56,343 bases of DNA from Oligoflexales bacterium (GTDB taxonomy: Bacteria > Bdellovibrionota_B > Oligoflexia > Oligoflexales > JAGOVF01): positions 1 through 56,343 of the forward strand of contig JAGOVF010000002.1 of assembly GCA_018060885.1 (NCBI GenBank), in the 5' to 3' direction. Below, one piece after another: positions 1 through 56,343 of the stretch. A program made the position numbers and the translations under genes. Under the pieces are notes generated by a model. The model searched no databases and was not told the DNA's origin. It saw only the letters and a program-made list of their open reading frames with translations. Numbering within the stretch: the stretch's first letter is position 1; each line of letters starts with the position of its first letter.

Positions 1-2
1 GA

Positions 3-551
3 CTCGATAATTTAGAAGAATTGAGATTAGACTTAAGTTATTCGCTCAAAGAAATAGAAACTGGTGCATTTGCTGATTTAATCAACTTGCGAAGTCTCAC
101 TTTATCAAGTTCTTATTCACTTCCTTCACTGGAAGCCGGAGACTTTTTCGGCCTCGAAAATTTAAATGGTCTCTATTTAGATGCTGCCGGTATTTATTCT
201 ATCGACAGTAGAGCCTTCACTGGTCTTTCTAATCTAAAATATCTTGCTTTAGGTAATAATCCAATTTCTTCGCTTGAGTCAGGGGATTTTGTGGGTCTAA
301 ATAATTTGGAAACTCTTTCTCTATTTGGAACTTTCCTCAACGCAATCGAACCGGGAGATTTTGACGGTTTATCTTCGCTGAAGACCCTTAATCTATACGT
401 AGACTTGCCACTCTCCTTATCTCCTGGAGCTTTTACAGAGGTAATGCCGACAATTGAATCTTTATCGCTCAATGAAAATGTGGATAAGGACTTTTTTGAT
501 GACTTTGATTCACGAGTAGAAATAGAATTTTATAAATTGAGCAATCCCTAG
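3..551 (+). CDS. Leucine-rich-repeat (LRR) protein, C-terminal part; 5' end cut by the window edge
   Basis: The frame is open from nt 3, so the TTG at 21 used by the ORF track is probably internal. Repeated LxxLxLxxNxIxxLxxGxF units are present (LRSLTLSSS, LSNLKYLALGNNPISSLESGDF, LNNLETLSLFGTFLNAIEPGDF, LSSLKTLNL). Confidence 0.7.
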   Translation, partial: LDNLEELRLDLSYSLKEIETGAFADLINLRSLTLSSSYSLPSLEAGDFFGLENLNGLYLDAAGIYSIDSRAFTGLSNLKYLALGNNPISSLESGDFVGLNNLETLSLFGTFLNAIEPGDFDGLSSLKTLNLYVDLPLSLSPGAFTEVMPTIESLSLNENVDKDFFDDFDSRVEIEFYKLSNP

Positions 552-593
552 TTATTTTGCAGCTTGCCTGTGGGAAAAGACAGGCAAGCGTTC

Positions 594-1835
594 TTATGGG
601 CCGCAGTTAAAGCTACTGTCATTTTCTGCAACTGGAATAATATTGGGATGGCGTTTCATGATGTCAATTTGCCCAACAGAAAAACTTGTACCATGATTCG
701 AAGGGTACATCAAATTATCAGAATTATTACTGTCCGTGTCTTCTAAGGGGTCTGGGAGATCTTCACCTAGTTCTTTAACATGGTAAAGACCAAGGAAATG
801 ACCGATCTCATGTGCTGCAACTGATGCAATAGAAATTGGAGACTCATCACCCATTGCGACTATCATACCACTTAGCAGTGTTTCACTCTCGTAAGGCCCG
901 GGACTCCAGCTCCAGCCTATCCACCCATCTGAAAATACAAAGCCATCTATTAAAGTTAAATGTAGAATGCCATCTTCTGATTTTGATTGATCTAGCACAG
1001 CTGTCATTAATTCTTTAAGAGATGCTTTATCAATTTGTGGAACTAATGAAACATAACGAAAGCCCTCTGGATAACCCAGACCATCTGGAATTTCTATGTC
1101 TTTAACTTCAATAATATCTAAATCAATATTTGCCTGACAAAATATCCTCTCAAGTTCATTCGAAAAAATCTTAAAATTTTCTTTACTGGCACTGGAAGGA
1201 GAACTTATGTTCATTAGATCCCAAATTTCCGGCATTTGGCGAGAGTTGCGATTTGCTCCTGTGAGAAAAATTTTTAATTGTAACTTTGCTTTCTGAAAAT
1301 GTTCTCTAATTCTATATCTTACTTTAACTGAATCAGGTGCTGGTTCACCTATTGAATTGAAAGTCCAATTTCCAGCAAGATTTGATTGGGTAAGTTTTTT
1401 GTTTGTTTCTGCTGCAGGTCTCTCATGATTTGGAATGAGCATAGTAAAAAGAGCCGCCGTATCATCTAAACTTCTAGGGTTTATGTTTTCTAAATAAGAT
1501 AGGTCATTATCATATATAATGAGACCTCCTGGTGAGGTGAGTGAGTCTATGTCTTGAAAAGAACTTGGACTACTACGAATGCCTTTGTTTGAAGAAATTT
1601 CCAAAAAAACACTCGACGTTTGTGGTGGAATATTAAAATTATGGCTAAGTTGAGATGTTTCTAGAATTTTTGTACAAAGACTCCGCAAGGGATCAACGCT
1701 ATCGCAATTTTCGAATGCGTCTCCTTCTTCGGTTAAGGTATTAATTGATTGAGCTTTGTATTTTTGTGATGAACTAGTTCTGCATGATGTATTTGTCACA
1801 AAGATTAAAATAACAATAGTAATTTTGTAAAACAT
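594..1835 (-). CDS. Secreted metzincin-type zinc metalloprotease (M43/pappalysin-like)
   Basis: Extended zinc motif HEIGHFLGLYH (HExxHxxGxxH) is followed by a Met-turn-like NLMYPS. There is an N-terminal hydrophobic signal (MFYKITIVILIFVTNTSC). Confidence 0.7.
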   Translation of the reverse strand: MFYKITIVILIFVTNTSCRTSSSQKYKAQSINTLTEEGDAFENCDSVDPLRSLCTKILETSQLSHNFNIPPQTSSVFLEISSNKGIRSSPSSFQDIDSLTSPGGLIIYDNDLSYLENINPRSLDDTAALFTMLIPNHERPAAETNKKLTQSNLAGNWTFNSIGEPAPDSVKVRYRIREHFQKAKLQLKIFLTGANRNSRQMPEIWDLMNISSPSSASKENFKIFSNELERIFCQANIDLDIIEVKDIEIPDGLGYPEGFRYVSLVPQIDKASLKELMTAVLDQSKSEDGILHLTLIDGFVFSDGWIGWSWSPGPYESETLLSGMIVAMGDESPISIASVAAHEIGHFLGLYHVKELGEDLPDPLEDTDSNNSDNLMYPSNHGTSFSVGQIDIMKRHPNIIPVAENDSSFNCGP

Positions 1836-1872
1836 TTTGCCTCAAAATGATGATTAAAAAAACAAACCTGAC

Positions 1873-2637
1873 TTAAAGCTCAATAATGTTTCCAAAGATT
1901 GATTTATCAAATACCGACACATCAATCATTTGTCCGCATAGCTTATCATTGAGAAAAGTTTGGCGTCCATGCGACTGCTTCCAGCCTCGAAAAGGATCTT
2001 TAAAGTAGCGCACAGGAATAACAGAGTTGCTACCATCCGCATACCACAATGGCAAAGTGCTTAGTGGTGTTTTGGGTTTTAGTGGGTACTTTGCATTGCT
2101 CATGCCCCAATGATTTGTGTAAACGCCGCAGTCATATCCAGCTTCAACGCATACGCTTTGGTAGAGTTCGTAGACGTGATCATCGGTGTTTTTTCCTGCT
2201 GGAGTTTCAATGTCGATAAAAACATGTTGGATATCAAAGTTTTTAATGGTCTCGAGAAAAATTTCTATATTATCCGCCGAAAGACCGGTTTCATTGTTCC
2301 AAGCATAATAAACGCTCAAATCAAGCCCAGCTTTTTCCGCGTTTGTTAGGTGAAAGTCCGGAGTAGTACCTCCAAGTAAATTTGCATTAAAGGTAGCGAT
2401 ATATTGATCAACACCAGTTTTTTTGAGGCATTCAAAAAAGCTAACTTTACTGTTTTTGTAGGCAAACCATTTATCGACTGCGACAAAAGTTTTTGCGCGA
2501 TTGATATGTTGCCATTCCTTACCTGTGAGTTGTTTTCCTGCAAATGTCGTAGAGTCAGAGTTTTCTGGTGAGCCGCAGGAAGAAAGGATATAAGAAAAAA
2601 AGGATATAAAAAGCCCAAGGCTAAAACGTTTTAGCAT
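1873..2637 (-). CDS. GH25-like muramidase (lysozyme), lipoprotein
   Basis: Lipobox-like LSSCGS is present. The pattern is GH25-like: GLDLSVYYAW, FIDIE (DxE-type catalytic motif), GVYTNHW, LPLWYADG and a C-terminal IDVSVF. Confidence 0.55.
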   Translation of the reverse strand: MLKRFSLGLFISFFSYILSSCGSPENSDSTTFAGKQLTGKEWQHINRAKTFVAVDKWFAYKNSKVSFFECLKKTGVDQYIATFNANLLGGTTPDFHLTNAEKAGLDLSVYYAWNNETGLSADNIEIFLETIKNFDIQHVFIDIETPAGKNTDDHVYELYQSVCVEAGYDCGVYTNHWGMSNAKYPLKPKTPLSTLPLWYADGSNSVIPVRYFKDPFRGWKQSHGRQTFLNDKLCGQMIDVSVFDKSIFGNIIEL

Positions 2638-2741
2638 AGTTACTCCGTAAATTATAAGTTTGTTGTGCTCTCGCTTTAGAATCTGAATAGAAAAAGGATT
2701 ATTTCTGATGTTAGACTAGTCAGAATTAATGCTAGCAAGTG

Positions 2742-2770
2742 AAAACGCCCTGGGTCAAACCAGGGCGTTT
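2742..2770 (-). terminator. Intrinsic-terminator-like hairpin downstream of the Fe-S oxidoreductase gene
   Basis: AAACGCCCTGG / CCAGGGCGTTT forms an 11-bp perfect stem with a 6-nt loop. On the minus strand it is followed by TTTT. It lies ~110 nt after the stop at 2883. Confidence 0.6.
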
Positions 2771-2882
2771 ACGTGCATAAAAATTAGCGAGTATTTGTTT
2801 GGGATTTTAGAACATTAGTGGAGCTAGGGAGCTTTAGCCGTGACGGCCAGCCCCTTAGAACGACTTCAAAATTACACAGAAA

Positions 2883-4883
2883 TTAGCTTAATGATTCTGC
2901 AACCACTTCGGCAATATCTTTAACTTGAACAGTATCAGCTTTGCCATGTGCCTTGACCCCATCTGTCATCATGGTCATACAAAATGGACAGGCTGTCGCA
3001 ACCATGTTGGCACCAGTTGCAATAGCTTCTTGAGCTCTATTTTCATTGATGCGGCTACCTTCTTTTTCCTCAAGCCACATCCGGCCACCACCAGCTCCGC
3101 AGCAGAATCCTTTTTCTTTAGTGCGTGGCATTTCAGTCAGTTCGATGTTTGTCGATGTTAAAGACTGACGCGGGCTGTCATAGACATCGTTATGCCGTCC
3201 CAAATAACAGGAATCGTGATAAGTGACGTTTTTAATTGCGTCCGCTTTTGCATTAGGAATAATCTTTTTTTCCTGGATCAATTGGTCAATTAATTGAGAG
3301 TGGTGCATAACTTCCATCTTATGGCCAAAATCTGGGTATTCGTTTTTCAAAGTGTTGAAACAATGTGGGCAGCCTGTCACAACCTTTTTAATGTCATAGC
3401 GCTTAAAGGTTTCGACATTTTCTTGAATTTGCATGTTTGCTAAATATTCATTGCCAAGACGACGTGCGGTATCACCGTTGCATTTTTCTTCTTTGCCAAG
3501 AATTGCAAAATCGAGCTTTGCTTCTTGCATGATCTTAGCGAGAGAAGAGCTGACTTTTTTATAGCGTTCATCAAAAGAACCGGCGCAGCCAACCCAAAAT
3601 AAATATTCCGCTTTCGGATTTTCGGCCATGGTCGGTACTTTTAGTGGTTTTGCCCAATCACCGCGGGTGGAATTGTCCATCCCCCAAGGGTTGCTTTGGT
3701 TTTCGAGGTTGGCAAATGTCGTATTCAATTCTTCCGGAAATTCTGCCTTTGTCATTGTAAGATAACGTCGCATATCTACAATCGCAGGAATATGCTCAAT
3801 CTCTAAAGGGCAAGCTTCCATACAAGCACCGCAGCTGGTGCAGGCCCAGAGTTCTTCTGCAGAAACAATATCTCCTATAAGGCTTTTGCGCTCATCGATT
3901 TTTTCATGTGCGACTGCATCATTTAGTCCATCCTTGAGGTGATGGATCATCAGGCGAGGATCAAGCTTTTTCCCAGTATTAAAAGCCGGACACTCAGCAG
4001 TGCAACGACCGCATTCTACGCAAGTATAGCTATCCAGAAGCTGCTTCCAGCTAAAGTCTTCGATCTTTCCGACGCCAAAAGATTCGGCGTCTTCAGCGAA
4101 CTCCATGGGACGAATGCGTCCGCGTCCGCGCAAGCTGCGAAAAAGCATATTTGGCCAAACCCAAATTAAATGCTGATGCTTTGAAAAGGGTAAAAACGTC
4201 ATAAAACCAAATAATGCGAAGGCGTGTCCCCACCAAAAAAAGTTAGAAAAACTTTGCCAAGCCTCTACAGATTCAATTTGCATTATTGCGGCTAAGTTTG
4301 TAGCGAAGGCGATAGAGATGGGTATAGCGTTGCTTAAAAGATCAGTTTCTGGAAGTTGTGCTTTTGCACCTAATACGATGAGCTCTGTAAATAAAAGAGT
4401 AAAAATAAATCCCAGAACAACAAAAGCATCTTTCTTCGAAGCTTGCGGCAAGGACTTTAAACGTGGCGGAGAAAAAAATAAGCGGCGCAGTATCGCAAAG
4501 CTGATTGCCGCCAAAGCTATAAAATTCGCAAGATCTTGCGAGCTTAAATAAGCGAAATAAATACTGCCTTGGCCGAACAAAAAAGAAAAATTAAACGGCG
4601 GATAGAGCCCCTGAATCAAGGTTTCAAGCGTGCCGATGCTAACAATAATAAAACCCCAAAAAATACAGAAATGCATGACTCCCGCGACTTTGTCCTTAAA
4701 CATTTTTTGCTGTAGGAGGCCTTTTTGCACAATGCCTAGTAGTCGCACATTTAAATTTTCGCTGCGTAGTTCTTCGCGCCCTTTTCCGAGCTGAAACTTC
4801 TGCCAGGTTTTTTTCAAGTTAAAGGCAAAAAAGCCCAATGTCGCTAAACTAAGGATGGCAAATGCAATTGAAGAAATTCCCAA
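2883..4883 (-). CDS. Membrane-anchored (Fe-S)-binding oxidoreductase, heterodisulfide-reductase/GlpC-like
   Basis: The N-terminal ~250 aa is multi-TM. Two 4Fe-4S ferredoxin motifs ([24 protein letters not shown]) and two cysteine-rich CCG-type domains (including FCCGAGGG) are present. Confidence 0.75.
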
Positions 4884-5253
4884 AAAAAACTCCTCTGCTT
4901 TTAAAGTCTTTGTTCTACGTTACTGTATAATTTGAAAAATTGTCAATGTGCTTAGGTCTTTGTGTAGATCAGTTCTTGATAATTATACATCTACAAATTA
5001 ATTCTAATAGGGGCTGTTGACGTTTCATATGCAAAGGCGTTTTAAACAAGAAATCGATATATTCAAAATGCTAAAGTACGAGTTTGCCTCAACTTTCAAT
5101 CTTTAAGATTGACCTTAAACCATTGCCATTACTCTATACTTAACCTTTGACTTTGGCGTGATTGTGATCGTGATCATGATCATCGCCTCCCCCCCTTCGG
5201 CTTGTACAGAACGCCAATGACAACTATTGAAATAAAACGTCAACAACACCTAA

Positions 5254-5838
5254 TTAATTATAGAGATTTTGTAAAAAGACACCTTCAAGCTCTAAGAGTT
5301 TAGTTTTAGTTGCGAGGCCACCTGGAGCGGAAAAGCCGCCTGCGTGGCCTTTAGCTACGACGCGATGGCAGGGAATGAGCAAGGGAAGATGATTTTTACC
5401 AATAATTCGCCCGACTGCACGAGCGGCCTTAGGATTGCCGCTGTTGATCGCAAGTTCCTGATAACTTATGAGCTGGCCGCGTTTTATCTTGCGTAGCTCA
5501 GTCAATACGCGATCTCTAAAGTGGTGGCGACTCGGATGTGGCAGCAAATCACCCATAAACTCTTCAAGGGTTTCGAGTTCTCCTGTTTTTAAGGAGTTCA
5601 AAGCTTCTTTAACCTTAAGAACAATAGGATGTGACGAATTATTTCTAGATTCAGACGGGGTATTCTTTGAAATACTATTGTGTCGTTTAATCCAATCAGC
5701 GTAAAGAGCAGGGTCATCTGGTCCAACCCAAGAACTGATTATTTCCTTTTCATTAAAAATCATCCCAAAACCGAGTCCATGATCCAGAGATTTGCTTAAC
5801 TTTTTAGAAGATTTTAGGCTAAAAAAGTGATTGTACAA
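5254..5838 (-). CDS. ogt: Methylated-DNA--protein-cysteine methyltransferase
   Basis: Active-site signature LLIPCHRVV (PCHR) lies in the C-terminal DNA-binding domain. The true start may be the internal ATG at 5763 (MIFNEKE...), because the track start at 5838 is a TTG. Confidence 0.8.
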   Translation of the reverse strand: MYNHFFSLKSSKKLSKSLDHGLGFGMIFNEKEIISSWVGPDDPALYADWIKRHNSISKNTPSESRNNSSHPIVLKVKEALNSLKTGELETLEEFMGDLLPHPSRHHFRDRVLTELRKIKRGQLISYQELAINSGNPKAARAVGRIIGKNHLPLLIPCHRVVAKGHAGGFSAPGGLATKTKLLELEGVFLQNLYN

Positions 5839-5951
5839 GCTACTAAAGACTCCTGAATACTTTACTGCTAAAATAGAACTGACAATAAAACTCTAATGAT
5901 AAAAAATTCAATCTGCGACTGATTTAAAAAAGCTCACAATAAGGACAAGAT

Positions 5952-8420
5952 TTGTCTAGCAGCTTGAACAAAATTTATAAAGATGTAATTTCGGCCTCGC
6001 AGCGTTTTAAGAAAATAGAGGCGTTTCGGCGAGGTCTGCTGGGGCTTTTTTGTGGATATTTGTTCTTCTCGCTAGCTCTTTTGATCGACCTTAATAGTGT
6101 TGCTTTAGCGCTTTTTGTTTCTATTGCTCTTTCTGTTTTTATTTTTATTTTTAGCAGTCGAGTAAAATTTATTCCATTTACTCAAAATGAGATGCTTTTG
6201 CGCCTCGAACTGCAACATCCAAATTTAGCTCAATCGCCACTAGCCATCAATGATTTCGATGCAGATGCACCAGAAGAGCTGAGTAGTATTTTGGCTGGTT
6301 TTTTTCAAGAACACAAAAAGCAACTAAAAACGCATTCTCACATTGCATGGTCGCGGCTTTTTATTCCCGCCACTCTTTGTTTGGTTTTACATTTCATAAG
6401 CCCTGCAACTCAGGCTTTGCTGAGTCTCGATCTGCAATCTTTAGGCGCATCATGGCGCAAAGATGCGGAACTTGTTATTCATAAAGGTGATGAAGACAAT
6501 CCAAATTCAGAAGTGGCAAGTAAAATAACACTGTCTTTTGCGAAGCCAGCGTGGGTGAATTTGGCTTCAGATAATCTATTAGAGCTTTTAGTAATTGGTG
6601 TTGAAAATATGCCGGCACCAGTTGTCGAGTTGCGTGAGCTTGGTTTCAAAGCAGATCAAACAAAAAAAATTCCCGAATTAGATAAGTTGAAACTTTTTCA
6701 AAGCTTTCGGCTCAGCCGAAATGAAAATCTAGGCAATGGAAGAGTTCTTTATTCGATTAAATTTTCAGTAGAAAAGAGCGTAGCTCTCATTGTGCCTTTT
6801 CTATCAGAAAATAAGCCTGTTGCAGTTTTGCAATTGAACACGCCTCCTTTGCCCGAAGTTGAACTTTCTGTACTCAATCAGTTGCGCTCACCTTGGCCGG
6901 ACCATTTACCGCTCAATTTGAATATAAAAGTAAGTGCGAAAAATCCTCTGGATAAAATCGAAATAAAAATTTATTCAGGAAAAACTGAAAATTCAGAACT
7001 TGTTAATAAAGTCATGGCACAAGAATTATTTGAATATGAAGGCCAATATGAGTTGATATTAGAGTCTTATTTGAATTCCGATCTTGCGGAGTTTAGCTTG
7101 GTCGCTGAGGCAAGTGACCGCGGTTTGCCTCAAGCCCTTGTCGGTCGGAGTAAACCTATAACCATCACGGTAGCAAGCGCCTATGGTCGCTATCGTCAGA
7201 CATTACAGTCGCTCAGAGAATTAAAAACCATCCTAGATGAAAAGATTGCGACTCAGGATGGACTTTTGTCAACAGAAGCCAGCGAAATCATTAAACGCGC
7301 CAACGAGCAGGCGCTGGACTCGCCATTTTTTGACGGACTAGATCGTCTAAACGTTACGCGTTTCGCAACGAACGTAGAAGAATTGAACCAGCAAGCCAAT
7401 ATTGAGAAGCTTTTAGATCTGTCGCAAGATTTGAATCAATTTCTATTAGAGCATGAGCTAATTGATGACCGAGAGCGTGATAGAGATTTTTTCGTAGCCA
7501 CAAGAAGCCTTTCTCGCTTACTTGAAAAAAAAGTGGCAGATAGAAAAACTAGCCTCGAACGCATGGCAACTTCACTAAATAGCTTTTTAGAAGATCGCTA
7601 CAAACGCTGGGAACTTCGCGTTAATCGATTGCCAAAAGAGTTGCAACCTAATGATTGGCCGAAAGTTAAGAATAAAGTTTTTAATGCGAAGTTACAGAAA
7701 GTAGTTGCTGCAGATAAACAGAGCGATGTTAAAGATCGAGATCAAGCTTTTGCTGAGCTCTCGGCGCTCGTGAATGATTATCGTGCATGGATAGAGCAAC
7801 TCGAAGCTCAAGAAGATGCTCATAGAGCTCAACAAGAAGCACAGCGTCAACAGGGCCTTGCTTCCGCGCAGGATTCATTGCAGGAGATACGCAAGCGCCA
7901 AGCGAAAATTTCTCAGCGCTTGGATCAGGCACAGAACCAACAAATCGAGCAGTTAAAAAACAACTGGGGTGCTGACCGTCTTGAGCAAAATACAAACATT
8001 GGAAGTACGCGAAAACTAGAAGCGCAGATGCGCGCTTTGTCGCCACCAGCGGCTGCCAGAATTAAAGCCGCGGCGGAACAAATGCAAGCCACCGTGGATG
8101 CTGCTGCTGGGGGTGAAAAACAAAGTTTTGTGATGGCGGAATCGCATTCCGATCTGGCAGGACGTTTGTTAGTGCAAGCGCAGCAAGCAGCAGAAAAAAA
8201 TCAGCGTCAACAAGGCCAGCAGCGCGGAAAACGGCGCAGAGTAACAGGCGATAATTATTATGGAAATAATTTAATGGAAGGTGGCGAGATCGAGATCATT
8301 CATGAATATGAAGTTGATCGCATGTTCCGCGAAGATGTCCTCGACCAAGTTTCAACTTCCGATTATCTTGATAAAGATGAAGAGCTGTACCGCGCCTATT
8401 TACAGGAAGTTATTCGTTGA
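5952..8420 (+). CDS. Large membrane-anchored coiled-coil / Q-A-rich low-complexity protein (possibly DUF4175-like)
   Basis: The start is TTG. Two N-terminal TM helices are followed by a long helical, Gln/Ala/Arg-rich C-terminal half (QEAQRQQGLASAQ..., QQAAEKNQRQQGQQRGKRRR). No catalytic motif was recognised. Confidence 0.5.
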   Translation: MSSSLNKIYKDVISASQRFKKIEAFRRGLLGLFCGYLFFSLALLIDLNSVALALFVSIALSVFIFIFSSRVKFIPFTQNEMLLRLELQHPNLAQSPLAINDFDADAPEELSSILAGFFQEHKKQLKTHSHIAWSRLFIPATLCLVLHFISPATQALLSLDLQSLGASWRKDAELVIHKGDEDNPNSEVASKITLSFAKPAWVNLASDNLLELLVIGVENMPAPVVELRELGFKADQTKKIPELDKLKLFQSFRLSRNENLGNGRVLYSIKFSVEKSVALIVPFLSENKPVAVLQLNTPPLPEVELSVLNQLRSPWPDHLPLNLNIKVSAKNPLDKIEIKIYSGKTENSELVNKVMAQELFEYEGQYELILESYLNSDLAEFSLVAEASDRGLPQALVGRSKPITITVASAYGRYRQTLQSLRELKTILDEKIATQDGLLSTEASEIIKRANEQALDSPFFDGLDRLNVTRFATNVEELNQQANIEKLLDLSQDLNQFLLEHELIDDRERDRDFFVATRSLSRLLEKKVADRKTSLERMATSLNSFLEDRYKRWELRVNRLPKELQPNDWPKVKNKVFNAKLQKVVAADKQSDVKDRDQAFAELSALVNDYRAWIEQLEAQEDAHRAQQEAQRQQGLASAQDSLQEIRKRQAKISQRLDQAQNQQIEQLKNNWGADRLEQNTNIGSTRKLEAQMRALSPPAAARIKAAAEQMQATVDAAAGGEKQSFVMAESHSDLAGRLLVQAQQAAEKNQRQQGQQRGKRRRVTGDNYYGNNLMEGGEIEIIHEYEVDRMFREDVLDQVSTSDYLDKDEELYRAYLQEVIR

Positions 8421-8737
8421 ATAAATATCTACCGCATGAAAATCTGATCGAATTAATAAAATCAAATGCTCGAGAAACTTCTGAAGCTAGGCAAATGAGT
8501 CGGCGCTTACGTGAACTTTTAGGTCAGCGGATCAGAAAAATATTTTTATCTTTAAAAAAAGCAGCTCCAAATCAGCTAACGCAGAGTGAGCTGATGCGCC
8601 TCACGCTTTGTCGGAATGAGTACATTCAGCACCTTGATGAGCTTTCAGAATTTTCTCACCGTGCGACACGCTCGCGTATAAACTATGAAACTTACATGAT
8701 GCTCTATAACGCCCGAAAAATTGCTAGACGTAGGTGA
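8417..8737 (+). CDS. Hypothetical basic protein, translationally coupled to the upstream gene
   Basis: The TTG start overlaps the upstream TGA (cgTTGAat). There is no recognisable motif, so coding status rests on the coupling and ORF length only. Confidence 0.4.
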   Translation: MNKYLPHENLIELIKSNARETSEARQMSRRLRELLGQRIRKIFLSLKKAAPNQLTQSELMRLTLCRNEYIQHLDELSEFSHRATRSRINYETYMMLYNARKIARRR

Positions 8738-8750
8738 GATTCACTTTCAA

Positions 8751-9590
8751 TTAAAAAGAGTCTATAGCGGCACAAAAAAGTTCTTTCGACCATGCGTCTA
8801 GGCGTTGTGGTTGTGTAATAAAGCGCTCGACGTCACGCCTCGCAGCGCTTACATCTAGGTTCTCAACTTGGTCTTTTGCCCAGCAGCGAAATAGCTCTGG
8901 CGAAAAATCGCCCTTCCAATGGCCACTGTCTCTGACTTTCTCTTCCAAATATTGCCAGTTTGTTCTCACTCTTTGACCGACATACCAGAGCACATCGTAC
9001 CAGTCTCGGCCTTTGACATAATTTCTGAGTCCTCGGCAAAATGTCGCATGAATTTTCCCTGCAAATAGGCTAGGGAGATCGCAGGTCAGCACCGAGAACG
9101 GTTGCGGCCAGAAAAATTGTTTTGCTTCAGTTTGGAAGCCAGGAACTGCATCTGTATCAATTTCGATTTTTACCTTAATTAGAGAACCTTTTTGCGCTTT
9201 GAATTTTGATGCAGCAACAATAAAACAAATTTGTGAATCAGTTTTTATAAATGCCGACTCTATTGCAGTTTGAATATTCTTTTCTTTTCTTTCGACCGAT
9301 GCCTCGATATCAAAGCTTTCAAGTTCGTGTTTTATGGCGCGAGTGTATTTGTTTAAGTCGAATTTTTGGTCTTTTTTAAGTAGAGTAAAATCTAAATCTT
9401 CCGAAAAACGATCGAGCCCATAAAGAATGCGTAATGAGGTGCCACCATAGAATGCGGCATGCTCAAAGAACTTTGAACGCCATAAGCCTAATAAGCTAAT
9501 TTCTTGAATCAGCTCTTGTAAGACCATTTTTTCTTGTTCAGTATTCTTGGCGTTTGCTTGTCTTACGCGTTGTTTAATTAGTTCACTCAA
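8751..9590 (-). CDS. AbiEii/AbiGii-family nucleotidyltransferase toxin (type IV TA / abortive infection)
   Basis: N-terminal signature FYGGTSLRILYGLDRFSEDLDF matches the GGTaL...R.SeDlDf nucleotidyltransferase motif of DUF1814/AbiEii. Length is ~280 aa, and the gene sits immediately downstream of a small wHTH-type partner. Confidence 0.75.
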   Translation of the reverse strand: MSELIKQRVRQANAKNTEQEKMVLQELIQEISLLGLWRSKFFEHAAFYGGTSLRILYGLDRFSEDLDFTLLKKDQKFDLNKYTRAIKHELESFDIEASVERKEKNIQTAIESAFIKTDSQICFIVAASKFKAQKGSLIKVKIEIDTDAVPGFQTEAKQFFWPQPFSVLTCDLPSLFAGKIHATFCRGLRNYVKGRDWYDVLWYVGQRVRTNWQYLEEKVRDSGHWKGDFSPELFRCWAKDQVENLDVSAARRDVERFITQPQRLDAWSKELFCAAIDSF

Positions 9591-9605
9591 GGCTGTTGTC
9601 TCCGC

Positions 9606-10229
9606 TCATGGCTGTTTAACTTCGCTTTTTAGGGCTTCAAGTAATGTTTTGACAAAGGGTTTACTACTCAATTTACTAAGTGTGACAAGCTTACGGTAGT
9701 TAAACGAACTGTTTATTTCTAGGCGCATATTCTCAAATAAGTATTCTCGCATTAATTCGGGAGAGTCGAGACCTTTGGTATGGTACAAGCGATCAAATAA
9801 AGCTTTTTCGGGTGATGCAATTAAAAAGGCTCTCTGCTCGTCGAGCTCAACTCGCTCGACTCCAAACGAATAACACGATTTTTGTGTGACATTGAAATGA
9901 AATTCACCGATTGGTGTTGAGTAACGCCGTTTACGTAAAAACGCGGTGCTTGTTACCGCAGTGACATGTTCAGGAATCATTCCGTAGTGAGCTAATGCGG
10001 AGTCTTCAGAAACGTATGAAGGACCATAAATCATATTGGCAACTACAAAGCTGTTATAATTGTCATCAGCTTTGATATAAACGCCCTTCTTTACTCGAAT
10101 AATTTCTTTTGACTTTATTAAGGCCCCGATCTTATTTCTTGGATAAGAGTAATCCTCGAGGCGGTTTATAATAATATTATAATCAAATTCAGGTGTTGCA
10201 ATTGATTTTAGGATGTTTTTATGCGGCAT
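9606..10229 (-). CDS. AbiEi-family antitoxin / transcriptional autoregulator
   Basis: A 207-aa ORF lies 15 nt upstream of the AbiEii gene on the same strand, which is the canonical AbiEi-AbiEii order. A perfect palindrome sits just upstream of its start. Confidence 0.6.
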   Translation of the reverse strand: MPHKNILKSIATPEFDYNIIINRLEDYSYPRNKIGALIKSKEIIRVKKGVYIKADDNYNSFVVANMIYGPSYVSEDSALAHYGMIPEHVTAVTSTAFLRKRRYSTPIGEFHFNVTQKSCYSFGVERVELDEQRAFLIASPEKALFDRLYHTKGLDSPELMREYLFENMRLEINSSFNYRKLVTLSKLSSKPFVKTLLEALKSEVKQP

Positions 10230-10237
10230 GAATTCAT

Positions 10238-10268
10238 CCAGTATGTTGAATACTTATCAACATACTGG
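10238..10268. promoter_or_regulatory. Perfect 12-bp inverted repeat (operator / 5'-UTR hairpin candidate) in front of abiEi
   Basis: CCAGTATGTTGA-ATACTTA-TCAACATACTGG lies 9-39 nt upstream of the ATG at 10229. Confidence 0.5.
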
Positions 10269-10440
10269 CATAACTTATAAGATAATTCAAGACCTGCAAA
10301 TTGACTAGAAATAGGGTCTCAAAAATATAAAGCCTTTCATGATTGGTATGGGCACTTTGCTTGAAAGTTTGCAGTGCGCATCTGCTTTAAGTAAAATAGA
10401 AGCTAAATCAGTTTCACAAAAATATTTTGGAGTTCAAAAA

Positions 10441-11244
10441 ATGGATTTTTCTGTGCGCTATTTTTTATTCACTATTTTACTAAGTACCTGCCTATTTACG
10501 AAGCACTTAAATGCAGAAGAATCTGATCAAGCGGCTCCGGCTGAGCAAAGTGATCAAGCTCTGTCCACAGATCAAACAGATGAGAGAGAACGAGTCCAGC
10601 AAGTAGAACAGACAATTAATTCTGACTCGAGTAGTACAAGCGCACGTTTAAATAAGAAAGCATCTGTGGAGGGGCGATTGGGGTTTATTGTAGCTCCCAT
10701 TTCAGGCACTGGAGTTGGGGCATTTTTTCATGTGAATCAAAATTTACATGTTGGAATAAGTCATGTCTCAGGAACCTATGATTTTTCAGATGATGTTGAT
10801 GCGCCCGAAGATACGACTTCTACTATGGAACAAGCCGATTTAAAAGCATCGCTAACTCAAGTTTTCGCTCGATATTTTGTCGGCAATTCTTTTTATCTAT
10901 CTGGTGGCTTAGGGCAAAGGAAAGTTCAAGCAGACCTTGATGTACGCTCGACAGTATTTGACCATAGAATTAATGGTTCAATCAAAGCAGATTCAACAGT
11001 TTTAAATGTTAGCATCGGAAATGCATGGAGTTGGGATAACGGATTTTTTATTGGATGTGAGTGGGTTGGTTTGACTGTTCCTCTCTCTAATTCAAACTCT
11101 GGAGAGCTCACTCTAAGTGGAACTGGAGTAGAAGAAGACGCAGAGTTTAAGAAACTTAAAAATGATACTGAAGACGTAGCAGAACTTTTCGGAGAATCGA
11201 CTATGGCCTCTTTATTAATCCTGCATTTAGGCTGGGCTTTTTAA
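10441..11244 (+). CDS. Secreted beta-barrel-like outer-membrane protein, paralog 1
   Basis: GGAG lies 8 nt before the ATG at 10441, and a signal peptide follows (MDFSVRYFLFTILLSTCLFTKHLNA). The C-terminus is LGWAF with a terminal aromatic typical of OMPs. It aligns along its length with the next gene. Confidence 0.55.
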   Translation: MDFSVRYFLFTILLSTCLFTKHLNAEESDQAAPAEQSDQALSTDQTDERERVQQVEQTINSDSSSTSARLNKKASVEGRLGFIVAPISGTGVGAFFHVNQNLHVGISHVSGTYDFSDDVDAPEDTTSTMEQADLKASLTQVFARYFVGNSFYLSGGLGQRKVQADLDVRSTVFDHRINGSIKADSTVLNVSIGNAWSWDNGFFIGCEWVGLTVPLSNSNSGELTLSGTGVEEDAEFKKLKNDTEDVAELFGESTMASLLILHLGWAF

Positions 11245-11245
11245 C

Positions 11246-11929
11246 ATGATTAAGAATCTTTTATTCTCTATATTTTTTCTATTTGGCTGCATAAATACAG
11301 GTGCTTTGCTAGCTGACTCAACTAGTGCGAGTGTGCGCCAGAACAAAAACCTTTCAATCGAAGGCCGCCTTGGATTCATCGTTGGTGCTATCCCCGGAAC
11401 TGGAGCCGCAGTTACGTATCACATGTTTAAAGACTTTCATATTGGAGCGAGTCATGTTGTTGGAGCTATAGATTTAGTGAATGAAATCGAAGAACCGTCT
11501 GGTATCGAAACAGATACAGCCAAATTGTCTACATCAGTGTCGCAAATCTATGCCCGCTACTTCTTAGGTAATTCTTTTTATTTGTCGGGTGGATTCGGGC
11601 AAAGAACGGTCGAAGCGAACGTAGATGTGCGTTCAACTGTATTTGATACTGGAATTGAAGGTTCCATCGAAGCAAGCTCTTCGATTTTTAATGCAAGCTT
11701 AGGTAATGTTTGGAGTTGGGACAGTGGATTTTTCTTTGGCTGTGAGTGGGTAGGAGTGATGGCACCCTTCGCCAATTCAAATTCCGGAGAGCTTACCCTT
11801 AGTGGAACAGCTCTTGAAGAAGATGAAGAATTCAAAGAACTTAAAAAGGACACAGAAGATCTCGCACAGTTTTTCGGAGAGTCGACGACAGCGTCCTTAT
11901 TTGTAGTGCAATTAGGCTGGGCTTTTTAA
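11246..11929 (+). CDS. Secreted beta-barrel-like outer-membrane protein, paralog 2
   Basis: It starts 2 nt after the paralog 1 stop. Shared blocks include RLGFIV, ARYF.GNSFYLSGG.GQR, VRSTVFD, WSWD.GFF.GCEWVG, NSNSGELTLSGT and a C-terminal LGWAF. Confidence 0.55.
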   Translation: MIKNLLFSIFFLFGCINTGALLADSTSASVRQNKNLSIEGRLGFIVGAIPGTGAAVTYHMFKDFHIGASHVVGAIDLVNEIEEPSGIETDTAKLSTSVSQIYARYFLGNSFYLSGGFGQRTVEANVDVRSTVFDTGIEGSIEASSSIFNASLGNVWSWDSGFFFGCEWVGVMAPFANSNSGELTLSGTALEEDEEFKELKKDTEDLAQFFGESTTASLFVVQLGWAF

Positions 11930-11941
11930 TCGAAATTTCGT

Positions 11942-13987
11942 TTATTTAACCAATGTGACATTAAAATCTAATAGCGAATTGAATTTACAGTTTGTTTCGA
12001 ATCCCCTGCCAGTAGGAACATTGTCGACAAATTGATTCAAATCTAGCGATTTAGTGCCGCTCTTAGGAATAAAACCGACTGATTTTAGCCCCTGCTCAGA
12101 TTTATGGAGAAAACGGTAGCGATAGACCCGGCCTATTTTTTCTGGATTAAACTGCTGTCCATCGACTGTTATTGTTTTTAAATTGCTGTCGCACTCAATC
12201 TGCCAAGTAAAAATATCACTACCGGAATTATTCTGAATATTGATAGATTTCGAATCGAGAAGCGATTTGGTATCAATAACAACTGGACTCGAATCTTCGG
12301 AATATTCAGTTAGTGGAAAAATATTGATTAAATGGCTCTGTCCCGCTTCAATTATTTCTAGAAAGTGTAAATTATAAGTATCATTCTTATGAATTGTCGC
12401 TGAAAAACTCTTTTCGCTGTCACATTTAAATTGTATTTGACCGAGATTTAAGTGACTTTTCTCAAACATTTCGCCTTCTAAAAACGCCATGAAAGTGCCG
12501 AGACTAGTTTCGTTTTTTTTATCATAGACAGATAGGAAATGCCGTCCATCATAATTATTAAGTATAATTTGATAATTATCATTGTGACAGTACATGCTGA
12601 CATTCGTTCTAGGTATAAAATCATTGGATGAAAAACGACGCTGACCATCACGGACAGTAAATTGCAATGTGGAGTCCAGAAGATTGACATAGCTGTTTAT
12701 TCTGATTGGATTTTGATTGTAGTTAAAACTATAGTTACAGGCCTCTTGATGAGGCGGTGCTTGAATCGTAGAAGTCCAAGAAGTTTGGAACATCGGGTTT
12801 GGATCTAGATCAAAGTCCGTCGACCATCGCAAAAAATCGTCGCTTACATTTTCGTCCGCATTTGATCCTCGATATCGACAGTCATTAAAAAGTTTTTTAA
12901 AATCGGCTTTCGTAAAACTAGACGGTCTTTTCTTCTGAGTCCAATGATCTATTTCCTGGCTGATCCAAGCCTGGTAATTCGATACGCGGCTATAAACTCC
13001 GGGTTTGCCTGCCAAAGCGCAACCATCGCCAAAGCTTACGATGCCGACAAGACGAGGGTGTCCATTAATATTTGCAACGGCAGGTCCGCCCGAATCACCT
13101 TGGCAGCTATCGATGCCACCCGCTTCTAAATCTCCCGCACAAAACATACTATCGCGGAAAAAAGAGTTTGGCGCTATCTCAGCTGAAGGCTCTGATTCAT
13201 CAGTTCCGCCTTCAGTTTCGGGAGAACGGATATTATTCATCGTACTATCGCAGACAGCGTCCTTTAAAACGCCGATATCAGCAGTTTGTAAACTATCAGC
13301 TATAACAAGTCCTAAGGAAGTCATATTGCCGTAGCCTTTGACGCTAATTTTATTAGGCACACTGCCATCCTCTTTGCGATGGAAGGGAAGCGGCTTGACT
13401 TCGCGATTAACGTGCTTGTCTTCGCCGTATTCTTCGAGAAAAAGTAAAGCTATGTCATGCCGCATATCCGAAATCCGCTTGTACTCGGGGTGGATTTTAA
13501 TCTCTTGAACTTTTATCGCGTCTTCTCGCAATAGAGCAGGTGTGACTGGATTAAGCACCACAAACAGCTGATTTTCTCGAAACCCATAGTTTGCGACACA
13601 ATGCGCTGCAGTTAGAACGATTCTTCGTTCTATCAGCGTGCCCCCACAAAAGGGTTCTCTAAGACTATCATCAAAGCTTTTTGGGAGTTTTCGAAGACGT
13701 TGGCTGATAAAAGGCAGCTTTTTAGAATCTGCTAAGAGAATTGAATCCGCGTCAGTGGGTATATTTGATACTGCATTCTCTTCTGCGGACTCGGGTTCAG
13801 AAATAGTTAAATCATAAGTAGTAAAGTCAACGAGACTAACGAAATAAGGCGTCGACCCTGCGTCCTGTCCTCCGATCACCTTAGTCTGCGATAAATCTAA
13901 GGGACGTTTCGCTAGGCAAGCCATACAAAAAACCAAAGCCATTAAATTTGTGCCAATAGCTGCTTTTGACATCTTGTTTAACTCCAA
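11942..13987 (-). CDS. Secreted trypsin-like (S1) serine protease with ~330-aa C-terminal extension
   Basis: The catalytic triad context is present: LTAAHC (His), DIALLFL (Asp), CQGDSGGP (Ser). There is a signal peptide. No motif was recognised in the C-terminal half. Confidence 0.8.
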   Translation of the reverse strand: MELNKMSKAAIGTNLMALVFCMACLAKRPLDLSQTKVIGGQDAGSTPYFVSLVDFTTYDLTISEPESAEENAVSNIPTDADSILLADSKKLPFISQRLRKLPKSFDDSLREPFCGGTLIERRIVLTAAHCVANYGFRENQLFVVLNPVTPALLREDAIKVQEIKIHPEYKRISDMRHDIALLFLEEYGEDKHVNREVKPLPFHRKEDGSVPNKISVKGYGNMTSLGLVIADSLQTADIGVLKDAVCDSTMNNIRSPETEGGTDESEPSAEIAPNSFFRDSMFCAGDLEAGGIDSCQGDSGGPAVANINGHPRLVGIVSFGDGCALAGKPGVYSRVSNYQAWISQEIDHWTQKKRPSSFTKADFKKLFNDCRYRGSNADENVSDDFLRWSTDFDLDPNPMFQTSWTSTIQAPPHQEACNYSFNYNQNPIRINSYVNLLDSTLQFTVRDGQRRFSSNDFIPRTNVSMYCHNDNYQIILNNYDGRHFLSVYDKKNETSLGTFMAFLEGEMFEKSHLNLGQIQFKCDSEKSFSATIHKNDTYNLHFLEIIEAGQSHLINIFPLTEYSEDSSPVVIDTKSLLDSKSINIQNNSGSDIFTWQIECDSNLKTITVDGQQFNPEKIGRVYRYRFLHKSEQGLKSVGFIPKSGTKSLDLNQFVDNVPTGRGFETNCKFNSLLDFNVTLVK

Positions 13988-14178
13988 ACAGCATGCTTGT
14001 TTTCAAAGCATTGCAAGCATTTATATTTTTTACGAAGACTTTTGTATTATTGTGAATGAAACAGGGAATTCCGTCAAGAGAGGTGAAAATTGTGCTAGAC
14101 GCTTCTTCCCCCTTACTTATTTCAGCGAGAGGGATGGGATAGATTTTCTGTAGAGTATGTTGGGAAAAGCTAGGTCAA

Positions 14179-14775
14179 CTAATCCTTAATTAAAGGGCAT
14201 TTCGTTGATTCACATTCTGACGATCCAGGTGAATGTGCTTTGGCTTTTTCTGCGGAAGAAGTGAGTGCTTCAATTAGCTCTCTCAGTTTGTGGGCAGATG
14301 AAACGTATTCTTGGCGCACAAAACCGCTTCTTTCTATAAGTTCATCCATAGCTTCTTCTGGACGTGCGATTTCCGACAGATTAAAAGCCCAAAGTGCGTC
14401 TGAGAGTATCGAATCGGCTTGATTTTTTTCTTCGCCAGTAAATTCCCGTCTGCCAGGAAGAATAACTTTTCTTAATATTTCGAGATCTATAGAAAATTTT
14501 GAAATACTTTCAGCTTGGTAGAAAATCTCCTCTAAGGATTTTGTAGGGTTTCCTGCACTCGCGTCTTCAACATCAGCAAAGTAAATTCATGCATGGTGGG
14601 CAAAGTAAGTTTTATAAATGAAGAAAGCTTTTTTATTCGGCCTAGACGTGGACGTACTGCTAGTTTGATTTAGCTCAGATTGAGCATCATCAGAGCCGGG
14701 CTCATGCAATTGAGCACAAGAGGTAAGATTGAATAATGATATAGCCGATAGAAGTAATTAAAGCTTCGAAAACAT
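14179..14775 (-). pseudogene. Lipoprotein gene disrupted by two in-frame stop codons
   Basis: GGAG lies 6 nt before the ATG at 14775-14773. A single frame reads MFSKL*LLLSAISLFNLTSCAQ...AHHA*IYFADVED...CPLIKD*. TAA is at 14760-14758 inside the signal peptide, TGA at 14589-14587, and the terminal TAG at 14181-14179. I checked codon by codon and found no other stops. The lipobox is LTSC. Confidence 0.7.
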
Positions 14776-14971
14776 AAAAAAGACTCCTGTGAACAATTGT
14801 TCATCAATTATCGCGATCATTCTTGATTGTCAAGAGCTTTTTGAAAATGCTTAGATTTTTTTTGTGAGCTTATTGGTTTTCCCTTGCAATCTCCCCTCTT
14901 GCCGTGATAACCCACATCGCAATTAGAGTTCATCGCTTCTGATGTCTAAACAATTCTTCGGAGGAATTATT

Positions 14972-15424
14972 ATGAAAGTTACTTCTTTATTACTAGCGGC
15001 TATTTTTTCAGCAACTGCAATCGCATCTGTTGATCCTATAGGATCAGCTGCAACTTCTGGTGGAGTTTCTCTTACTACGCAAGCAAAAATTTATGTTTAT
15101 TCTGCCGAGTCTATGGTGGACGGTCTTTTGGCAAAATTCGAGAATGACAATGCTATTTATTATGCATGTCGTGATGTCGAAGCATTATTAGAAATAAATG
15201 CAGCATTCACCAGTGCTAATGAAGACTTAATGAAAGAAATCGTAAATATTGGTGGTCAATGGACGATGAATAATTTGGCATCAGTTAATTCCAATCTAGT
15301 TGAAATTTCAAATCTTTGTAAAGTGGGCACTAGCACCGGATTTTCTAAAGCTGAAAAGAAATCTGTTATTGAAAATGTTATTTTAATTCAGTCTGCATCG
15401 GCCTTAGAAACTCTGGGAGGCTAA
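14972..15424 (+). CDS. Small secreted hypothetical protein
   Basis: GGAGG lies 7 nt before the ATG at 14972 (MKVTSLLLAAIFSATAIASV signal peptide). The track start at 14942 is probably too far upstream. Confidence 0.55.
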   Translation: MKVTSLLLAAIFSATAIASVDPIGSAATSGGVSLTTQAKIYVYSAESMVDGLLAKFENDNAIYYACRDVEALLEINAAFTSANEDLMKEIVNIGGQWTMNNLASVNSNLVEISNLCKVGTSTGFSKAEKKSVIENVILIQSASALETLGG

Positions 15425-15474
15425 TAATAGGGAAAGTTGTTCTAACTTTGAGAAAAATAGCTTTTTTTATAAGA

Positions 15475-15498
15475 CGCGGTAATCACCGCGTTTTTTTT
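15475..15498 (+). terminator. Rho-independent terminator
   Basis: The CGCGGT-AATC-ACCGCG stem-loop is followed by T8. It lies 50 nt after the stop of the preceding gene. Confidence 0.7.
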
Positions 15499-15601
15499 GT
15501 AACTATTCAATATATTTAATGTAATTAGCGTATAGCTTTTATTTTCGCTGTGTTACACTGCCGCTCTCTCGAATTGCCAATGGAGAAAGGGTTTTGTTTG
15601 T

Positions 15602-16621
15602 ATGAACTATAGAAATGACTGGACTATTGAAGAGGTAAAAACACTTTACCATCGTCCTTTGATGGATTTAATTTTTGAAGCAGCAAAGACACATCGCATT
15701 TTTCATAGAACCAACGAAGTGCAGATTTGCTCGCTCATCTCAATAAAAACAGGTTCCTGCCAAGAAGACTGCGCTTACTGTCCGCAAGCAGCCCGTTACA
15801 ATACAGATATCGAAGCGCATCCATTGATGGATAGAGCAGAAGTGCTACAAATAGCTAGCGACGCGAAGTCGAAAGGTGCATCGAGAATTTGCATGGGTGC
15901 TGCATGGCGTAAAGTAAAAGATAACCGCGACTTCGATCGCGTTCTAGAAATTGTCAAAGACGTTAATGATCTCGGTGTGGAAGTTTGCTGTACTTTAGGC
16001 ATGTTGAGCAAAGAACAAGCTCAAAAGCTAAAACAAGCTGGTCTTTATGCTTATAATCACAATCTCGATACTTCGCGAGACTTTTATAAAAGTATTATAT
16101 CGACACGTACCTATGATGATAGATTGCAGACTTTAGAAAACGTGCAAGAAGCCGGCTTGCAAGTATGTTGTGGCGGTATTTTAGGTTTGGGCGAAGATGT
16201 ACAAGATCGCGTCGCATTCTTGCATACACTTGCAACTTTGAAACAACATCCAGAGTCCGTTCCGATTAATTCTTTAGTCCCAGTCGCGGGTACTCCGCTT
16301 GAAAAGCAAGCTCGTTTAGATCCAATGGAAATTGTGCGAGCAATTGCTTGTGCAAGGATATTAATGCCGCGGTCAATTGTGCGTTTATCGGCAGGGCGTT
16401 TGGAAATGTCAATTGCAGAACAAACCCTCTGTTTTTTAGCGGGAGCCAATTCTATCTTTTCAGGAGAAAAGCTTTTAACAACGGCTAATCCAGAATTTGA
16501 TGCGGATAAATCCATGTTTGAGCTTTTAGGTCTTGTTGCACGCGAGCCATTTGATCAAGTCGAAAATTCACAATTCAAAGATCTTCCTGCAGCAAACCAG
16601 GAAATGTTTATAAGTCATTAA
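15602..16621 (+). CDS. bioB: Biotin synthase
   Basis: Radical-SAM CxxxCxxC motif ([10 protein letters not shown]) is present. The N-terminus is BioB-like (W..EEV..LY..PL.DL) and the gene is the first in a bio cluster. Confidence 0.9.
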
Positions 16622-16625
16622 CTAG

Positions 16626-17795
16626 ATGTTTGCGGACTTAAAAAGTGAGATTGAACACCTAAGTGCCAAAGCTTTATTCAGGCAGCTTGAGGTAAAAAGT
16701 GATGGTATTGACTTTGCTTCTAATGACTATTTAGGTATAGCCCGCAACAAAGAAATCGCTGCATCTATAGCGACTTTGTGGTCGGAATTGATCAATCAAT
16801 CAAACGGCGAACAATTTATATTGGGTGCAAGTGGTTCGCGATTAGTATCAGGAGAGAGCTTTTTATATGCTCAGCTTGAGAAAAAGATTTCTGAATATCA
16901 CGATGTTGAATCAGCACTGCTTTTTAATAGTGGCTACCACTTAAATGTCGGATTATTTGCAGCCCTAGCAAAACCCGGAGATACCATAGTCTATGACGAA
17001 CAATGTCACGCTTCATTAATACAAGGGATAAAGTTGTCAGGCGTGACAACACGTAGATTTCGCCATAATAATTTAAATCATTTGCGGCAAAAGCTAATAA
17101 AATCGGACGTCAATAGTCAGGCACAGATCTATGTTGTCATAGAATCAATATATTCGATGGAAGGTTCGGCCGCTCCATTAAGAGAAATATTAGAAATAGT
17201 CGAGGAGTTTGGCGCTCGGCTAATTATTGATGAAGCGCATGCACTAGGAGTTGTTGGTAGAAAAGGCGCTGGGTTGGTTAGTCATCTTGGTTTGCAAGAT
17301 AGAGTGTTTGCTCGAGTCGTAACTTATGGCAAAGCTTTTGGGCTGGCTGGTGCAGCCCTCCTGGGGCCAGAGTTGCTTAAGAAAATAATGATAAATAAGT
17401 CTAAGCCCTTTATCTATACGACAGCCCTGCCTATAGTGCAGCTAATTGGGCTGATTCAAATTTATGATTACATGCTAACAAACATAGAAGTTCTGCAAAA
17501 AAAACTAAATGAGAATATTGAATTTTTTCGCAAGCAGATGAGTACAAAATTAGCAGGTCGTCAGATAGATGAAGTTCCTGAGTTGTTGCCTAGTGAACAT
17601 CCTATCCAGGTTTTGATCTATGGCAATAGTCAAGCAGTGCTAGAGCAAAGTCAGAATCTAAAAAGCAAGGGTTTTACTGTTGCTGCAATGCGTCCGCCGA
17701 CAGTTCCGAAAGGTACGGATCGGCTCAGAATTTGTTTGCATGTACACAATACCAAGCAGCAGATTCAACAGCTAGTTGAGCATATTAAGATATAA
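16626..17795 (+). CDS. bioF: 8-amino-7-oxononanoate synthase
   Basis: It looks like a PLP-dependent alpha-oxoamine synthase (DEAHALGV, TYGKAFG with the PLP lysine) and sits between bioB and bioD. Confidence 0.85.
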   Translation: MFADLKSEIEHLSAKALFRQLEVKSDGIDFASNDYLGIARNKEIAASIATLWSELINQSNGEQFILGASGSRLVSGESFLYAQLEKKISEYHDVESALLFNSGYHLNVGLFAALAKPGDTIVYDEQCHASLIQGIKLSGVTTRRFRHNNLNHLRQKLIKSDVNSQAQIYVVIESIYSMEGSAAPLREILEIVEEFGARLIIDEAHALGVVGRKGAGLVSHLGLQDRVFARVVTYGKAFGLAGAALLGPELLKKIMINKSKPFIYTTALPIVQLIGLIQIYDYMLTNIEVLQKKLNENIEFFRKQMSTKLAGRQIDEVPELLPSEHPIQVLIYGNSQAVLEQSQNLKSKGFTVAAMRPPTVPKGTDRLRICLHVHNTKQQIQQLVEHIKI

Positions 17796-17799
17796 AAAA

Positions 17800-18462
17800 A
17801 TGTTTAAAGCTAAACACATTTTTGTCACTGCAATAGATACAGGAGTCGGAAAGACTCTCGTATCAGCAATTTTATCCAAAGCTTTTAATGCTGATTATTG
17901 GAAGCCAATTCAAGCAGGAGAGCTGGATTACAGCGACTCTCAGAGAGTTCGGCAGCTTTTGGGGACGAAGAAATCTACCAAGATTCATCCAGAGGCGTAT
18001 CGCCTGAAGCTTGCAGCCTCTCCCCATTATGCAGCTGAGCAAGAAGGTTTAGAAATCGATATATATAAAATTAAACTTCCTAAAACCGAAAATAATTTAA
18101 TTATCGAAGGTGCAGGAGGTGTGCTTTGTCCGATAAATCGGCTCTACCAAATGCGCGATTTGATTTTGTATTTGCAGAAGTCGTCGAAGTTATCTGTCGT
18201 GTTGGTTTGTAAAAACTACTTAGGAAGCATAAGCCACACCTTGCTCAGCTTAGAAGCTTTGCAGAGTCAACGTATCAACGTTGCTGGCTTAATCTTCTCC
18301 GGTGAGTCTCATGCAGCTTCGGAAGACTACATTTGCCAAGCTGCACAGGTCAAAATCATTGCAAGAATTCCGACATTGAACGAAGTGACCGCAAAAGTCA
18401 TAGGCGAATATGCAGCAAACATAAATAAGGAAAACTTTTTTGGAACTCTTGGCGCGCGATAA
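17800..18462 (+). CDS. bioD: Dethiobiotin synthetase
   Basis: P-loop-like FVTAIDTGVGKT and EGAGG motifs are present. The ATG at 17800 lies just after the bioF stop (17793-17795); the track start at 17776 overlaps bioF. Confidence 0.85.
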   Translation: MFKAKHIFVTAIDTGVGKTLVSAILSKAFNADYWKPIQAGELDYSDSQRVRQLLGTKKSTKIHPEAYRLKLAASPHYAAEQEGLEIDIYKIKLPKTENNLIIEGAGGVLCPINRLYQMRDLILYLQKSSKLSVVLVCKNYLGSISHTLLSLEALQSQRINVAGLIFSGESHAASEDYICQAAQVKIIARIPTLNEVTAKVIGEYAANINKENFFGTLGAR

Positions 18463-19723
18463 AAGTGTTATCTGGCATCCGTTTACTCAGATGTTAGATC
18501 CTGGACCGATCTTGGCTGTTGAGCGAGCTAAAGCGGAATTCCTTTATACCTTTGACGGTCGTTGTATTGTTGATGCGATCTCCTCTTGGTGGGTGAATCT
18601 CCACGGCCATTCTCATCCTTATATTGCTGAAAAAGTATATGCTCAATTGCTAAAGTTAGAACAAGTCATTTTTGCGGGTTTTACCCATGCACCTGCAGTG
18701 GAATTGGTCGAAAGACTGCTGCCTTTATTTGGCGGTAAACTTGCTAAAGGTTTTTTTTCAGATAATGGTTCGACGGCGGTTGAGGTTGCACTGAAAATGG
18801 CTCTGCAGTATTGGTGTAACACAGCTGGCTTGACGGACAAAAAATTTAAAATTCTGACTCTAGAAAACTCTTACCACGGTGATACATTTGGGGCGATGAG
18901 TATAAGCGCGCGAGGTGTATTTAATAAGCCTTTTGAGCCATACATGTTCGAATGTGAATCTGTACCGGCACCTTTATTTAAGCAACAGGAAAATTCTTTA
19001 ATTCAATTGCAAAAGAAGTTAGCAGGTAAAGATAAATTTGCGGCATTTATCTATGAACCTCTTTTGCAAGGGGCGGGTGGTATGCTGATGCAAGATGCAG
19101 CATGTCTGAATGAAATGTTGAAACTGTGCCGTAAACACGAGGTTTTGCTCATTGCAGATGAAGTCTTGACCGGCTTTGGGCGTACGGGATGGCCTTTTGC
19201 GAGTTTGGCGCTCGAAGAACAAGCAGATTTAATCTGTTTGTCTAAAGGTTTGACGGGAGGGACTTTGCCTCTGGGCTTAACTCTCACATCACAAAATATT
19301 TATGACGCTTTTTTGGGAAGTGGCCATGACAAAACATTTTTTCATGGACATTCTTATACCGCGAACCCTTTAGCCTGTGCAGCGGCAAACGCTAGTCTGG
19401 ATATATTTTTAAGCGAGGAATGCAGCTTACAGCGCAAGAAGCTTGAAATTCGCCATAAAGCGCAAATTGTTAAATGGCAAAAATACGTTGAAAAATTTGA
19501 TATTCGGCTCTGTGGAACTGTCTTGGCGCTTAATATTCCAGAAGCAAAGTCAGGTTATTTTTCACCGATTAAAACAAAACTTTATGAATATTTTTTACAG
19601 AAAGAAATTCTCATGCGGCCACTTGGAAATTGTATTTATCTTTTGCCACCTTATTGCATAAGTGATAAAAGTTTAGACACTTGTTATGAGGCAATTGAAG
19701 CAGTGATTACAGGATCTTATTAA
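18440..19723 (+). CDS. bioA: Adenosylmethionine-8-amino-7-oxononanoate aminotransferase
   Basis: It looks like a class-III aminotransferase with a BioA-type N-terminus (IWHPFTQM) and the DEVLTGFGRTG motif. The TTG start overlaps the bioD end. Confidence 0.85.
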   Translation: MELLARDKSVIWHPFTQMLDPGPILAVERAKAEFLYTFDGRCIVDAISSWWVNLHGHSHPYIAEKVYAQLLKLEQVIFAGFTHAPAVELVERLLPLFGGKLAKGFFSDNGSTAVEVALKMALQYWCNTAGLTDKKFKILTLENSYHGDTFGAMSISARGVFNKPFEPYMFECESVPAPLFKQQENSLIQLQKKLAGKDKFAAFIYEPLLQGAGGMLMQDAACLNEMLKLCRKHEVLLIADEVLTGFGRTGWPFASLALEEQADLICLSKGLTGGTLPLGLTLTSQNIYDAFLGSGHDKTFFHGHSYTANPLACAAANASLDIFLSEECSLQRKKLEIRHKAQIVKWQKYVEKFDIRLCGTVLALNIPEAKSGYFSPIKTKLYEYFLQKEILMRPLGNCIYLLPPYCISDKSLDTCYEAIEAVITGSY

Positions 19724-19841
19724 TATAGCTTGAAAGAGCGGACCTAAGTTTGATAGGTACGCCAATGCTAGATGAAAATTTCTCGCAGTTTGATTTTTTT
19801 CTAATTTGTAAATTTTCGTAAACATCAGGGGGTTTTTTATT

Positions 19842-20754
19842 ATGTCATTATTTTCTTTAAAGTGTATGAGTCGATTTTTTTTAGTTTCTGCTTTGTTACT
19901 CAGTGCAAATAATTTCGCTTTTGCAAGGGGAGCGATTAGAGGGGATGCAAATGTCAATAGCTCTCAGGGTTCAATTCTAGATAGTTCTAATGTTATAGAG
20001 TTAAAACCTGGGGTTCAGGTTTTTAATAGAGATTTGAATTTGATGATTAAATTAGACAATATTCAGGACTCACGTTGTCCCATCGATCCTTTAGTGGCTT
20101 GTTTTTGGCCTGGCAATGTTAAGGTGTCGATTTCGATAATTTCTCGATCTGAACTCGATAGAAATCCAGAAGCAGAATGGGATAAAGTTACTCTTGTGTT
20201 GGGAGTTAACGGCGAAAAAGCCGATGTGCTTCTTAATTCCGGATATGTTTTAAAACTCGTTCAAGTTTTACCTCTACCCGAAATAAATGCAGAAGTCATA
20301 GAGTCGCCTGTTGTTATACTTACCTATGAAAAGGCCGATGCTAACGATGCTAATGATGCTAATAATGATCAAGTTAAAGAGTGTGATAATGCTCAGGAAG
20401 CTAGCCCTACAATTCCCGGAATTATAGAGTTGAAGAATGGCGCTCCGATTAGCAATTGCAACCTGAACTTAGAATTAAAGCTTGTAAATATTGCTGACTC
20501 GCGCTGCCCAATCGGTGCTCTATGTTTTTGGCAAGGTTCTTCAAGTCTCCATAGCTATAGTTGATAGTTCTAAAATTAAACAAGATGCTGGAGCAAAATG
20601 GGATGTCATAACTCTTAGTTTAGAAGAAGGGGTTCTACTTAGCTCTGGATATATATTGAAACTTGAAAATGTTCTGCCCTATCCTGATTTAAATGCGGCG
20701 CCTGTAGAATCGCCGGTTGTAGTTCTGAGTTATAGTAAAGCGGAAGTAAATTAG
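19842..20754 (+). pseudogene. Secreted protein with two tandem ~110-aa DSRCP...CFW.G domains, interrupted by a +1 frameshift near 20538
   Basis: Domain 1 is intact (IELKPGV...DSRCPIDPLVACFWPGNVKVSISI...VLKLVQVLP...ESPVVILTYEKA). Domain 2 starts in the same frame (IELKNGA...DSRCPIGALCFWQG) but continues in the +1 frame (LQVSIAIVDSS...ILKLENVLP...ESPVVVLSYSKA). The track splits this into ORFs 19842-20564 and 20491-20754. Confidence 0.7.
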
Positions 20755-20776
20755 ATAATTACGTGCAAGAAGTAGA

Positions 20777-21559
20777 ATGATGAACCCAAAGATTCTTGAG
20801 AAAATTTGCGCGAATGCTGAGTTGCACGCAAAGTGGCTTAATACACTTTCTTATTTAGAAAATTGTGGCGCACGAAAAATTTCAGCTTGCTTACATCCGC
20901 GAGGAGTTGACTCTTTAATGTTAAAGCATGCGGCAGAAGAAAGCCGTCATGCTTTTTTTTTGAAAAGCCTTATAAACAAGCATTTTCCTTCTCAGGTGGA
21001 AAAAAAATCAAATTTTGAATCGCAATCCCTCTTTGCTGCTAAAATGACTTATCGCTATCTAGATCGCCTCGAGGTTTTGGTTTGTCGATTGCTAAGAGAT
21101 CATATGACGCAGAATTTGTCACAGTTTTATGTTGCTTCTGTGGCAAATAGCGGGGTTTTTCATACAAACAAGCATGAAAAGGCTAAGTCTCGTTATTCGC
21201 GCTTAGTCTATCTTGTTATTACATATATTATCGAAATTCGTGCAGAAGATATTTATCCGCGTTACCAAGAACATATAAAGAAGTTGGGATTTAGCATAAA
21301 TATACGTTCCCTCATTAATGAAGAAAAGGGCCATCTTCAAGAAATGGTGGATAGCTTAAATCAAGAATTGCCAAATTGGAAAGAATTGATTGCGCCAGCA
21401 CTGCGCTATGAAGAGTTGTTATTTCAACTCTGGTGTAGACAAATTGAATCTGAAGTTGCTATGTTTTTGGATTCTACAAATGTTTTGAAGTCTGAGGCTG
21501 CATATAAAGATCATTTTGAATTTGCTCAGCCAATATCAAATAGTCTTTTGTCGCATTAA
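20777..21559 (+). CDS. Ferritin-like diiron-carboxylate superfamily protein (function unknown)
   Basis: Two ExxH motifs, each preceded by an upstream Glu, are about 125 residues apart (LENCG...AAEESRH and EIRAE...EEKGH). The prediction is all-helical. Confidence 0.45.
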   Translation: MMNPKILEKICANAELHAKWLNTLSYLENCGARKISACLHPRGVDSLMLKHAAEESRHAFFLKSLINKHFPSQVEKKSNFESQSLFAAKMTYRYLDRLEVLVCRLLRDHMTQNLSQFYVASVANSGVFHTNKHEKAKSRYSRLVYLVITYIIEIRAEDIYPRYQEHIKKLGFSINIRSLINEEKGHLQEMVDSLNQELPNWKELIAPALRYEELLFQLWCRQIESEVAMFLDSTNVLKSEAAYKDHFEFAQPISNSLLSH

Positions 21560-21575
21560 TATTCATTCTTTCCGA

Positions 21576-23942
21576 TCAACTTGCTTCTTTTTCTTCTTCT
21601 GCATCTACATAATTTGTATTGAGCTGTTCGAGTGGCACAAGCTTCATTTTATAGTTTTTTCGGATGATAACAGCTGTTCCTGCTGTTGCTTGCGTTATTT
21701 TCATCTCATTTATGCCGTTATGTATCACGACCCCTGGAAATAATGTTTCCTTCACTTCGATATAGGCCTTAATGTTTGGAAGATGCTCGTTTTCAATTGC
21801 GCGTGCTTTCGCAGTAGCCTTGACCTTCAGTTTTTCACAACGCTCAATTTTATCATTCAATTCAATTATGAGTTGTTGTTCTTTTTCTAAAATAGATTTG
21901 TGTTTAATCTTGTCGTTTTTCTCAATCACTTCTAACTTCTTCTGATACTCTTCTAATAAAAGCTTAATTTTAGAGAGGCGCTTTTTCCTAATTTCGATGC
22001 GTGTAAGAAATTTAGGGTTAAAACCAATATAGAGTATTGTCGGAACTCCTCCGGCGGATCCTAGGTTTGAACAACTTATTTTATTTTCGCTATAGATATG
22101 ACCACCAACGATATTACCTGCATATAATTCAGCAGCGCAGTTTACAGTGGAGTTCATAAGTGAGCTTTTAATGTTTAAGTTAGAACAGCTTATAAATGAA
22201 TTCTCAGCAAAATTTGCTTTTACATCGCGGCCGGATTTAATATAACCACCGGAATGATTGTTAATTCCTTCGTTTATAGTGATTGAACTGTTGGATATGA
22301 GTATTCCTCCGGTAACAGACCCTGAAATTTTAAGTTCGCCGCCAGTTTCAACAGTAGCTCCGCTGTCTACAGAGCCACTAATGTCGACACTGCCGGGGAA
22401 TCTAATATTACCACTATTCAGATTGACGTTGCCTTTGTGGGCCAAGTGTTTTTCAATTCTTAAGGTATTTTGTTCAAAAATGACTCTGCCCGGATCTTCT
22501 GCAATAAAAATAATACCATCTTTTGTACTCACTCCACTTCCACAAATAACATCAATCTTCTTTTCGATAGGAGCTAAGATAGTGTCGCCATAAACATTGT
22601 ATCCATCTTGTGCAGGCACTTCATAGTCAATTTTTGCAATAGTATCTTTTGCTTTAAAAAAGACTTCGCTTTTTTGTTCTCGAAAGTTTGCAGAATCAAC
22701 ACTCTGCGTCATGGGAATTTTGTTGATTTTGACAAAGGGTTGGTCGCCAGATTTTGCGGCTTTTCCTTCTGCAATCTGAAGTGAGCTGGCTGTTTGCATT
22801 TGTTTAAGATCATTAATTGCTCTTTCTATAAATTCAGAAAACGCGAGCTCAGCAATACCTAAGCGCTTGAGTTCTGATCTGAGCCAATCTTCAGTTAGGT
22901 GGTCTTTGTATTTTAGTATATTGTGCACGGATTTTTGGCTAATAGATGCAAATTTTTTGTCACTAGAAACTTCTATTTCAAGGGGAAGCAAAGGTGAAGG
23001 TGGTTTTCTGTTATTTTCTCCAAATAAATCGCTTGCATCAATTGGCAGCGCGAGTTTTAAAAGGTCATTTTTAATTTGCGGAATTTGGTGATCGACATAT
23101 TTATAATCTATTGCAGCAAGCATAACTATTGGTAGATCTATACCAAAGCGTTCGGGACCACGACTTGCAGATCTTATAGTTGTATTGAGTTCGTCATACA
23201 AAAAGTGATAGTTTCCTTTTTGTATGAGTTCATTTAGTTCGAAAAAAATTTTTTTCCACATCTGAATGTCATAGAAAATTCTAGTGTCATAGAGAATTAA
23301 AGTAATGTCGCGTTTGTGCTCTTCTTCTATAATTGAATAGCTGCTGTTCATACGCATATGTGGAGTGCGTATAAGTGGGATATCACTCACTTCAACGCCA
23401 TTGCGCGCGCGGTACCAGAGCCGCTGAATTTGAGCGGGGCTAACCGGATCATAGATTCCTAATTCACCTAATTTTTGTGCAATAGTTAATTTTAGAAAAT
23501 AGGGTTGCCAAAAGCCAATGACTTTTGAGGAAGCTTTTATGGTGATACGACCTACTTCTTGATCTTTTTTCGCGGGGAAAATTTCGATTCCGCGTAATTC
23601 AGGCGATCCTGATGCCAAAGTAACAGCAACAGTTGTTGCAGGAGGATCGAATCCCGTGCGAATCAATTCCCACATCTTTTGTAAACGGGCTTCATAGGTT
23701 CGAAAGAAGTTAATATTACAAGCTCGTTGTTCTTTCTCTAAGCGTTGTATCGCGCGAGAAATTAAATCGGCAGGGGGTAATTCGTGAAGATCACAATATG
23801 CTTTTGAAAACTCACAGCGTATGCGTTGCTGTTTAGCGATGAAAGTGAGTTTTGGTTCTGCTATATTCATAGACAACCTTTCGTCTATGATATCGGTAAT
23901 AAAAGGAAAAACTTGAAATTTAGGGTTCATTGAAATTTTCAA
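21576..23942 (-). CDS. FapA/DUF342-family protein (beta-helix plus coiled coil), unusually long
   Basis: A Gly-rich beta-helical repeat region (GNIRFPGSVDISGSVDSGATVETGGELKISGSVTGG...) is followed by LGSAGGVPTILYIGFNP, a coiled coil and a FPGVVIH terminal block, as in DUF342 proteins. The start is TTG. Confidence 0.6.
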   Translation of the reverse strand: MKISMNPKFQVFPFITDIIDERLSMNIAEPKLTFIAKQQRIRCEFSKAYCDLHELPPADLISRAIQRLEKEQRACNINFFRTYEARLQKMWELIRTGFDPPATTVAVTLASGSPELRGIEIFPAKKDQEVGRITIKASSKVIGFWQPYFLKLTIAQKLGELGIYDPVSPAQIQRLWYRARNGVEVSDIPLIRTPHMRMNSSYSIIEEEHKRDITLILYDTRIFYDIQMWKKIFFELNELIQKGNYHFLYDELNTTIRSASRGPERFGIDLPIVMLAAIDYKYVDHQIPQIKNDLLKLALPIDASDLFGENNRKPPSPLLPLEIEVSSDKKFASISQKSVHNILKYKDHLTEDWLRSELKRLGIAELAFSEFIERAINDLKQMQTASSLQIAEGKAAKSGDQPFVKINKIPMTQSVDSANFREQKSEVFFKAKDTIAKIDYEVPAQDGYNVYGDTILAPIEKKIDVICGSGVSTKDGIIFIAEDPGRVIFEQNTLRIEKHLAHKGNVNLNSGNIRFPGSVDISGSVDSGATVETGGELKISGSVTGGILISNSSITINEGINNHSGGYIKSGRDVKANFAENSFISCSNLNIKSSLMNSTVNCAAELYAGNIVGGHIYSENKISCSNLGSAGGVPTILYIGFNPKFLTRIEIRKKRLSKIKLLLEEYQKKLEVIEKNDKIKHKSILEKEQQLIIELNDKIERCEKLKVKATAKARAIENEHLPNIKAYIEVKETLFPGVVIHNGINEMKITQATAGTAVIIRKNYKMKLVPLEQLNTNYVDAEEEKEAS

Positions 23943-24062
23943 AAATCTGAGAGTTCATTGAAAATTTCTCTATTCATCTAATATTTTGCTAGGTGGGAAT
24001 TAGGTTTAAATCTAATAAAATACATATTATCCTGTAATTATTATATTTTAAAGGAGCCGATT

Positions 24063-24905
24063 GTGAGTGACCGGGGAAAGACAGAAGCTAGTTTTCAAAG
24101 TCTGGACAATCTCAATCTATTTTACCGGACTTGGTTTCCGCTTCAGGAACACAAGGCAAATATCGTCATTGTTCACGGCTTAGGAGAACATAGCGGTCGT
24201 TATGATAGATTGGCTTCTGAGCTCTCTGAAAAAGGACTGGCTGTTTTTGCCTATGACGTTAGGGGCCACGGGCAGTCGCAAGGCGAGAAGTGCTACGTCA
24301 ATGATTTTAATGATTACTTACATGATTTAGAATCTTTTCTAGGGGAGATAACTCCTAAATTCAACGCAAAACCTTGGTTTTTATTTGGACACAGCGCTGG
24401 CGGTGAGCATGTTGTCACCTATGTTTTAAAAATGCATCCTAATTGCCAAGGTGTTGTTTTAAGTTCCCCTGCATTGAAAGCTGGAGCAGACATTTCTCCG
24501 TTTTTAATTAAAATCAGCGGACTCGTTAATGCGCTATTGCCGCGATTAAAAGTGCTTGGGATAGATCCAACGGCTATTTCACGGATTCCCGCTGAAATTG
24601 AAAAATATAAGAATGACCCGCTCATTTATCATGATAAAATTCCAACTAGAACTGGGTACAATTTACAAAAGTATTTTAATTATATTCAAATAAATGGGCA
24701 CAAATTTATTTTGCCAGTTTTGATTATGCATGGTACTGCAGATCGATTGACCAATATTGAAGGAAGCCAAGAGTTCTATCGTATAATAAGTTCTGAGGAT
24801 CGCACTTTAAAATTATATGAAAATAGTTTTCATGAGATTTTTAATGATTTGGATCGACAGACTGCAGTTGATGATTTGTTGGCTTGGCTTATGAAGCGTA
24901 TTTAA
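24063..24905 (+). CDS. Alpha/beta hydrolase, lysophospholipase / monoacylglycerol-lipase-like
   Basis: HG box IVHGLGEHSGRY, nucleophile elbow GHSAGG, HGTADR and a C-terminal FHEIFND (His) are present. The start is GTG. Confidence 0.7.
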   Translation: MSDRGKTEASFQSLDNLNLFYRTWFPLQEHKANIVIVHGLGEHSGRYDRLASELSEKGLAVFAYDVRGHGQSQGEKCYVNDFNDYLHDLESFLGEITPKFNAKPWFLFGHSAGGEHVVTYVLKMHPNCQGVVLSSPALKAGADISPFLIKISGLVNALLPRLKVLGIDPTAISRIPAEIEKYKNDPLIYHDKIPTRTGYNLQKYFNYIQINGHKFILPVLIMHGTADRLTNIEGSQEFYRIISSEDRTLKLYENSFHEIFNDLDRQTAVDDLLAWLMKRI

Positions 24906-24949
24906 ATCTATACAGTGTAGTGGTCTAATTTTAAAAGAGAGTCAAAGAA

Positions 24950-25735
24950 TTGAAAAAAAAGACGCATTTCATTTTTTTACCATCGTTTGTTTTGCTGCTT
25001 TTAGCCTTGGCCTGTCGCACAGCGACCCACGAAGATAGGAGGCTCGTTGCACCAAAACCAAGTTCAGATGAACCACCCTGTGATAGCTCGCAGACGCAGA
25101 ATTGTCGGCAAAACCCGCTGCCAATTCAGCCTCCGAGTAAAGACTCTGATCGCGATAAAAATAAAAAATTTTCTTGGCCTTTGGCCCGAGTAGCGCCAAA
25201 TACCAATGTGAATTTTAAGTTTGGTGCTCATGTTGGTGGCGAAACTGATCATTTGGCAATCGATATTGCGGCACGTGAAGGTGATTCTATTTACGCAATT
25301 GGAGAAGGTGAGATTGCGGTATTAGCTTATAAAGCAGGGAATTATCTAGATATAGTTGTTGTTAGACATGCTGTACCAGAGCCCGTAGGACCTAATAACT
25401 CGTATTATGTCTACGCTGCTTATTGTCATACAGAAGCAGCTTCTGAGTTGTATGTAGGAAAGAAGGTTAAGCAGGGTGATAGATTGGGTTGGATTCGTGA
25501 AGCACCACCGTATAAACCCCATTTGCATTTTGTGATGTATGATCAGGCCTTTTTCGAGGGCGGCCCGCAGTCGCGGCGTTGCACAGAGCAGGGGATAGCA
25601 AAAGGTTGTCCTCCAGCCGGGTATTTAAATGATTCAAACATAGATTTTTTCGATCGTGATTATATTGTACATCCGCTCAGTCCGACAAAAGGTGCTATTT
25701 TAAATCCTGAGAGATTTATCAGCACTGATAGATAA
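24950..25735 (+). CDS. M23 (LytM/lysostaphin-type) metallopeptidase, lipoprotein
   Basis: HLAIDIAAREGD (HxxxD) and HLHF (HxH) motifs are present, with a signal/lipobox LLALAC. The start is TTG. Confidence 0.75.
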   Translation: MKKKTHFIFLPSFVLLLLALACRTATHEDRRLVAPKPSSDEPPCDSSQTQNCRQNPLPIQPPSKDSDRDKNKKFSWPLARVAPNTNVNFKFGAHVGGETDHLAIDIAAREGDSIYAIGEGEIAVLAYKAGNYLDIVVVRHAVPEPVGPNNSYYVYAAYCHTEAASELYVGKKVKQGDRLGWIREAPPYKPHLHFVMYDQAFFEGGPQSRRCTEQGIAKGCPPAGYLNDSNIDFFDRDYIVHPLSPTKGAILNPERFISTDR

Positions 25736-25774
25736 CTGGGCTATGTGATGCACACATTTTTTAATCGACTTTCA

Positions 25775-25932
25775 TTTAGAAAGCATGGCTAGGCTTGTTT
25801 TGGAGGGAGTGCCAGAGGACCGCTCAATTTTTATGCCATCCATGGCAAAATTATCGCTACGGGTTCGGGCATCCTGCCCTCACCAGTTCCTCTGGCACTC
25901 CCTCCAAAACAAGCCTAGCCATGCTTTCTAAA
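25775..25932. repeat. Giant hairpin 1: 44-bp perfect stem and 70-nt loop
   Basis: 25775-25818 is the exact reverse complement of 25889-25932. The loop is 25819-25888. Confidence 0.9.
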
Positions 25933-26114
25933 GTAACTCTCAGAACAGCGGTTTGTATCACTTAGTTTTAGGCGCTTGAATTGTATCGAACTCCTCAATT
26001 AATTTATTTGGTGTGGAAATTTGCTGTTCGGCAGATCTGCTGCTGAGAGTAAGTTGAAAAACAATTGCTAGAATTGTTGTGATCTGTGAATGCCCCCTGA
26101 ACTGATAGTCACTT

Positions 26115-26258
26115 GAGTCTATAGCTGAGGTCTTGTATTGCCGGCTAGAGGAACTGGTGAGGGCAGGATGCCCGAACCCGTAGCGATAATTTTGCCATGG
26201 ATGGCATAAAAATTGAGCGGTCCTCTGGCCGGCAATACAAGACCTCAGATATAGACTC
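26115..26258. repeat. Giant hairpin 2: 37-bp stem (2 mismatches) and 70-nt loop that is the exact reverse complement of the hairpin-1 loop
   Basis: 26115-26151 pairs with 26222-26258. The mismatches are 26124/26249 (G-A) and 26146/26227 (T-G). The loop 26152-26221 is the reverse complement of 25819-25888 (70/70). Confidence 0.9.
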
Positions 26259-26422
26259 TATGAAATTCGTTTAAAAGTGTGCATCACATAGTCGATAACT
26301 ACTTATATTAGAAAATTTATTTATAAATTTGTGTTAAATCCTCAGGTAGCTGTTCAATGTCTGATCGAACTTCTTTGTTAAAATATTTGAAGATCACTCT
26401 TTAATTATTTGATGGGGGCTTT

Positions 26423-27379
26423 ATGCGTTATTGGGTTGCTGCCTACCTATTTTTTTTCATACAATTTTTCGGGAATTTTGCAGCAGCACAAACAGCACAA
26501 AGTGAAACATATGAAGACTTTTTCGGTGTAAATGTTTTTTCTGAACAGCCGGTCTATTTAAATGATGTTGTAGATATGGGAGCAAAATGGGTTCGTATTG
26601 AATATAGGCTAAAAGGTAAAGATACATTTAATCACTATCGAAATATTATTAATAAGTTAAAACAAAAAAAAATAAAGGTATTGCTCTTGGTTGACTATAT
26701 GTCTACCACAGCGGCAACCCCAGGTTGGAAGGGGACAGATGCACTATGGACTGCATATTTGCCGCACTTTTTGCGCGAGGTCGAATCGATTGCGCAGTTT
26801 CTAAAAAATGATGTCGATGCGTGGGAGGTGTGGAATGAACCTGACCATGAATTAGAAGGTTATGATCCTGGAGTGCCAGCACATATCTTTGGTGTCATGC
26901 TAAAAGATGCGGCTTCACGAATTCGAAAACACAGTAGCAGCCCTCTGGTGATTGGCGGTTTGGCAACCAAGCGTTTCTCGTATTATGAAAATGCCTTGAA
27001 AGCTGCTGGCGGTGATTTGTCGATGTATGACGCCTTGGGCCTTCATACTTATGGTGCGAGTTTTATGACGATGACGACGGTCAAACGAGAGTTAGATTAT
27101 ATTTATAAGAAGTGGTTTGATCTAAGTGGTTTGCCGATTTGGTTGACCGAAGCGGGTGGAGTTGGTGATCCGCAAAACGAAAAATTTGCCGCAGACTATG
27201 TTGAGACTCTATTTACTCATACTTGGGATCAACATCGTGACTATGTAAAAAGAATTTTTTATTTTTCATGGCATGACATTGTCGGGTTTAGGCATGAAAG
27301 GTTTGGCTTAGTTAGATTGAATAATACGCGCAAACCTTCGTTTATAAAGTTTAGAGAGCTAGTGGATAATCCGCGATAG
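26423..27379 (+). CDS. Secreted clan GH-A (TIM-barrel, GH5/GH39-like) glycoside hydrolase
   Basis: WEVWNEPD (acid/base Glu in NEP) and PIWLTEAG (nucleophile Glu) are present, with a signal peptide. Confidence 0.65.
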   Translation: MRYWVAAYLFFFIQFFGNFAAAQTAQSETYEDFFGVNVFSEQPVYLNDVVDMGAKWVRIEYRLKGKDTFNHYRNIINKLKQKKIKVLLLVDYMSTTAATPGWKGTDALWTAYLPHFLREVESIAQFLKNDVDAWEVWNEPDHELEGYDPGVPAHIFGVMLKDAASRIRKHSSSPLVIGGLATKRFSYYENALKAAGGDLSMYDALGLHTYGASFMTMTTVKRELDYIYKKWFDLSGLPIWLTEAGGVGDPQNEKFAADYVETLFTHTWDQHRDYVKRIFYFSWHDIVGFRHERFGLVRLNNTRKPSFIKFRELVDNPR

Positions 27380-27393
27380 CTTGTGTCAATGTT

Positions 27394-28386
27394 TTAAAAA
27401 CTAGAAACATACGCGGATATTTCATTCCACATTGCTAAGTGTGAAGTAAGAGTGTTTGGATTAATACCAGAGCTTAGTCTCTGGCCTTCAAAAGTAAATG
27501 ATAATCCAAATTCGTGGTCTGGTTTAGCTTCGAAAAAATTTTCAAAATGAGAGTCATCAGATGCTCCAATGGCCGGGTATTGAAGGATATCAATAACGTT
27601 GCCGTATTCCATTTTGCTTATATGTTTTTTCGCCAGTTCCCCAACTTTCTTGGCAAGTTTATGCTTTTCTAGGGCAATATAACGTTCCTTTTGATTCATG
27701 CTATAGCCCCATGGATAGACGAGTGCGGCTGCGCTATTGCTATAACAACAGTGATAGTCAAAAGTCATTGCTAATTCGGCGTGATCGAGCTTCAGTTTTT
27801 GAGTAAGAAAGTGTGAGAGAGTGCGAGTTTCAATTTGGGATAGGCCTTTGTGATTTTTTCGTTTTAAAGGAAAGTCGCGATTGAGGTCAAAGCCCGCAAG
27901 ATTTCGCCGTTGTTTTTTTGTGTATCCGTCTGGATTTAGGATCGGGACGATATAATAGAGGCCGCCCTTATCAATGAAGTCAACGAGTCCTATCTGGGTC
28001 TTATTTTGATAGGCGTTGCTTATTGCATCAGCAAGTTGATCTTCGATACCTAGGTATTCGTCGCCATGAGTCGCGCCGCTGATAAAAATCACGGGTCGTT
28101 TATTCGTAAAAGTATTTACTGCAATGTTTTGGCCGATACGTAAAAAAATTAGCTCTTGTCCCAAAGCTGTATTGCCGTAGTTGGAGATTTCTACGAGACC
28201 GTTGTTATGTGCTAGATTTTTCAAATCACGGCTAATAGTTGCATAGCTGGCTCCCGTAATGCCACTAAAACTATGGAATTTGCCATCGTTATCAAATGGG
28301 CCACCACAGGCGCTAAAAAAAAGAAGGGCATAAAACGGCAAAATGATTTTGCTTGAGACTATTTTCATAGTAGACAGAAATGTCAT
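27394..28386 (-). CDS. M14-family zinc carboxypeptidase
   Basis: ISGATHGDEYLG (HxxE zinc ligands), NPDGY and NRDF motifs are present, with a signal peptide. Confidence 0.75.
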   Translation of the reverse strand: MTFLSTMKIVSSKIILPFYALLFFSACGGPFDNDGKFHSFSGITGASYATISRDLKNLAHNNGLVEISNYGNTALGQELIFLRIGQNIAVNTFTNKRPVIFISGATHGDEYLGIEDQLADAISNAYQNKTQIGLVDFIDKGGLYYIVPILNPDGYTKKQRRNLAGFDLNRDFPLKRKNHKGLSQIETRTLSHFLTQKLKLDHAELAMTFDYHCCYSNSAAALVYPWGYSMNQKERYIALEKHKLAKKVGELAKKHISKMEYGNVIDILQYPAIGASDDSHFENFFEAKPDHEFGLSFTFEGQRLSSGINPNTLTSHLAMWNEISAYVSSF

Positions 28387-28404
28387 AGCAGCTCCAAATG
28401 TTAA

Positions 28405-28439
28405 AAGACCTCTTTTAAGCTTAGCTTAAAAGAGGTCTT
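28405..28439 (-). terminator. Perfect 16-bp stem / 3-nt loop hairpin between two co-directional genes
   Basis: The sequence is AAGACCTCTTTTAAGC-TTA-GCTTAAAAGAGGTCTT. It lies ~60 nt downstream of the stop at 28497 and just upstream of the M14 start. There is no clean T-tract. Confidence 0.45.
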
Positions 28440-28496
28440 GAGCTCAAATTTAAGATTATATCCTTGAGTCGTGTCTATTTAATTAGAAATCTTCAA

Positions 28497-30389
28497 TCAC
28501 TGTCCCTTGCCTTTGTGTGTACTCGCAAGGTTTGGATCAAATACATACCGCCACCAATCGTGTAACAGGCCCTTAGTATTTTGACCTTTATACATTGGAA
28601 GGCGGTTCCACCACCATGCTTCATAACCTTTTGGGTCACAGCCCCAAGCGCTACAATCTATGTCAGAGACCGTGCCTTTGAAATTCGGATAATTGAGAAA
28701 ATCTTCGCAAGATGTATTTACTTTAGTTTTAGAGTCATAAGTGTAGGCACCAGTGTTAGTTGCAGGAAAATGTACGCTACCACAACCGTAAGTGTTGCTA
28801 TGTTTTGTTTGGAAATTATTATGGCCAAATCGATCCCAATTGTGATTTGTTGCGTTCATGTTCCATGAGCCGAATACATGCGTCATCGTTGCTTCTGCGC
28901 GGTGGCCAAAAGTGTGGCCACCGGGAATGCCAATCGAAACAAGTTTGTTGCAAGTAGATTTAAAGCTTGGTCCATTGTACCAAAATGGATCTGCTGAATT
29001 TGGTCCGGAAATTAAGGCCGATTCATAAAACCCAAACCACATAGCTCCGTGTATCCAAACTTCATCAACTCCCATTTCGTTGACTAGTTCACAAATTTTG
29101 TTTTCTTCAATAATTTTATTATAGTCCGCATAGTCCGGTTTGTGACCTGGTGTTTTACCTAGTGCAACATCCAGCCATTGTTCGTTTGTATATTGAAAGC
29201 CATCTTGTTTTTGCGGAATTTTTCGATGGATAATGTGATTTACAAAATTAAATTTCACTCTTTTGCAACTAACCTCGTTAAAAAATTCCGTTTCGCGCCA
29301 TAAGTGCTCTTTCATACTGACCCAGCGTCCGGGTTCAATTTGTCCGGCGATTTCTATCGCAGATTGGCCGTTGGAAAGTATGGGATTGTATTCAATGAGC
29401 AAGACATCCACTGAAATTTCGGGCCCTAATTCTTGATTTCGGGCACAATTTATGCCTTTTTTCCAATCTGTTTTATAAGAGTACTTATTTCCATAGTCGC
29501 TTTTTCCATTAACGTAAGTCCAGTATTTAGATCCAACTGTAATTGTTTCATGCTGATTAAACGACGCATCTGTGACAACTGATCTGGAATCAAATTTACA
29601 AGCATTGTTTTTTTTGCCGGAACAAGGTCCATTGATGTAACGTGGGACTGAGGTTAAAAGTTTTCCCAAGACCTGGCGATCTGGGTTTACAATATGTTCA
29701 GGGCTAGGTGCTTGATTGACGTAGTTCCAGTAGAGGCCATATGCAGTGATTGATTCAACGACTTCTATATTTAAGCCATTTTTTCTTAATAGAAATGCTC
29801 TTGAATCAAACAAACACTTTTTGCCCTGAGTCAAAGAACTGTGACATGGGCCGTTAAGATAGCGATCGACAGTTAATAAGCTGTTTGAATTTTCAGCTAG
29901 CACAGCTTCGCCACTGCTCTTTATTATTTTGTCTATTGAATAATTCCAATAGCCTCCATTAGCTGTAATAGAAAGCCACTTATAGCTTGGATGAAATTCC
30001 ATAGTATCAATAACGCAGTCAGTATTTTTTCCAAGAGCAGACTTGTTACAGACATTCTGTATTTTTGAGGTTATTAAAGGCTGTTTTTTAACTAATACTT
30101 GATCACGCAATTCAATATAAAATGATGTACTGTTTTCGATGAGGTTAACGATTTCAACCCTCGTATCTTTACCATTAACAGATAAGTTGAAAGCAGTGCG
30201 CGCAATAATTTGGCACTCGCTTTTACACTGATATTTTTTTGCCTCAAAAATTGAGTCGCCTGCAGTGTATAAATTTAATTGGGATTCGGAATCGGATTTA
30301 AAGCTATCGTCGGTGTCTTTAAATGATGATTGATCACCACAGGAGTACAAAAAAGAAGCGAATACTAAAATCGAGAAATTGATTTTCAT
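28497..30389 (-). CDS. Secreted lipoprotein of unknown function with repeated Cys-containing modules and a Trp/His-rich C-terminal domain
   Basis: Lipobox LYSCG is present. There are two copies of ...YWNY...RY(L/I)NGPC...(K/A)C(L/K)FDSR... The C-terminal ~330 aa is rich in W/H/C (GHTFGHR, CGSVHFP, WWWNR). Confidence 0.5.
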   Translation of the reverse strand: MKINFSILVFASFLYSCGDQSSFKDTDDSFKSDSESQLNLYTAGDSIFEAKKYQCKSECQIIARTAFNLSVNGKDTRVEIVNLIENSTSFYIELRDQVLVKKQPLITSKIQNVCNKSALGKNTDCVIDTMEFHPSYKWLSITANGGYWNYSIDKIIKSSGEAVLAENSNSLLTVDRYLNGPCHSSLTQGKKCLFDSRAFLLRKNGLNIEVVESITAYGLYWNYVNQAPSPEHIVNPDRQVLGKLLTSVPRYINGPCSGKKNNACKFDSRSVVTDASFNQHETITVGSKYWTYVNGKSDYGNKYSYKTDWKKGINCARNQELGPEISVDVLLIEYNPILSNGQSAIEIAGQIEPGRWVSMKEHLWRETEFFNEVSCKRVKFNFVNHIIHRKIPQKQDGFQYTNEQWLDVALGKTPGHKPDYADYNKIIEENKICELVNEMGVDEVWIHGAMWFGFYESALISGPNSADPFWYNGPSFKSTCNKLVSIGIPGGHTFGHRAEATMTHVFGSWNMNATNHNWDRFGHNNFQTKHSNTYGCGSVHFPATNTGAYTYDSKTKVNTSCEDFLNYPNFKGTVSDIDCSAWGCDPKGYEAWWWNRLPMYKGQNTKGLLHDWWRYVFDPNLASTHKGKGQ

Positions 30390-30552
30390 TTATTGATCCT
30401 TTAGTAATAAAAAGTTTAATTTTTGTTCGGATAATTAAACTGAATATTGAGTACTAAGGATCGATAAAACTTTTTAGTCAATTTTAACGAGCTAACTTTC
30501 TTATATTAAAAATAGAAATCAGTGTTTATTTAAAATAATTCTATTTGATCTG

Positions 30553-32583
30553 TTATAAATTAGGCTCTGCTTTTTTATGTATCACTGCGATGGAATTTTT
30601 TCCACCATAGGGATCCGGTTCAAATTCTGTAGCGTTAAGATCAGTGACCCAGGTTTTGCCATCAACTACAAATTTGTAAGAATAGCGTCCAGGCTTGAGA
30701 GGAACTTTTATAGTCCATTCTTTGGTTTTTACATTGTATTCGAGGTTCATATCGCTAGGATTCCAGCCATTAAAATCACCCGCGATGTTTACGGAACTTG
30801 CATTGGGGACAGGTGCCTTAAATCTAAATTCTGAAACAATGAAATCTGATGCTACGAAGTCGCTTTTCGAAACAGAGATATCATATTTTTCGGGAATTAA
30901 AGCTTTTTTAGGATTCTTTCCGATTAAAATATCTGAGGAAAAAGGTGCTAGAGCCATCTTTATGATTGGGTTCTTGTCTTTTTGTGTAGGCTTAATTATC
31001 TGATTGTTAAGACTAGATTGCAGTTGTTCAAGATCAGACATCACATAGCGCAGAGGCACTTCTATCTCACGTTGATCAGATGAAGCATTTATTCCTATGA
31101 TAGCAAAATCATCAGCAGCAACTTTACCATAGATATACGTGCTCGCATCTTTATAGAGCTCAATAAATTGTCCTTGCATGAGTGCGAGACTTGATTTACG
31201 CGCAGAAGTTAGCTTGCGAAGGTGTTGAATGATTCCCTCTGGGTCTTTTTCTTCCTGCGTTACGGTATTCCAAGGCATCATGCGGCGGTTTAAATAATCA
31301 GTTGACTCGCCGCTTTCAGGATCGACATCTGGACCGCCGGCAAGTGCGACTTCCGTCCCATAATAGATTACTGGTATTCCGTTCATAGTATTAATGAAGG
31401 TCAAAGCGAGTTTAATGCGCTCTTTAGTGCGGTCCGGTGTTAGATGCGCAAAACGTTGCAAGTCGTGGTTGTCGATCAGGAGAGCTGGTGTAAAACTATT
31501 GCCGTAAATTTCCAGGTTTTTTAGAAGTCGCGTGCTTAAAACGTCGATGTTTGATCCCTGAGCAAATACCTGGCGCAAAGTGTAGTAAAGGGGTATGTCA
31601 AACATGGAATCAAATCCAACATTTTTATATTGTGCCAAATATTCTGCATCACCGGAGAAAACTTCTCCAAGCATGAGGAAATCTTTGCCTGCAAAGTCTT
31701 TAATGTCCTTATTAATTTTTTTCCAAAAATCTTTGTTTACATGTTTCACTGCATCAAGTCTAAATCCGTCTGCGCCGGTTTGTTCAATCCAGAATTTCGA
31801 AGTGTCGAGTAGATAGGTATAAACATTAGGGTTGTCTTGATTAAAATCTGGCAAACCCATAAGTTCATATGTCTCAAGTTCTATTTGATCATTCCAATTT
31901 TTTATCGATGTGCTGCCATCTGTTTCTGAATGCGGATGAAACCACTTTTCAAAGGCGCGGCTCTTCCAGTTTTTCTTTTCAACCACAAAAGGATGTTCGG
32001 GCCCGACTTGGTTATAAGTCATATCTAAAAGAATTTTTAAGCCTTGTTTCTGACTCTCGCTGACGAGTTTTTTCATTAGACTCATATCGCCAAAATGATC
32101 TTCGACTGCAAAGAGATCTACGGGATGGTAACCATGATACGGCCACCAACCAAAATAGTCTTTGTTAGCGTTTTCAAAAACTGGAGATAGCCAAATGGTC
32201 GTTACACCTAAGCTCTTTAGATAGGGGAGTTTGTCAAGGACGCCTTGCAAATCACCTCCCTGATAGGTTTTTAGGGCGGTTTTGTTTTTTAAATCACCAT
32301 CAAAAAATTGATGTGACATAGGATTGCCGGCACTGTTGTTTTCTTTGTTTCCGTCGTGGAATCTATCAACTAAAAGAAAGTATATTATTTCTTTATTCCA
32401 ATCTATTGACTCCACTTTTTTATTTGCGAGCTTGGCGGCGGCTTTTGTTCTCTGGCGCAATTGAGGGCCGAGCTGTTCATGTTTTTGTATAATATCCTCA
32501 TCGCTTATTTTCTCAGCTAAAAGATCGACCGGCAAAATAAAACTAAGATTTAAGGCTACGAGTAAAGATATTTTTCGCATCAT
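30553..32583 (-). CDS. Secreted GH13 alpha-amylase-family enzyme with C-terminal CBM48/E-set-like glycogen-binding module
   Basis: GH13 conserved regions are present: DGFRLDAVKH (II), GEVF (III), IDNHD (IV). The C-terminus reads GDFNGWNP...W...PGRYSYKFVVDG. Confidence 0.8.
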   Translation of the reverse strand: MMRKISLLVALNLSFILPVDLLAEKISDEDIIQKHEQLGPQLRQRTKAAAKLANKKVESIDWNKEIIYFLLVDRFHDGNKENNSAGNPMSHQFFDGDLKNKTALKTYQGGDLQGVLDKLPYLKSLGVTTIWLSPVFENANKDYFGWWPYHGYHPVDLFAVEDHFGDMSLMKKLVSESQKQGLKILLDMTYNQVGPEHPFVVEKKNWKSRAFEKWFHPHSETDGSTSIKNWNDQIELETYELMGLPDFNQDNPNVYTYLLDTSKFWIEQTGADGFRLDAVKHVNKDFWKKINKDIKDFAGKDFLMLGEVFSGDAEYLAQYKNVGFDSMFDIPLYYTLRQVFAQGSNIDVLSTRLLKNLEIYGNSFTPALLIDNHDLQRFAHLTPDRTKERIKLALTFINTMNGIPVIYYGTEVALAGGPDVDPESGESTDYLNRRMMPWNTVTQEEKDPEGIIQHLRKLTSARKSSLALMQGQFIELYKDASTYIYGKVAADDFAIIGINASSDQREIEVPLRYVMSDLEQLQSSLNNQIIKPTQKDKNPIIKMALAPFSSDILIGKNPKKALIPEKYDISVSKSDFVASDFIVSEFRFKAPVPNASSVNIAGDFNGWNPSDMNLEYNVKTKEWTIKVPLKPGRYSYKFVVDGKTWVTDLNATEFEPDPYGGKNSIAVIHKKAEPNL

Positions 32584-32607
32584 TTTTTCCTAAATGTAAT
32601 ATTTTAA

Positions 32608-33771
32608 TTATGACAACATTTTTTTATAATCATCGTAAGAAAAACTACGAACAACCTTAAAATTACGAGTTTTATCTTCAATCACTGCAATGTCTGGTAG
32701 GTTGACGCCATTAAACTGAGTCGTTTTCACCATGGTATAGTGTGCCATGTCCGTAAAAACGAGGCGGTCGCCAATTTTTAAAGGCTGATCAAAGCTGTAA
32801 TCACCTATAACATCTCCAGCTAAGCAAGTTAAGCCTCCGAGTTTGTAAGTGTAAGGTTTTTCTCCAGGTAGCGCTGCGCCGATAATTTCTGGGCGGTAGG
32901 GCATTTCAATAACGTCAGGCATATGCGCAGTCGCCGAAGTGTCTAATATAGCTATATCACCAGCGTTGTAAGTTAAGTCGACGACGCTACTTACTAGGAA
33001 GCCAGTATTTAAGGCAATAGCTTCCCCGGGTTCGAGGTAAACGTCGCCGTCAAAATCTTTGCGAAAGTCTTTAAGGATTTTTATAAGTAAATCTGTGTCG
33101 TAGTCGGGCCGAGTTATGTGGTGACCGCCACCGAAATTGATAAAACGACACTTGTGTAAATAATTTCCAACCCGCTTATGAATGACGGCAATGCTGCGTT
33201 GTAAAACATCAGAACCTTGTTGGCACATTGTGTGGAAGTGCAGGCCGTCGATATTTTCCCATTCTTGTTCGTTCAATTTAGCTAAATCTTCCCACCAGAC
33301 CCCGAAACGTGAGCCAGGAGCGCAGGGATTATAGAGCATGACCTTTACTTCTGAGTAGCCATGGTTTACTCGTAGGCCGATTTGAATTTTTTTTCCAATG
33401 CGCGAAGCTATGGCGCGCATTTTAGGAGCTTGTGTCCGAAATTGATTAAGAGAATTAAAAACAAAATGGTCAGCGCTGTTAACTATTTGTTCGAGTTCAT
33501 GATCTAAAAATGCAGGAGTGTAAACATGTACTTCTTTTTTAAAAAACTCTGCGCCTAAACAGGCTTCATTAAGACTAGATGCGGCCACACCATCTAAATA
33601 TTCCATGATAAGAGGTGCTACGCCATGCATAGCAAAACCTTTTAAAGCGAGCAGAATCTTGACACCGCTCGCATCTTTGACCATTTTAAGCCGTTCAAGG
33701 TTCTTGCGTAAAAGTGCCGTATCGACAACAAAAACAGGTGTGTTTTCTATCTTTTCAGTTTGCAAGTTCAT
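32608..33771 (-). CDS. nspC: Carboxynorspermidine/carboxyspermidine decarboxylase
   Basis: The layout is fold-III PLP decarboxylase-like (~387 aa, ...LLALKGF..., GGGHH). It overlaps by 17 nt the upstream saccharopine-dehydrogenase-family gene, which is the canonical pair. Confidence 0.7.
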   Translation of the reverse strand: MNLQTEKIENTPVFVVDTALLRKNLERLKMVKDASGVKILLALKGFAMHGVAPLIMEYLDGVAASSLNEACLGAEFFKKEVHVYTPAFLDHELEQIVNSADHFVFNSLNQFRTQAPKMRAIASRIGKKIQIGLRVNHGYSEVKVMLYNPCAPGSRFGVWWEDLAKLNEQEWENIDGLHFHTMCQQGSDVLQRSIAVIHKRVGNYLHKCRFINFGGGHHITRPDYDTDLLIKILKDFRKDFDGDVYLEPGEAIALNTGFLVSSVVDLTYNAGDIAILDTSATAHMPDVIEMPYRPEIIGAALPGEKPYTYKLGGLTCLAGDVIGDYSFDQPLKIGDRLVFTDMAHYTMVKTTQFNGVNLPDIAVIEDKTRNFKVVRSFSYDDYKKMLS

Positions 33772-34948
33772 TAAAGGGCACCGATTTCCATGGCAGTCCG
33801 AACTTAGCCATGACTTCCATAAATGGATCAGGGTTTAATTGTTCGCAATTAAAAACGCCGGCTTGAAGCCAGGTTTTATCAGCGATCAAGGCCGCTCCCA
33901 TAGCTGGTGGAACACCTGCGGTATAAGCGACACCTTGTGAGAAGGTTTCTTTATAACATTCTTGGTGATCACAAATTTGGTAAATGTAATGTGTCGAACG
34001 TTTACCGTTTTTGATGCCAGTAATGATACAGCCGATATTTGTTTTTCCTTTAGTCCGAGGACCAAGAGAGCCTGGATCAGGAAGCAAAGCTTTCAAGAAT
34101 TGAATAGGCACAATTTTTTGACCTTGATAGTCAATCGGCTCTATGGAAGTCAAACCAACATTCTTGAATGCCTTCAAATGCATGATGTAACTTTCACCAA
34201 AGGTCATCCAAAATCGAGCGCGTTTAATTTCTGGAAAGTGTTTAGTAATAGTTTCGAGCTCTTCGTGGTAGATTAAATACATATCTTTTGGTCCAACTTC
34301 TTCGAAGTTGAAAGATTGTTTAATGGACATAGCTGGTATTGTGACCCACTTATTATTGTCCCAATAGCGTCCATGATTATCGAGCTCGCGCAGATTTATT
34401 TCCGGATTAAAATTAGTTGCAAAAGGCAAACCATGATCACCGCCGTTACAGTCCAAAATATCTAAAGTTTCGATAGTATCGAAATAATGTTTTTTTGCAT
34501 AAGCCACAAAAACATTTGTCACTCCAGGATCAAAACCGCAGCCTAAAAGCCCCATAATTCCGGCTGATTTATAGCGATCGTGGTAAGGCCATTGCCATTT
34601 GTAAGAGAAATTTGAGTCGTTAAGCGGCTCATAACACGCGGTATCAACGTAATGCACACCCTTTTCAAGGCAAGCGTCCATTATGGAGAGATTTTGATAA
34701 GGTAAGGCGACGTTGATTAAAAGATCGGGCTTGAATTTGTCGATTAATTTGCAAAGCTCTGGGACAGAATCTGCGTTGACTTGTTCAGTTTTGATCGGTC
34801 TTTTTAGCTGTTTCGCAATTGCTTCGCATTTTGCTAGAGTGCGGCTTGCAAGACAAATTTCCGAGAAATATTCTGGAAATTGCGCGCATTTATGTGTAGT
34901 AACAGTTCCAACTGCACCGGCTCCAATGATAAGAACTCTTGCTGACAT
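33755..34948 (-). CDS. Carboxynorspermidine synthase/dehydrogenase (saccharopine dehydrogenase family)
   Basis: The Rossmann N-terminus is VLIIGAGAVG, length is ~400 aa, and it is paired with nspC. I prefer the ATG at 34948 (AAGG upstream) over the TTG at 34963. Confidence 0.7.
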   Translation of the reverse strand: MSARVLIIGAGAVGTVTTHKCAQFPEYFSEICLASRTLAKCEAIAKQLKRPIKTEQVNADSVPELCKLIDKFKPDLLINVALPYQNLSIMDACLEKGVHYVDTACYEPLNDSNFSYKWQWPYHDRYKSAGIMGLLGCGFDPGVTNVFVAYAKKHYFDTIETLDILDCNGGDHGLPFATNFNPEINLRELDNHGRYWDNNKWVTIPAMSIKQSFNFEEVGPKDMYLIYHEELETITKHFPEIKRARFWMTFGESYIMHLKAFKNVGLTSIEPIDYQGQKIVPIQFLKALLPDPGSLGPRTKGKTNIGCIITGIKNGKRSTHYIYQICDHQECYKETFSQGVAYTAGVPPAMGAALIADKTWLQAGVFNCEQLNPDPFMEVMAKFGLPWKSVPFNELAN

Positions 34949-35117
34949 AGAGTAACCTTTCAACTTTTACAAAAAACCAAGGCTCTTTTCTAACTGCCGG
35001 GGGCGAAAAAAGCCATCATTTTTGCACCAGGAATTAATTTCGTTGCTTGAGTAAATTGTAATTTGCTGTTATCTAAACTTTCGTAATGCGCAAATTTATC
35101 TGCAAATGGGGTGATGC

Positions 35118-35657
35118 TTGGAAAAGTTAATAAATATCAGGATCTTAGCCGTGTTTTTGGTCGTTTTTTTAAGTCCGCGAGCTGAGGCGACATCCTGCTC
35201 TCAAGTGTATGACTATTATCTGAGCTTTCTTGTCGACCATTCTCAGTGGGAAAAACCGGTGTCCTCTATAGAGGCGCTTGTAGGTGTAGAGACTTTGGAA
35301 AAAAACTCTAGCCATGTTGTCGTGGAAAACTATATTGAAGGATTTTCAAAATTTAATTTAGAATCTAATGAAAATAGTTCTTGGTTACGAACAAAACTGA
35401 CCGTGTCATCTTGGATGACGAGTGGTCCTTCGACAGAGCTAACTGACCCCAAAATTACTCTAATAATCCAATTTTTTGATGGCACTGTAAAAATTCAAAA
35501 TTTTGAATTGAAAACAGACCAGAGTTTCATTTTGTCTGGCTACGAAGACTTAGATGTAAAGGCTAAGTTTATGTCGACACTTTTTGAACAAGAATTTGTC
35601 AAAGGGGCGACGCCATCGGAAAATGTTTGTTTTAGAGTTCAAACTCGCGGCTGTTGA
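35118..35657 (+). CDS. Secreted hypothetical protein
   Basis: The start is TTG and a signal peptide is present (ILAVFLVVFLSPRAEA). No motif was recognised. Confidence 0.4.
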   Translation: MEKLINIRILAVFLVVFLSPRAEATSCSQVYDYYLSFLVDHSQWEKPVSSIEALVGVETLEKNSSHVVVENYIEGFSKFNLESNENSSWLRTKLTVSSWMTSGPSTELTDPKITLIIQFFDGTVKIQNFELKTDQSFILSGYEDLDVKAKFMSTLFEQEFVKGATPSENVCFRVQTRGC

Positions 35658-35699
35658 TTTTTATAAATAAAATAATTTTTTTAAATTTGGGAATTTCAG

Positions 35700-36296
35700 A
35701 TGTCTACTTGTGCAAAACACTTTTCGAGATGCCTGCTTGCTTTATTTTGTTTTTCTTTTTCAAATAGTTTTTTAAATGCAGAAGAAGTAATAAATCATGG
35801 CGTTCGGCATAGCAATACTCGCAGTGAACGCATTACGGTCAAGGCAAAGGAAGATCCGTGCTGCGGAACCTATTTTTCCAGTATAGATGCGCATATTAAT
35901 TTAAAATATTTCAATAGAGAATTACCCTGGGGAGTTAAAGTTTTTTTAATTTATGGTTTTAAGCGGGTCATGACTCGTCCCGATATTTATTGGACTGCCG
36001 ATTGGCAATTTATAAATGAAGTAGAAATGCCTGCAAGCGCTAGTTGGACCTGGAGCAGCAAATTTTCGCAAAATCTAGCGCGACGTGGATCTTCTGAGGT
36101 CTATAGTAATCTTCAATTTGTTTTTAAAATTGTTTATCCAGACGGCTCTATAGAATGGAGCCGTGGCTCTGACAACGAACTCGGGTTTTACGAGACCGCA
36201 GGAATTTTGAGTTATGGCTATCCTCAAGTAGAAAAATGTGTGTCAGGAACGGAAGATCCCGAAGGGTTTTGTCAGCTTAAGCTCTTTATCAAATAG
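35700..36296 (+). CDS. Secreted hypothetical protein (weak CBM21-like starch-binding resemblance)
   Basis: A signal peptide is present. The beta-rich pattern VKVFLIYGF...WTADWQF...LQFVFKIVYPDGSIEWSRGSDNELGFY is reminiscent of CBM21, but only by eye. Confidence 0.4.
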   Translation: MSTCAKHFSRCLLALFCFSFSNSFLNAEEVINHGVRHSNTRSERITVKAKEDPCCGTYFSSIDAHINLKYFNRELPWGVKVFLIYGFKRVMTRPDIYWTADWQFINEVEMPASASWTWSSKFSQNLARRGSSEVYSNLQFVFKIVYPDGSIEWSRGSDNELGFYETAGILSYGYPQVEKCVSGTEDPEGFCQLKLFIK

Positions 36297-37080
36297 ATTT
36301 AAAAAACTTTTCTAAAAAATTTTTATGCCATTTTGATTTCCAACATTTTATAAATAGTGATCTCTCACTTTTTTGTAGAGATGAAGATGAACTTAAGTAG
36401 TTTGAAAAGGTCTTTTTTTGCATAGAAAAGGCTTGAGGACAAATTAACTTTATCTGTTCTTCGAACAAAGTAATTCTATCTAAAAGTTCGGTATTTCCTG
36501 GATGCACTTCTTGCACAATGCCTAGCTTCAATGCTTCTAAGCTGTCGAGTTGTCTGCTAGTTAATAGTAGATGCATAGATAAACTTGCGCCTAGTTTTTC
36601 AATAAAAATTTTGCTAGAGCCGTAACCTAAAGGCAGTCCGACTTGTAATTGTTTGAAGTGAAATCTACTTCGTTGGGTGCAAAAAACTAAATCGCAAGAA
36701 AGAATAAGTTCAACACCACCTCCGATGACAACCCCATCTACCATCGCAATAACTGGTATAGGAAGATATTGAAGGTCGAGACAGAATTTACTCATAACTT
36801 TGCTGTATTTATCAGCCTCATTGCGATTGAGAGAATTGAGTTCTTTTAAGTCTCCTCCGCCGCACCAAATTGGATTTTCGTCATTTTTATCTATATCGGC
36901 TGCAATTATCAGAAAGTTGTATAAAAAATGACCATTTTTATATGTTTTCAATTCTGTTTTTAGTTTTTTAATAAGCAGAGATAGCTCGTTTGCTAAGAAA
37001 GGTCCAATAGCATTCCTGCGATCTTGCCGAGAAAGCCTCCAAATAAGGGTTTTGTTTTTAATGCTGACATTTATGTACAA
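36289..37080 (-). CDS. Enoyl-CoA hydratase/isomerase (crotonase) family protein
   Basis: The crotonase oxyanion-hole region is present (GGGDL ... VDGVVIGGGVELILSCDLVF). Confidence 0.7.
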   Translation of the reverse strand: MYINVSIKNKTLIWRLSRQDRRNAIGPFLANELSLLIKKLKTELKTYKNGHFLYNFLIIAADIDKNDENPIWCGGGDLKELNSLNRNEADKYSKVMSKFCLDLQYLPIPVIAMVDGVVIGGGVELILSCDLVFCTQRSRFHFKQLQVGLPLGYGSSKIFIEKLGASLSMHLLLTSRQLDSLEALKLGIVQEVHPGNTELLDRITLFEEQIKLICPQAFSMQKKTFSNYLSSSSSLQKSERSLFIKCWKSKWHKNFLEKFFKSI

Positions 37081-37316
37081 AATGAACTCTTAAGCAAATT
37101 TAATAATAATAGTCGTAAGGTCAAACCCTTTGAGAAGTTACAGCATATTAATATTTGAAGCTTGTTAAAAACAATCGATATTTACTTAATATGAATGTGA
37201 AAGATCTTGCTAGTAGAAAAAAAAAGCAATTCTGAACTATAGCTATTTGTCTAGAAATTGGTGGCTTGATCAATTGACGTTAAAATAGAGCTATCTTTGG
37301 GAAAAATAGGTGATGA

Positions 37317-37910
37317 ATGGTGAACGGCAATATAGTTCTTATAGGAATGCCCGGTAGTGGAAAATCTAAATTAGGCAAACAAGTTTCAAAGCGTCTTGGT
37401 CTAGGGTTTGTTGATCTGGATGAGTTTATTTCAGCGCAAGAAAGATCGACTATTGAACGGTTATTCCGCGAGAAAGGCGAAGTTTATTTTCGTGAGATTG
37501 AGAAGAAGTTTATGAAAGAATTTTTAAAACTGCATTCTCACGTTGTCGTTCTTGGGGGAGGTTCTGTAGTTGATGAAGGTGGTGTCGAAATGATGAATCA
37601 AATTGGTGAATCCTATTGGATAGATGTTGGTATAGATGAACTTAAAAATCGCATGTTACGTAATATAAATGAAATTGAAAGAAGGCCAATGTTTAGGGAA
37701 CTTCTTGGTAAAGATAATTTTGAAAATCTCGTAGTGGAAAGATTGCAAGATTTGTATTTAGCTAGACGAGATTTTTATGCACAGGCCAATTTTCAATTTG
37801 CGGTTAATTATGGATCAGAGGATCAAGTCGCACAAATGTTTTGTAAGCGTTTTTTAGAAAACAGCGCTATAAAACTGCAGGAAGAAAGCGCAACAATTAA
37901 TGCAGAATAG
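37317..37910 (+). CDS. aroK: Shikimate kinase
   Basis: Walker A IGMPGSGKS, the DLD motif and LGGG are present. Its stop overlaps the start of the next gene (ATGCAGAATAG). Confidence 0.85.
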   Translation: MVNGNIVLIGMPGSGKSKLGKQVSKRLGLGFVDLDEFISAQERSTIERLFREKGEVYFREIEKKFMKEFLKLHSHVVVLGGGSVVDEGGVEMMNQIGESYWIDVGIDELKNRMLRNINEIERRPMFRELLGKDNFENLVVERLQDLYLARRDFYAQANFQFAVNYGSEDQVAQMFCKRFLENSAIKLQEESATINAE

Positions 37911-38931
37911 TGCCTCAAATATTAACAGGCTTGTCGACTGGCTCGTAAAGAGTTTTGATCAAGTGGATTGGCTTGCGAATTTGCAATTGGTTAATTGGCG
38001 ACCTGTGACGATTGTTTGCGGAATAAGTTTTCTTTTTGCAAATGTAGCAACAATTTACATTACTAATTTGCTTTTAGATAACGAGCAATCTATGTTTTCA
38101 AATCCTGATTTAGAAATAAAAAATAGTTCCCCACTAGATGCGAGAACCTTAAGCAGCAAAGATATAAAAGATATAATAGACAGAAATATTTTTAATTCGG
38201 ATGGAAAGGTTCCAGATGAAGATGATGAGCAAAAGAAGCAAGGCGGAAAAGGACGGGGGCAGCTAGTTCCAACATCTTTGCCGCTTAAGTTACATGGAAC
38301 TATTTATGGATCGTCTTCGTTAGCTTCAATTGCAATGATTGAAAATACTAGTAAAAGCATTATAAATAGTTTCTTGATTGGCGATCGAATAATAGAAAAC
38401 GCCATTTTAAAAGAAATTCAGCGGGAAAGGATCATACTTGAGCGTGACGGAGTGTATGAATATCTTGACTTCCCAAAACCAGAAGTTTTAGATCGTCGAG
38501 GAAAAAAAGTTTCGACATCGAAACCTAATAGCGCCCTTAGCAGCTTGTCGCCACTTGCGCAGTCGCCACCGCCTCCAGAATATAAAGAAGAGGGATTTGA
38601 AAGAAAAGGTGGGAAGGTTTCAATGACAGGGAGCTTTAAAAATAGAATCTTAGGCGTCGATTTTGCCAAAGTTCTTGCAGATGCAAAAGCAGATCCCTAC
38701 ATAGTTGATGGTGAGATCAAAGGGTATGTACTATCTAAAATTCGAGAGGATAGTATTTATCGAAAGCTTGGACTTCAAGATGGAGACATTATTGATGAGG
38801 TAAATGGTACGCCTTTAGGTGATCCTGCTCAGGCAATCAAGCTACTCAACTCATTAAGAAACGAAGGAAAATTCGAGGTAAATGTTATTCGCAATGGTAC
38901 TAGTGCAAGCTACTCAATAGACGTCAATTAA
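37900..38931 (+). CDS. gspC: Type II secretion system protein C (copy 1)
   Basis: There is one N-terminal TM helix, an HR-region motif IIDRNIFNSDG, and a C-terminal PDZ-like domain (LGLQDGDIIDEVNGTPL...VIRNG). It lies immediately upstream of the secretin. Confidence 0.7.
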   Translation: MQNSASNINRLVDWLVKSFDQVDWLANLQLVNWRPVTIVCGISFLFANVATIYITNLLLDNEQSMFSNPDLEIKNSSPLDARTLSSKDIKDIIDRNIFNSDGKVPDEDDEQKKQGGKGRGQLVPTSLPLKLHGTIYGSSSLASIAMIENTSKSIINSFLIGDRIIENAILKEIQRERIILERDGVYEYLDFPKPEVLDRRGKKVSTSKPNSALSSLSPLAQSPPPPEYKEEGFERKGGKVSMTGSFKNRILGVDFAKVLADAKADPYIVDGEIKGYVLSKIREDSIYRKLGLQDGDIIDEVNGTPLGDPAQAIKLLNSLRNEGKFEVNVIRNGTSASYSIDVN

Positions 38932-38946
38932 ACGATTGGATTTCTT

Positions 38947-39936
38947 TTGGTCGATTTCGAACAAATTTTTCAACTAGATTTTGAAAAGATTCGCAAAAAG
39001 GTGCCGTTTTCTGCTCTGTTTCGCGGTTGTTCCGTCGTTTTTGTTTCATATGTGATTTCTTCCGTCATTTCATCCGTGGCTATGAATATTATGTTGGATA
39101 TTACTTTATCAGCACAAAGCTTTGGTAACACAAGTGCCTCTGGATTTTCTTACAATGAAAAACCAGATTTTCAATCACATCGACAAAATATTATCGATCG
39201 CAATCTTTTTAACTCCGATGGGATCTTTCCTGTAGAAGAAGAAAATTTTTCAGGTGCAGCGAGCGGAGAAAAAAAATTTGATTTAAATGCAGCTTGCAAT
39301 CGTACCAGTCTCAAAGTTGAGTTGGTTGGTACTATCTATACTGGAAATCAACAAACTTCGATAGCTACTGTGAGAGAAGCTGGTATTGAATCGGCAGATG
39401 TATATCGAGTAGGTGACGAAATAATTGAAGGCAATGGCGCAAAAGTTGCGCAAATCGAACAGCGACGTCTGATTTTAAATAATAACGGAATAAAAGAATG
39501 CATTGAATTAAAAGACCAAACGATTGTTGCCTCGAATTTCGCGGCACCTATATCAGACAGCTTAAGTGCGCCGTCTCCGAATACATTAACCGGAGGTCCA
39601 GTTGAAGGCGGCAATTCAAATAGTATCAGTCTTAGTGCGGCTTTTGTAGAAGCAGAATTGGGCCCAGGATTTTCAAAGATAATTCAGGCCGCAAGGATGG
39701 TTCCGAACAGCTTGGACGCATCCATGAATGGCTTCAAAGTTTTCGGCATAAGGCCAGGAAGCTTAATGTCAAAAATATTTCGTGAAGGTGATATTTTGAC
39801 GCAGGTTAATGATGCTAACCTAAGCCAACCTGATCAGGGCTTTGCGTTGTATCAAGCTTTTCAGGATGAAAGAGAAATTCGAATCTACATAGTTAGGGGC
39901 GGAGAAAAAGTTACGGTACAGGTGCAGGTAAATTAG
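38947..39936 (+). CDS. gspC: Type II secretion system protein C paralog (copy 2)
   Basis: The architecture matches copy 1: a TM helix, IIDRNLFNSDG, and a C-terminal PDZ-like FREGDILTQVNDANL...IVRGG. The start is TTG. Confidence 0.65.
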   Translation: MVDFEQIFQLDFEKIRKKVPFSALFRGCSVVFVSYVISSVISSVAMNIMLDITLSAQSFGNTSASGFSYNEKPDFQSHRQNIIDRNLFNSDGIFPVEEENFSGAASGEKKFDLNAACNRTSLKVELVGTIYTGNQQTSIATVREAGIESADVYRVGDEIIEGNGAKVAQIEQRRLILNNNGIKECIELKDQTIVASNFAAPISDSLSAPSPNTLTGGPVEGGNSNSISLSAAFVEAELGPGFSKIIQAARMVPNSLDASMNGFKVFGIRPGSLMSKIFREGDILTQVNDANLSQPDQGFALYQAFQDEREIRIYIVRGGEKVTVQVQVN

Positions 39937-39997
39937 TTGCGATGATTCTAGGATAGTCTGCGTTCGGTGAAAGATTAGATCCAAGGAAGGGGATAAG

Positions 39998-42628
39998 ATG
40001 AAAGTGCAGAGCTGGTTTCGAATAAGTGGGCAGGTGAGTTGGCCGGTTGCGCTTATGGCGGCGTTTTTAGTACTGCATGGGCAGTTGTTAACTGGTCAAG
40101 AAGGGGATCCCATACCTGATGAGGGATCTAACCCGCCGCCTGAAGAGATGCCGCCTCCTCCGGAAGCACCGCCACCTGAGGAGATCCCTCCAGCGATGCC
40201 CGAGGAAATGCCTCCACCTCCAGAAGAGCCTATGAGCGAGGCGCCTGTCGAAAATCCAGCTTATGATGCTCCCTCTGCAAATTCTGTTGCACCGGCAAAT
40301 TCTACTAATGCGGCAGCAAATGCCAATGAAGTTCCAACAGTTGTGGTTGGAGCTGCTGCAAAAGGATCAGATGCACTACCTCCAGGTGAAGAATTGGTGA
40401 ACATTGATTTCCCTGAACCAACGGAAATAAAGGACATCATTAAAGCAGTTGCATTATGGACTGGAAAAAATGTGCTTTTTGATCGAAACGTCCAGGGAAA
40501 GGTACAAATAATTTCTCCGCGTAAGGTTACGAAAGTAGAAGCTTATCAAGCCTTTCTATCGGCGTTGAATATGCTCGACTTTACCACTGTGGAAACTGGT
40601 AAGATGCTCAAAATTATCCCAGTTCGCAAAGCAGTTAAAGGAAATTTGCAGACTTATTATGGTAAAGAGTGGGCTCCTGCAACTGATAAGGTTATTACCC
40701 AAATTGTGCCATTGCGATATATTGATGCCAAAGAAGTTCAATCGACGCTTGCCCGAATTCTTTCAAATAATGCAATCATTGCATATCCACCTACAAATAC
40801 ATTAATTATCTCCGAGACTGGTTATAAAATTAAAAGAATACTTGAGATCATTGAATTGTTAGATGTAAAGACGCAACAGCCTCAAGTTGCAATTGTTCCG
40901 ATTAAGTATGCAGATGCCAAGAGTGTTTCGAATAAGATAAACGAACTTTATAAAGCTCAGACCGGTGGCAAGCCGGGTTTTATGAGCTATAAAATTATTG
41001 TTGAAGAGCGCTCGAATTCGGTAATTATATTTGGTCCACCAAGAACGATTGTCGATATGAAAGCTTTGGTGAAAATGTTCGATATTCAAATCGATGACCC
41101 ATCGCGTCAGGCTAGTATTCATGTCAGGTTGCTCGATTATGCGAACGCAAAAAAATTAGCGACAACTCTTTCAACCCTGGCGAAGTCGCAGCGGCCTGGA
41201 GCTCAGCAATCAAGTTTCAATCCAGCTAGCAGAGTCGGAGCGGGCGGCGATGCCGCGCCAACAGTTGCTCAATTAAGTGAAGGAATGAACATAACAGCAG
41301 ATGAATCAACAAATTCTCTGATCATCACTGGTAGTCGTTCGTCTTATATGGCTTTGAACAATATCATTCGAAAGCTTGATATTCGTAGAAGTCAGGTTTA
41401 TGTCGAAGCAGATATTCTTGATTTAAACATCGATAATAATTTTCAATTTGGTTCTAGTGTTTTTGCTGGCGCAGGTAATTCAAATGGTAGAGGTACAAAA
41501 ATCGCTACAGCTTGGCAAGCCGGATCGATTGGCCCGTTGGTTGTCGCTGCAGCTGATACAGCAGCTTCTCGTGCACCCACCACAGCTGCACAAGCTGCAA
41601 GTGTTTTTGCCAACGATTTAACCATTGGGATTCTTTCTGGTGCGCAAATTGAAATCCCAGGTCTAGGAAAATTCAGTCCAGGCGCACTCATTCGTATGAT
41701 TAAAAACGATATCAATTCAAAGGTCATCGCTTCGCCACATTTATTAACAGCAAACAACGAGGAAGCAAATATTACAGTTGGACAAAAAATATTTTTCGCC
41801 AAAACCACAGTGAGTCCCACAACTGGAGTTGGTACGCAGGATATGCAAAAAGAAGATATTGATTTGACGCTTAATATAACGCCCAATATTTCACATTCTA
41901 ATTATGTCACGATGAAAATAAATATTGAATCAAACTCATTTATTGGACAAGATGCGACCAGCGGCATGCCGATGGTCAGTAAACGCAACAGTAAGACGAT
42001 GGTAACGGTGAAAAACAATCAAACGGTAGTTATTTCAGGTTTGGAGCAAACCATAGATCAGCAAACTTTTCAAAAGGTACCATTTTTGGGTGACATTCCA
42101 ATTTTAGGCTGGTTGTTTCGTAACAGCTCACTAAAAAAGATTAAAAGCAATTTGACGATCTTTCTTACGCCGCATATTGTTCATGGAGCAGACGATTTGG
42201 CTTCGATCTATAGCCGCAAAATTCAAGAGCGGGATGAGTTTTTTGAAGCGGTGTATGGTTCATCTTTTAAAGAGAGCGAGTTCTATGACTTTATTCCGAA
42301 AGAAGAGGATGGTGTCTACCGTCCAGATGAAAAAGACAAGAAAGAAGACGCTCGGCAAGAAGAAGCTATTAAAGAGTTGTATCATGACAGTGGATTGGAG
42401 AAGTCGGGTGGTCTTAAATTTCATGACCCAAAAGTAGATGAAGAGCCCTTGTCGATGCCTAGTCCATCTATTGGTGGTGGAGTTTCTGATTCTCCTGTAA
42501 ATAACGATGGAGCTTCGTCACCTGATTTTTCTGCTCCGCCGATTGATCCCGGAGCTCCACCCGAAGCTATCGAGGTTCCTGAATATCCAGAGCCGCCTAT
42601 GCCTAACGATAATCCGGATGGAGAATAA
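39998..42628 (+). CDS. gspD: Type II secretion system secretin with Pro/Glu-rich N- and C-terminal extensions
   Basis: N0-N3 style domains and a secretin domain are present (signature VPFLGDIPILGWLFR). At 876 aa it is longer than usual because of low-complexity termini. Confidence 0.9.
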   Translation: MKVQSWFRISGQVSWPVALMAAFLVLHGQLLTGQEGDPIPDEGSNPPPEEMPPPPEAPPPEEIPPAMPEEMPPPPEEPMSEAPVENPAYDAPSANSVAPANSTNAAANANEVPTVVVGAAAKGSDALPPGEELVNIDFPEPTEIKDIIKAVALWTGKNVLFDRNVQGKVQIISPRKVTKVEAYQAFLSALNMLDFTTVETGKMLKIIPVRKAVKGNLQTYYGKEWAPATDKVITQIVPLRYIDAKEVQSTLARILSNNAIIAYPPTNTLIISETGYKIKRILEIIELLDVKTQQPQVAIVPIKYADAKSVSNKINELYKAQTGGKPGFMSYKIIVEERSNSVIIFGPPRTIVDMKALVKMFDIQIDDPSRQASIHVRLLDYANAKKLATTLSTLAKSQRPGAQQSSFNPASRVGAGGDAAPTVAQLSEGMNITADESTNSLIITGSRSSYMALNNIIRKLDIRRSQVYVEADILDLNIDNNFQFGSSVFAGAGNSNGRGTKIATAWQAGSIGPLVVAAADTAASRAPTTAAQAASVFANDLTIGILSGAQIEIPGLGKFSPGALIRMIKNDINSKVIASPHLLTANNEEANITVGQKIFFAKTTVSPTTGVGTQDMQKEDIDLTLNITPNISHSNYVTMKINIESNSFIGQDATSGMPMVSKRNSKTMVTVKNNQTVVISGLEQTIDQQTFQKVPFLGDIPILGWLFRNSSLKKIKSNLTIFLTPHIVHGADDLASIYSRKIQERDEFFEAVYGSSFKESEFYDFIPKEEDGVYRPDEKDKKEDARQEEAIKELYHDSGLEKSGGLKFHDPKVDEEPLSMPSPSIGGGVSDSPVNNDGASSPDFSAPPIDPGAPPEAIEVPEYPEPPMPNDNPDGE

Positions 42629-42633
42629 ATTGT

Positions 42634-44469
42634 ATGAGTGAAAAAGAGCAGGCAAATCAGGAAGAGTTGCCAGAATTGCAGGCGGCCTTAGCTAAGGTGA
42701 CTACTCGATTAGAGCCACCAAAGTGGACTAATCTGCCAACTGTTAGTTTTCGTAAACTACAGCGAAAAACACTTGGCGAAATACTAATTGAACGGTTGAC
42801 TATTACTCCAGACCAACTTTCTGAAGCACTTGCAGACAAGCCCGAAGGCAAAAGAATTGGCGAAGTTTTAGTCGAAAAGGAGTTTGTCACAGAAGATCAA
42901 CTCCTCAAGGCCTTGGCGTTTCAGCTTGACTTGCCATATTATGAAAGACTGCCAATTAATGATATTGATCCCGCGTTAGTGGATAACATTCCGATTCAAT
43001 TCTGCCGAGATAATAGAATTTTGCCGATAGCTCGCGACGACTTTAATGTTACAGTAGCAGTTGCTGACCCCTTAAATATTTTTCCCTTAGATGATCTTAG
43101 ATTAATTTTGTCGACAAATATTAACGTCATTATCAGCTCTCCGGCGGTAATAGACCAAAGTATTAATCGCGTTTTTGAACGTTCGAATGATGCTTCACAA
43201 AAAGTTATAGATGAATTGAATGTCACTGAAATTGGCGGTGAAGAGGATCTAGAAGAAACCAAAGATTTGCTCGAATCTACCGACGACGAAAAACCAATTA
43301 TTCGTTTGGTCAATGGTCTATTGGCGCGAGCGGTTAAAGAACGAGCATCTGATATTCACATAGAACCCTATGAACATGAAATTGTGGTTCGCTTTCGAAT
43401 TGATGGAGCTTTACAAGATAGAATGCAAATACCGAGACGTCACGCCGGTAGCGTAGCGTCTCGTATAAAGATTATTGGTAAATTAAATATCGCTGAGAAA
43501 CGCGTTCCTCAGGATGGCCGTATCAGTATCAAAGTTGCAGGCAAAGATATTGATGTGAGGTTGTCTGTATTGCCAACAGCTCATGGTGAAAGAATTGTCA
43601 TGCGCTTGTTGGATAAGTCGTCAGGAGTCAAAGATCTTGATCAAATGGGACTTGATCCACAAGTACTTAATCGTTATACGGAGTTGGTGGATTCAAAACA
43701 TGGAATTGTTCTTGTGACGGGTCCAACTGGGTCGGGTAAATCTACATTGCTTTATGCTTCGCTCTTGTCGATTAACACCACCGACATTAATATCCTTACA
43801 ATTGAAGATCCCGTTGAGTATCAGCTGGCAGGTGTAGGTCAGATTGAGGTGCGAGAAAAAATTGGTTTAACATTCGCTGCAGGATTAAGATCTATTTTGC
43901 GTCAAGACCCAGATGTGATTATGATCGGTGAGATTAGAGATACTGAGACTGCGCAAATCGCGATCCAAGCTTCGCTGACAGGTCACTTGGTTCTTTCAAC
44001 TTTGCATACAAACGACACCGCAAGCACTGTTACTCGTTTAGTCGATATGGGTATTCAGAGTTTCCAAATTTCTTCAGCTGTATTAGGAGTCATTGCAACA
44101 AGACTTGTGCGTAAACTTTGTCCATCTTGTCGTGAGGCCTACCAACCAGTCGCCGCAGAACTGGCTCTTTTAGGATTAAAACCGCAGCAAGTCGAAGGCA
44201 AAAAAATTTATCGCGCCGGTCCAGGCTGCGATGTCTGCCTTGGTGCAAGTTATAGCGGTCGAGTGGCTATTCATGAGCTTATGGTTTTTGATGAAGAGAT
44301 ACGTGAAGCAATTATTAAAGGTCTTGATGCTAAGGTGATTAAAAAGATAGCAGTTGAAAAGGGCATGAGAACTCTACGTGATTCTGCTTTGCAACGAGTC
44401 ATGAATGGCGACACTTCATTTGAGGAAGCTGTACAAAAAACACAAGCGGAATCGATTGATTTCTTGTGA
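42634..44469 (+). CDS. gspE: Type II secretion ATPase
   Basis: A T2SSE N-terminal domain, Walker A GPTGSGKST, Asp/His boxes and the tetracysteine CPSC...CDVC are all present. Confidence 0.9.
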   Translation: MSEKEQANQEELPELQAALAKVTTRLEPPKWTNLPTVSFRKLQRKTLGEILIERLTITPDQLSEALADKPEGKRIGEVLVEKEFVTEDQLLKALAFQLDLPYYERLPINDIDPALVDNIPIQFCRDNRILPIARDDFNVTVAVADPLNIFPLDDLRLILSTNINVIISSPAVIDQSINRVFERSNDASQKVIDELNVTEIGGEEDLEETKDLLESTDDEKPIIRLVNGLLARAVKERASDIHIEPYEHEIVVRFRIDGALQDRMQIPRRHAGSVASRIKIIGKLNIAEKRVPQDGRISIKVAGKDIDVRLSVLPTAHGERIVMRLLDKSSGVKDLDQMGLDPQVLNRYTELVDSKHGIVLVTGPTGSGKSTLLYASLLSINTTDINILTIEDPVEYQLAGVGQIEVREKIGLTFAAGLRSILRQDPDVIMIGEIRDTETAQIAIQASLTGHLVLSTLHTNDTASTVTRLVDMGIQSFQISSAVLGVIATRLVRKLCPSCREAYQPVAAELALLGLKPQQVEGKKIYRAGPGCDVCLGASYSGRVAIHELMVFDEEIREAIIKGLDAKVIKKIAVEKGMRTLRDSALQRVMNGDTSFEEAVQKTQAESIDFL

Positions 44470-44515
44470 TATAGAATAGTCTATTGATTCTTGTTAATTT
44501 TTCTGGAGTCGTATT

Positions 44516-45736
44516 TTGCCGCAATTTTCTTACAAAGGCATGGATGCAGTCACCGGACAAGCCCGTAAAGGGATAGTCGAAGCTGAAAGCAAAAAAGCAG
44601 CAAAAATCAAATTGCGCCAAAAAGATAAAGTTATTGCCTACGAGCTAAAAGAAGAAGTTGCATCAGAAAATCAAAAAAAGAAAGCAAGCTTTCTTGGTTC
44701 TGGTGTGGGTATGTCGGAATTAGCCGTCATGACCAGACAGTTTGCAACCTTGCAAAGTGCGCATGTTCCGCTAGATGAGTCGCTCAAAGCATTGAGTGCG
44801 CAAGTCGAAAATATCACGTTGCGCAATACTTTGTCAGATATAAAAGATCAGGTTTCTGAAGGTAAGTCATTGGCAGAGGCAGTCAGCAAATTTCCAAAAA
44901 TTTTTAATCGTCTTTATATAAATATGATAAGAGCAGGGGAGCAGTCAGGTACCCTAGGATTAGTATTAAAGCGCCTAGCGGATTTTATTGAGTATCAGGT
45001 GGCAGTGCGGGGACAGGTAACAAGTGCAATAGCCTATCCATCAGCCATGATTTTTTCATCAATGGCCATCGTTGTGTATTTGTTTGTCAGTGTCGTGCCA
45101 AAATTACAAAAAGTTTTTGCAAGTTTAAAAGTAAGTTTGCCTTGGTATACAGAATTGCTAATTACGTTTTCTGAGGGTTTGCAAAAACATTGGCCAATTT
45201 TAATTGTTTTAATCGCTGCGGTGGTCTATTTCGTTCGTCGCTGGGTTCAAACAGAAGAGGGTCGAAGAAAATTTGATAAATGGACCTTGGAGCTTCCTTT
45301 ATTTGGGCAAATTATTCTTCGCGTCAATACATCCAAATTTACGCGAACGCTTTCTACACTTTTAAGTTCCGGTGTGCCAATTATTAATTCATTAGAAATT
45401 ACTAAGAACATTATCGGCAACTCCTTACTTGCAGATGTTTTAGAAGAGGCGAAGATTGGGGTGCAGGAAGGAAAAAACTTAGGAGACTGCATTTCAAAGT
45501 CAGAGCTATTCCCGCCTCTGGTGACTCATATGATAAAAACAGGCGAAAAAACGGGGCAGTTAGAAGAAATGCTTAATCACGTTGCCGAAGCATATGATGC
45601 TGAGGTTCAACGTAAGATTGCTGCAATGATTTCTTTGATAGAGCCATTTATGATCATATTTATGGGAGGCATCGTTACGGTCGTTATTATTGCGTTATTG
45701 GTGCCAATGCTTGGCGTAATGAGTCAAATGCGCTAA
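44516..45736 (+). CDS. gspF: Type II secretion inner-membrane platform protein
   Basis: It is 406 aa with two T2SSF repeats and 3 TM segments. The N-terminus MPQFSYKGMD is typical. The start is TTG. Confidence 0.9.
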   Translation: MPQFSYKGMDAVTGQARKGIVEAESKKAAKIKLRQKDKVIAYELKEEVASENQKKKASFLGSGVGMSELAVMTRQFATLQSAHVPLDESLKALSAQVENITLRNTLSDIKDQVSEGKSLAEAVSKFPKIFNRLYINMIRAGEQSGTLGLVLKRLADFIEYQVAVRGQVTSAIAYPSAMIFSSMAIVVYLFVSVVPKLQKVFASLKVSLPWYTELLITFSEGLQKHWPILIVLIAAVVYFVRRWVQTEEGRRKFDKWTLELPLFGQIILRVNTSKFTRTLSTLLSSGVPIINSLEITKNIIGNSLLADVLEEAKIGVQEGKNLGDCISKSELFPPLVTHMIKTGEKTGQLEEMLNHVAEAYDAEVQRKIAAMISLIEPFMIIFMGGIVTVVIIALLVPMLGVMSQMR

Positions 45737-45788
45737 GCTGAAATGTTTTTGTAAATCTATTTAATATAATTTTCGGGGGGATTGGGAA

Positions 45789-46265
45789 ATGAGTCGTTAT
45801 GCTGAATTTTTTGCCGAAAGAAAGCAATTTTTGCTGCAGGGTTTCACCAAGCCCTTTAGTGATAAACGAAAAGGTGAAACTGGATTAACCTTGATTGAGA
45901 TAATTATCGTCGTTGCGTTGTTAGCCACACTCATGGCTTATATTGCTTCGAATTTAACGACTCAAGCTGAGAACGCAAAGCAAGATCAATCTAAGATTGC
46001 AATGAGTAAAATTCAGCAATCTTTAGAAATGTATAAGATTCATGTTGGAACTTATCCTGAATCTTTGGATGCACTACTAAATAATCCTGGTGATAGCAAA
46101 AAGTGGCGAGGCCCTTACATTGAAGAAAATAAATTAAGAGACCCTTGGGATCAAGAGTTTCAATTTCAAAAAGAAGGTCGTGCATTTAAAATCACTTCTC
46201 CAGGGTCAGATGGTGAATTAGGCACAGCTGACGATATCGTGTTCCCGGAAGAGGGTTCACAGTAA
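45789..46265 (+). CDS. gspG: Major pseudopilin
   Basis: The prepilin motif is G|LTLIEIIIVVALLA with Glu+5. The C-terminal GspG-like motifs DPWDQEF and GSDGELGTADDI are present. Confidence 0.85.
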   Translation: MSRYAEFFAERKQFLLQGFTKPFSDKRKGETGLTLIEIIIVVALLATLMAYIASNLTTQAENAKQDQSKIAMSKIQQSLEMYKIHVGTYPESLDALLNNPGDSKKWRGPYIEENKLRDPWDQEFQFQKEGRAFKITSPGSDGELGTADDIVFPEEGSQ

Positions 46266-46267
46266 AT

Positions 46268-47062
46268 ATGACTGTAATTGCAAAGCAGCAAAAAGCTGCG
46301 ACGGGGATGACGCTTATTGAGTTAATCATTGTCGTAGCTCTGCTTGCAGGTGTTATGGTCTATGCACTTCCGAACATAATGCTCAATAAAGAAGCAGAAA
46401 TTCAAACCAAACTAAGCCGACTTCGGGAAGATATTCAAAGCGCATTTGATATGGCGGTGCTTTCTGGTAAGAATTATCGCTTGGTTTTTAGCTTAGATAC
46501 GCAAGAATATTGGTTAGAAGTCGGTTCAGATGAGGGGATGGTAAATTTAGATCCCCTGCGCCTGGGTCGAGATCTTACGGAGTTGGAAGAAAAAAGAGAA
46601 TTCGAGCGTTTTGAAATTGAATTCAAAGATAAATATGAGTCACTAGCTGACGAGCCGGTTAAAGACCCAGAAACAGATAAAGAAATAAAACCAACCAGTC
46701 CAGTCATTCAAGCAAAAAATTTGTTAAGCCCGAAAGAATGGCAGGCTGTGGAAAATTTAGAATGGAGTATTAGAAATTTGGGCTCTGCTTTGGTGTTTAA
46801 GGACATTCAAGCTGAACACCACGCGCAGCGACAAAGTGCAGATAACATGAATGTTGAAGGTCCAAGAGCTATAATCTACGTTTATCCTCGCGGTTATATC
46901 GAAAGAGCGGTTATACGGGTGGCTTATTCCAGCGACGGAGAAAATAATGAAGAACAGCTACCATATTCGCTTGTTATAGAGCCCCATACTGGATCTACCA
47001 GAATGATAGTCGCTGGGGATGAATATGATATAAATAAAGCGGCACAAGATGAAGCAGAGTAG
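46268..47062 (+). CDS. gspH: Minor pseudopilin (GspH position; longer than typical)
   Basis: The prepilin motif is G|MTLIELIIVVALLAG. The assignment is by position after gspG. Confidence 0.55.
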   Translation: MTVIAKQQKAATGMTLIELIIVVALLAGVMVYALPNIMLNKEAEIQTKLSRLREDIQSAFDMAVLSGKNYRLVFSLDTQEYWLEVGSDEGMVNLDPLRLGRDLTELEEKREFERFEIEFKDKYESLADEPVKDPETDKEIKPTSPVIQAKNLLSPKEWQAVENLEWSIRNLGSALVFKDIQAEHHAQRQSADNMNVEGPRAIIYVYPRGYIERAVIRVAYSSDGENNEEQLPYSLVIEPHTGSTRMIVAGDEYDINKAAQDEAE

Positions 47063-47795
47063 TCATGAAAGAGGTCCCTCCCTGCGGGATAAAAATAGCG
47101 AAGCAAGTTTTTCTTTGCTCGAAACTGTTATTGCTTTGGGACTAATGGCTGTTTTTTTGCTTGAAGTTGCTAGTGTGCAAGGCAATGCAATTTATTTTGG
47201 TGAATATGGGCTGAAATCAACCAAAGCAGTTTGGTTAGCCAGACAGGTATTGGCCAAAGTAGAATACGAAGCTCATTTTAGACCTTTTAACGAATTAAAA
47301 GCTTCAATGATGCCCGAAGATGGGTCTGAGTTTGAGAACTTTAAAGAAGAAGACTTTCGCTATAATTTAACTATTGAAGAATGGAAGCTGCCTCTTTTTA
47401 ATTTGATGGGAGGTGGCGGATCAGAAGATGGCGAAGAAGGAGGAAGTGAAGGTGAAGGCGGTGAAGCCGCAGGTGGAGATATGATTAGTGGCGCTATTAA
47501 GCAAGTTTTTGATGGGGAGCCGATGTTTAAAATTGCGAAGGTGGAAATAAGTTGGCCAGAAGGTGCTCATCGCAATAGTGTGGATGCGTCGCTACTGATC
47601 GCAAATCAAATAAAGGTAAATGAGGCTTTTGCAAAATTAGGCTTAAAAGAACCCAGTACAGCAAAAACTGCAAATCCGGCTACAGTACCGGGAGCTACAC
47701 CAGGAACTACACCAGGAACTACACCAGGAACTACACCAGGAACTACACCAGGAACTACACCAGGAACTACACCAGGAACAGAGCAAACTCCTTAG
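47049..47795 (+). CDS. gspI: Minor pseudopilin (GspI-like) with a Gly/Glu insert and a C-terminal (TPGT)n tail
   Basis: FSLLETVIALGLMAV is a type-IV-pilin-like N-terminus with Ser rather than Gly at -1. It overlaps the upstream gene by 14 nt. The assignment is by position. Confidence 0.55.
   Translation: MKQSSHERGPSLRDKNSEASFSLLETVIALGLMAVFLLEVASVQGNAIYFGEYGLKSTKAVWLARQVLAKVEYEAHFRPFNELKASMMPEDGSEFENFKEEDFRYNLTIEEWKLPLFNLMGGGGSEDGEEGGSEGEGGEAAGGDMISGAIKQVFDGEPMFKIAKVEISWPEGAHRNSVDASLLIANQIKVNEAFAKLGLKEPSTAKTANPATVPGATPGTTPGTTPGTTPGTTPGTTPGTTPGTEQTP
47695..47778 (+). repeat. Perfect tandem repeat, 7 x 12 bp (CTACACCAGGAA), in-frame
   Basis: Seven identical copies were counted directly. They encode (TPGT)7 at the C-terminus of the gspI-like ORF. 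Confidence 0.95.
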
Positions 47796-47828
47796 ATACT
47801 ATTTATTTTTGTGATAGATTGAGGCGTC

Positions 47829-48605
47829 GTGGTTCAAAAAAGCAAAAAAATTCTGAATCAATCTGGCTTCACTTTGATTGAAGTGATGATATCGATAGCA
47901 TTGTTAGCTACTATTATCATGGCAGTGAGTATGATGCTGAGAGGTAGCTTTGATATTAGACTCGGCTTGGCAGAAAAAAATAGAGTCAAACATCGTATGT
48001 CTGTTGCAATGGAAGCGCTACATTACGACTTAAGCCATGCATTTATAATATCTACCTTAGACCAAAAAAAGTTAGGCGACTCTAGATTTAAAACGCCATT
48101 TGAAATTAAGGAAGACTTTCAAGGGGATCAGCTTCGTCTAACAACCTTTAGCCATACTGTTAGGAATGTAGGATCTAAAGAGTCAGAAGTTTCTGACGTC
48201 TATTATCAACTTAAAGAAGACCCTAAGAGATCGGGCGTTAAGCATCTTTATCGCGGAAGTAGTGGGCGCTTGTCTTTTGATTTGAAAGAAATGCCTAAAA
48301 CACAGCTACTTATCCGCAATGTTAAATCCATAATCTTTATACCTTGGCGTGGAGATTCATGGTTAACCACCAGCCGTTCTTGGAACTCGATCGAAAGAGA
48401 AATGCGTAATAAAATTCCGCGACTTGTCAAAATTCGCTTGGAAGTTTATTTAATTGATTTTGAAGAAGAAGATGAAAGTGGAGAAAGCCAAGTTAATCTA
48501 GATGATGCACCGACAGAAATGATAGAAACAGCCGTTTATATAGCATCATCAGTAAATTTCAAAGAGTATCGAGAACCAAATTCGACATTGCGCTGGGAAT
48601 TTTAG
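47829..48605 (+). CDS. gspJ: Minor pseudopilin (GspJ-like)
   Basis: The prepilin motif is G|FTLIEVMISIALLA. Size (~258 aa) and position fit GspJ. The start is GTG. Confidence 0.6.
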   Translation: MVQKSKKILNQSGFTLIEVMISIALLATIIMAVSMMLRGSFDIRLGLAEKNRVKHRMSVAMEALHYDLSHAFIISTLDQKKLGDSRFKTPFEIKEDFQGDQLRLTTFSHTVRNVGSKESEVSDVYYQLKEDPKRSGVKHLYRGSSGRLSFDLKEMPKTQLLIRNVKSIIFIPWRGDSWLTTSRSWNSIEREMRNKIPRLVKIRLEVYLIDFEEEDESGESQVNLDDAPTEMIETAVYIASSVNFKEYREPNSTLRWEF

Positions 48606-48617
48606 GAAAGTCTTTTA

Positions 48618-49889
48618 ATGTTTAGTTGGCAAAAAAGATTCAGAATTAAACTTCCTGTAACAAAGTATGGCTTTCCTTTTGCGGAGAATTCTCAAAGTCA
48701 CAGAAATTTAACACCAGAAAGAGATGTTCGCAAAAAAGGCATAGCGCTTTTATTGGCAATTATGATTATCTCGCTTCTTATGGTCTTTGTTAGCGATTTA
48801 ATTCTTTCCTCTCAGGTAAATTTAGAATTGACTCATCAACAAACGAATAATTTAAAAGCCGAGTATCTAGCAAAATCAGGCGCGAATTTAGCTACATTTA
48901 TGCTAACTGTCGATTATGCAATTGATCTAGCCATGTCTCGCCCGCCTTTAAATCAGGAAAAGGCTGATGGCCCAGGCGATATTTGGGCTTTGATTAATGG
49001 TGTACCTATAGGCGGAGATACCGCCGAATTGATCGGCGGATTTGCTGAACAGTTTGAACTTAGTGAAAATATGGATGAGGGAATCATAAATCAACTAAAA
49101 GAATTTCAGGGGCAGTTTATAATAAATATTGAAGATGAATCGAAAAAAATAAACTTAAATGCTTGCTCTTTTGCTCGTTGTGATGAAGTACTTGCAATGC
49201 TACAAGCGCTATTTGCGTGTCCAGTAGAAAAAAAATTTCTCGAAGATAAAAATTTGAAGAATGAAGCTCTCGTAGCGAATATAAAAGACTATCTTGACGA
49301 AAAGTCTATCCTCGAAGCAGGATCGGAATTCAGTGATGAGGATGCTCCTTACGGAAAAACGCAGCCAGAATATAAAGCTAAGAATGCGCCCTTATATAGC
49401 TTAGATGAGTTGAAGATGGTTGAAGGCTGGGACCAAGATTTACATGTCGTTTTTTCGCCATATTTTACAGTATTTCCGTTTAAAGAAAACAAAGACTATA
49501 AACCAAAAATCAATATAAATACCGCAAATAGAGAACTGCTAGCTTGTCTAGTGAGAGAAGCTGGAATTGATTGTAATGATAAATTTACGCAAAGTATTCA
49601 GGCGCGTGATACGGACAAGGTAAATGTTGCGAGTGCGGGTTCGCTCAAAGAATATTTAAAGTCTATGATGTGTTTTAGTGGCAAAGAAGGATCCTCTGAA
49701 GCTCAAAATCCAGAAAAGTGGTTTCAGACTTTTTCAGATACTTACCGAATAACGGTTTCTGGAATGGCCGGTGATCAAATCAAAACATTAGATTTAGTTA
49801 TTCAGCGAAAAATTCCAGAAAAAGCTAGCAAAATTGACTACCAGGACAATCTTTCGGCATATTCAGTTTTGTATAGAAAGTTAAAATGA
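48618..49889 (+). CDS. gspK: Minor pseudopilin GspK
   Basis: KGIALLLAIMIISLLMV is an N-terminus lacking Glu+5, as is typical of GspK. Length is ~420 aa and the gene follows gspJ. Confidence 0.7.
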   Translation: MFSWQKRFRIKLPVTKYGFPFAENSQSHRNLTPERDVRKKGIALLLAIMIISLLMVFVSDLILSSQVNLELTHQQTNNLKAEYLAKSGANLATFMLTVDYAIDLAMSRPPLNQEKADGPGDIWALINGVPIGGDTAELIGGFAEQFELSENMDEGIINQLKEFQGQFIINIEDESKKINLNACSFARCDEVLAMLQALFACPVEKKFLEDKNLKNEALVANIKDYLDEKSILEAGSEFSDEDAPYGKTQPEYKAKNAPLYSLDELKMVEGWDQDLHVVFSPYFTVFPFKENKDYKPKININTANRELLACLVREAGIDCNDKFTQSIQARDTDKVNVASAGSLKEYLKSMMCFSGKEGSSEAQNPEKWFQTFSDTYRITVSGMAGDQIKTLDLVIQRKIPEKASKIDYQDNLSAYSVLYRKLK

Positions 49890-49974
49890 ATATCACTGAG
49901 CTTATGTGGAAGACTGAATGTGATAATATGTATGTAGCTTACAGAATTTATTAGAGTAAATAGGAGCTTTCACT

Positions 49975-51621
49975 TTGCAAAGAGTCATCGGGCTGGATAT
50001 CGGTAGTTACTCTATAAAAGTAGTAGAAATACATAATACATTTAATTCTTATGAAATTGTAAATTTTTACGAGAACGTCATCCCGTATTTTGAAGAAGCG
50101 GATGCTGATTCTATAATTCCAGCTAGTATGGGGCAGCTATTTCGCGAAAATAATCTACAAGCCGATCGAATTATCACAGCAATGCCGGGCCAATATATTT
50201 CTAGTAGAATTATGTCATTTAATTTTTCTGATCCAAGAAAAATTGAAAATGCAGTACTTGCAGAAGTAGAAGACGTCGTTCCCTATAATCTAGAAGATAT
50301 GATAGTCGATCACCAAGTAATTGGCCAAATTGGCGGCCAAACAATTGCTATGGTAGTTATGACTCGTAAAGAGTTTATGCGCAGTTTTTTGGAGCATTTG
50401 CAGTATATAAATATAGATCCTAAATTAGTAGATGTTGACAGTTTGGCTTTCTATAATCTCAATCCATATTTGCAAATGGAACCTGGGGAGTGTGCCGCTA
50501 TTGTTGATGTGGGGCATGAAAAAACCTCTGTGTGTATTGTTCAGAATGATGTTTTAAGAATGTTTAGATCTATTAATTTAGGTGGACGTTATTTAACGGA
50601 GTTTTTAGCAAGAGATCTTGAAGTTGGATTCAATGAAGCTCAGCGCATTAAACACCAAATCTCTAAAATACTTTATAATGAGGACGTGGGAGAAGAAATG
50701 TCTTCCGAAGAGAGAATGATCTCTCATCGAATGACCTTGGCATGCAATGCAATGGTGAAAGAGTTGGGTCGCACCTTCTATTCCTTTAAAAAGTGGGAAA
50801 AAACTCCGATTTCTAAAATATTTTTGTCTGGTGGGACTTCAAAGATCATTAATCTGGATAATTATCTAAGTGAACAGCTAGAAATAAAAGTAATAAAAAA
50901 TCGACTCGATCAAAGTAATCTGAAAATTAATCCAGATCTAAATCAATACCGTGAGATCATGCCACAAAGTATCGCAATTGGTGTGAGAGCTGTTTCTTCA
51001 TTAAAACGCCACACACTCATAAATCTCCGTAAGGGTGAATTTGCATATGTGCAAAATTATGAATCGATTTTTAAAATAACTGGTGGTGTATTTAAATACA
51101 TGGCGGTCGGGCTTCTTATGCTTTGTGTTATTTATACCTTGAGATATTTCGATATAACTTCTAAGAATGAAAAAATACAAGATGATTATAATAAAAAAGT
51201 AGTCAAAGTTTTTCCTGATCTACAAAAATCGCAAAAAAATGCTTCTTTTAAACGAATGTCAGAAGCCGTCAAGGCAAAATTCAATAGTGAAATTAATGCA
51301 AAAAACACAACGGTGACGGAGTTCAAATCTAGAATGTTGTCTAGTCCACCCTTGGAGCTGTTGGGTGAAATTAGTAGAACAATTCCGAAAGATTTAAAAA
51401 TTGATTTGACAAACTATCAATATACCGCAGTGGGTGATGGTGGAGGTAAACTTGTGTTTAGAGGTGATACTGATAGTTATGATTCAGTTGCAAAAATTGT
51501 TGAAGTGATTAAGACGGTTAAAGGTCTCGAGGCGATTTCGGAAAAGAGCTCTCCAAAGCCAGGCTATGATAATAAAGTGATAGATTTTATAATTCAAGCT
51601 GACTACAAGCCAATTATTTAA
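49975..51621 (+). CDS. gspL: GspL-like assembly protein (PilM-like actin-fold N-domain, TM helix and periplasmic domain)
   Basis: The N-terminus VIGLDIGSYSIKVVEI is PilM/GspL ATPase-fold-like. There is a single TM helix near residue 370. The start is TTG with TAGGAG upstream. Confidence 0.65.
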   Translation: MQRVIGLDIGSYSIKVVEIHNTFNSYEIVNFYENVIPYFEEADADSIIPASMGQLFRENNLQADRIITAMPGQYISSRIMSFNFSDPRKIENAVLAEVEDVVPYNLEDMIVDHQVIGQIGGQTIAMVVMTRKEFMRSFLEHLQYINIDPKLVDVDSLAFYNLNPYLQMEPGECAAIVDVGHEKTSVCIVQNDVLRMFRSINLGGRYLTEFLARDLEVGFNEAQRIKHQISKILYNEDVGEEMSSEERMISHRMTLACNAMVKELGRTFYSFKKWEKTPISKIFLSGGTSKIINLDNYLSEQLEIKVIKNRLDQSNLKINPDLNQYREIMPQSIAIGVRAVSSLKRHTLINLRKGEFAYVQNYESIFKITGGVFKYMAVGLLMLCVIYTLRYFDITSKNEKIQDDYNKKVVKVFPDLQKSQKNASFKRMSEAVKAKFNSEINAKNTTVTEFKSRMLSSPPLELLGEISRTIPKDLKIDLTNYQYTAVGDGGGKLVFRGDTDSYDSVAKIVEVIKTVKGLEAISEKSSPKPGYDNKVIDFIIQADYKPII

Positions 51622-51657
51622 AAATAGATATCGCGCACTATTTGGAAGGTATTAATA

Positions 51658-52311
51658 ATGGACGCCGTCAGTAGTATAAAAGAAAAATTATTTGGAAATT
51701 TTCAAGTTGTAGTGCGGCGCGTTCGTCAACAGATACTTGGAAACAATAATGAGCGATTAGATTTCATTCTAGATAGTTTTTATCGACTTAATCCTTCTCA
51801 AAAAAATGCTGTTGTAGGCGGCTTTTTGGCTGGGTTAGTTGTAATTGTTTTAATCGTTATTACTATCTATTTTAGTTCTGTTGGAAACCTTGAAAAGAGT
51901 TTAGAGGAAAGTCAGTCGGCGCATAGTCAACTTAAAGTTCTCATGCAGTCCTATCAGCAGGAAATTGCTAATTATAACTCATTAGTAGAAAGAATCTCCT
52001 CAAAGACAGAAGCTTTACGAATTAAACCATTTTTTGAACAGCTTTTTAGAAAACATGGTTTAGAGATGGATAATTTAAATGAAAAATTGCTACCTCTTCC
52101 AGTAGAAAATGCATTGAGCGATAAATTCCAGGAAGTTCGAGCTGATATTCGCTTGAATAAGATATCTATTCCAAAACTGTTGAAGTTATTAGTTGCTATC
52201 GAGTCGTCGAATAATTTTCTAAAAGTGGATGAATTGAAAATTCAGTCGCGTCATGAAGATAAACTTTATTTTGATGCACAATTTAGAGTTACTGGCTACC
52301 AGAGGAAATAA
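51658..52311 (+). CDS. GspM-like bitopic membrane protein
   Basis: It has a single TM helix (LAGLVVIVLIVITIYF). Size and position after gspL fit GspM. No sequence motif was recognised. Confidence 0.5.
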   Translation: MDAVSSIKEKLFGNFQVVVRRVRQQILGNNNERLDFILDSFYRLNPSQKNAVVGGFLAGLVVIVLIVITIYFSSVGNLEKSLEESQSAHSQLKVLMQSYQQEIANYNSLVERISSKTEALRIKPFFEQLFRKHGLEMDNLNEKLLPLPVENALSDKFQEVRADIRLNKISIPKLLKLLVAIESSNNFLKVDELKIQSRHEDKLYFDAQFRVTGYQRK

Positions 52312-52315
52312 AAAA

Positions 52316-53248
52316 ATGAAAAAATTTCGGTCCATCCTTGTTTATTTTTTGCTATTTGTTTTTAGCTTGTTTTTCTTTCTTTATATTATGTTCCCCTACA
52401 ACATTCTGAAGGAAACGATTGTAACTCAGGTTTCTGCCAATACTGGATTGACATTGAGTGTGAATGATATTTCTCCCAAATATAGTTTCGGGCTAAATTT
52501 TACCGGTATAGAGCTAAGTGCTCCAGGAAGAATAAAAACACTAAAGATTGAAAAGGTCGGTCTAAGTCTAAATCTTTTTTATTTGTTAGCAGGGAATATT
52601 CATGTTTCCGTAGGAGTTTATAAGACCCCCAAGGGATTGCTTGAAGGGTCGATGGATTTACCAATTTTAGCTCTCATGAGTGGGCAAACGAAAGTGAAAA
52701 ACTTGGAGGTAGTTTCAGAAGATTTTTCTATAGGTGAATATGTTGATTTTGCCTTTGAAGGTCTATCAAAAGCGCCTGATGCAAATCCGATGCTTGGCGG
52801 GCTTTTAGATAAAGTTGCTTTTATCGGTGACCTGTATGCAGATGTGGATTTAGATGTAGACGCAAATTTGATTTCAAATAGCAAAGGAAAAGTTTTAATT
52901 GAACTTAAAGATGCGAAGTTACAAGTGAAAGATCCCGAAATGGATATTGATGATCAGGTGTTTAATAATGCAAAGGTCAGCGGCGTTCTTGCAAATGGCA
53001 TTTTTTCGGTGTCGGAAAATTCGTCAATTGTAAGCAAGGATTTGGAACTTTTGTTTAAAGGAAAATTTACACTTGATAATAATATAGGTGCATCTTCGAT
53101 TGATTTAACTATTCCTATTAAATTGAAAGAAAAGTTCAAAGAGCAATTTGGTTTTTGGTTAGATGCTTTTACTGGAAAATCAAATGATGGGGATATGACA
53201 ATTCAGGTTCGCGGAAATATTGGCGCACCTAGCGTGACAACAATTTAA
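52316..53248 (+). CDS. GspN-like bitopic membrane protein
   Basis: The ATG at 52316 has AGAGGA 9 nt upstream and lies just after the upstream stop. There is an N-terminal TM helix, and the gene is last in the gsp run. The track start at 52253 overlaps the previous gene. Confidence 0.5.
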   Translation: MKKFRSILVYFLLFVFSLFFFLYIMFPYNILKETIVTQVSANTGLTLSVNDISPKYSFGLNFTGIELSAPGRIKTLKIEKVGLSLNLFYLLAGNIHVSVGVYKTPKGLLEGSMDLPILALMSGQTKVKNLEVVSEDFSIGEYVDFAFEGLSKAPDANPMLGGLLDKVAFIGDLYADVDLDVDANLISNSKGKVLIELKDAKLQVKDPEMDIDDQVFNNAKVSGVLANGIFSVSENSSIVSKDLELLFKGKFTLDNNIGASSIDLTIPIKLKEKFKEQFGFWLDAFTGKSNDGDMTIQVRGNIGAPSVTTI

Positions 53249-53277
53249 TTTATATTCAAATAATTTGGAATCAATTA

Positions 53278-53664
53278 TTGAGCAATACGTCGCAAAAATT
53301 TATTGATCAGGCGTTCGCGGCTCTCAGGCACTATTATTTACGATCTTTAGCTGCGATAGATGCAATAGATTTGGCTAATCAAAAATCTTTAGATGAAATA
53401 CTAAGAAAACGAACTGCGGCTTTTCACAATTTTCGCGTCGCTGATGCATTGCTCCTTCGAGACGGAATTGACGTATCTTTAAATCCAGAATTGCAGGAAA
53501 TTTGGATGGATATCCGAGCTATAGATTTAAAGTTAAAGGATAAATTGGCAATATTTTCTAAAATCAAAAAAAGAGAGCTCAATTCAGCAATATTAGCTCG
53601 AAAAAAAATTCAGTCGTTCCATTCTGGAACTTCTCATCAGAATGATTTACAATTAGAAGTATAG
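53278..53664 (+). CDS. Hypothetical helical protein
   Basis: This is a TTG-start ORF of 128 aa with no motif recognised. Confidence 0.35.
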   Translation: MSNTSQKFIDQAFAALRHYYLRSLAAIDAIDLANQKSLDEILRKRTAAFHNFRVADALLLRDGIDVSLNPELQEIWMDIRAIDLKLKDKLAIFSKIKKRELNSAILARKKIQSFHSGTSHQNDLQLEV

Positions 53665-53727
53665 CAATCATTGAAATTCGTTTTTTAGTTAACTCAGTGC
53701 TTTCAGCTCTTTGATTTGGAGTTCATT

Positions 53728-55596
53728 ATGCAGGAGAAAAGTACCATTAAAAAGATCGCGCTTGTTTATGGAAATTTGCCAACCGTTGAAGAGATTGATC
53801 AGTTTAAGCTTTTGAGCCCTGAGGACTATGAAGTTAATGTTGTTAGTTCACAATCAATTTGTGGCTACTTAACTCAAACTAGTACTTTTCAAGATCTAAA
53901 GTGCATTGCACTTCCTGACTACGATGAAAATCCATCATATCTACCAGGATTAGAAAAAGTATTAGCCGACTTTGATATTGTTATCGTAAAAGAAAGAATC
54001 GGTCTATACGCTTTTCAATCTGTTAAATCTAAACTCAGAAATAAATTTCGATTAGTAGTTTGGGTAGATAATTTAACTGCTTTTCCTGGTGAAGATGTCA
54101 CTCAAATGCGCACGGTGAGAGAAGAGATCGCCAATAATGCTGATGGTTATATCGTGCAAACTGAAACCGCTCGGCAGACATTAATTGGTGAGGGTATTGA
54201 ATTAGATAGAATTCATTTAATGCCACCTTGGGTGTCTACTAATGGAGAACGCAGTCAGGCTCTAAAAGCTGCGGCGGCAGAAGCCATAGGACTGGGTTCC
54301 GAAGATTTCATTATTGGCCATATTGGTCAAGTAGAGTGGGAGGAAGGCTTGTTTACGCTTGTACAAGCAATTAAACACGCTGTAGATTCAGATGTATCGA
54401 TGGCACGTAGATTGAAACTTGTAATTTGTGGAATCGGATCTTTATCAACAGAATTGCGTAATCGCGTTATTAAACTCGGAATCGATGATAGAGTCGTATA
54501 TCTAGCTCCAAATCGCACCTCATTTAAGACAATGCTCGCAGTTTGTGATTGTATTTATTACGGCCCGATAGAATCGCGAGATAGATTCGAAGGTGACCCT
54601 TACCGTTTAGTGTCTGCGATGGCAAATGACATCCCTGTGCTTGCTTCTAGAAATTCTGTAGTTGAAGAAATTATTGGGAAACACAGAATAGATTTTTGCC
54701 CAGGTTCAATTGAAAGCCTTGAAGACGCAATTACAAAGGCTGCAACTGCAAAGTCTCTTTTGCAAAATATTTGCAAAAAGAACCGTGATTCTTACGAAAA
54801 GATTTTTAATCAGTCAAAAGTTAGCATTGCAATGGAAACTATTCTTGCAACAATACTAGCTGCAGATTCTCAAATCGATATTAGTTCATTAGAACATCAG
54901 ATTTTTGAAGTTGAAGCTAAAGTTAAAACGAAACAATATTTGGCTGCTATTGAGATGATTGAATCGATCTTTCAGATGAAGGATCTTGCAGAACATCATA
55001 AATCAAATCTATATCGACTCATTGGTGATTGTTTTACCAAGCTTGGAGATTTAGATGCAGGAAAAGATGCTTATCTAAAAGCCTTGGAGTTTGATAAGTA
55101 TAGTGCAAAGGCCTATATTGGTTTAGGTACTATCGGGCTGACAAAAGCTAGTCACGACATTGCCATAATTCATTTTCAAAAGGCTATTAGCTTAGCCCCC
55201 GACGATGAGATGGCTAACTTAGGATTGGGCCTTGCATTCCAGGGAATGAATGAGCTTATTGAAGCTAGTCGATGGATTGAACGTTCTTTAGAAATTAATC
55301 CGATAAATACAGCTGCAATTTATTCTTTAGTAACTACAAGCTCAGATAGCGGAGAGTATGCTAAGGCGGAAAGAGCTTTGCGAAAATACTTAAGCATTCA
55401 TAGAAACGATCATAATATGAAATACACTCTTGGTGGCATACTTTACAAGATGGCTGCATACTCAGAGGTGCAGGAAATTATGGCTGATATTATGAAAACC
55501 GATCCTTTAGATTCGCGTGCACAAGCTCTTTTTAACCAGGCGGCGCGCGCTATCGAAAGTGCAAAAATTGGTGCAGCAAAATCATCGAATGGGTGA
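53728..55596 (+). CDS. Glycosyltransferase (GT4-like) fused to C-terminal TPR repeats
   Basis: An EX7E-like region (EGDPYRLVSAMANDIPVLASRNSVVEEI) is present. The C-terminal ~230 aa has TPR-like repeats (YRLIGDCFTKLGDLDAGKDAYLKALEFD, AYIGLGTIG..., NLGLGLAFQGMNELIEASRWIERSLEINP). I prefer the ATG at 53728 (GGAG 7 nt upstream) over the TTG at 53716. Confidence 0.65.
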   Translation: MQEKSTIKKIALVYGNLPTVEEIDQFKLLSPEDYEVNVVSSQSICGYLTQTSTFQDLKCIALPDYDENPSYLPGLEKVLADFDIVIVKERIGLYAFQSVKSKLRNKFRLVVWVDNLTAFPGEDVTQMRTVREEIANNADGYIVQTETARQTLIGEGIELDRIHLMPPWVSTNGERSQALKAAAAEAIGLGSEDFIIGHIGQVEWEEGLFTLVQAIKHAVDSDVSMARRLKLVICGIGSLSTELRNRVIKLGIDDRVVYLAPNRTSFKTMLAVCDCIYYGPIESRDRFEGDPYRLVSAMANDIPVLASRNSVVEEIIGKHRIDFCPGSIESLEDAITKAATAKSLLQNICKKNRDSYEKIFNQSKVSIAMETILATILAADSQIDISSLEHQIFEVEAKVKTKQYLAAIEMIESIFQMKDLAEHHKSNLYRLIGDCFTKLGDLDAGKDAYLKALEFDKYSAKAYIGLGTIGLTKASHDIAIIHFQKAISLAPDDEMANLGLGLAFQGMNELIEASRWIERSLEINPINTAAIYSLVTTSSDSGEYAKAERALRKYLSIHRNDHNMKYTLGGILYKMAAYSEVQEIMADIMKTDPLDSRAQALFNQAARAIESAKIGAAKSSNG

Positions 55597-55599
55597 ATT

Positions 55600-56274
55600 T
55601 TGAATATTAAGTCGATTCTTATTAATGGTAGACGGATTCCGATTCCAATTCCTTTAGGGTCGCTGAGGGAGTTGGTCTCATGGGTCGAAGGCTCTTTATT
55701 GAATCCGTCTCAATTAATAACGCGGGTCTCGATTGACCAAAAGTTAATCGAAGATTTTTCTGAAAATGTCGATTTAAGTGTGTTTCCAATTAGCGCAAAC
55801 AGTGAAATTCATTTTCAGATAGAGTCACCCAGGGATTTATTGATTCAGAGTTTTGAAGCAATACATCATTATTGCAAATTAATACAAACAGGTCTCAAGC
55901 CATTGGCAGTCGATTTGTGGCAATTGCCTAATGGTTCAAGTCAAAAAGAATCAGTCATTGCTACCTTGAGTGCAGATTTAAAAGTTGTTTTAGACATATT
56001 AGATCAAGCACAGGGAATCGTTGATTGGCAACACATAGACCTTGCAGCTTTGCATGGTCAATATCTACTTCTAAAAGGTCATCGACAAGCTCTATTACTT
56101 GCTATAGATCAAAATGATTGGAAGAAAATTTCTAGAATACTTATTCACAGAATTGACACGCTAATCAAAGACATGTTAGTAGAGATTGAATCTCTACATA
56201 TTCGGGCAATGAGTATTGATAAAGATACTCCTATAATTGATGTCCAGGAACACAGTCTAATTGTTGGCCGCTAA
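55600..56274 (+). CDS. Hypothetical protein
   Basis: The TTG start lies 3 nt after the upstream stop. No motif was recognised. Confidence 0.35.
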   Translation: MNIKSILINGRRIPIPIPLGSLRELVSWVEGSLLNPSQLITRVSIDQKLIEDFSENVDLSVFPISANSEIHFQIESPRDLLIQSFEAIHHYCKLIQTGLKPLAVDLWQLPNGSSQKESVIATLSADLKVVLDILDQAQGIVDWQHIDLAALHGQYLLLKGHRQALLLAIDQNDWKKISRILIHRIDTLIKDMLVEIESLHIRAMSIDKDTPIIDVQEHSLIVGR

Positions 56275-56343
56275 AAATAAAGTTTGTCAAAATAAAACCT
56301 ACGAAAGAAATTTTTCCTAAATTATACAAACACAATATAACAC

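Follow-up and report, generated by a model that had tools for sequence, protein, structure and literature searches.

Two large hairpins lying in inverted orientation in the window (the whole stretch of 56,343 nucleotides analysed here) belong, with near certainty, to the TwoAYGGAY family (Rfam RF01731), and are contained in an insert of about 555 bp that is missing from syntenic relatives. The paired, divergent layout is the usual state of this family, and the whole pair is very likely a mobile insertion of the MITE or foldback type, judging from its termini and flanks. We tentatively read it as a composite, a TwoAYGGAY pair inserted as a MITE/foldback element and carrying a putative CsrA decoy, with its two arms homogenised by conversion.

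Anatomy and family membership of the two units

A repeat search of the window recovered both stems and the core that they enclose. The twin giant hairpins of the initial annotation are therefore real, and its 44- and 37-bp stems and 70-nt loops describe the same anatomy, to which the search adds one closing pair. The arms of hairpin 1 (45 nt) are 100% complementary and those of hairpin 2 (38 nt) 95%, the two mismatches of the latter being one U.G and one G.A (Table 1). The core is an 86-nt inverted repeat (25811-25896 and 26144-26229) identical at 85 of 86 positions (99%); the window holds only two copies, where none is expected by chance. Folding of the whole 571-nt region gave a z-score of -22.6 against shuffled sequences. 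The sense strand is more stable than the antisense strand by 6-10 kcal/mol in both units (-112.3 versus -106.5 kcal/mol in unit 1 and -91.4 versus -81.3 kcal/mol in unit 2), and arm-to-arm pairing would replace the local fold in a transcript spanning both arms. The gap between the units is 183 nt.

Hairpin B carries the loop AUGGAU within GCCAUGGAUGGC, and hairpin A (GGGCA-GGAUGCCC) the loop AGGAU, one base short of AYGGAY; the same variation of the A(N)GGA loop is also present in other TwoAYGGAY members. There are two of these A(N)GGA loop motifs in each unit, spaced 33 nt apart.

Alignment of the units showed that homology extends past each stem, by about 20 nt on the 5' side and about 35 nt on the 3' side, so the duplicated unit exceeds the stem-loop. 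Identity had been described as ending 8 nt into the stems, apart from a leader of about 32 nt before each unit, and the homology on the other side of the stems was overlooked. The leader is indeed shared, but in the sense of the Rfam model it lies 3' of the unit and is the terminal inverted repeat of the insert. Nor are the remaining stem sequences demonstrably unrelated between the copies, as had been stated: alignment of the non-shared parts scores higher than 96% of shuffles, a marginal result (p about 0.04).

The RF01731 model, with a gathering cut-off of 43 bits, matches both units over its full length (1-168) and is the sole gathering-level Rfam match in the 56 kb. The scores are at the threshold (44.0 and 41.6 bits), that of unit 2 being 1.4 bits under the cut-off with a core 99% identical to that of unit 1. 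Both units share with the family the long P1 closing helix, the junction and the two small hairpins with A(Y)GGAY loops. They differ from it in loop A, which is AGGAU without the Y, and from Clostridial members in having no third small hairpin. Weinberg et al. described the closing P1 stem in 2010 as 'often very large', and a very large, poorly conserved P1 is thus part of the published description (PMC2864571). The published range of the motif covers the human gut, gamma-proteobacteria and Clostridiales, whereas the host here is Oligoflexia-like, and the paired, mobile context is not in the original description (PMC2864571). Since RF01731 matches both hairpins and the large closing stem was already noted by its discoverers, the hairpin motif itself is already catalogued and not new. 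The initial annotation had matched the hairpins to no known architecture and had suggested scanning the core against Rfam; that single search identified what it had taken to be novel. One of its three alternatives, a structured ncRNA or ssDNA element family, was right.

Table 1. Features of the TwoAYGGAY pair and its insertion site, in window positions.
Feature	Position	Strand	Remarks
Target-site duplication, left copy GATAACTG	25731..25738	.	Single copy in relatives L153 and L154
Perfectly duplicated part GATAACT	25731-25737		10-nt reading TAGATAACTG begins at 25729
Whole insert, 553-555 bp	25739..26293	.	Very likely MITE/foldback-like; missing in syntenic relatives
Left terminus: terminal inverted repeat GGCTATGTGATGCACAC and rest of the ~35-nt 3' trailer of unit 1	25739..25774	-	Inverted repeat, unit-unit alignment
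TwoAYGGAY unit 1	25775..25932	-	Rfam RF01731, 44.0 bits on 25777-25930, minus strand
Unit 1 P1 stem	25775-25819 with 25888-25932	-	45/45
Unit 1 hairpin B, loop AUGGAU, 14-mer	25834-25847	-	
Unit 1 hairpin A (GGGCAGGATGCCC)	25867-25879	-	
Central spacer between 5' ends of the divergent units	25933..26114	.	No ORF, no convincing sigma-70 promoter
TwoAYGGAY unit 2	26115..26258	+	Rfam RF01731, 41.6 bits on 26114-26259, plus strand
Unit 2 P1 stem	26115-26152 with 26221-26258	+	36/38
Unit 2 hairpin A	26161-26173	+	
Unit 2 hairpin B, 14-mer	26193-26206	+	
Right terminus: 3' trailer of unit 2, ends ...GTGTGCATCACATAGTC	26259..26293	+	Also in assembly L032
Target-site duplication, right copy GATAACTA	26294..26301	.	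10-nt reading TCGATAACTA begins at 26292

The insert and its empty site

The insert consists of two inverted arms of ~195-215 nt, ~85% identical to each other, and a central spacer. Its terminal inverted repeat CTATGTGATGCACAC, at 25741 and 26277, is the same at both ends over 15 of 15 positions, or 16 of 17 with an extra G(G/A). Two relatives with the same gene order (L153 and L154), whose flanks have 83% nucleotide identity to the window, have no insert and carry a single copy of the target (...ATCGATAACTGCG...) at the site. The intergenic region between the M23 and GH genes is ~127 nt long in the syntenic relatives compared to 687 nt in the window. Homology to L153 found by blastn stops at window position 25737/8 and resumes at 26291, with a 10-nt overlap on L153, and homology with both relatives breaks exactly at the inverted termini of the insert. 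The direct repeat at the insert ends, GATAACT(G), is 7-10 bp long, and its left copy takes in the stop codon of the M23 peptidase gene (TAA, 25733-25735). A 7-nt repeat alone is not statistically unusual, as 44% of shuffles reach an equal score, and its weight comes from its place at the breakpoints. The empty site contains no palindrome, and the 555-bp unit is missing as one block. From this sequence comparison we infer an insertion and not a precise deletion. The element had been called the opposite of a MITE, a view that applied to the single hairpin; the whole pair, with terminal inverted repeats and a target duplication, behaves as a MITE/foldback insertion. The insert sits between housekeeping-type genes.

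Misassembly at inverted repeats is a classic problem, and an independent Logan contig (L032, SRR11088468) breaks inside hairpin 2, where a short-read assembler is expected to stop at an inverted repeat. An assembly artefact or chimeric inverted duplication is nevertheless hardly conceivable. From 26202 onward L032 and the window agree over 5229 nt with 0 mismatches, including the 3' arm of hairpin 2 with its trailer, terminus and flank. This excludes an assembly artefact for the right half, and the same paired architecture is present in complete genomes of other phyla.

A second polymorphic site was found at the ppc locus of Pseudomonas, which is filled in L147, L157 and L158 and empty in L159 to L165; the 876-aa gene adjoining the L147 pair is ppc. 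The termini of this insert are ATGCYRTTGGGG, and the flanking repeat (TCCCTTCGTCGTC / TCCCATCGTCGTC) is ~13-14 bp long, with 12 of 13 positions identical in L147. The two documented cases share neither their termini nor the length of the repeat (7-10 bp in the window versus about 13-14 bp in Pseudomonas). An automatic search for target duplications around 23 other pairs returned only internal palindromes (CCTAGG, TGTACA), which are artefacts.

Pairs, paralogues and conversion between arms

Across Pseudomonas, Xanthomonadales, Clostridia and the Oligoflexia-like host, 30 pairs are divergent, 3 are tandem and none is convergent. In Clostridia the Rfam model finds divergent pairs in L052 (121 and 114 bits), L040 and L084, with gaps of 145-215 nt, and Clostridial pairs end in nested palindromes. 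None of the surveyed pairs has a gene in its gap. REP-like repeats fill the largest gap (862 nt), and in Pseudomonas REP-like palindromes are separate insertions in the centre of TwoAYGGAY pairs. The window core gave no blastn match in any fetched locus, a metagenome scan with a lineage-tuned pattern returned only 2 matches, both unrelated, and the 631-bp region has no match in the plasmid and phage collections.

The window shows one element in its 56 kb, and five other genomes have related copies at separate loci, two in each, with paralogues 85-91% identical over whole arms, stems included. Family-wide, the stems vary in sequence yet always pair. In the small hairpins 96.7% of cells are paired compared to 79.4% in shuffles, and both sides have changed in 13 of the 17 pairs, which is covariation. 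Only 4 of 1661 cells in these hairpins are G.U, a scarcity no less compatible with a DNA palindrome than with an RNA helix. The outer stems have 111 G.U in the sense strand and 91 in the antisense strand, with no RNA-type strand bias (sign test p = 0.32).

In other pairs the cores of the two arms are 54-100% identical, and in L. salinisoli one arm has had its hairpin A replaced by that of the other. Gene conversion between the arms probably best explains the sharply bounded identical core of the window as well; the 86-nt identical block would be the conversion tract, and a similar DNA-level homogenisation, together with selection for pairing, may keep the near-perfect, arm-specific stems complementary. 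The region-wise comparison of arms was crude, and its counts of broken pairs mostly reflect left-right alignment indels and not real mismatches.

Candidate function and alternative readings

CsrA dimers bridge sites 10-63 nt apart, a range that includes the 33 nt between the two GGA loop motifs of each unit. The loops agree with the CsrA SELEX consensus, the RsmE consensus (A/U)CANGGANG(U/A) and the CsrB repeat CAGGAUG, with which the CAGGAUG of the element is identical. Given two A(N)GGA loops at this spacing, the most likely role of the module would be that of an RNA, dispersed as mobile DNA, which binds CsrA as a decoy or for recruitment. The predicted sequence of events is that a non-autonomous insert of ~555 bp landed on the M23 peptidase stop codon and duplicated 7-10 bp of its target; each arm, read outward from the centre, would form a long P1 helix topped by two small hairpins, whose loops would offer a two-site landing pad for one CsrA/RsmA dimer. 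We regard CsrA binding as a possible, tentatively predicted property, and the units are presumably transcribed. A promoter-like TTGAAA-N18-TACAAT lies 24 nt upstream of each of two Psychromonas copies. Scans around the window units found neither promoter nor terminator, consensus scans being weak evidence either way, and none of the ORFs in the 56 kb resembles CsrA.

TwoAYGGAY has remained an orphan since 2010, and the one functional hypothesis on it comes from Gardner and Eldai, who proposed from its two loop motifs that it sequesters CsrA (PMC4333381). Like the CsrB, RsmX, RsmY and RsmZ sponges, the units present GGA motifs in hairpin loops, and RF01731 belongs to the same Rfam clan as CsrB (CL00106). 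The sponges have 5-22 sites, in contrast to two per unit here; the element differs from them also in its giant perfect closing stem, in a window scan without a GacA/UvrY-type promoter or terminator, and in being multi-copy, inverted-paired and mobile, while its binding of CsrA is a published hypothesis. By its term counts, a 2026 bioRxiv preprint (10.64898/2026.09.22.753630) mentions TwoAYGGAY 52 times and CsrA not at all, and it may offer a different, better-supported function.

A search for linked proteins clustered every ORF lying up to 2.5 kb from more than 100 copies, and no transposase, recombinase or other protein family recurs beside these copies. The clusters of MutS, prophage repressors, Mu-like transposase, DUF6124 and ABC transporter were orthologous-context families only, and single linkage had artificially joined 9 loci into a 'CheB/CheR kinase' cluster. 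The earlier statement that the window contains no RT, integrase or transposase holds for all its ORFs of at least 150 aa. Neither a cognate autonomous element nor a transposase with matching ends turned up in the window or in the neighbourhoods of copies, and no Y1/RAYT gene lies in the window or near any copy. As regards integron attC sites, the window has neither an integrase nor a cassette array.

Bacterial MITEs that fold as RNA hairpins (ERIC/IRU, Correia/NEMIS, RUP, BOX) and foldback elements resemble the pair in being small, non-coding and intergenic, with terminal inverted repeats, target duplication, filled-versus-empty polymorphism and repeat families within genomes. TwoAYGGAY pairs differ in their arms of about 200-330 nt, each with its own long hairpin and a core conserved across phyla, in termini and repeat lengths that vary by lineage, and in having no known cognate transposase; the window version is also without a sequence match in plasmid and phage collections. 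REPINs, the REP doublets moved by RAYT, are likewise inverted doublets of a structured unit with long hairpins, chromosomal, intergenic, multi-copy and mostly without a linked gene. REP units are about 20-35 nt long, however, and REPINs are not known to leave a target duplication, whereas one is present here and no RAYT/Y1 gene is near any copy.

These likenesses bear on a reading of the element as purely DNA-level, in which hairpins formed as ssDNA or cruciforms would be recognised by a transposase or recombinase acting in trans, much as in REPIN/RAYT, at IS200/IS605 ends and at integron attC sites, and the RNA motif would be a by-product. The near lack of G.U in the covarying hairpins, the outer-stem mismatch spectrum symmetric between strands, the perfect 45/45 palindromes, the insertion polymorphism with terminal repeats, the window without a detected promoter or terminator and the repeat-family behaviour of the copies all fit it. 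Y1/HUH ssDNA transposases and attC recombination are not known to make target duplications, however, in contrast to what is seen here, and the neighbourhoods of the copies hold no recurrent protein. A core conserved across phyla, next to termini that vary by lineage, is unlikely to be an end-binding site. The conserved purine-rich loops and the G.A-rich internal loop of Pseudomonas copies are strand-specific, the sense strand folds better, and the Psychromonas copies have promoter-like signals, so that our analysis makes a purely DNA-level element rather unlikely. Retron-like or other RT-associated ncRNA is a very improbable identity. Long variable hairpins are typical of retron msd, and the long variable stem recalls them; in the term counts of the preprint, reverse transcriptase has 14 mentions, ssDNA 5 and defense 5, next to 52 for TwoAYGGAY, and the abstract contains 'TwoAYGGAY' and, by elimination, 'reverse transcriptase'. 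The preprint contains none of the phrases 'TwoAYGGAY RT', 'TwoAYGGAY-RT', 'TwoAYGGAY reverse' and 'TwoAYGGAY-associated', and its TwoAYGGAY and RT topics may thus be separate. Pfam found no RVT domain in the window ORFs, and the RT signature (QG..SP then Y.DD) occurs nowhere in 157 TwoAYGGAY-bearing sequences (1.2 Mb, window included).

The initial annotation preferred a modular scaffold, an exchangeable, guide-like stem carrying specificity around an invariant core, and it suggested searching the stems against phages and plasmids for targets. Within this one element the core is indeed 85/86 identical while the stems differ, and stem variation with constant pairing is family-wide. The scaffold is largely refuted and can scarcely hold, since copies in one genome share their stems, as the whole-arm identity of paralogues in five genomes shows. 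The core also differs between arms in other pairs, the full self-pairing of both stems leaves them no freedom to pair with a target, no effector protein is associated with the element in the neighbourhoods of copies, and used as spacers the stems match nothing in 2.3 Gb of phage and 7.3 Gb of plasmid sequence, the sole match having E = 0.8. Improbable as well is an 86-bp micro-element that entered two pre-existing palindromes at their apex, or recombination that made each palindrome de novo around the core. Identity that stops sharply 8 nt into the stems would suit either event, and the perfect stems suggest recent templating of one arm from the other. The relatives, however, have an empty site without a palindrome and lack the 555-bp unit as a single block, and homology continues beyond the stems (~20 nt 5' and ~35 nt 3') and, marginally, between them. 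An inter-arm conversion tract, as seen directly in L. salinisoli, explains the sharp boundary.

The mobility and paired layout of TwoAYGGAY do not seem to have been described before. Relative to the earlier accounts (PMC2864571 and PMC4333381), what is new is that canonical and divergent members alike occur as divergent inverted pairs, that the pair is an insertion with terminal repeats and target duplication, and that paralogues form a repeat family with gene conversion between arms. Pairing, insertion and repeat-family behaviour together recast TwoAYGGAY as part of a mobile element. A wider proposal, which we consider somewhat unlikely, is that TwoAYGGAY would be the functional cargo of a multi-phylum foldback element family spreading CsrA/RsmA-binding decoy hairpins through chromosomes, or that its nested palindromes would be substrates of a DNA-level mobilisation or homogenisation machinery. 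If the cargo reading is true, the element would be a mobile post-transcriptional regulator that places new loci under Csr control or titrates a global regulator. Should the CsrA link hold, a mobile element would carry binding sites for a global regulator; should it fail, the pairs would be a good model for the upkeep of perfect nested palindromes in bacterial DNA. Tractable carriers include Pseudomonas frederiksbergensis, P. kilonensis (DSM 13647), Psychromonas (among them Psychromonas ingrahamii) and Lachnospiraceae isolates.

Anatomy and family identity of the twin hairpins

The twin hairpins described in the initial annotation are real. A repeat search recovered their arms and shared core (see table), the 86-nt core is present in two copies in the window against a chance expectation of zero, and folding of the 571-nt region gave z = -22.6 relative to dinucleotide shuffles. 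An assembly artefact was rejected because an independent Logan assembly (contig L032), which starts inside hairpin 2, matches the window from position 26202 on without a single mismatch over 5229 nt. In each unit a long closing helix (P1) encloses two small hairpins predicted within the core, GGGC-AGGAU-GCCC and GCC-AUGGAU-GGC.

Repeats, Rfam matches and insertion junctions of the hairpin pair (a slash marks the junction)
Feature	Coordinates	Strand	Details
Hairpin 1 arms	25775-25819 vs 25888-25932		45 nt, 100% complementary (repeat search)
Hairpin 2 arms	26115-26152 vs 26221-26258		38 nt, 95% complementary (repeat search)
Core inverted repeat	25811-25896 vs 26144-26229		86 nt, 99% (repeat search)
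Outer inverted repeat	25741-25759 vs 26273-26291		19 nt (repeat search)
TwoAYGGAY (RF01731), unit 1	25777-25930	-	44.0 bits, full model length
TwoAYGGAY (RF01731), unit 2	26114-26259	+	41.6 bits, full model length
Empty site (L153/L154)			...CCGATCGATAACTGCGCAAAATAG...
Window left junction			...CTGATAGATAACTG / GGCTATGTGATGCACAC...
Window right junction			...GTGTGCATCACATAGTC / GATAACTACTTATATTAG...

A scan of 25000-27000 with Rfam 15 matched both units to TwoAYGGAY (RF01731; gathering score 43 bits), the sole Rfam match at gathering threshold across the whole window, and their RNA senses point away from the 182-nt spacer. Judged from these matches the hairpins, although striking, are members of a catalogued family. 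The combination of a conserved core and a stem that varies yet is always paired stands as anatomy but not as a paradox: the closing stem of TwoAYGGAY has been described as 'often very large' (Weinberg et al. 2010, PMC2864571) and the external stem as one that 'is not well conserved' (Gardner and Eldai, PMC4333381), making the combination the family's published signature.

The window is ordinary chromosome, with bioBFDA, a type II secretion cluster, an amylase, several peptidases and an AbiEii toxin. As initially noted, it has no reverse transcriptase (RT), integrase or transposase among its ORFs of at least 150 aa. GspE from the window shares 70-85% identity with proteins of Pseudobacteriovorax, Oligoflexales and Bdellovibrionota. 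On this evidence the host is not among the taxa from which TwoAYGGAY has been published, and its phylum is new for the family.

Several smaller features were seen in the window. The AbiEii-type nucleotidyltransferase toxin gene and an upstream partner ORF without Pfam match (8751-9590 and 9606-10229, both on the minus strand) probably form a toxin-antitoxin (type IV) or Abi pair. A 300-nt direct repeat (10847-11146 vs 11532-11831, 71% identity) spans adjacent ORFs, 10339-11244 and 11246-11929, which lack Pfam matches and look like tandem paralogues. Tandem GspC-like genes (37900-38931 and 38947-39936) head the type II secretion cluster, within which an ORF without Pfam match (47049-47795) carries near its 3' end a coding microsatellite in which a 12-nt unit (ACCAGGAACTAC; 47663-47791) is repeated head to tail about nine times.

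Probable insertion of the pair and arrangement across the family

The window shares the gene order alpha/beta-hydrolase, M23 peptidase, glycosyl hydrolase, M14 peptidase with two Logan contigs (L153 and L154), whose identity to the window is 92% for the glycosyl hydrolase and about 83% for the flanking DNA. The intergenic region between the M23 peptidase and glycosyl hydrolase genes is about 127 nt in these relatives and 687 nt in the window. Homology to L153 (blastn) ends at 25737/8 and restarts at 26291, with a 10-nt overlap on L153 (TCGATAACTG). On either side of the intervening 553-555-bp block stands a direct repeat of 7-10 bp, of which the relatives have one copy, and the terminal inverted repeats of the block match at 15/15 positions, or 16/17 with extra bases. 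The 7-mer direct repeat by itself is statistically not unusual, its weight coming from its position at the breakpoints. From the junctions and the blastn break, the block is thus bounded by terminal inverted repeats and a direct repeat, which is how a MITE or foldback-type insertion is built, and we infer insertion and not precise excision. Mobility of the pair as a foldback element is, in our judgement, highly probable. The 'leader' initially reported before each unit is indeed shared sequence, but it is the terminus of the insert, that is, its terminal inverted repeat.

A second case of filled and empty sites lies upstream of ppc in Pseudomonas, where three loci (L147, L157 and L158) carry a pair of 727-893 nt, whereas L159 to L165, with ppc 93-95% identical, are empty (180-240 nt, with a single GTCCCTTCGTCGTCTT / GCTTGTAAG). 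The L147 insert begins ATGCCGTTGGGG and finishes CCCCAATAGCAT, which are inverted termini, and is flanked by TCCCTTCGTCGTC and TCCCATCGTCGTC. The window and ppc insertions are unlike in termini and repeat length. Between L157 and L158 the left terminus differs by one GGCATGGG repeat.

A degenerate core pattern gave 31 viral-contig loci and at least 118 genome loci, and 100 sources among the matches listed were scanned with a covariance model derived from 22 diverse copies. In these there were 30 divergent pairs (minus copy left, plus copy right; gap between model hits 76-862 nt, median 274 nt), no convergent pairs, three tandem arrangements and 40 unpaired copies with room for a visible partner. 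The 30:0 ratio does not represent 30 independent trials, many pairs being related by descent, and it spans at least four distant lineages. Pairs are present in Pseudomonas, Xanthomonadales, Clostridia and the window. Canonical Clostridial members also form divergent pairs under Rfam's own model (121/114 bits in L052, 104/96 in L040 and 65/50 in L084), with gaps of 145-215 nt compared to 183 nt in the window. A cognate transposase was not found, no protein family recurred next to TwoAYGGAY copies among the matches listed, and an RT signature was absent from 1.2 Mb of TwoAYGGAY loci. We take the pairs and insertions as evidence that the usual form of TwoAYGGAY is a divergent inverted pair behaving as a mobile insertion; PMC2864571 and PMC4333381 contain no such description, and this evidence is what the present analysis adds.

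The centres of Pseudomonas pairs (L102, L109, L147, L149 and L157; for example L157 2860-3090) contain penta- and hexanucleotide microsatellites (GCTGTT, GCTCTT, GCTTT and GGCTCT), a conserved TTTTGATCTTGATCT beside each unit and REP-like palindromes. In four IMG/VR contigs (L006, L011, L021 and L028) a Mu-like prophage (MuA transposase, S24 repressor) adjoins the 5' (inner) side of a TwoAYGGAY unit, and about ten other viral contigs have a unit with mutS on one side and a prophage or tailocin repressor on the other. Other mobile DNA may be tolerated in pair centres or attracted to them. A C4 antisense RNA match (RF01695, 58 bits; L102 6369-6454) about 350 nt from a pair falls within an ORF with a DUF6124 domain, and similar ORFs occur in 15 loci. 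In L146 (1344-1497 and 6098-6179), two tRNA genes are directly upstream of a solo unit (1625-1791), and the locus has a ZTP riboswitch elsewhere. In Clostridial members (L040 5150-5800; L054 ~4000-4250; L112, L146 and L078) the closing helix runs at least 30 bp past the 168-nt Rfam model, and the L040 flanks are nested palindromes; the real hairpins are therefore much longer than annotated.

Possible function of the arms

Both loops read CA(N)GGAUG, which is the CsrB repeat and fits the CsrA SELEX and RsmE consensus. The GGA motifs of one unit are 33 nt apart, a spacing within the range bridged by a CsrA dimer. TwoAYGGAY resembles CsrB in these loops and in belonging to the same Rfam clan (CL00106), and CsrA sequestration has been proposed for it (Gardner and Eldai, PMC4333381). 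Loops, spacing, clan and published proposal together point to a mobile foldback element whose arms would encode a CsrA/RsmA-binding RNA module, a function we propose tentatively and rate a little short of even. P1 would act as a stabilising stalk or, speculatively, as an RNase III processing stalk. By term counts, a September 2026 bioRxiv preprint (10.64898/2026.09.22.753630) mentions TwoAYGGAY 52 times, reverse transcriptase 14, ssDNA 5 and defense 5, and CsrA, sRNA, transposon, 'mobile genetic' and 'inverted repeat' never; another function may be put forward there.

Covariation in the small hairpins is strong (96.7% of cells paired vs 79.4% in shuffles; both sides changed in 13/17 pairs; covariation score 0.368 vs 0.076, reached by 0/500 shuffles), and selection therefore acts on a single-stranded fold. 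The pattern is nevertheless not one peculiar to RNA: G.U occupies only 4 of 1661 small-hairpin cells, and wobble-type mismatches in the outer stems have no strand bias (111 vs 91, p = 0.32). Both results would suit a purely DNA-level element, the main rival, but the conserved purine-rich loops, the predicted sense-strand energies (more stable than antisense by 6-10 kcal/mol in both units) and a promoter-like TTGAAA-N18-TACAAT, which both Psychromonas copies have about 24 nt upstream, favour a particular strand, and we consider that rival less likely. The window has no convincing promoter or terminator.

The Psychromonas copies (Psychromonas sp. SA13A, L050 6101-6262 and 7775-7936) are on the same strand, 1.6 kb apart, each with the motif ending 23-24 nt upstream and an AT-rich hairpin downstream. 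Among the lineages examined, gene-like transcription signals were seen in Psychromonas only.

Stem variation and probable gene conversion

The proposal that the stems are exchangeable specificity modules is not borne out, because paralogues share stems, phage and plasmid collections gave no match to the window stems (sole hit E = 0.8), and the core also differs between the arms of other pairs (54-100% identity). Conserved stems in further copies, 'an ordinary MITE', were the result the initial annotation had itself set against its proposal, and they were observed in the five genomes contributing two loci, where paralogous copies agree at 85-91% identity along entire arms, including the stems.

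In Luteimonas salinisoli, paralogous elements (L042 5299-5571 and L096 7575-7847) are about 90% identical and differ in right-arm hairpin A by a fully compensated block, which in one paralogue is the left arm's version. The block is a gene-conversion patch between arms. By analogy, gene conversion would explain the sharp-edged 86-nt identity in the window better than extreme purifying selection. Two solo copies from one Pseudomonas libanensis genome (L049 82-329 and L071 6537-6791) are 91% identical; L071 has the conserved 3' trailer and L049 does not, so solo units are heterogeneous and some are truncated.
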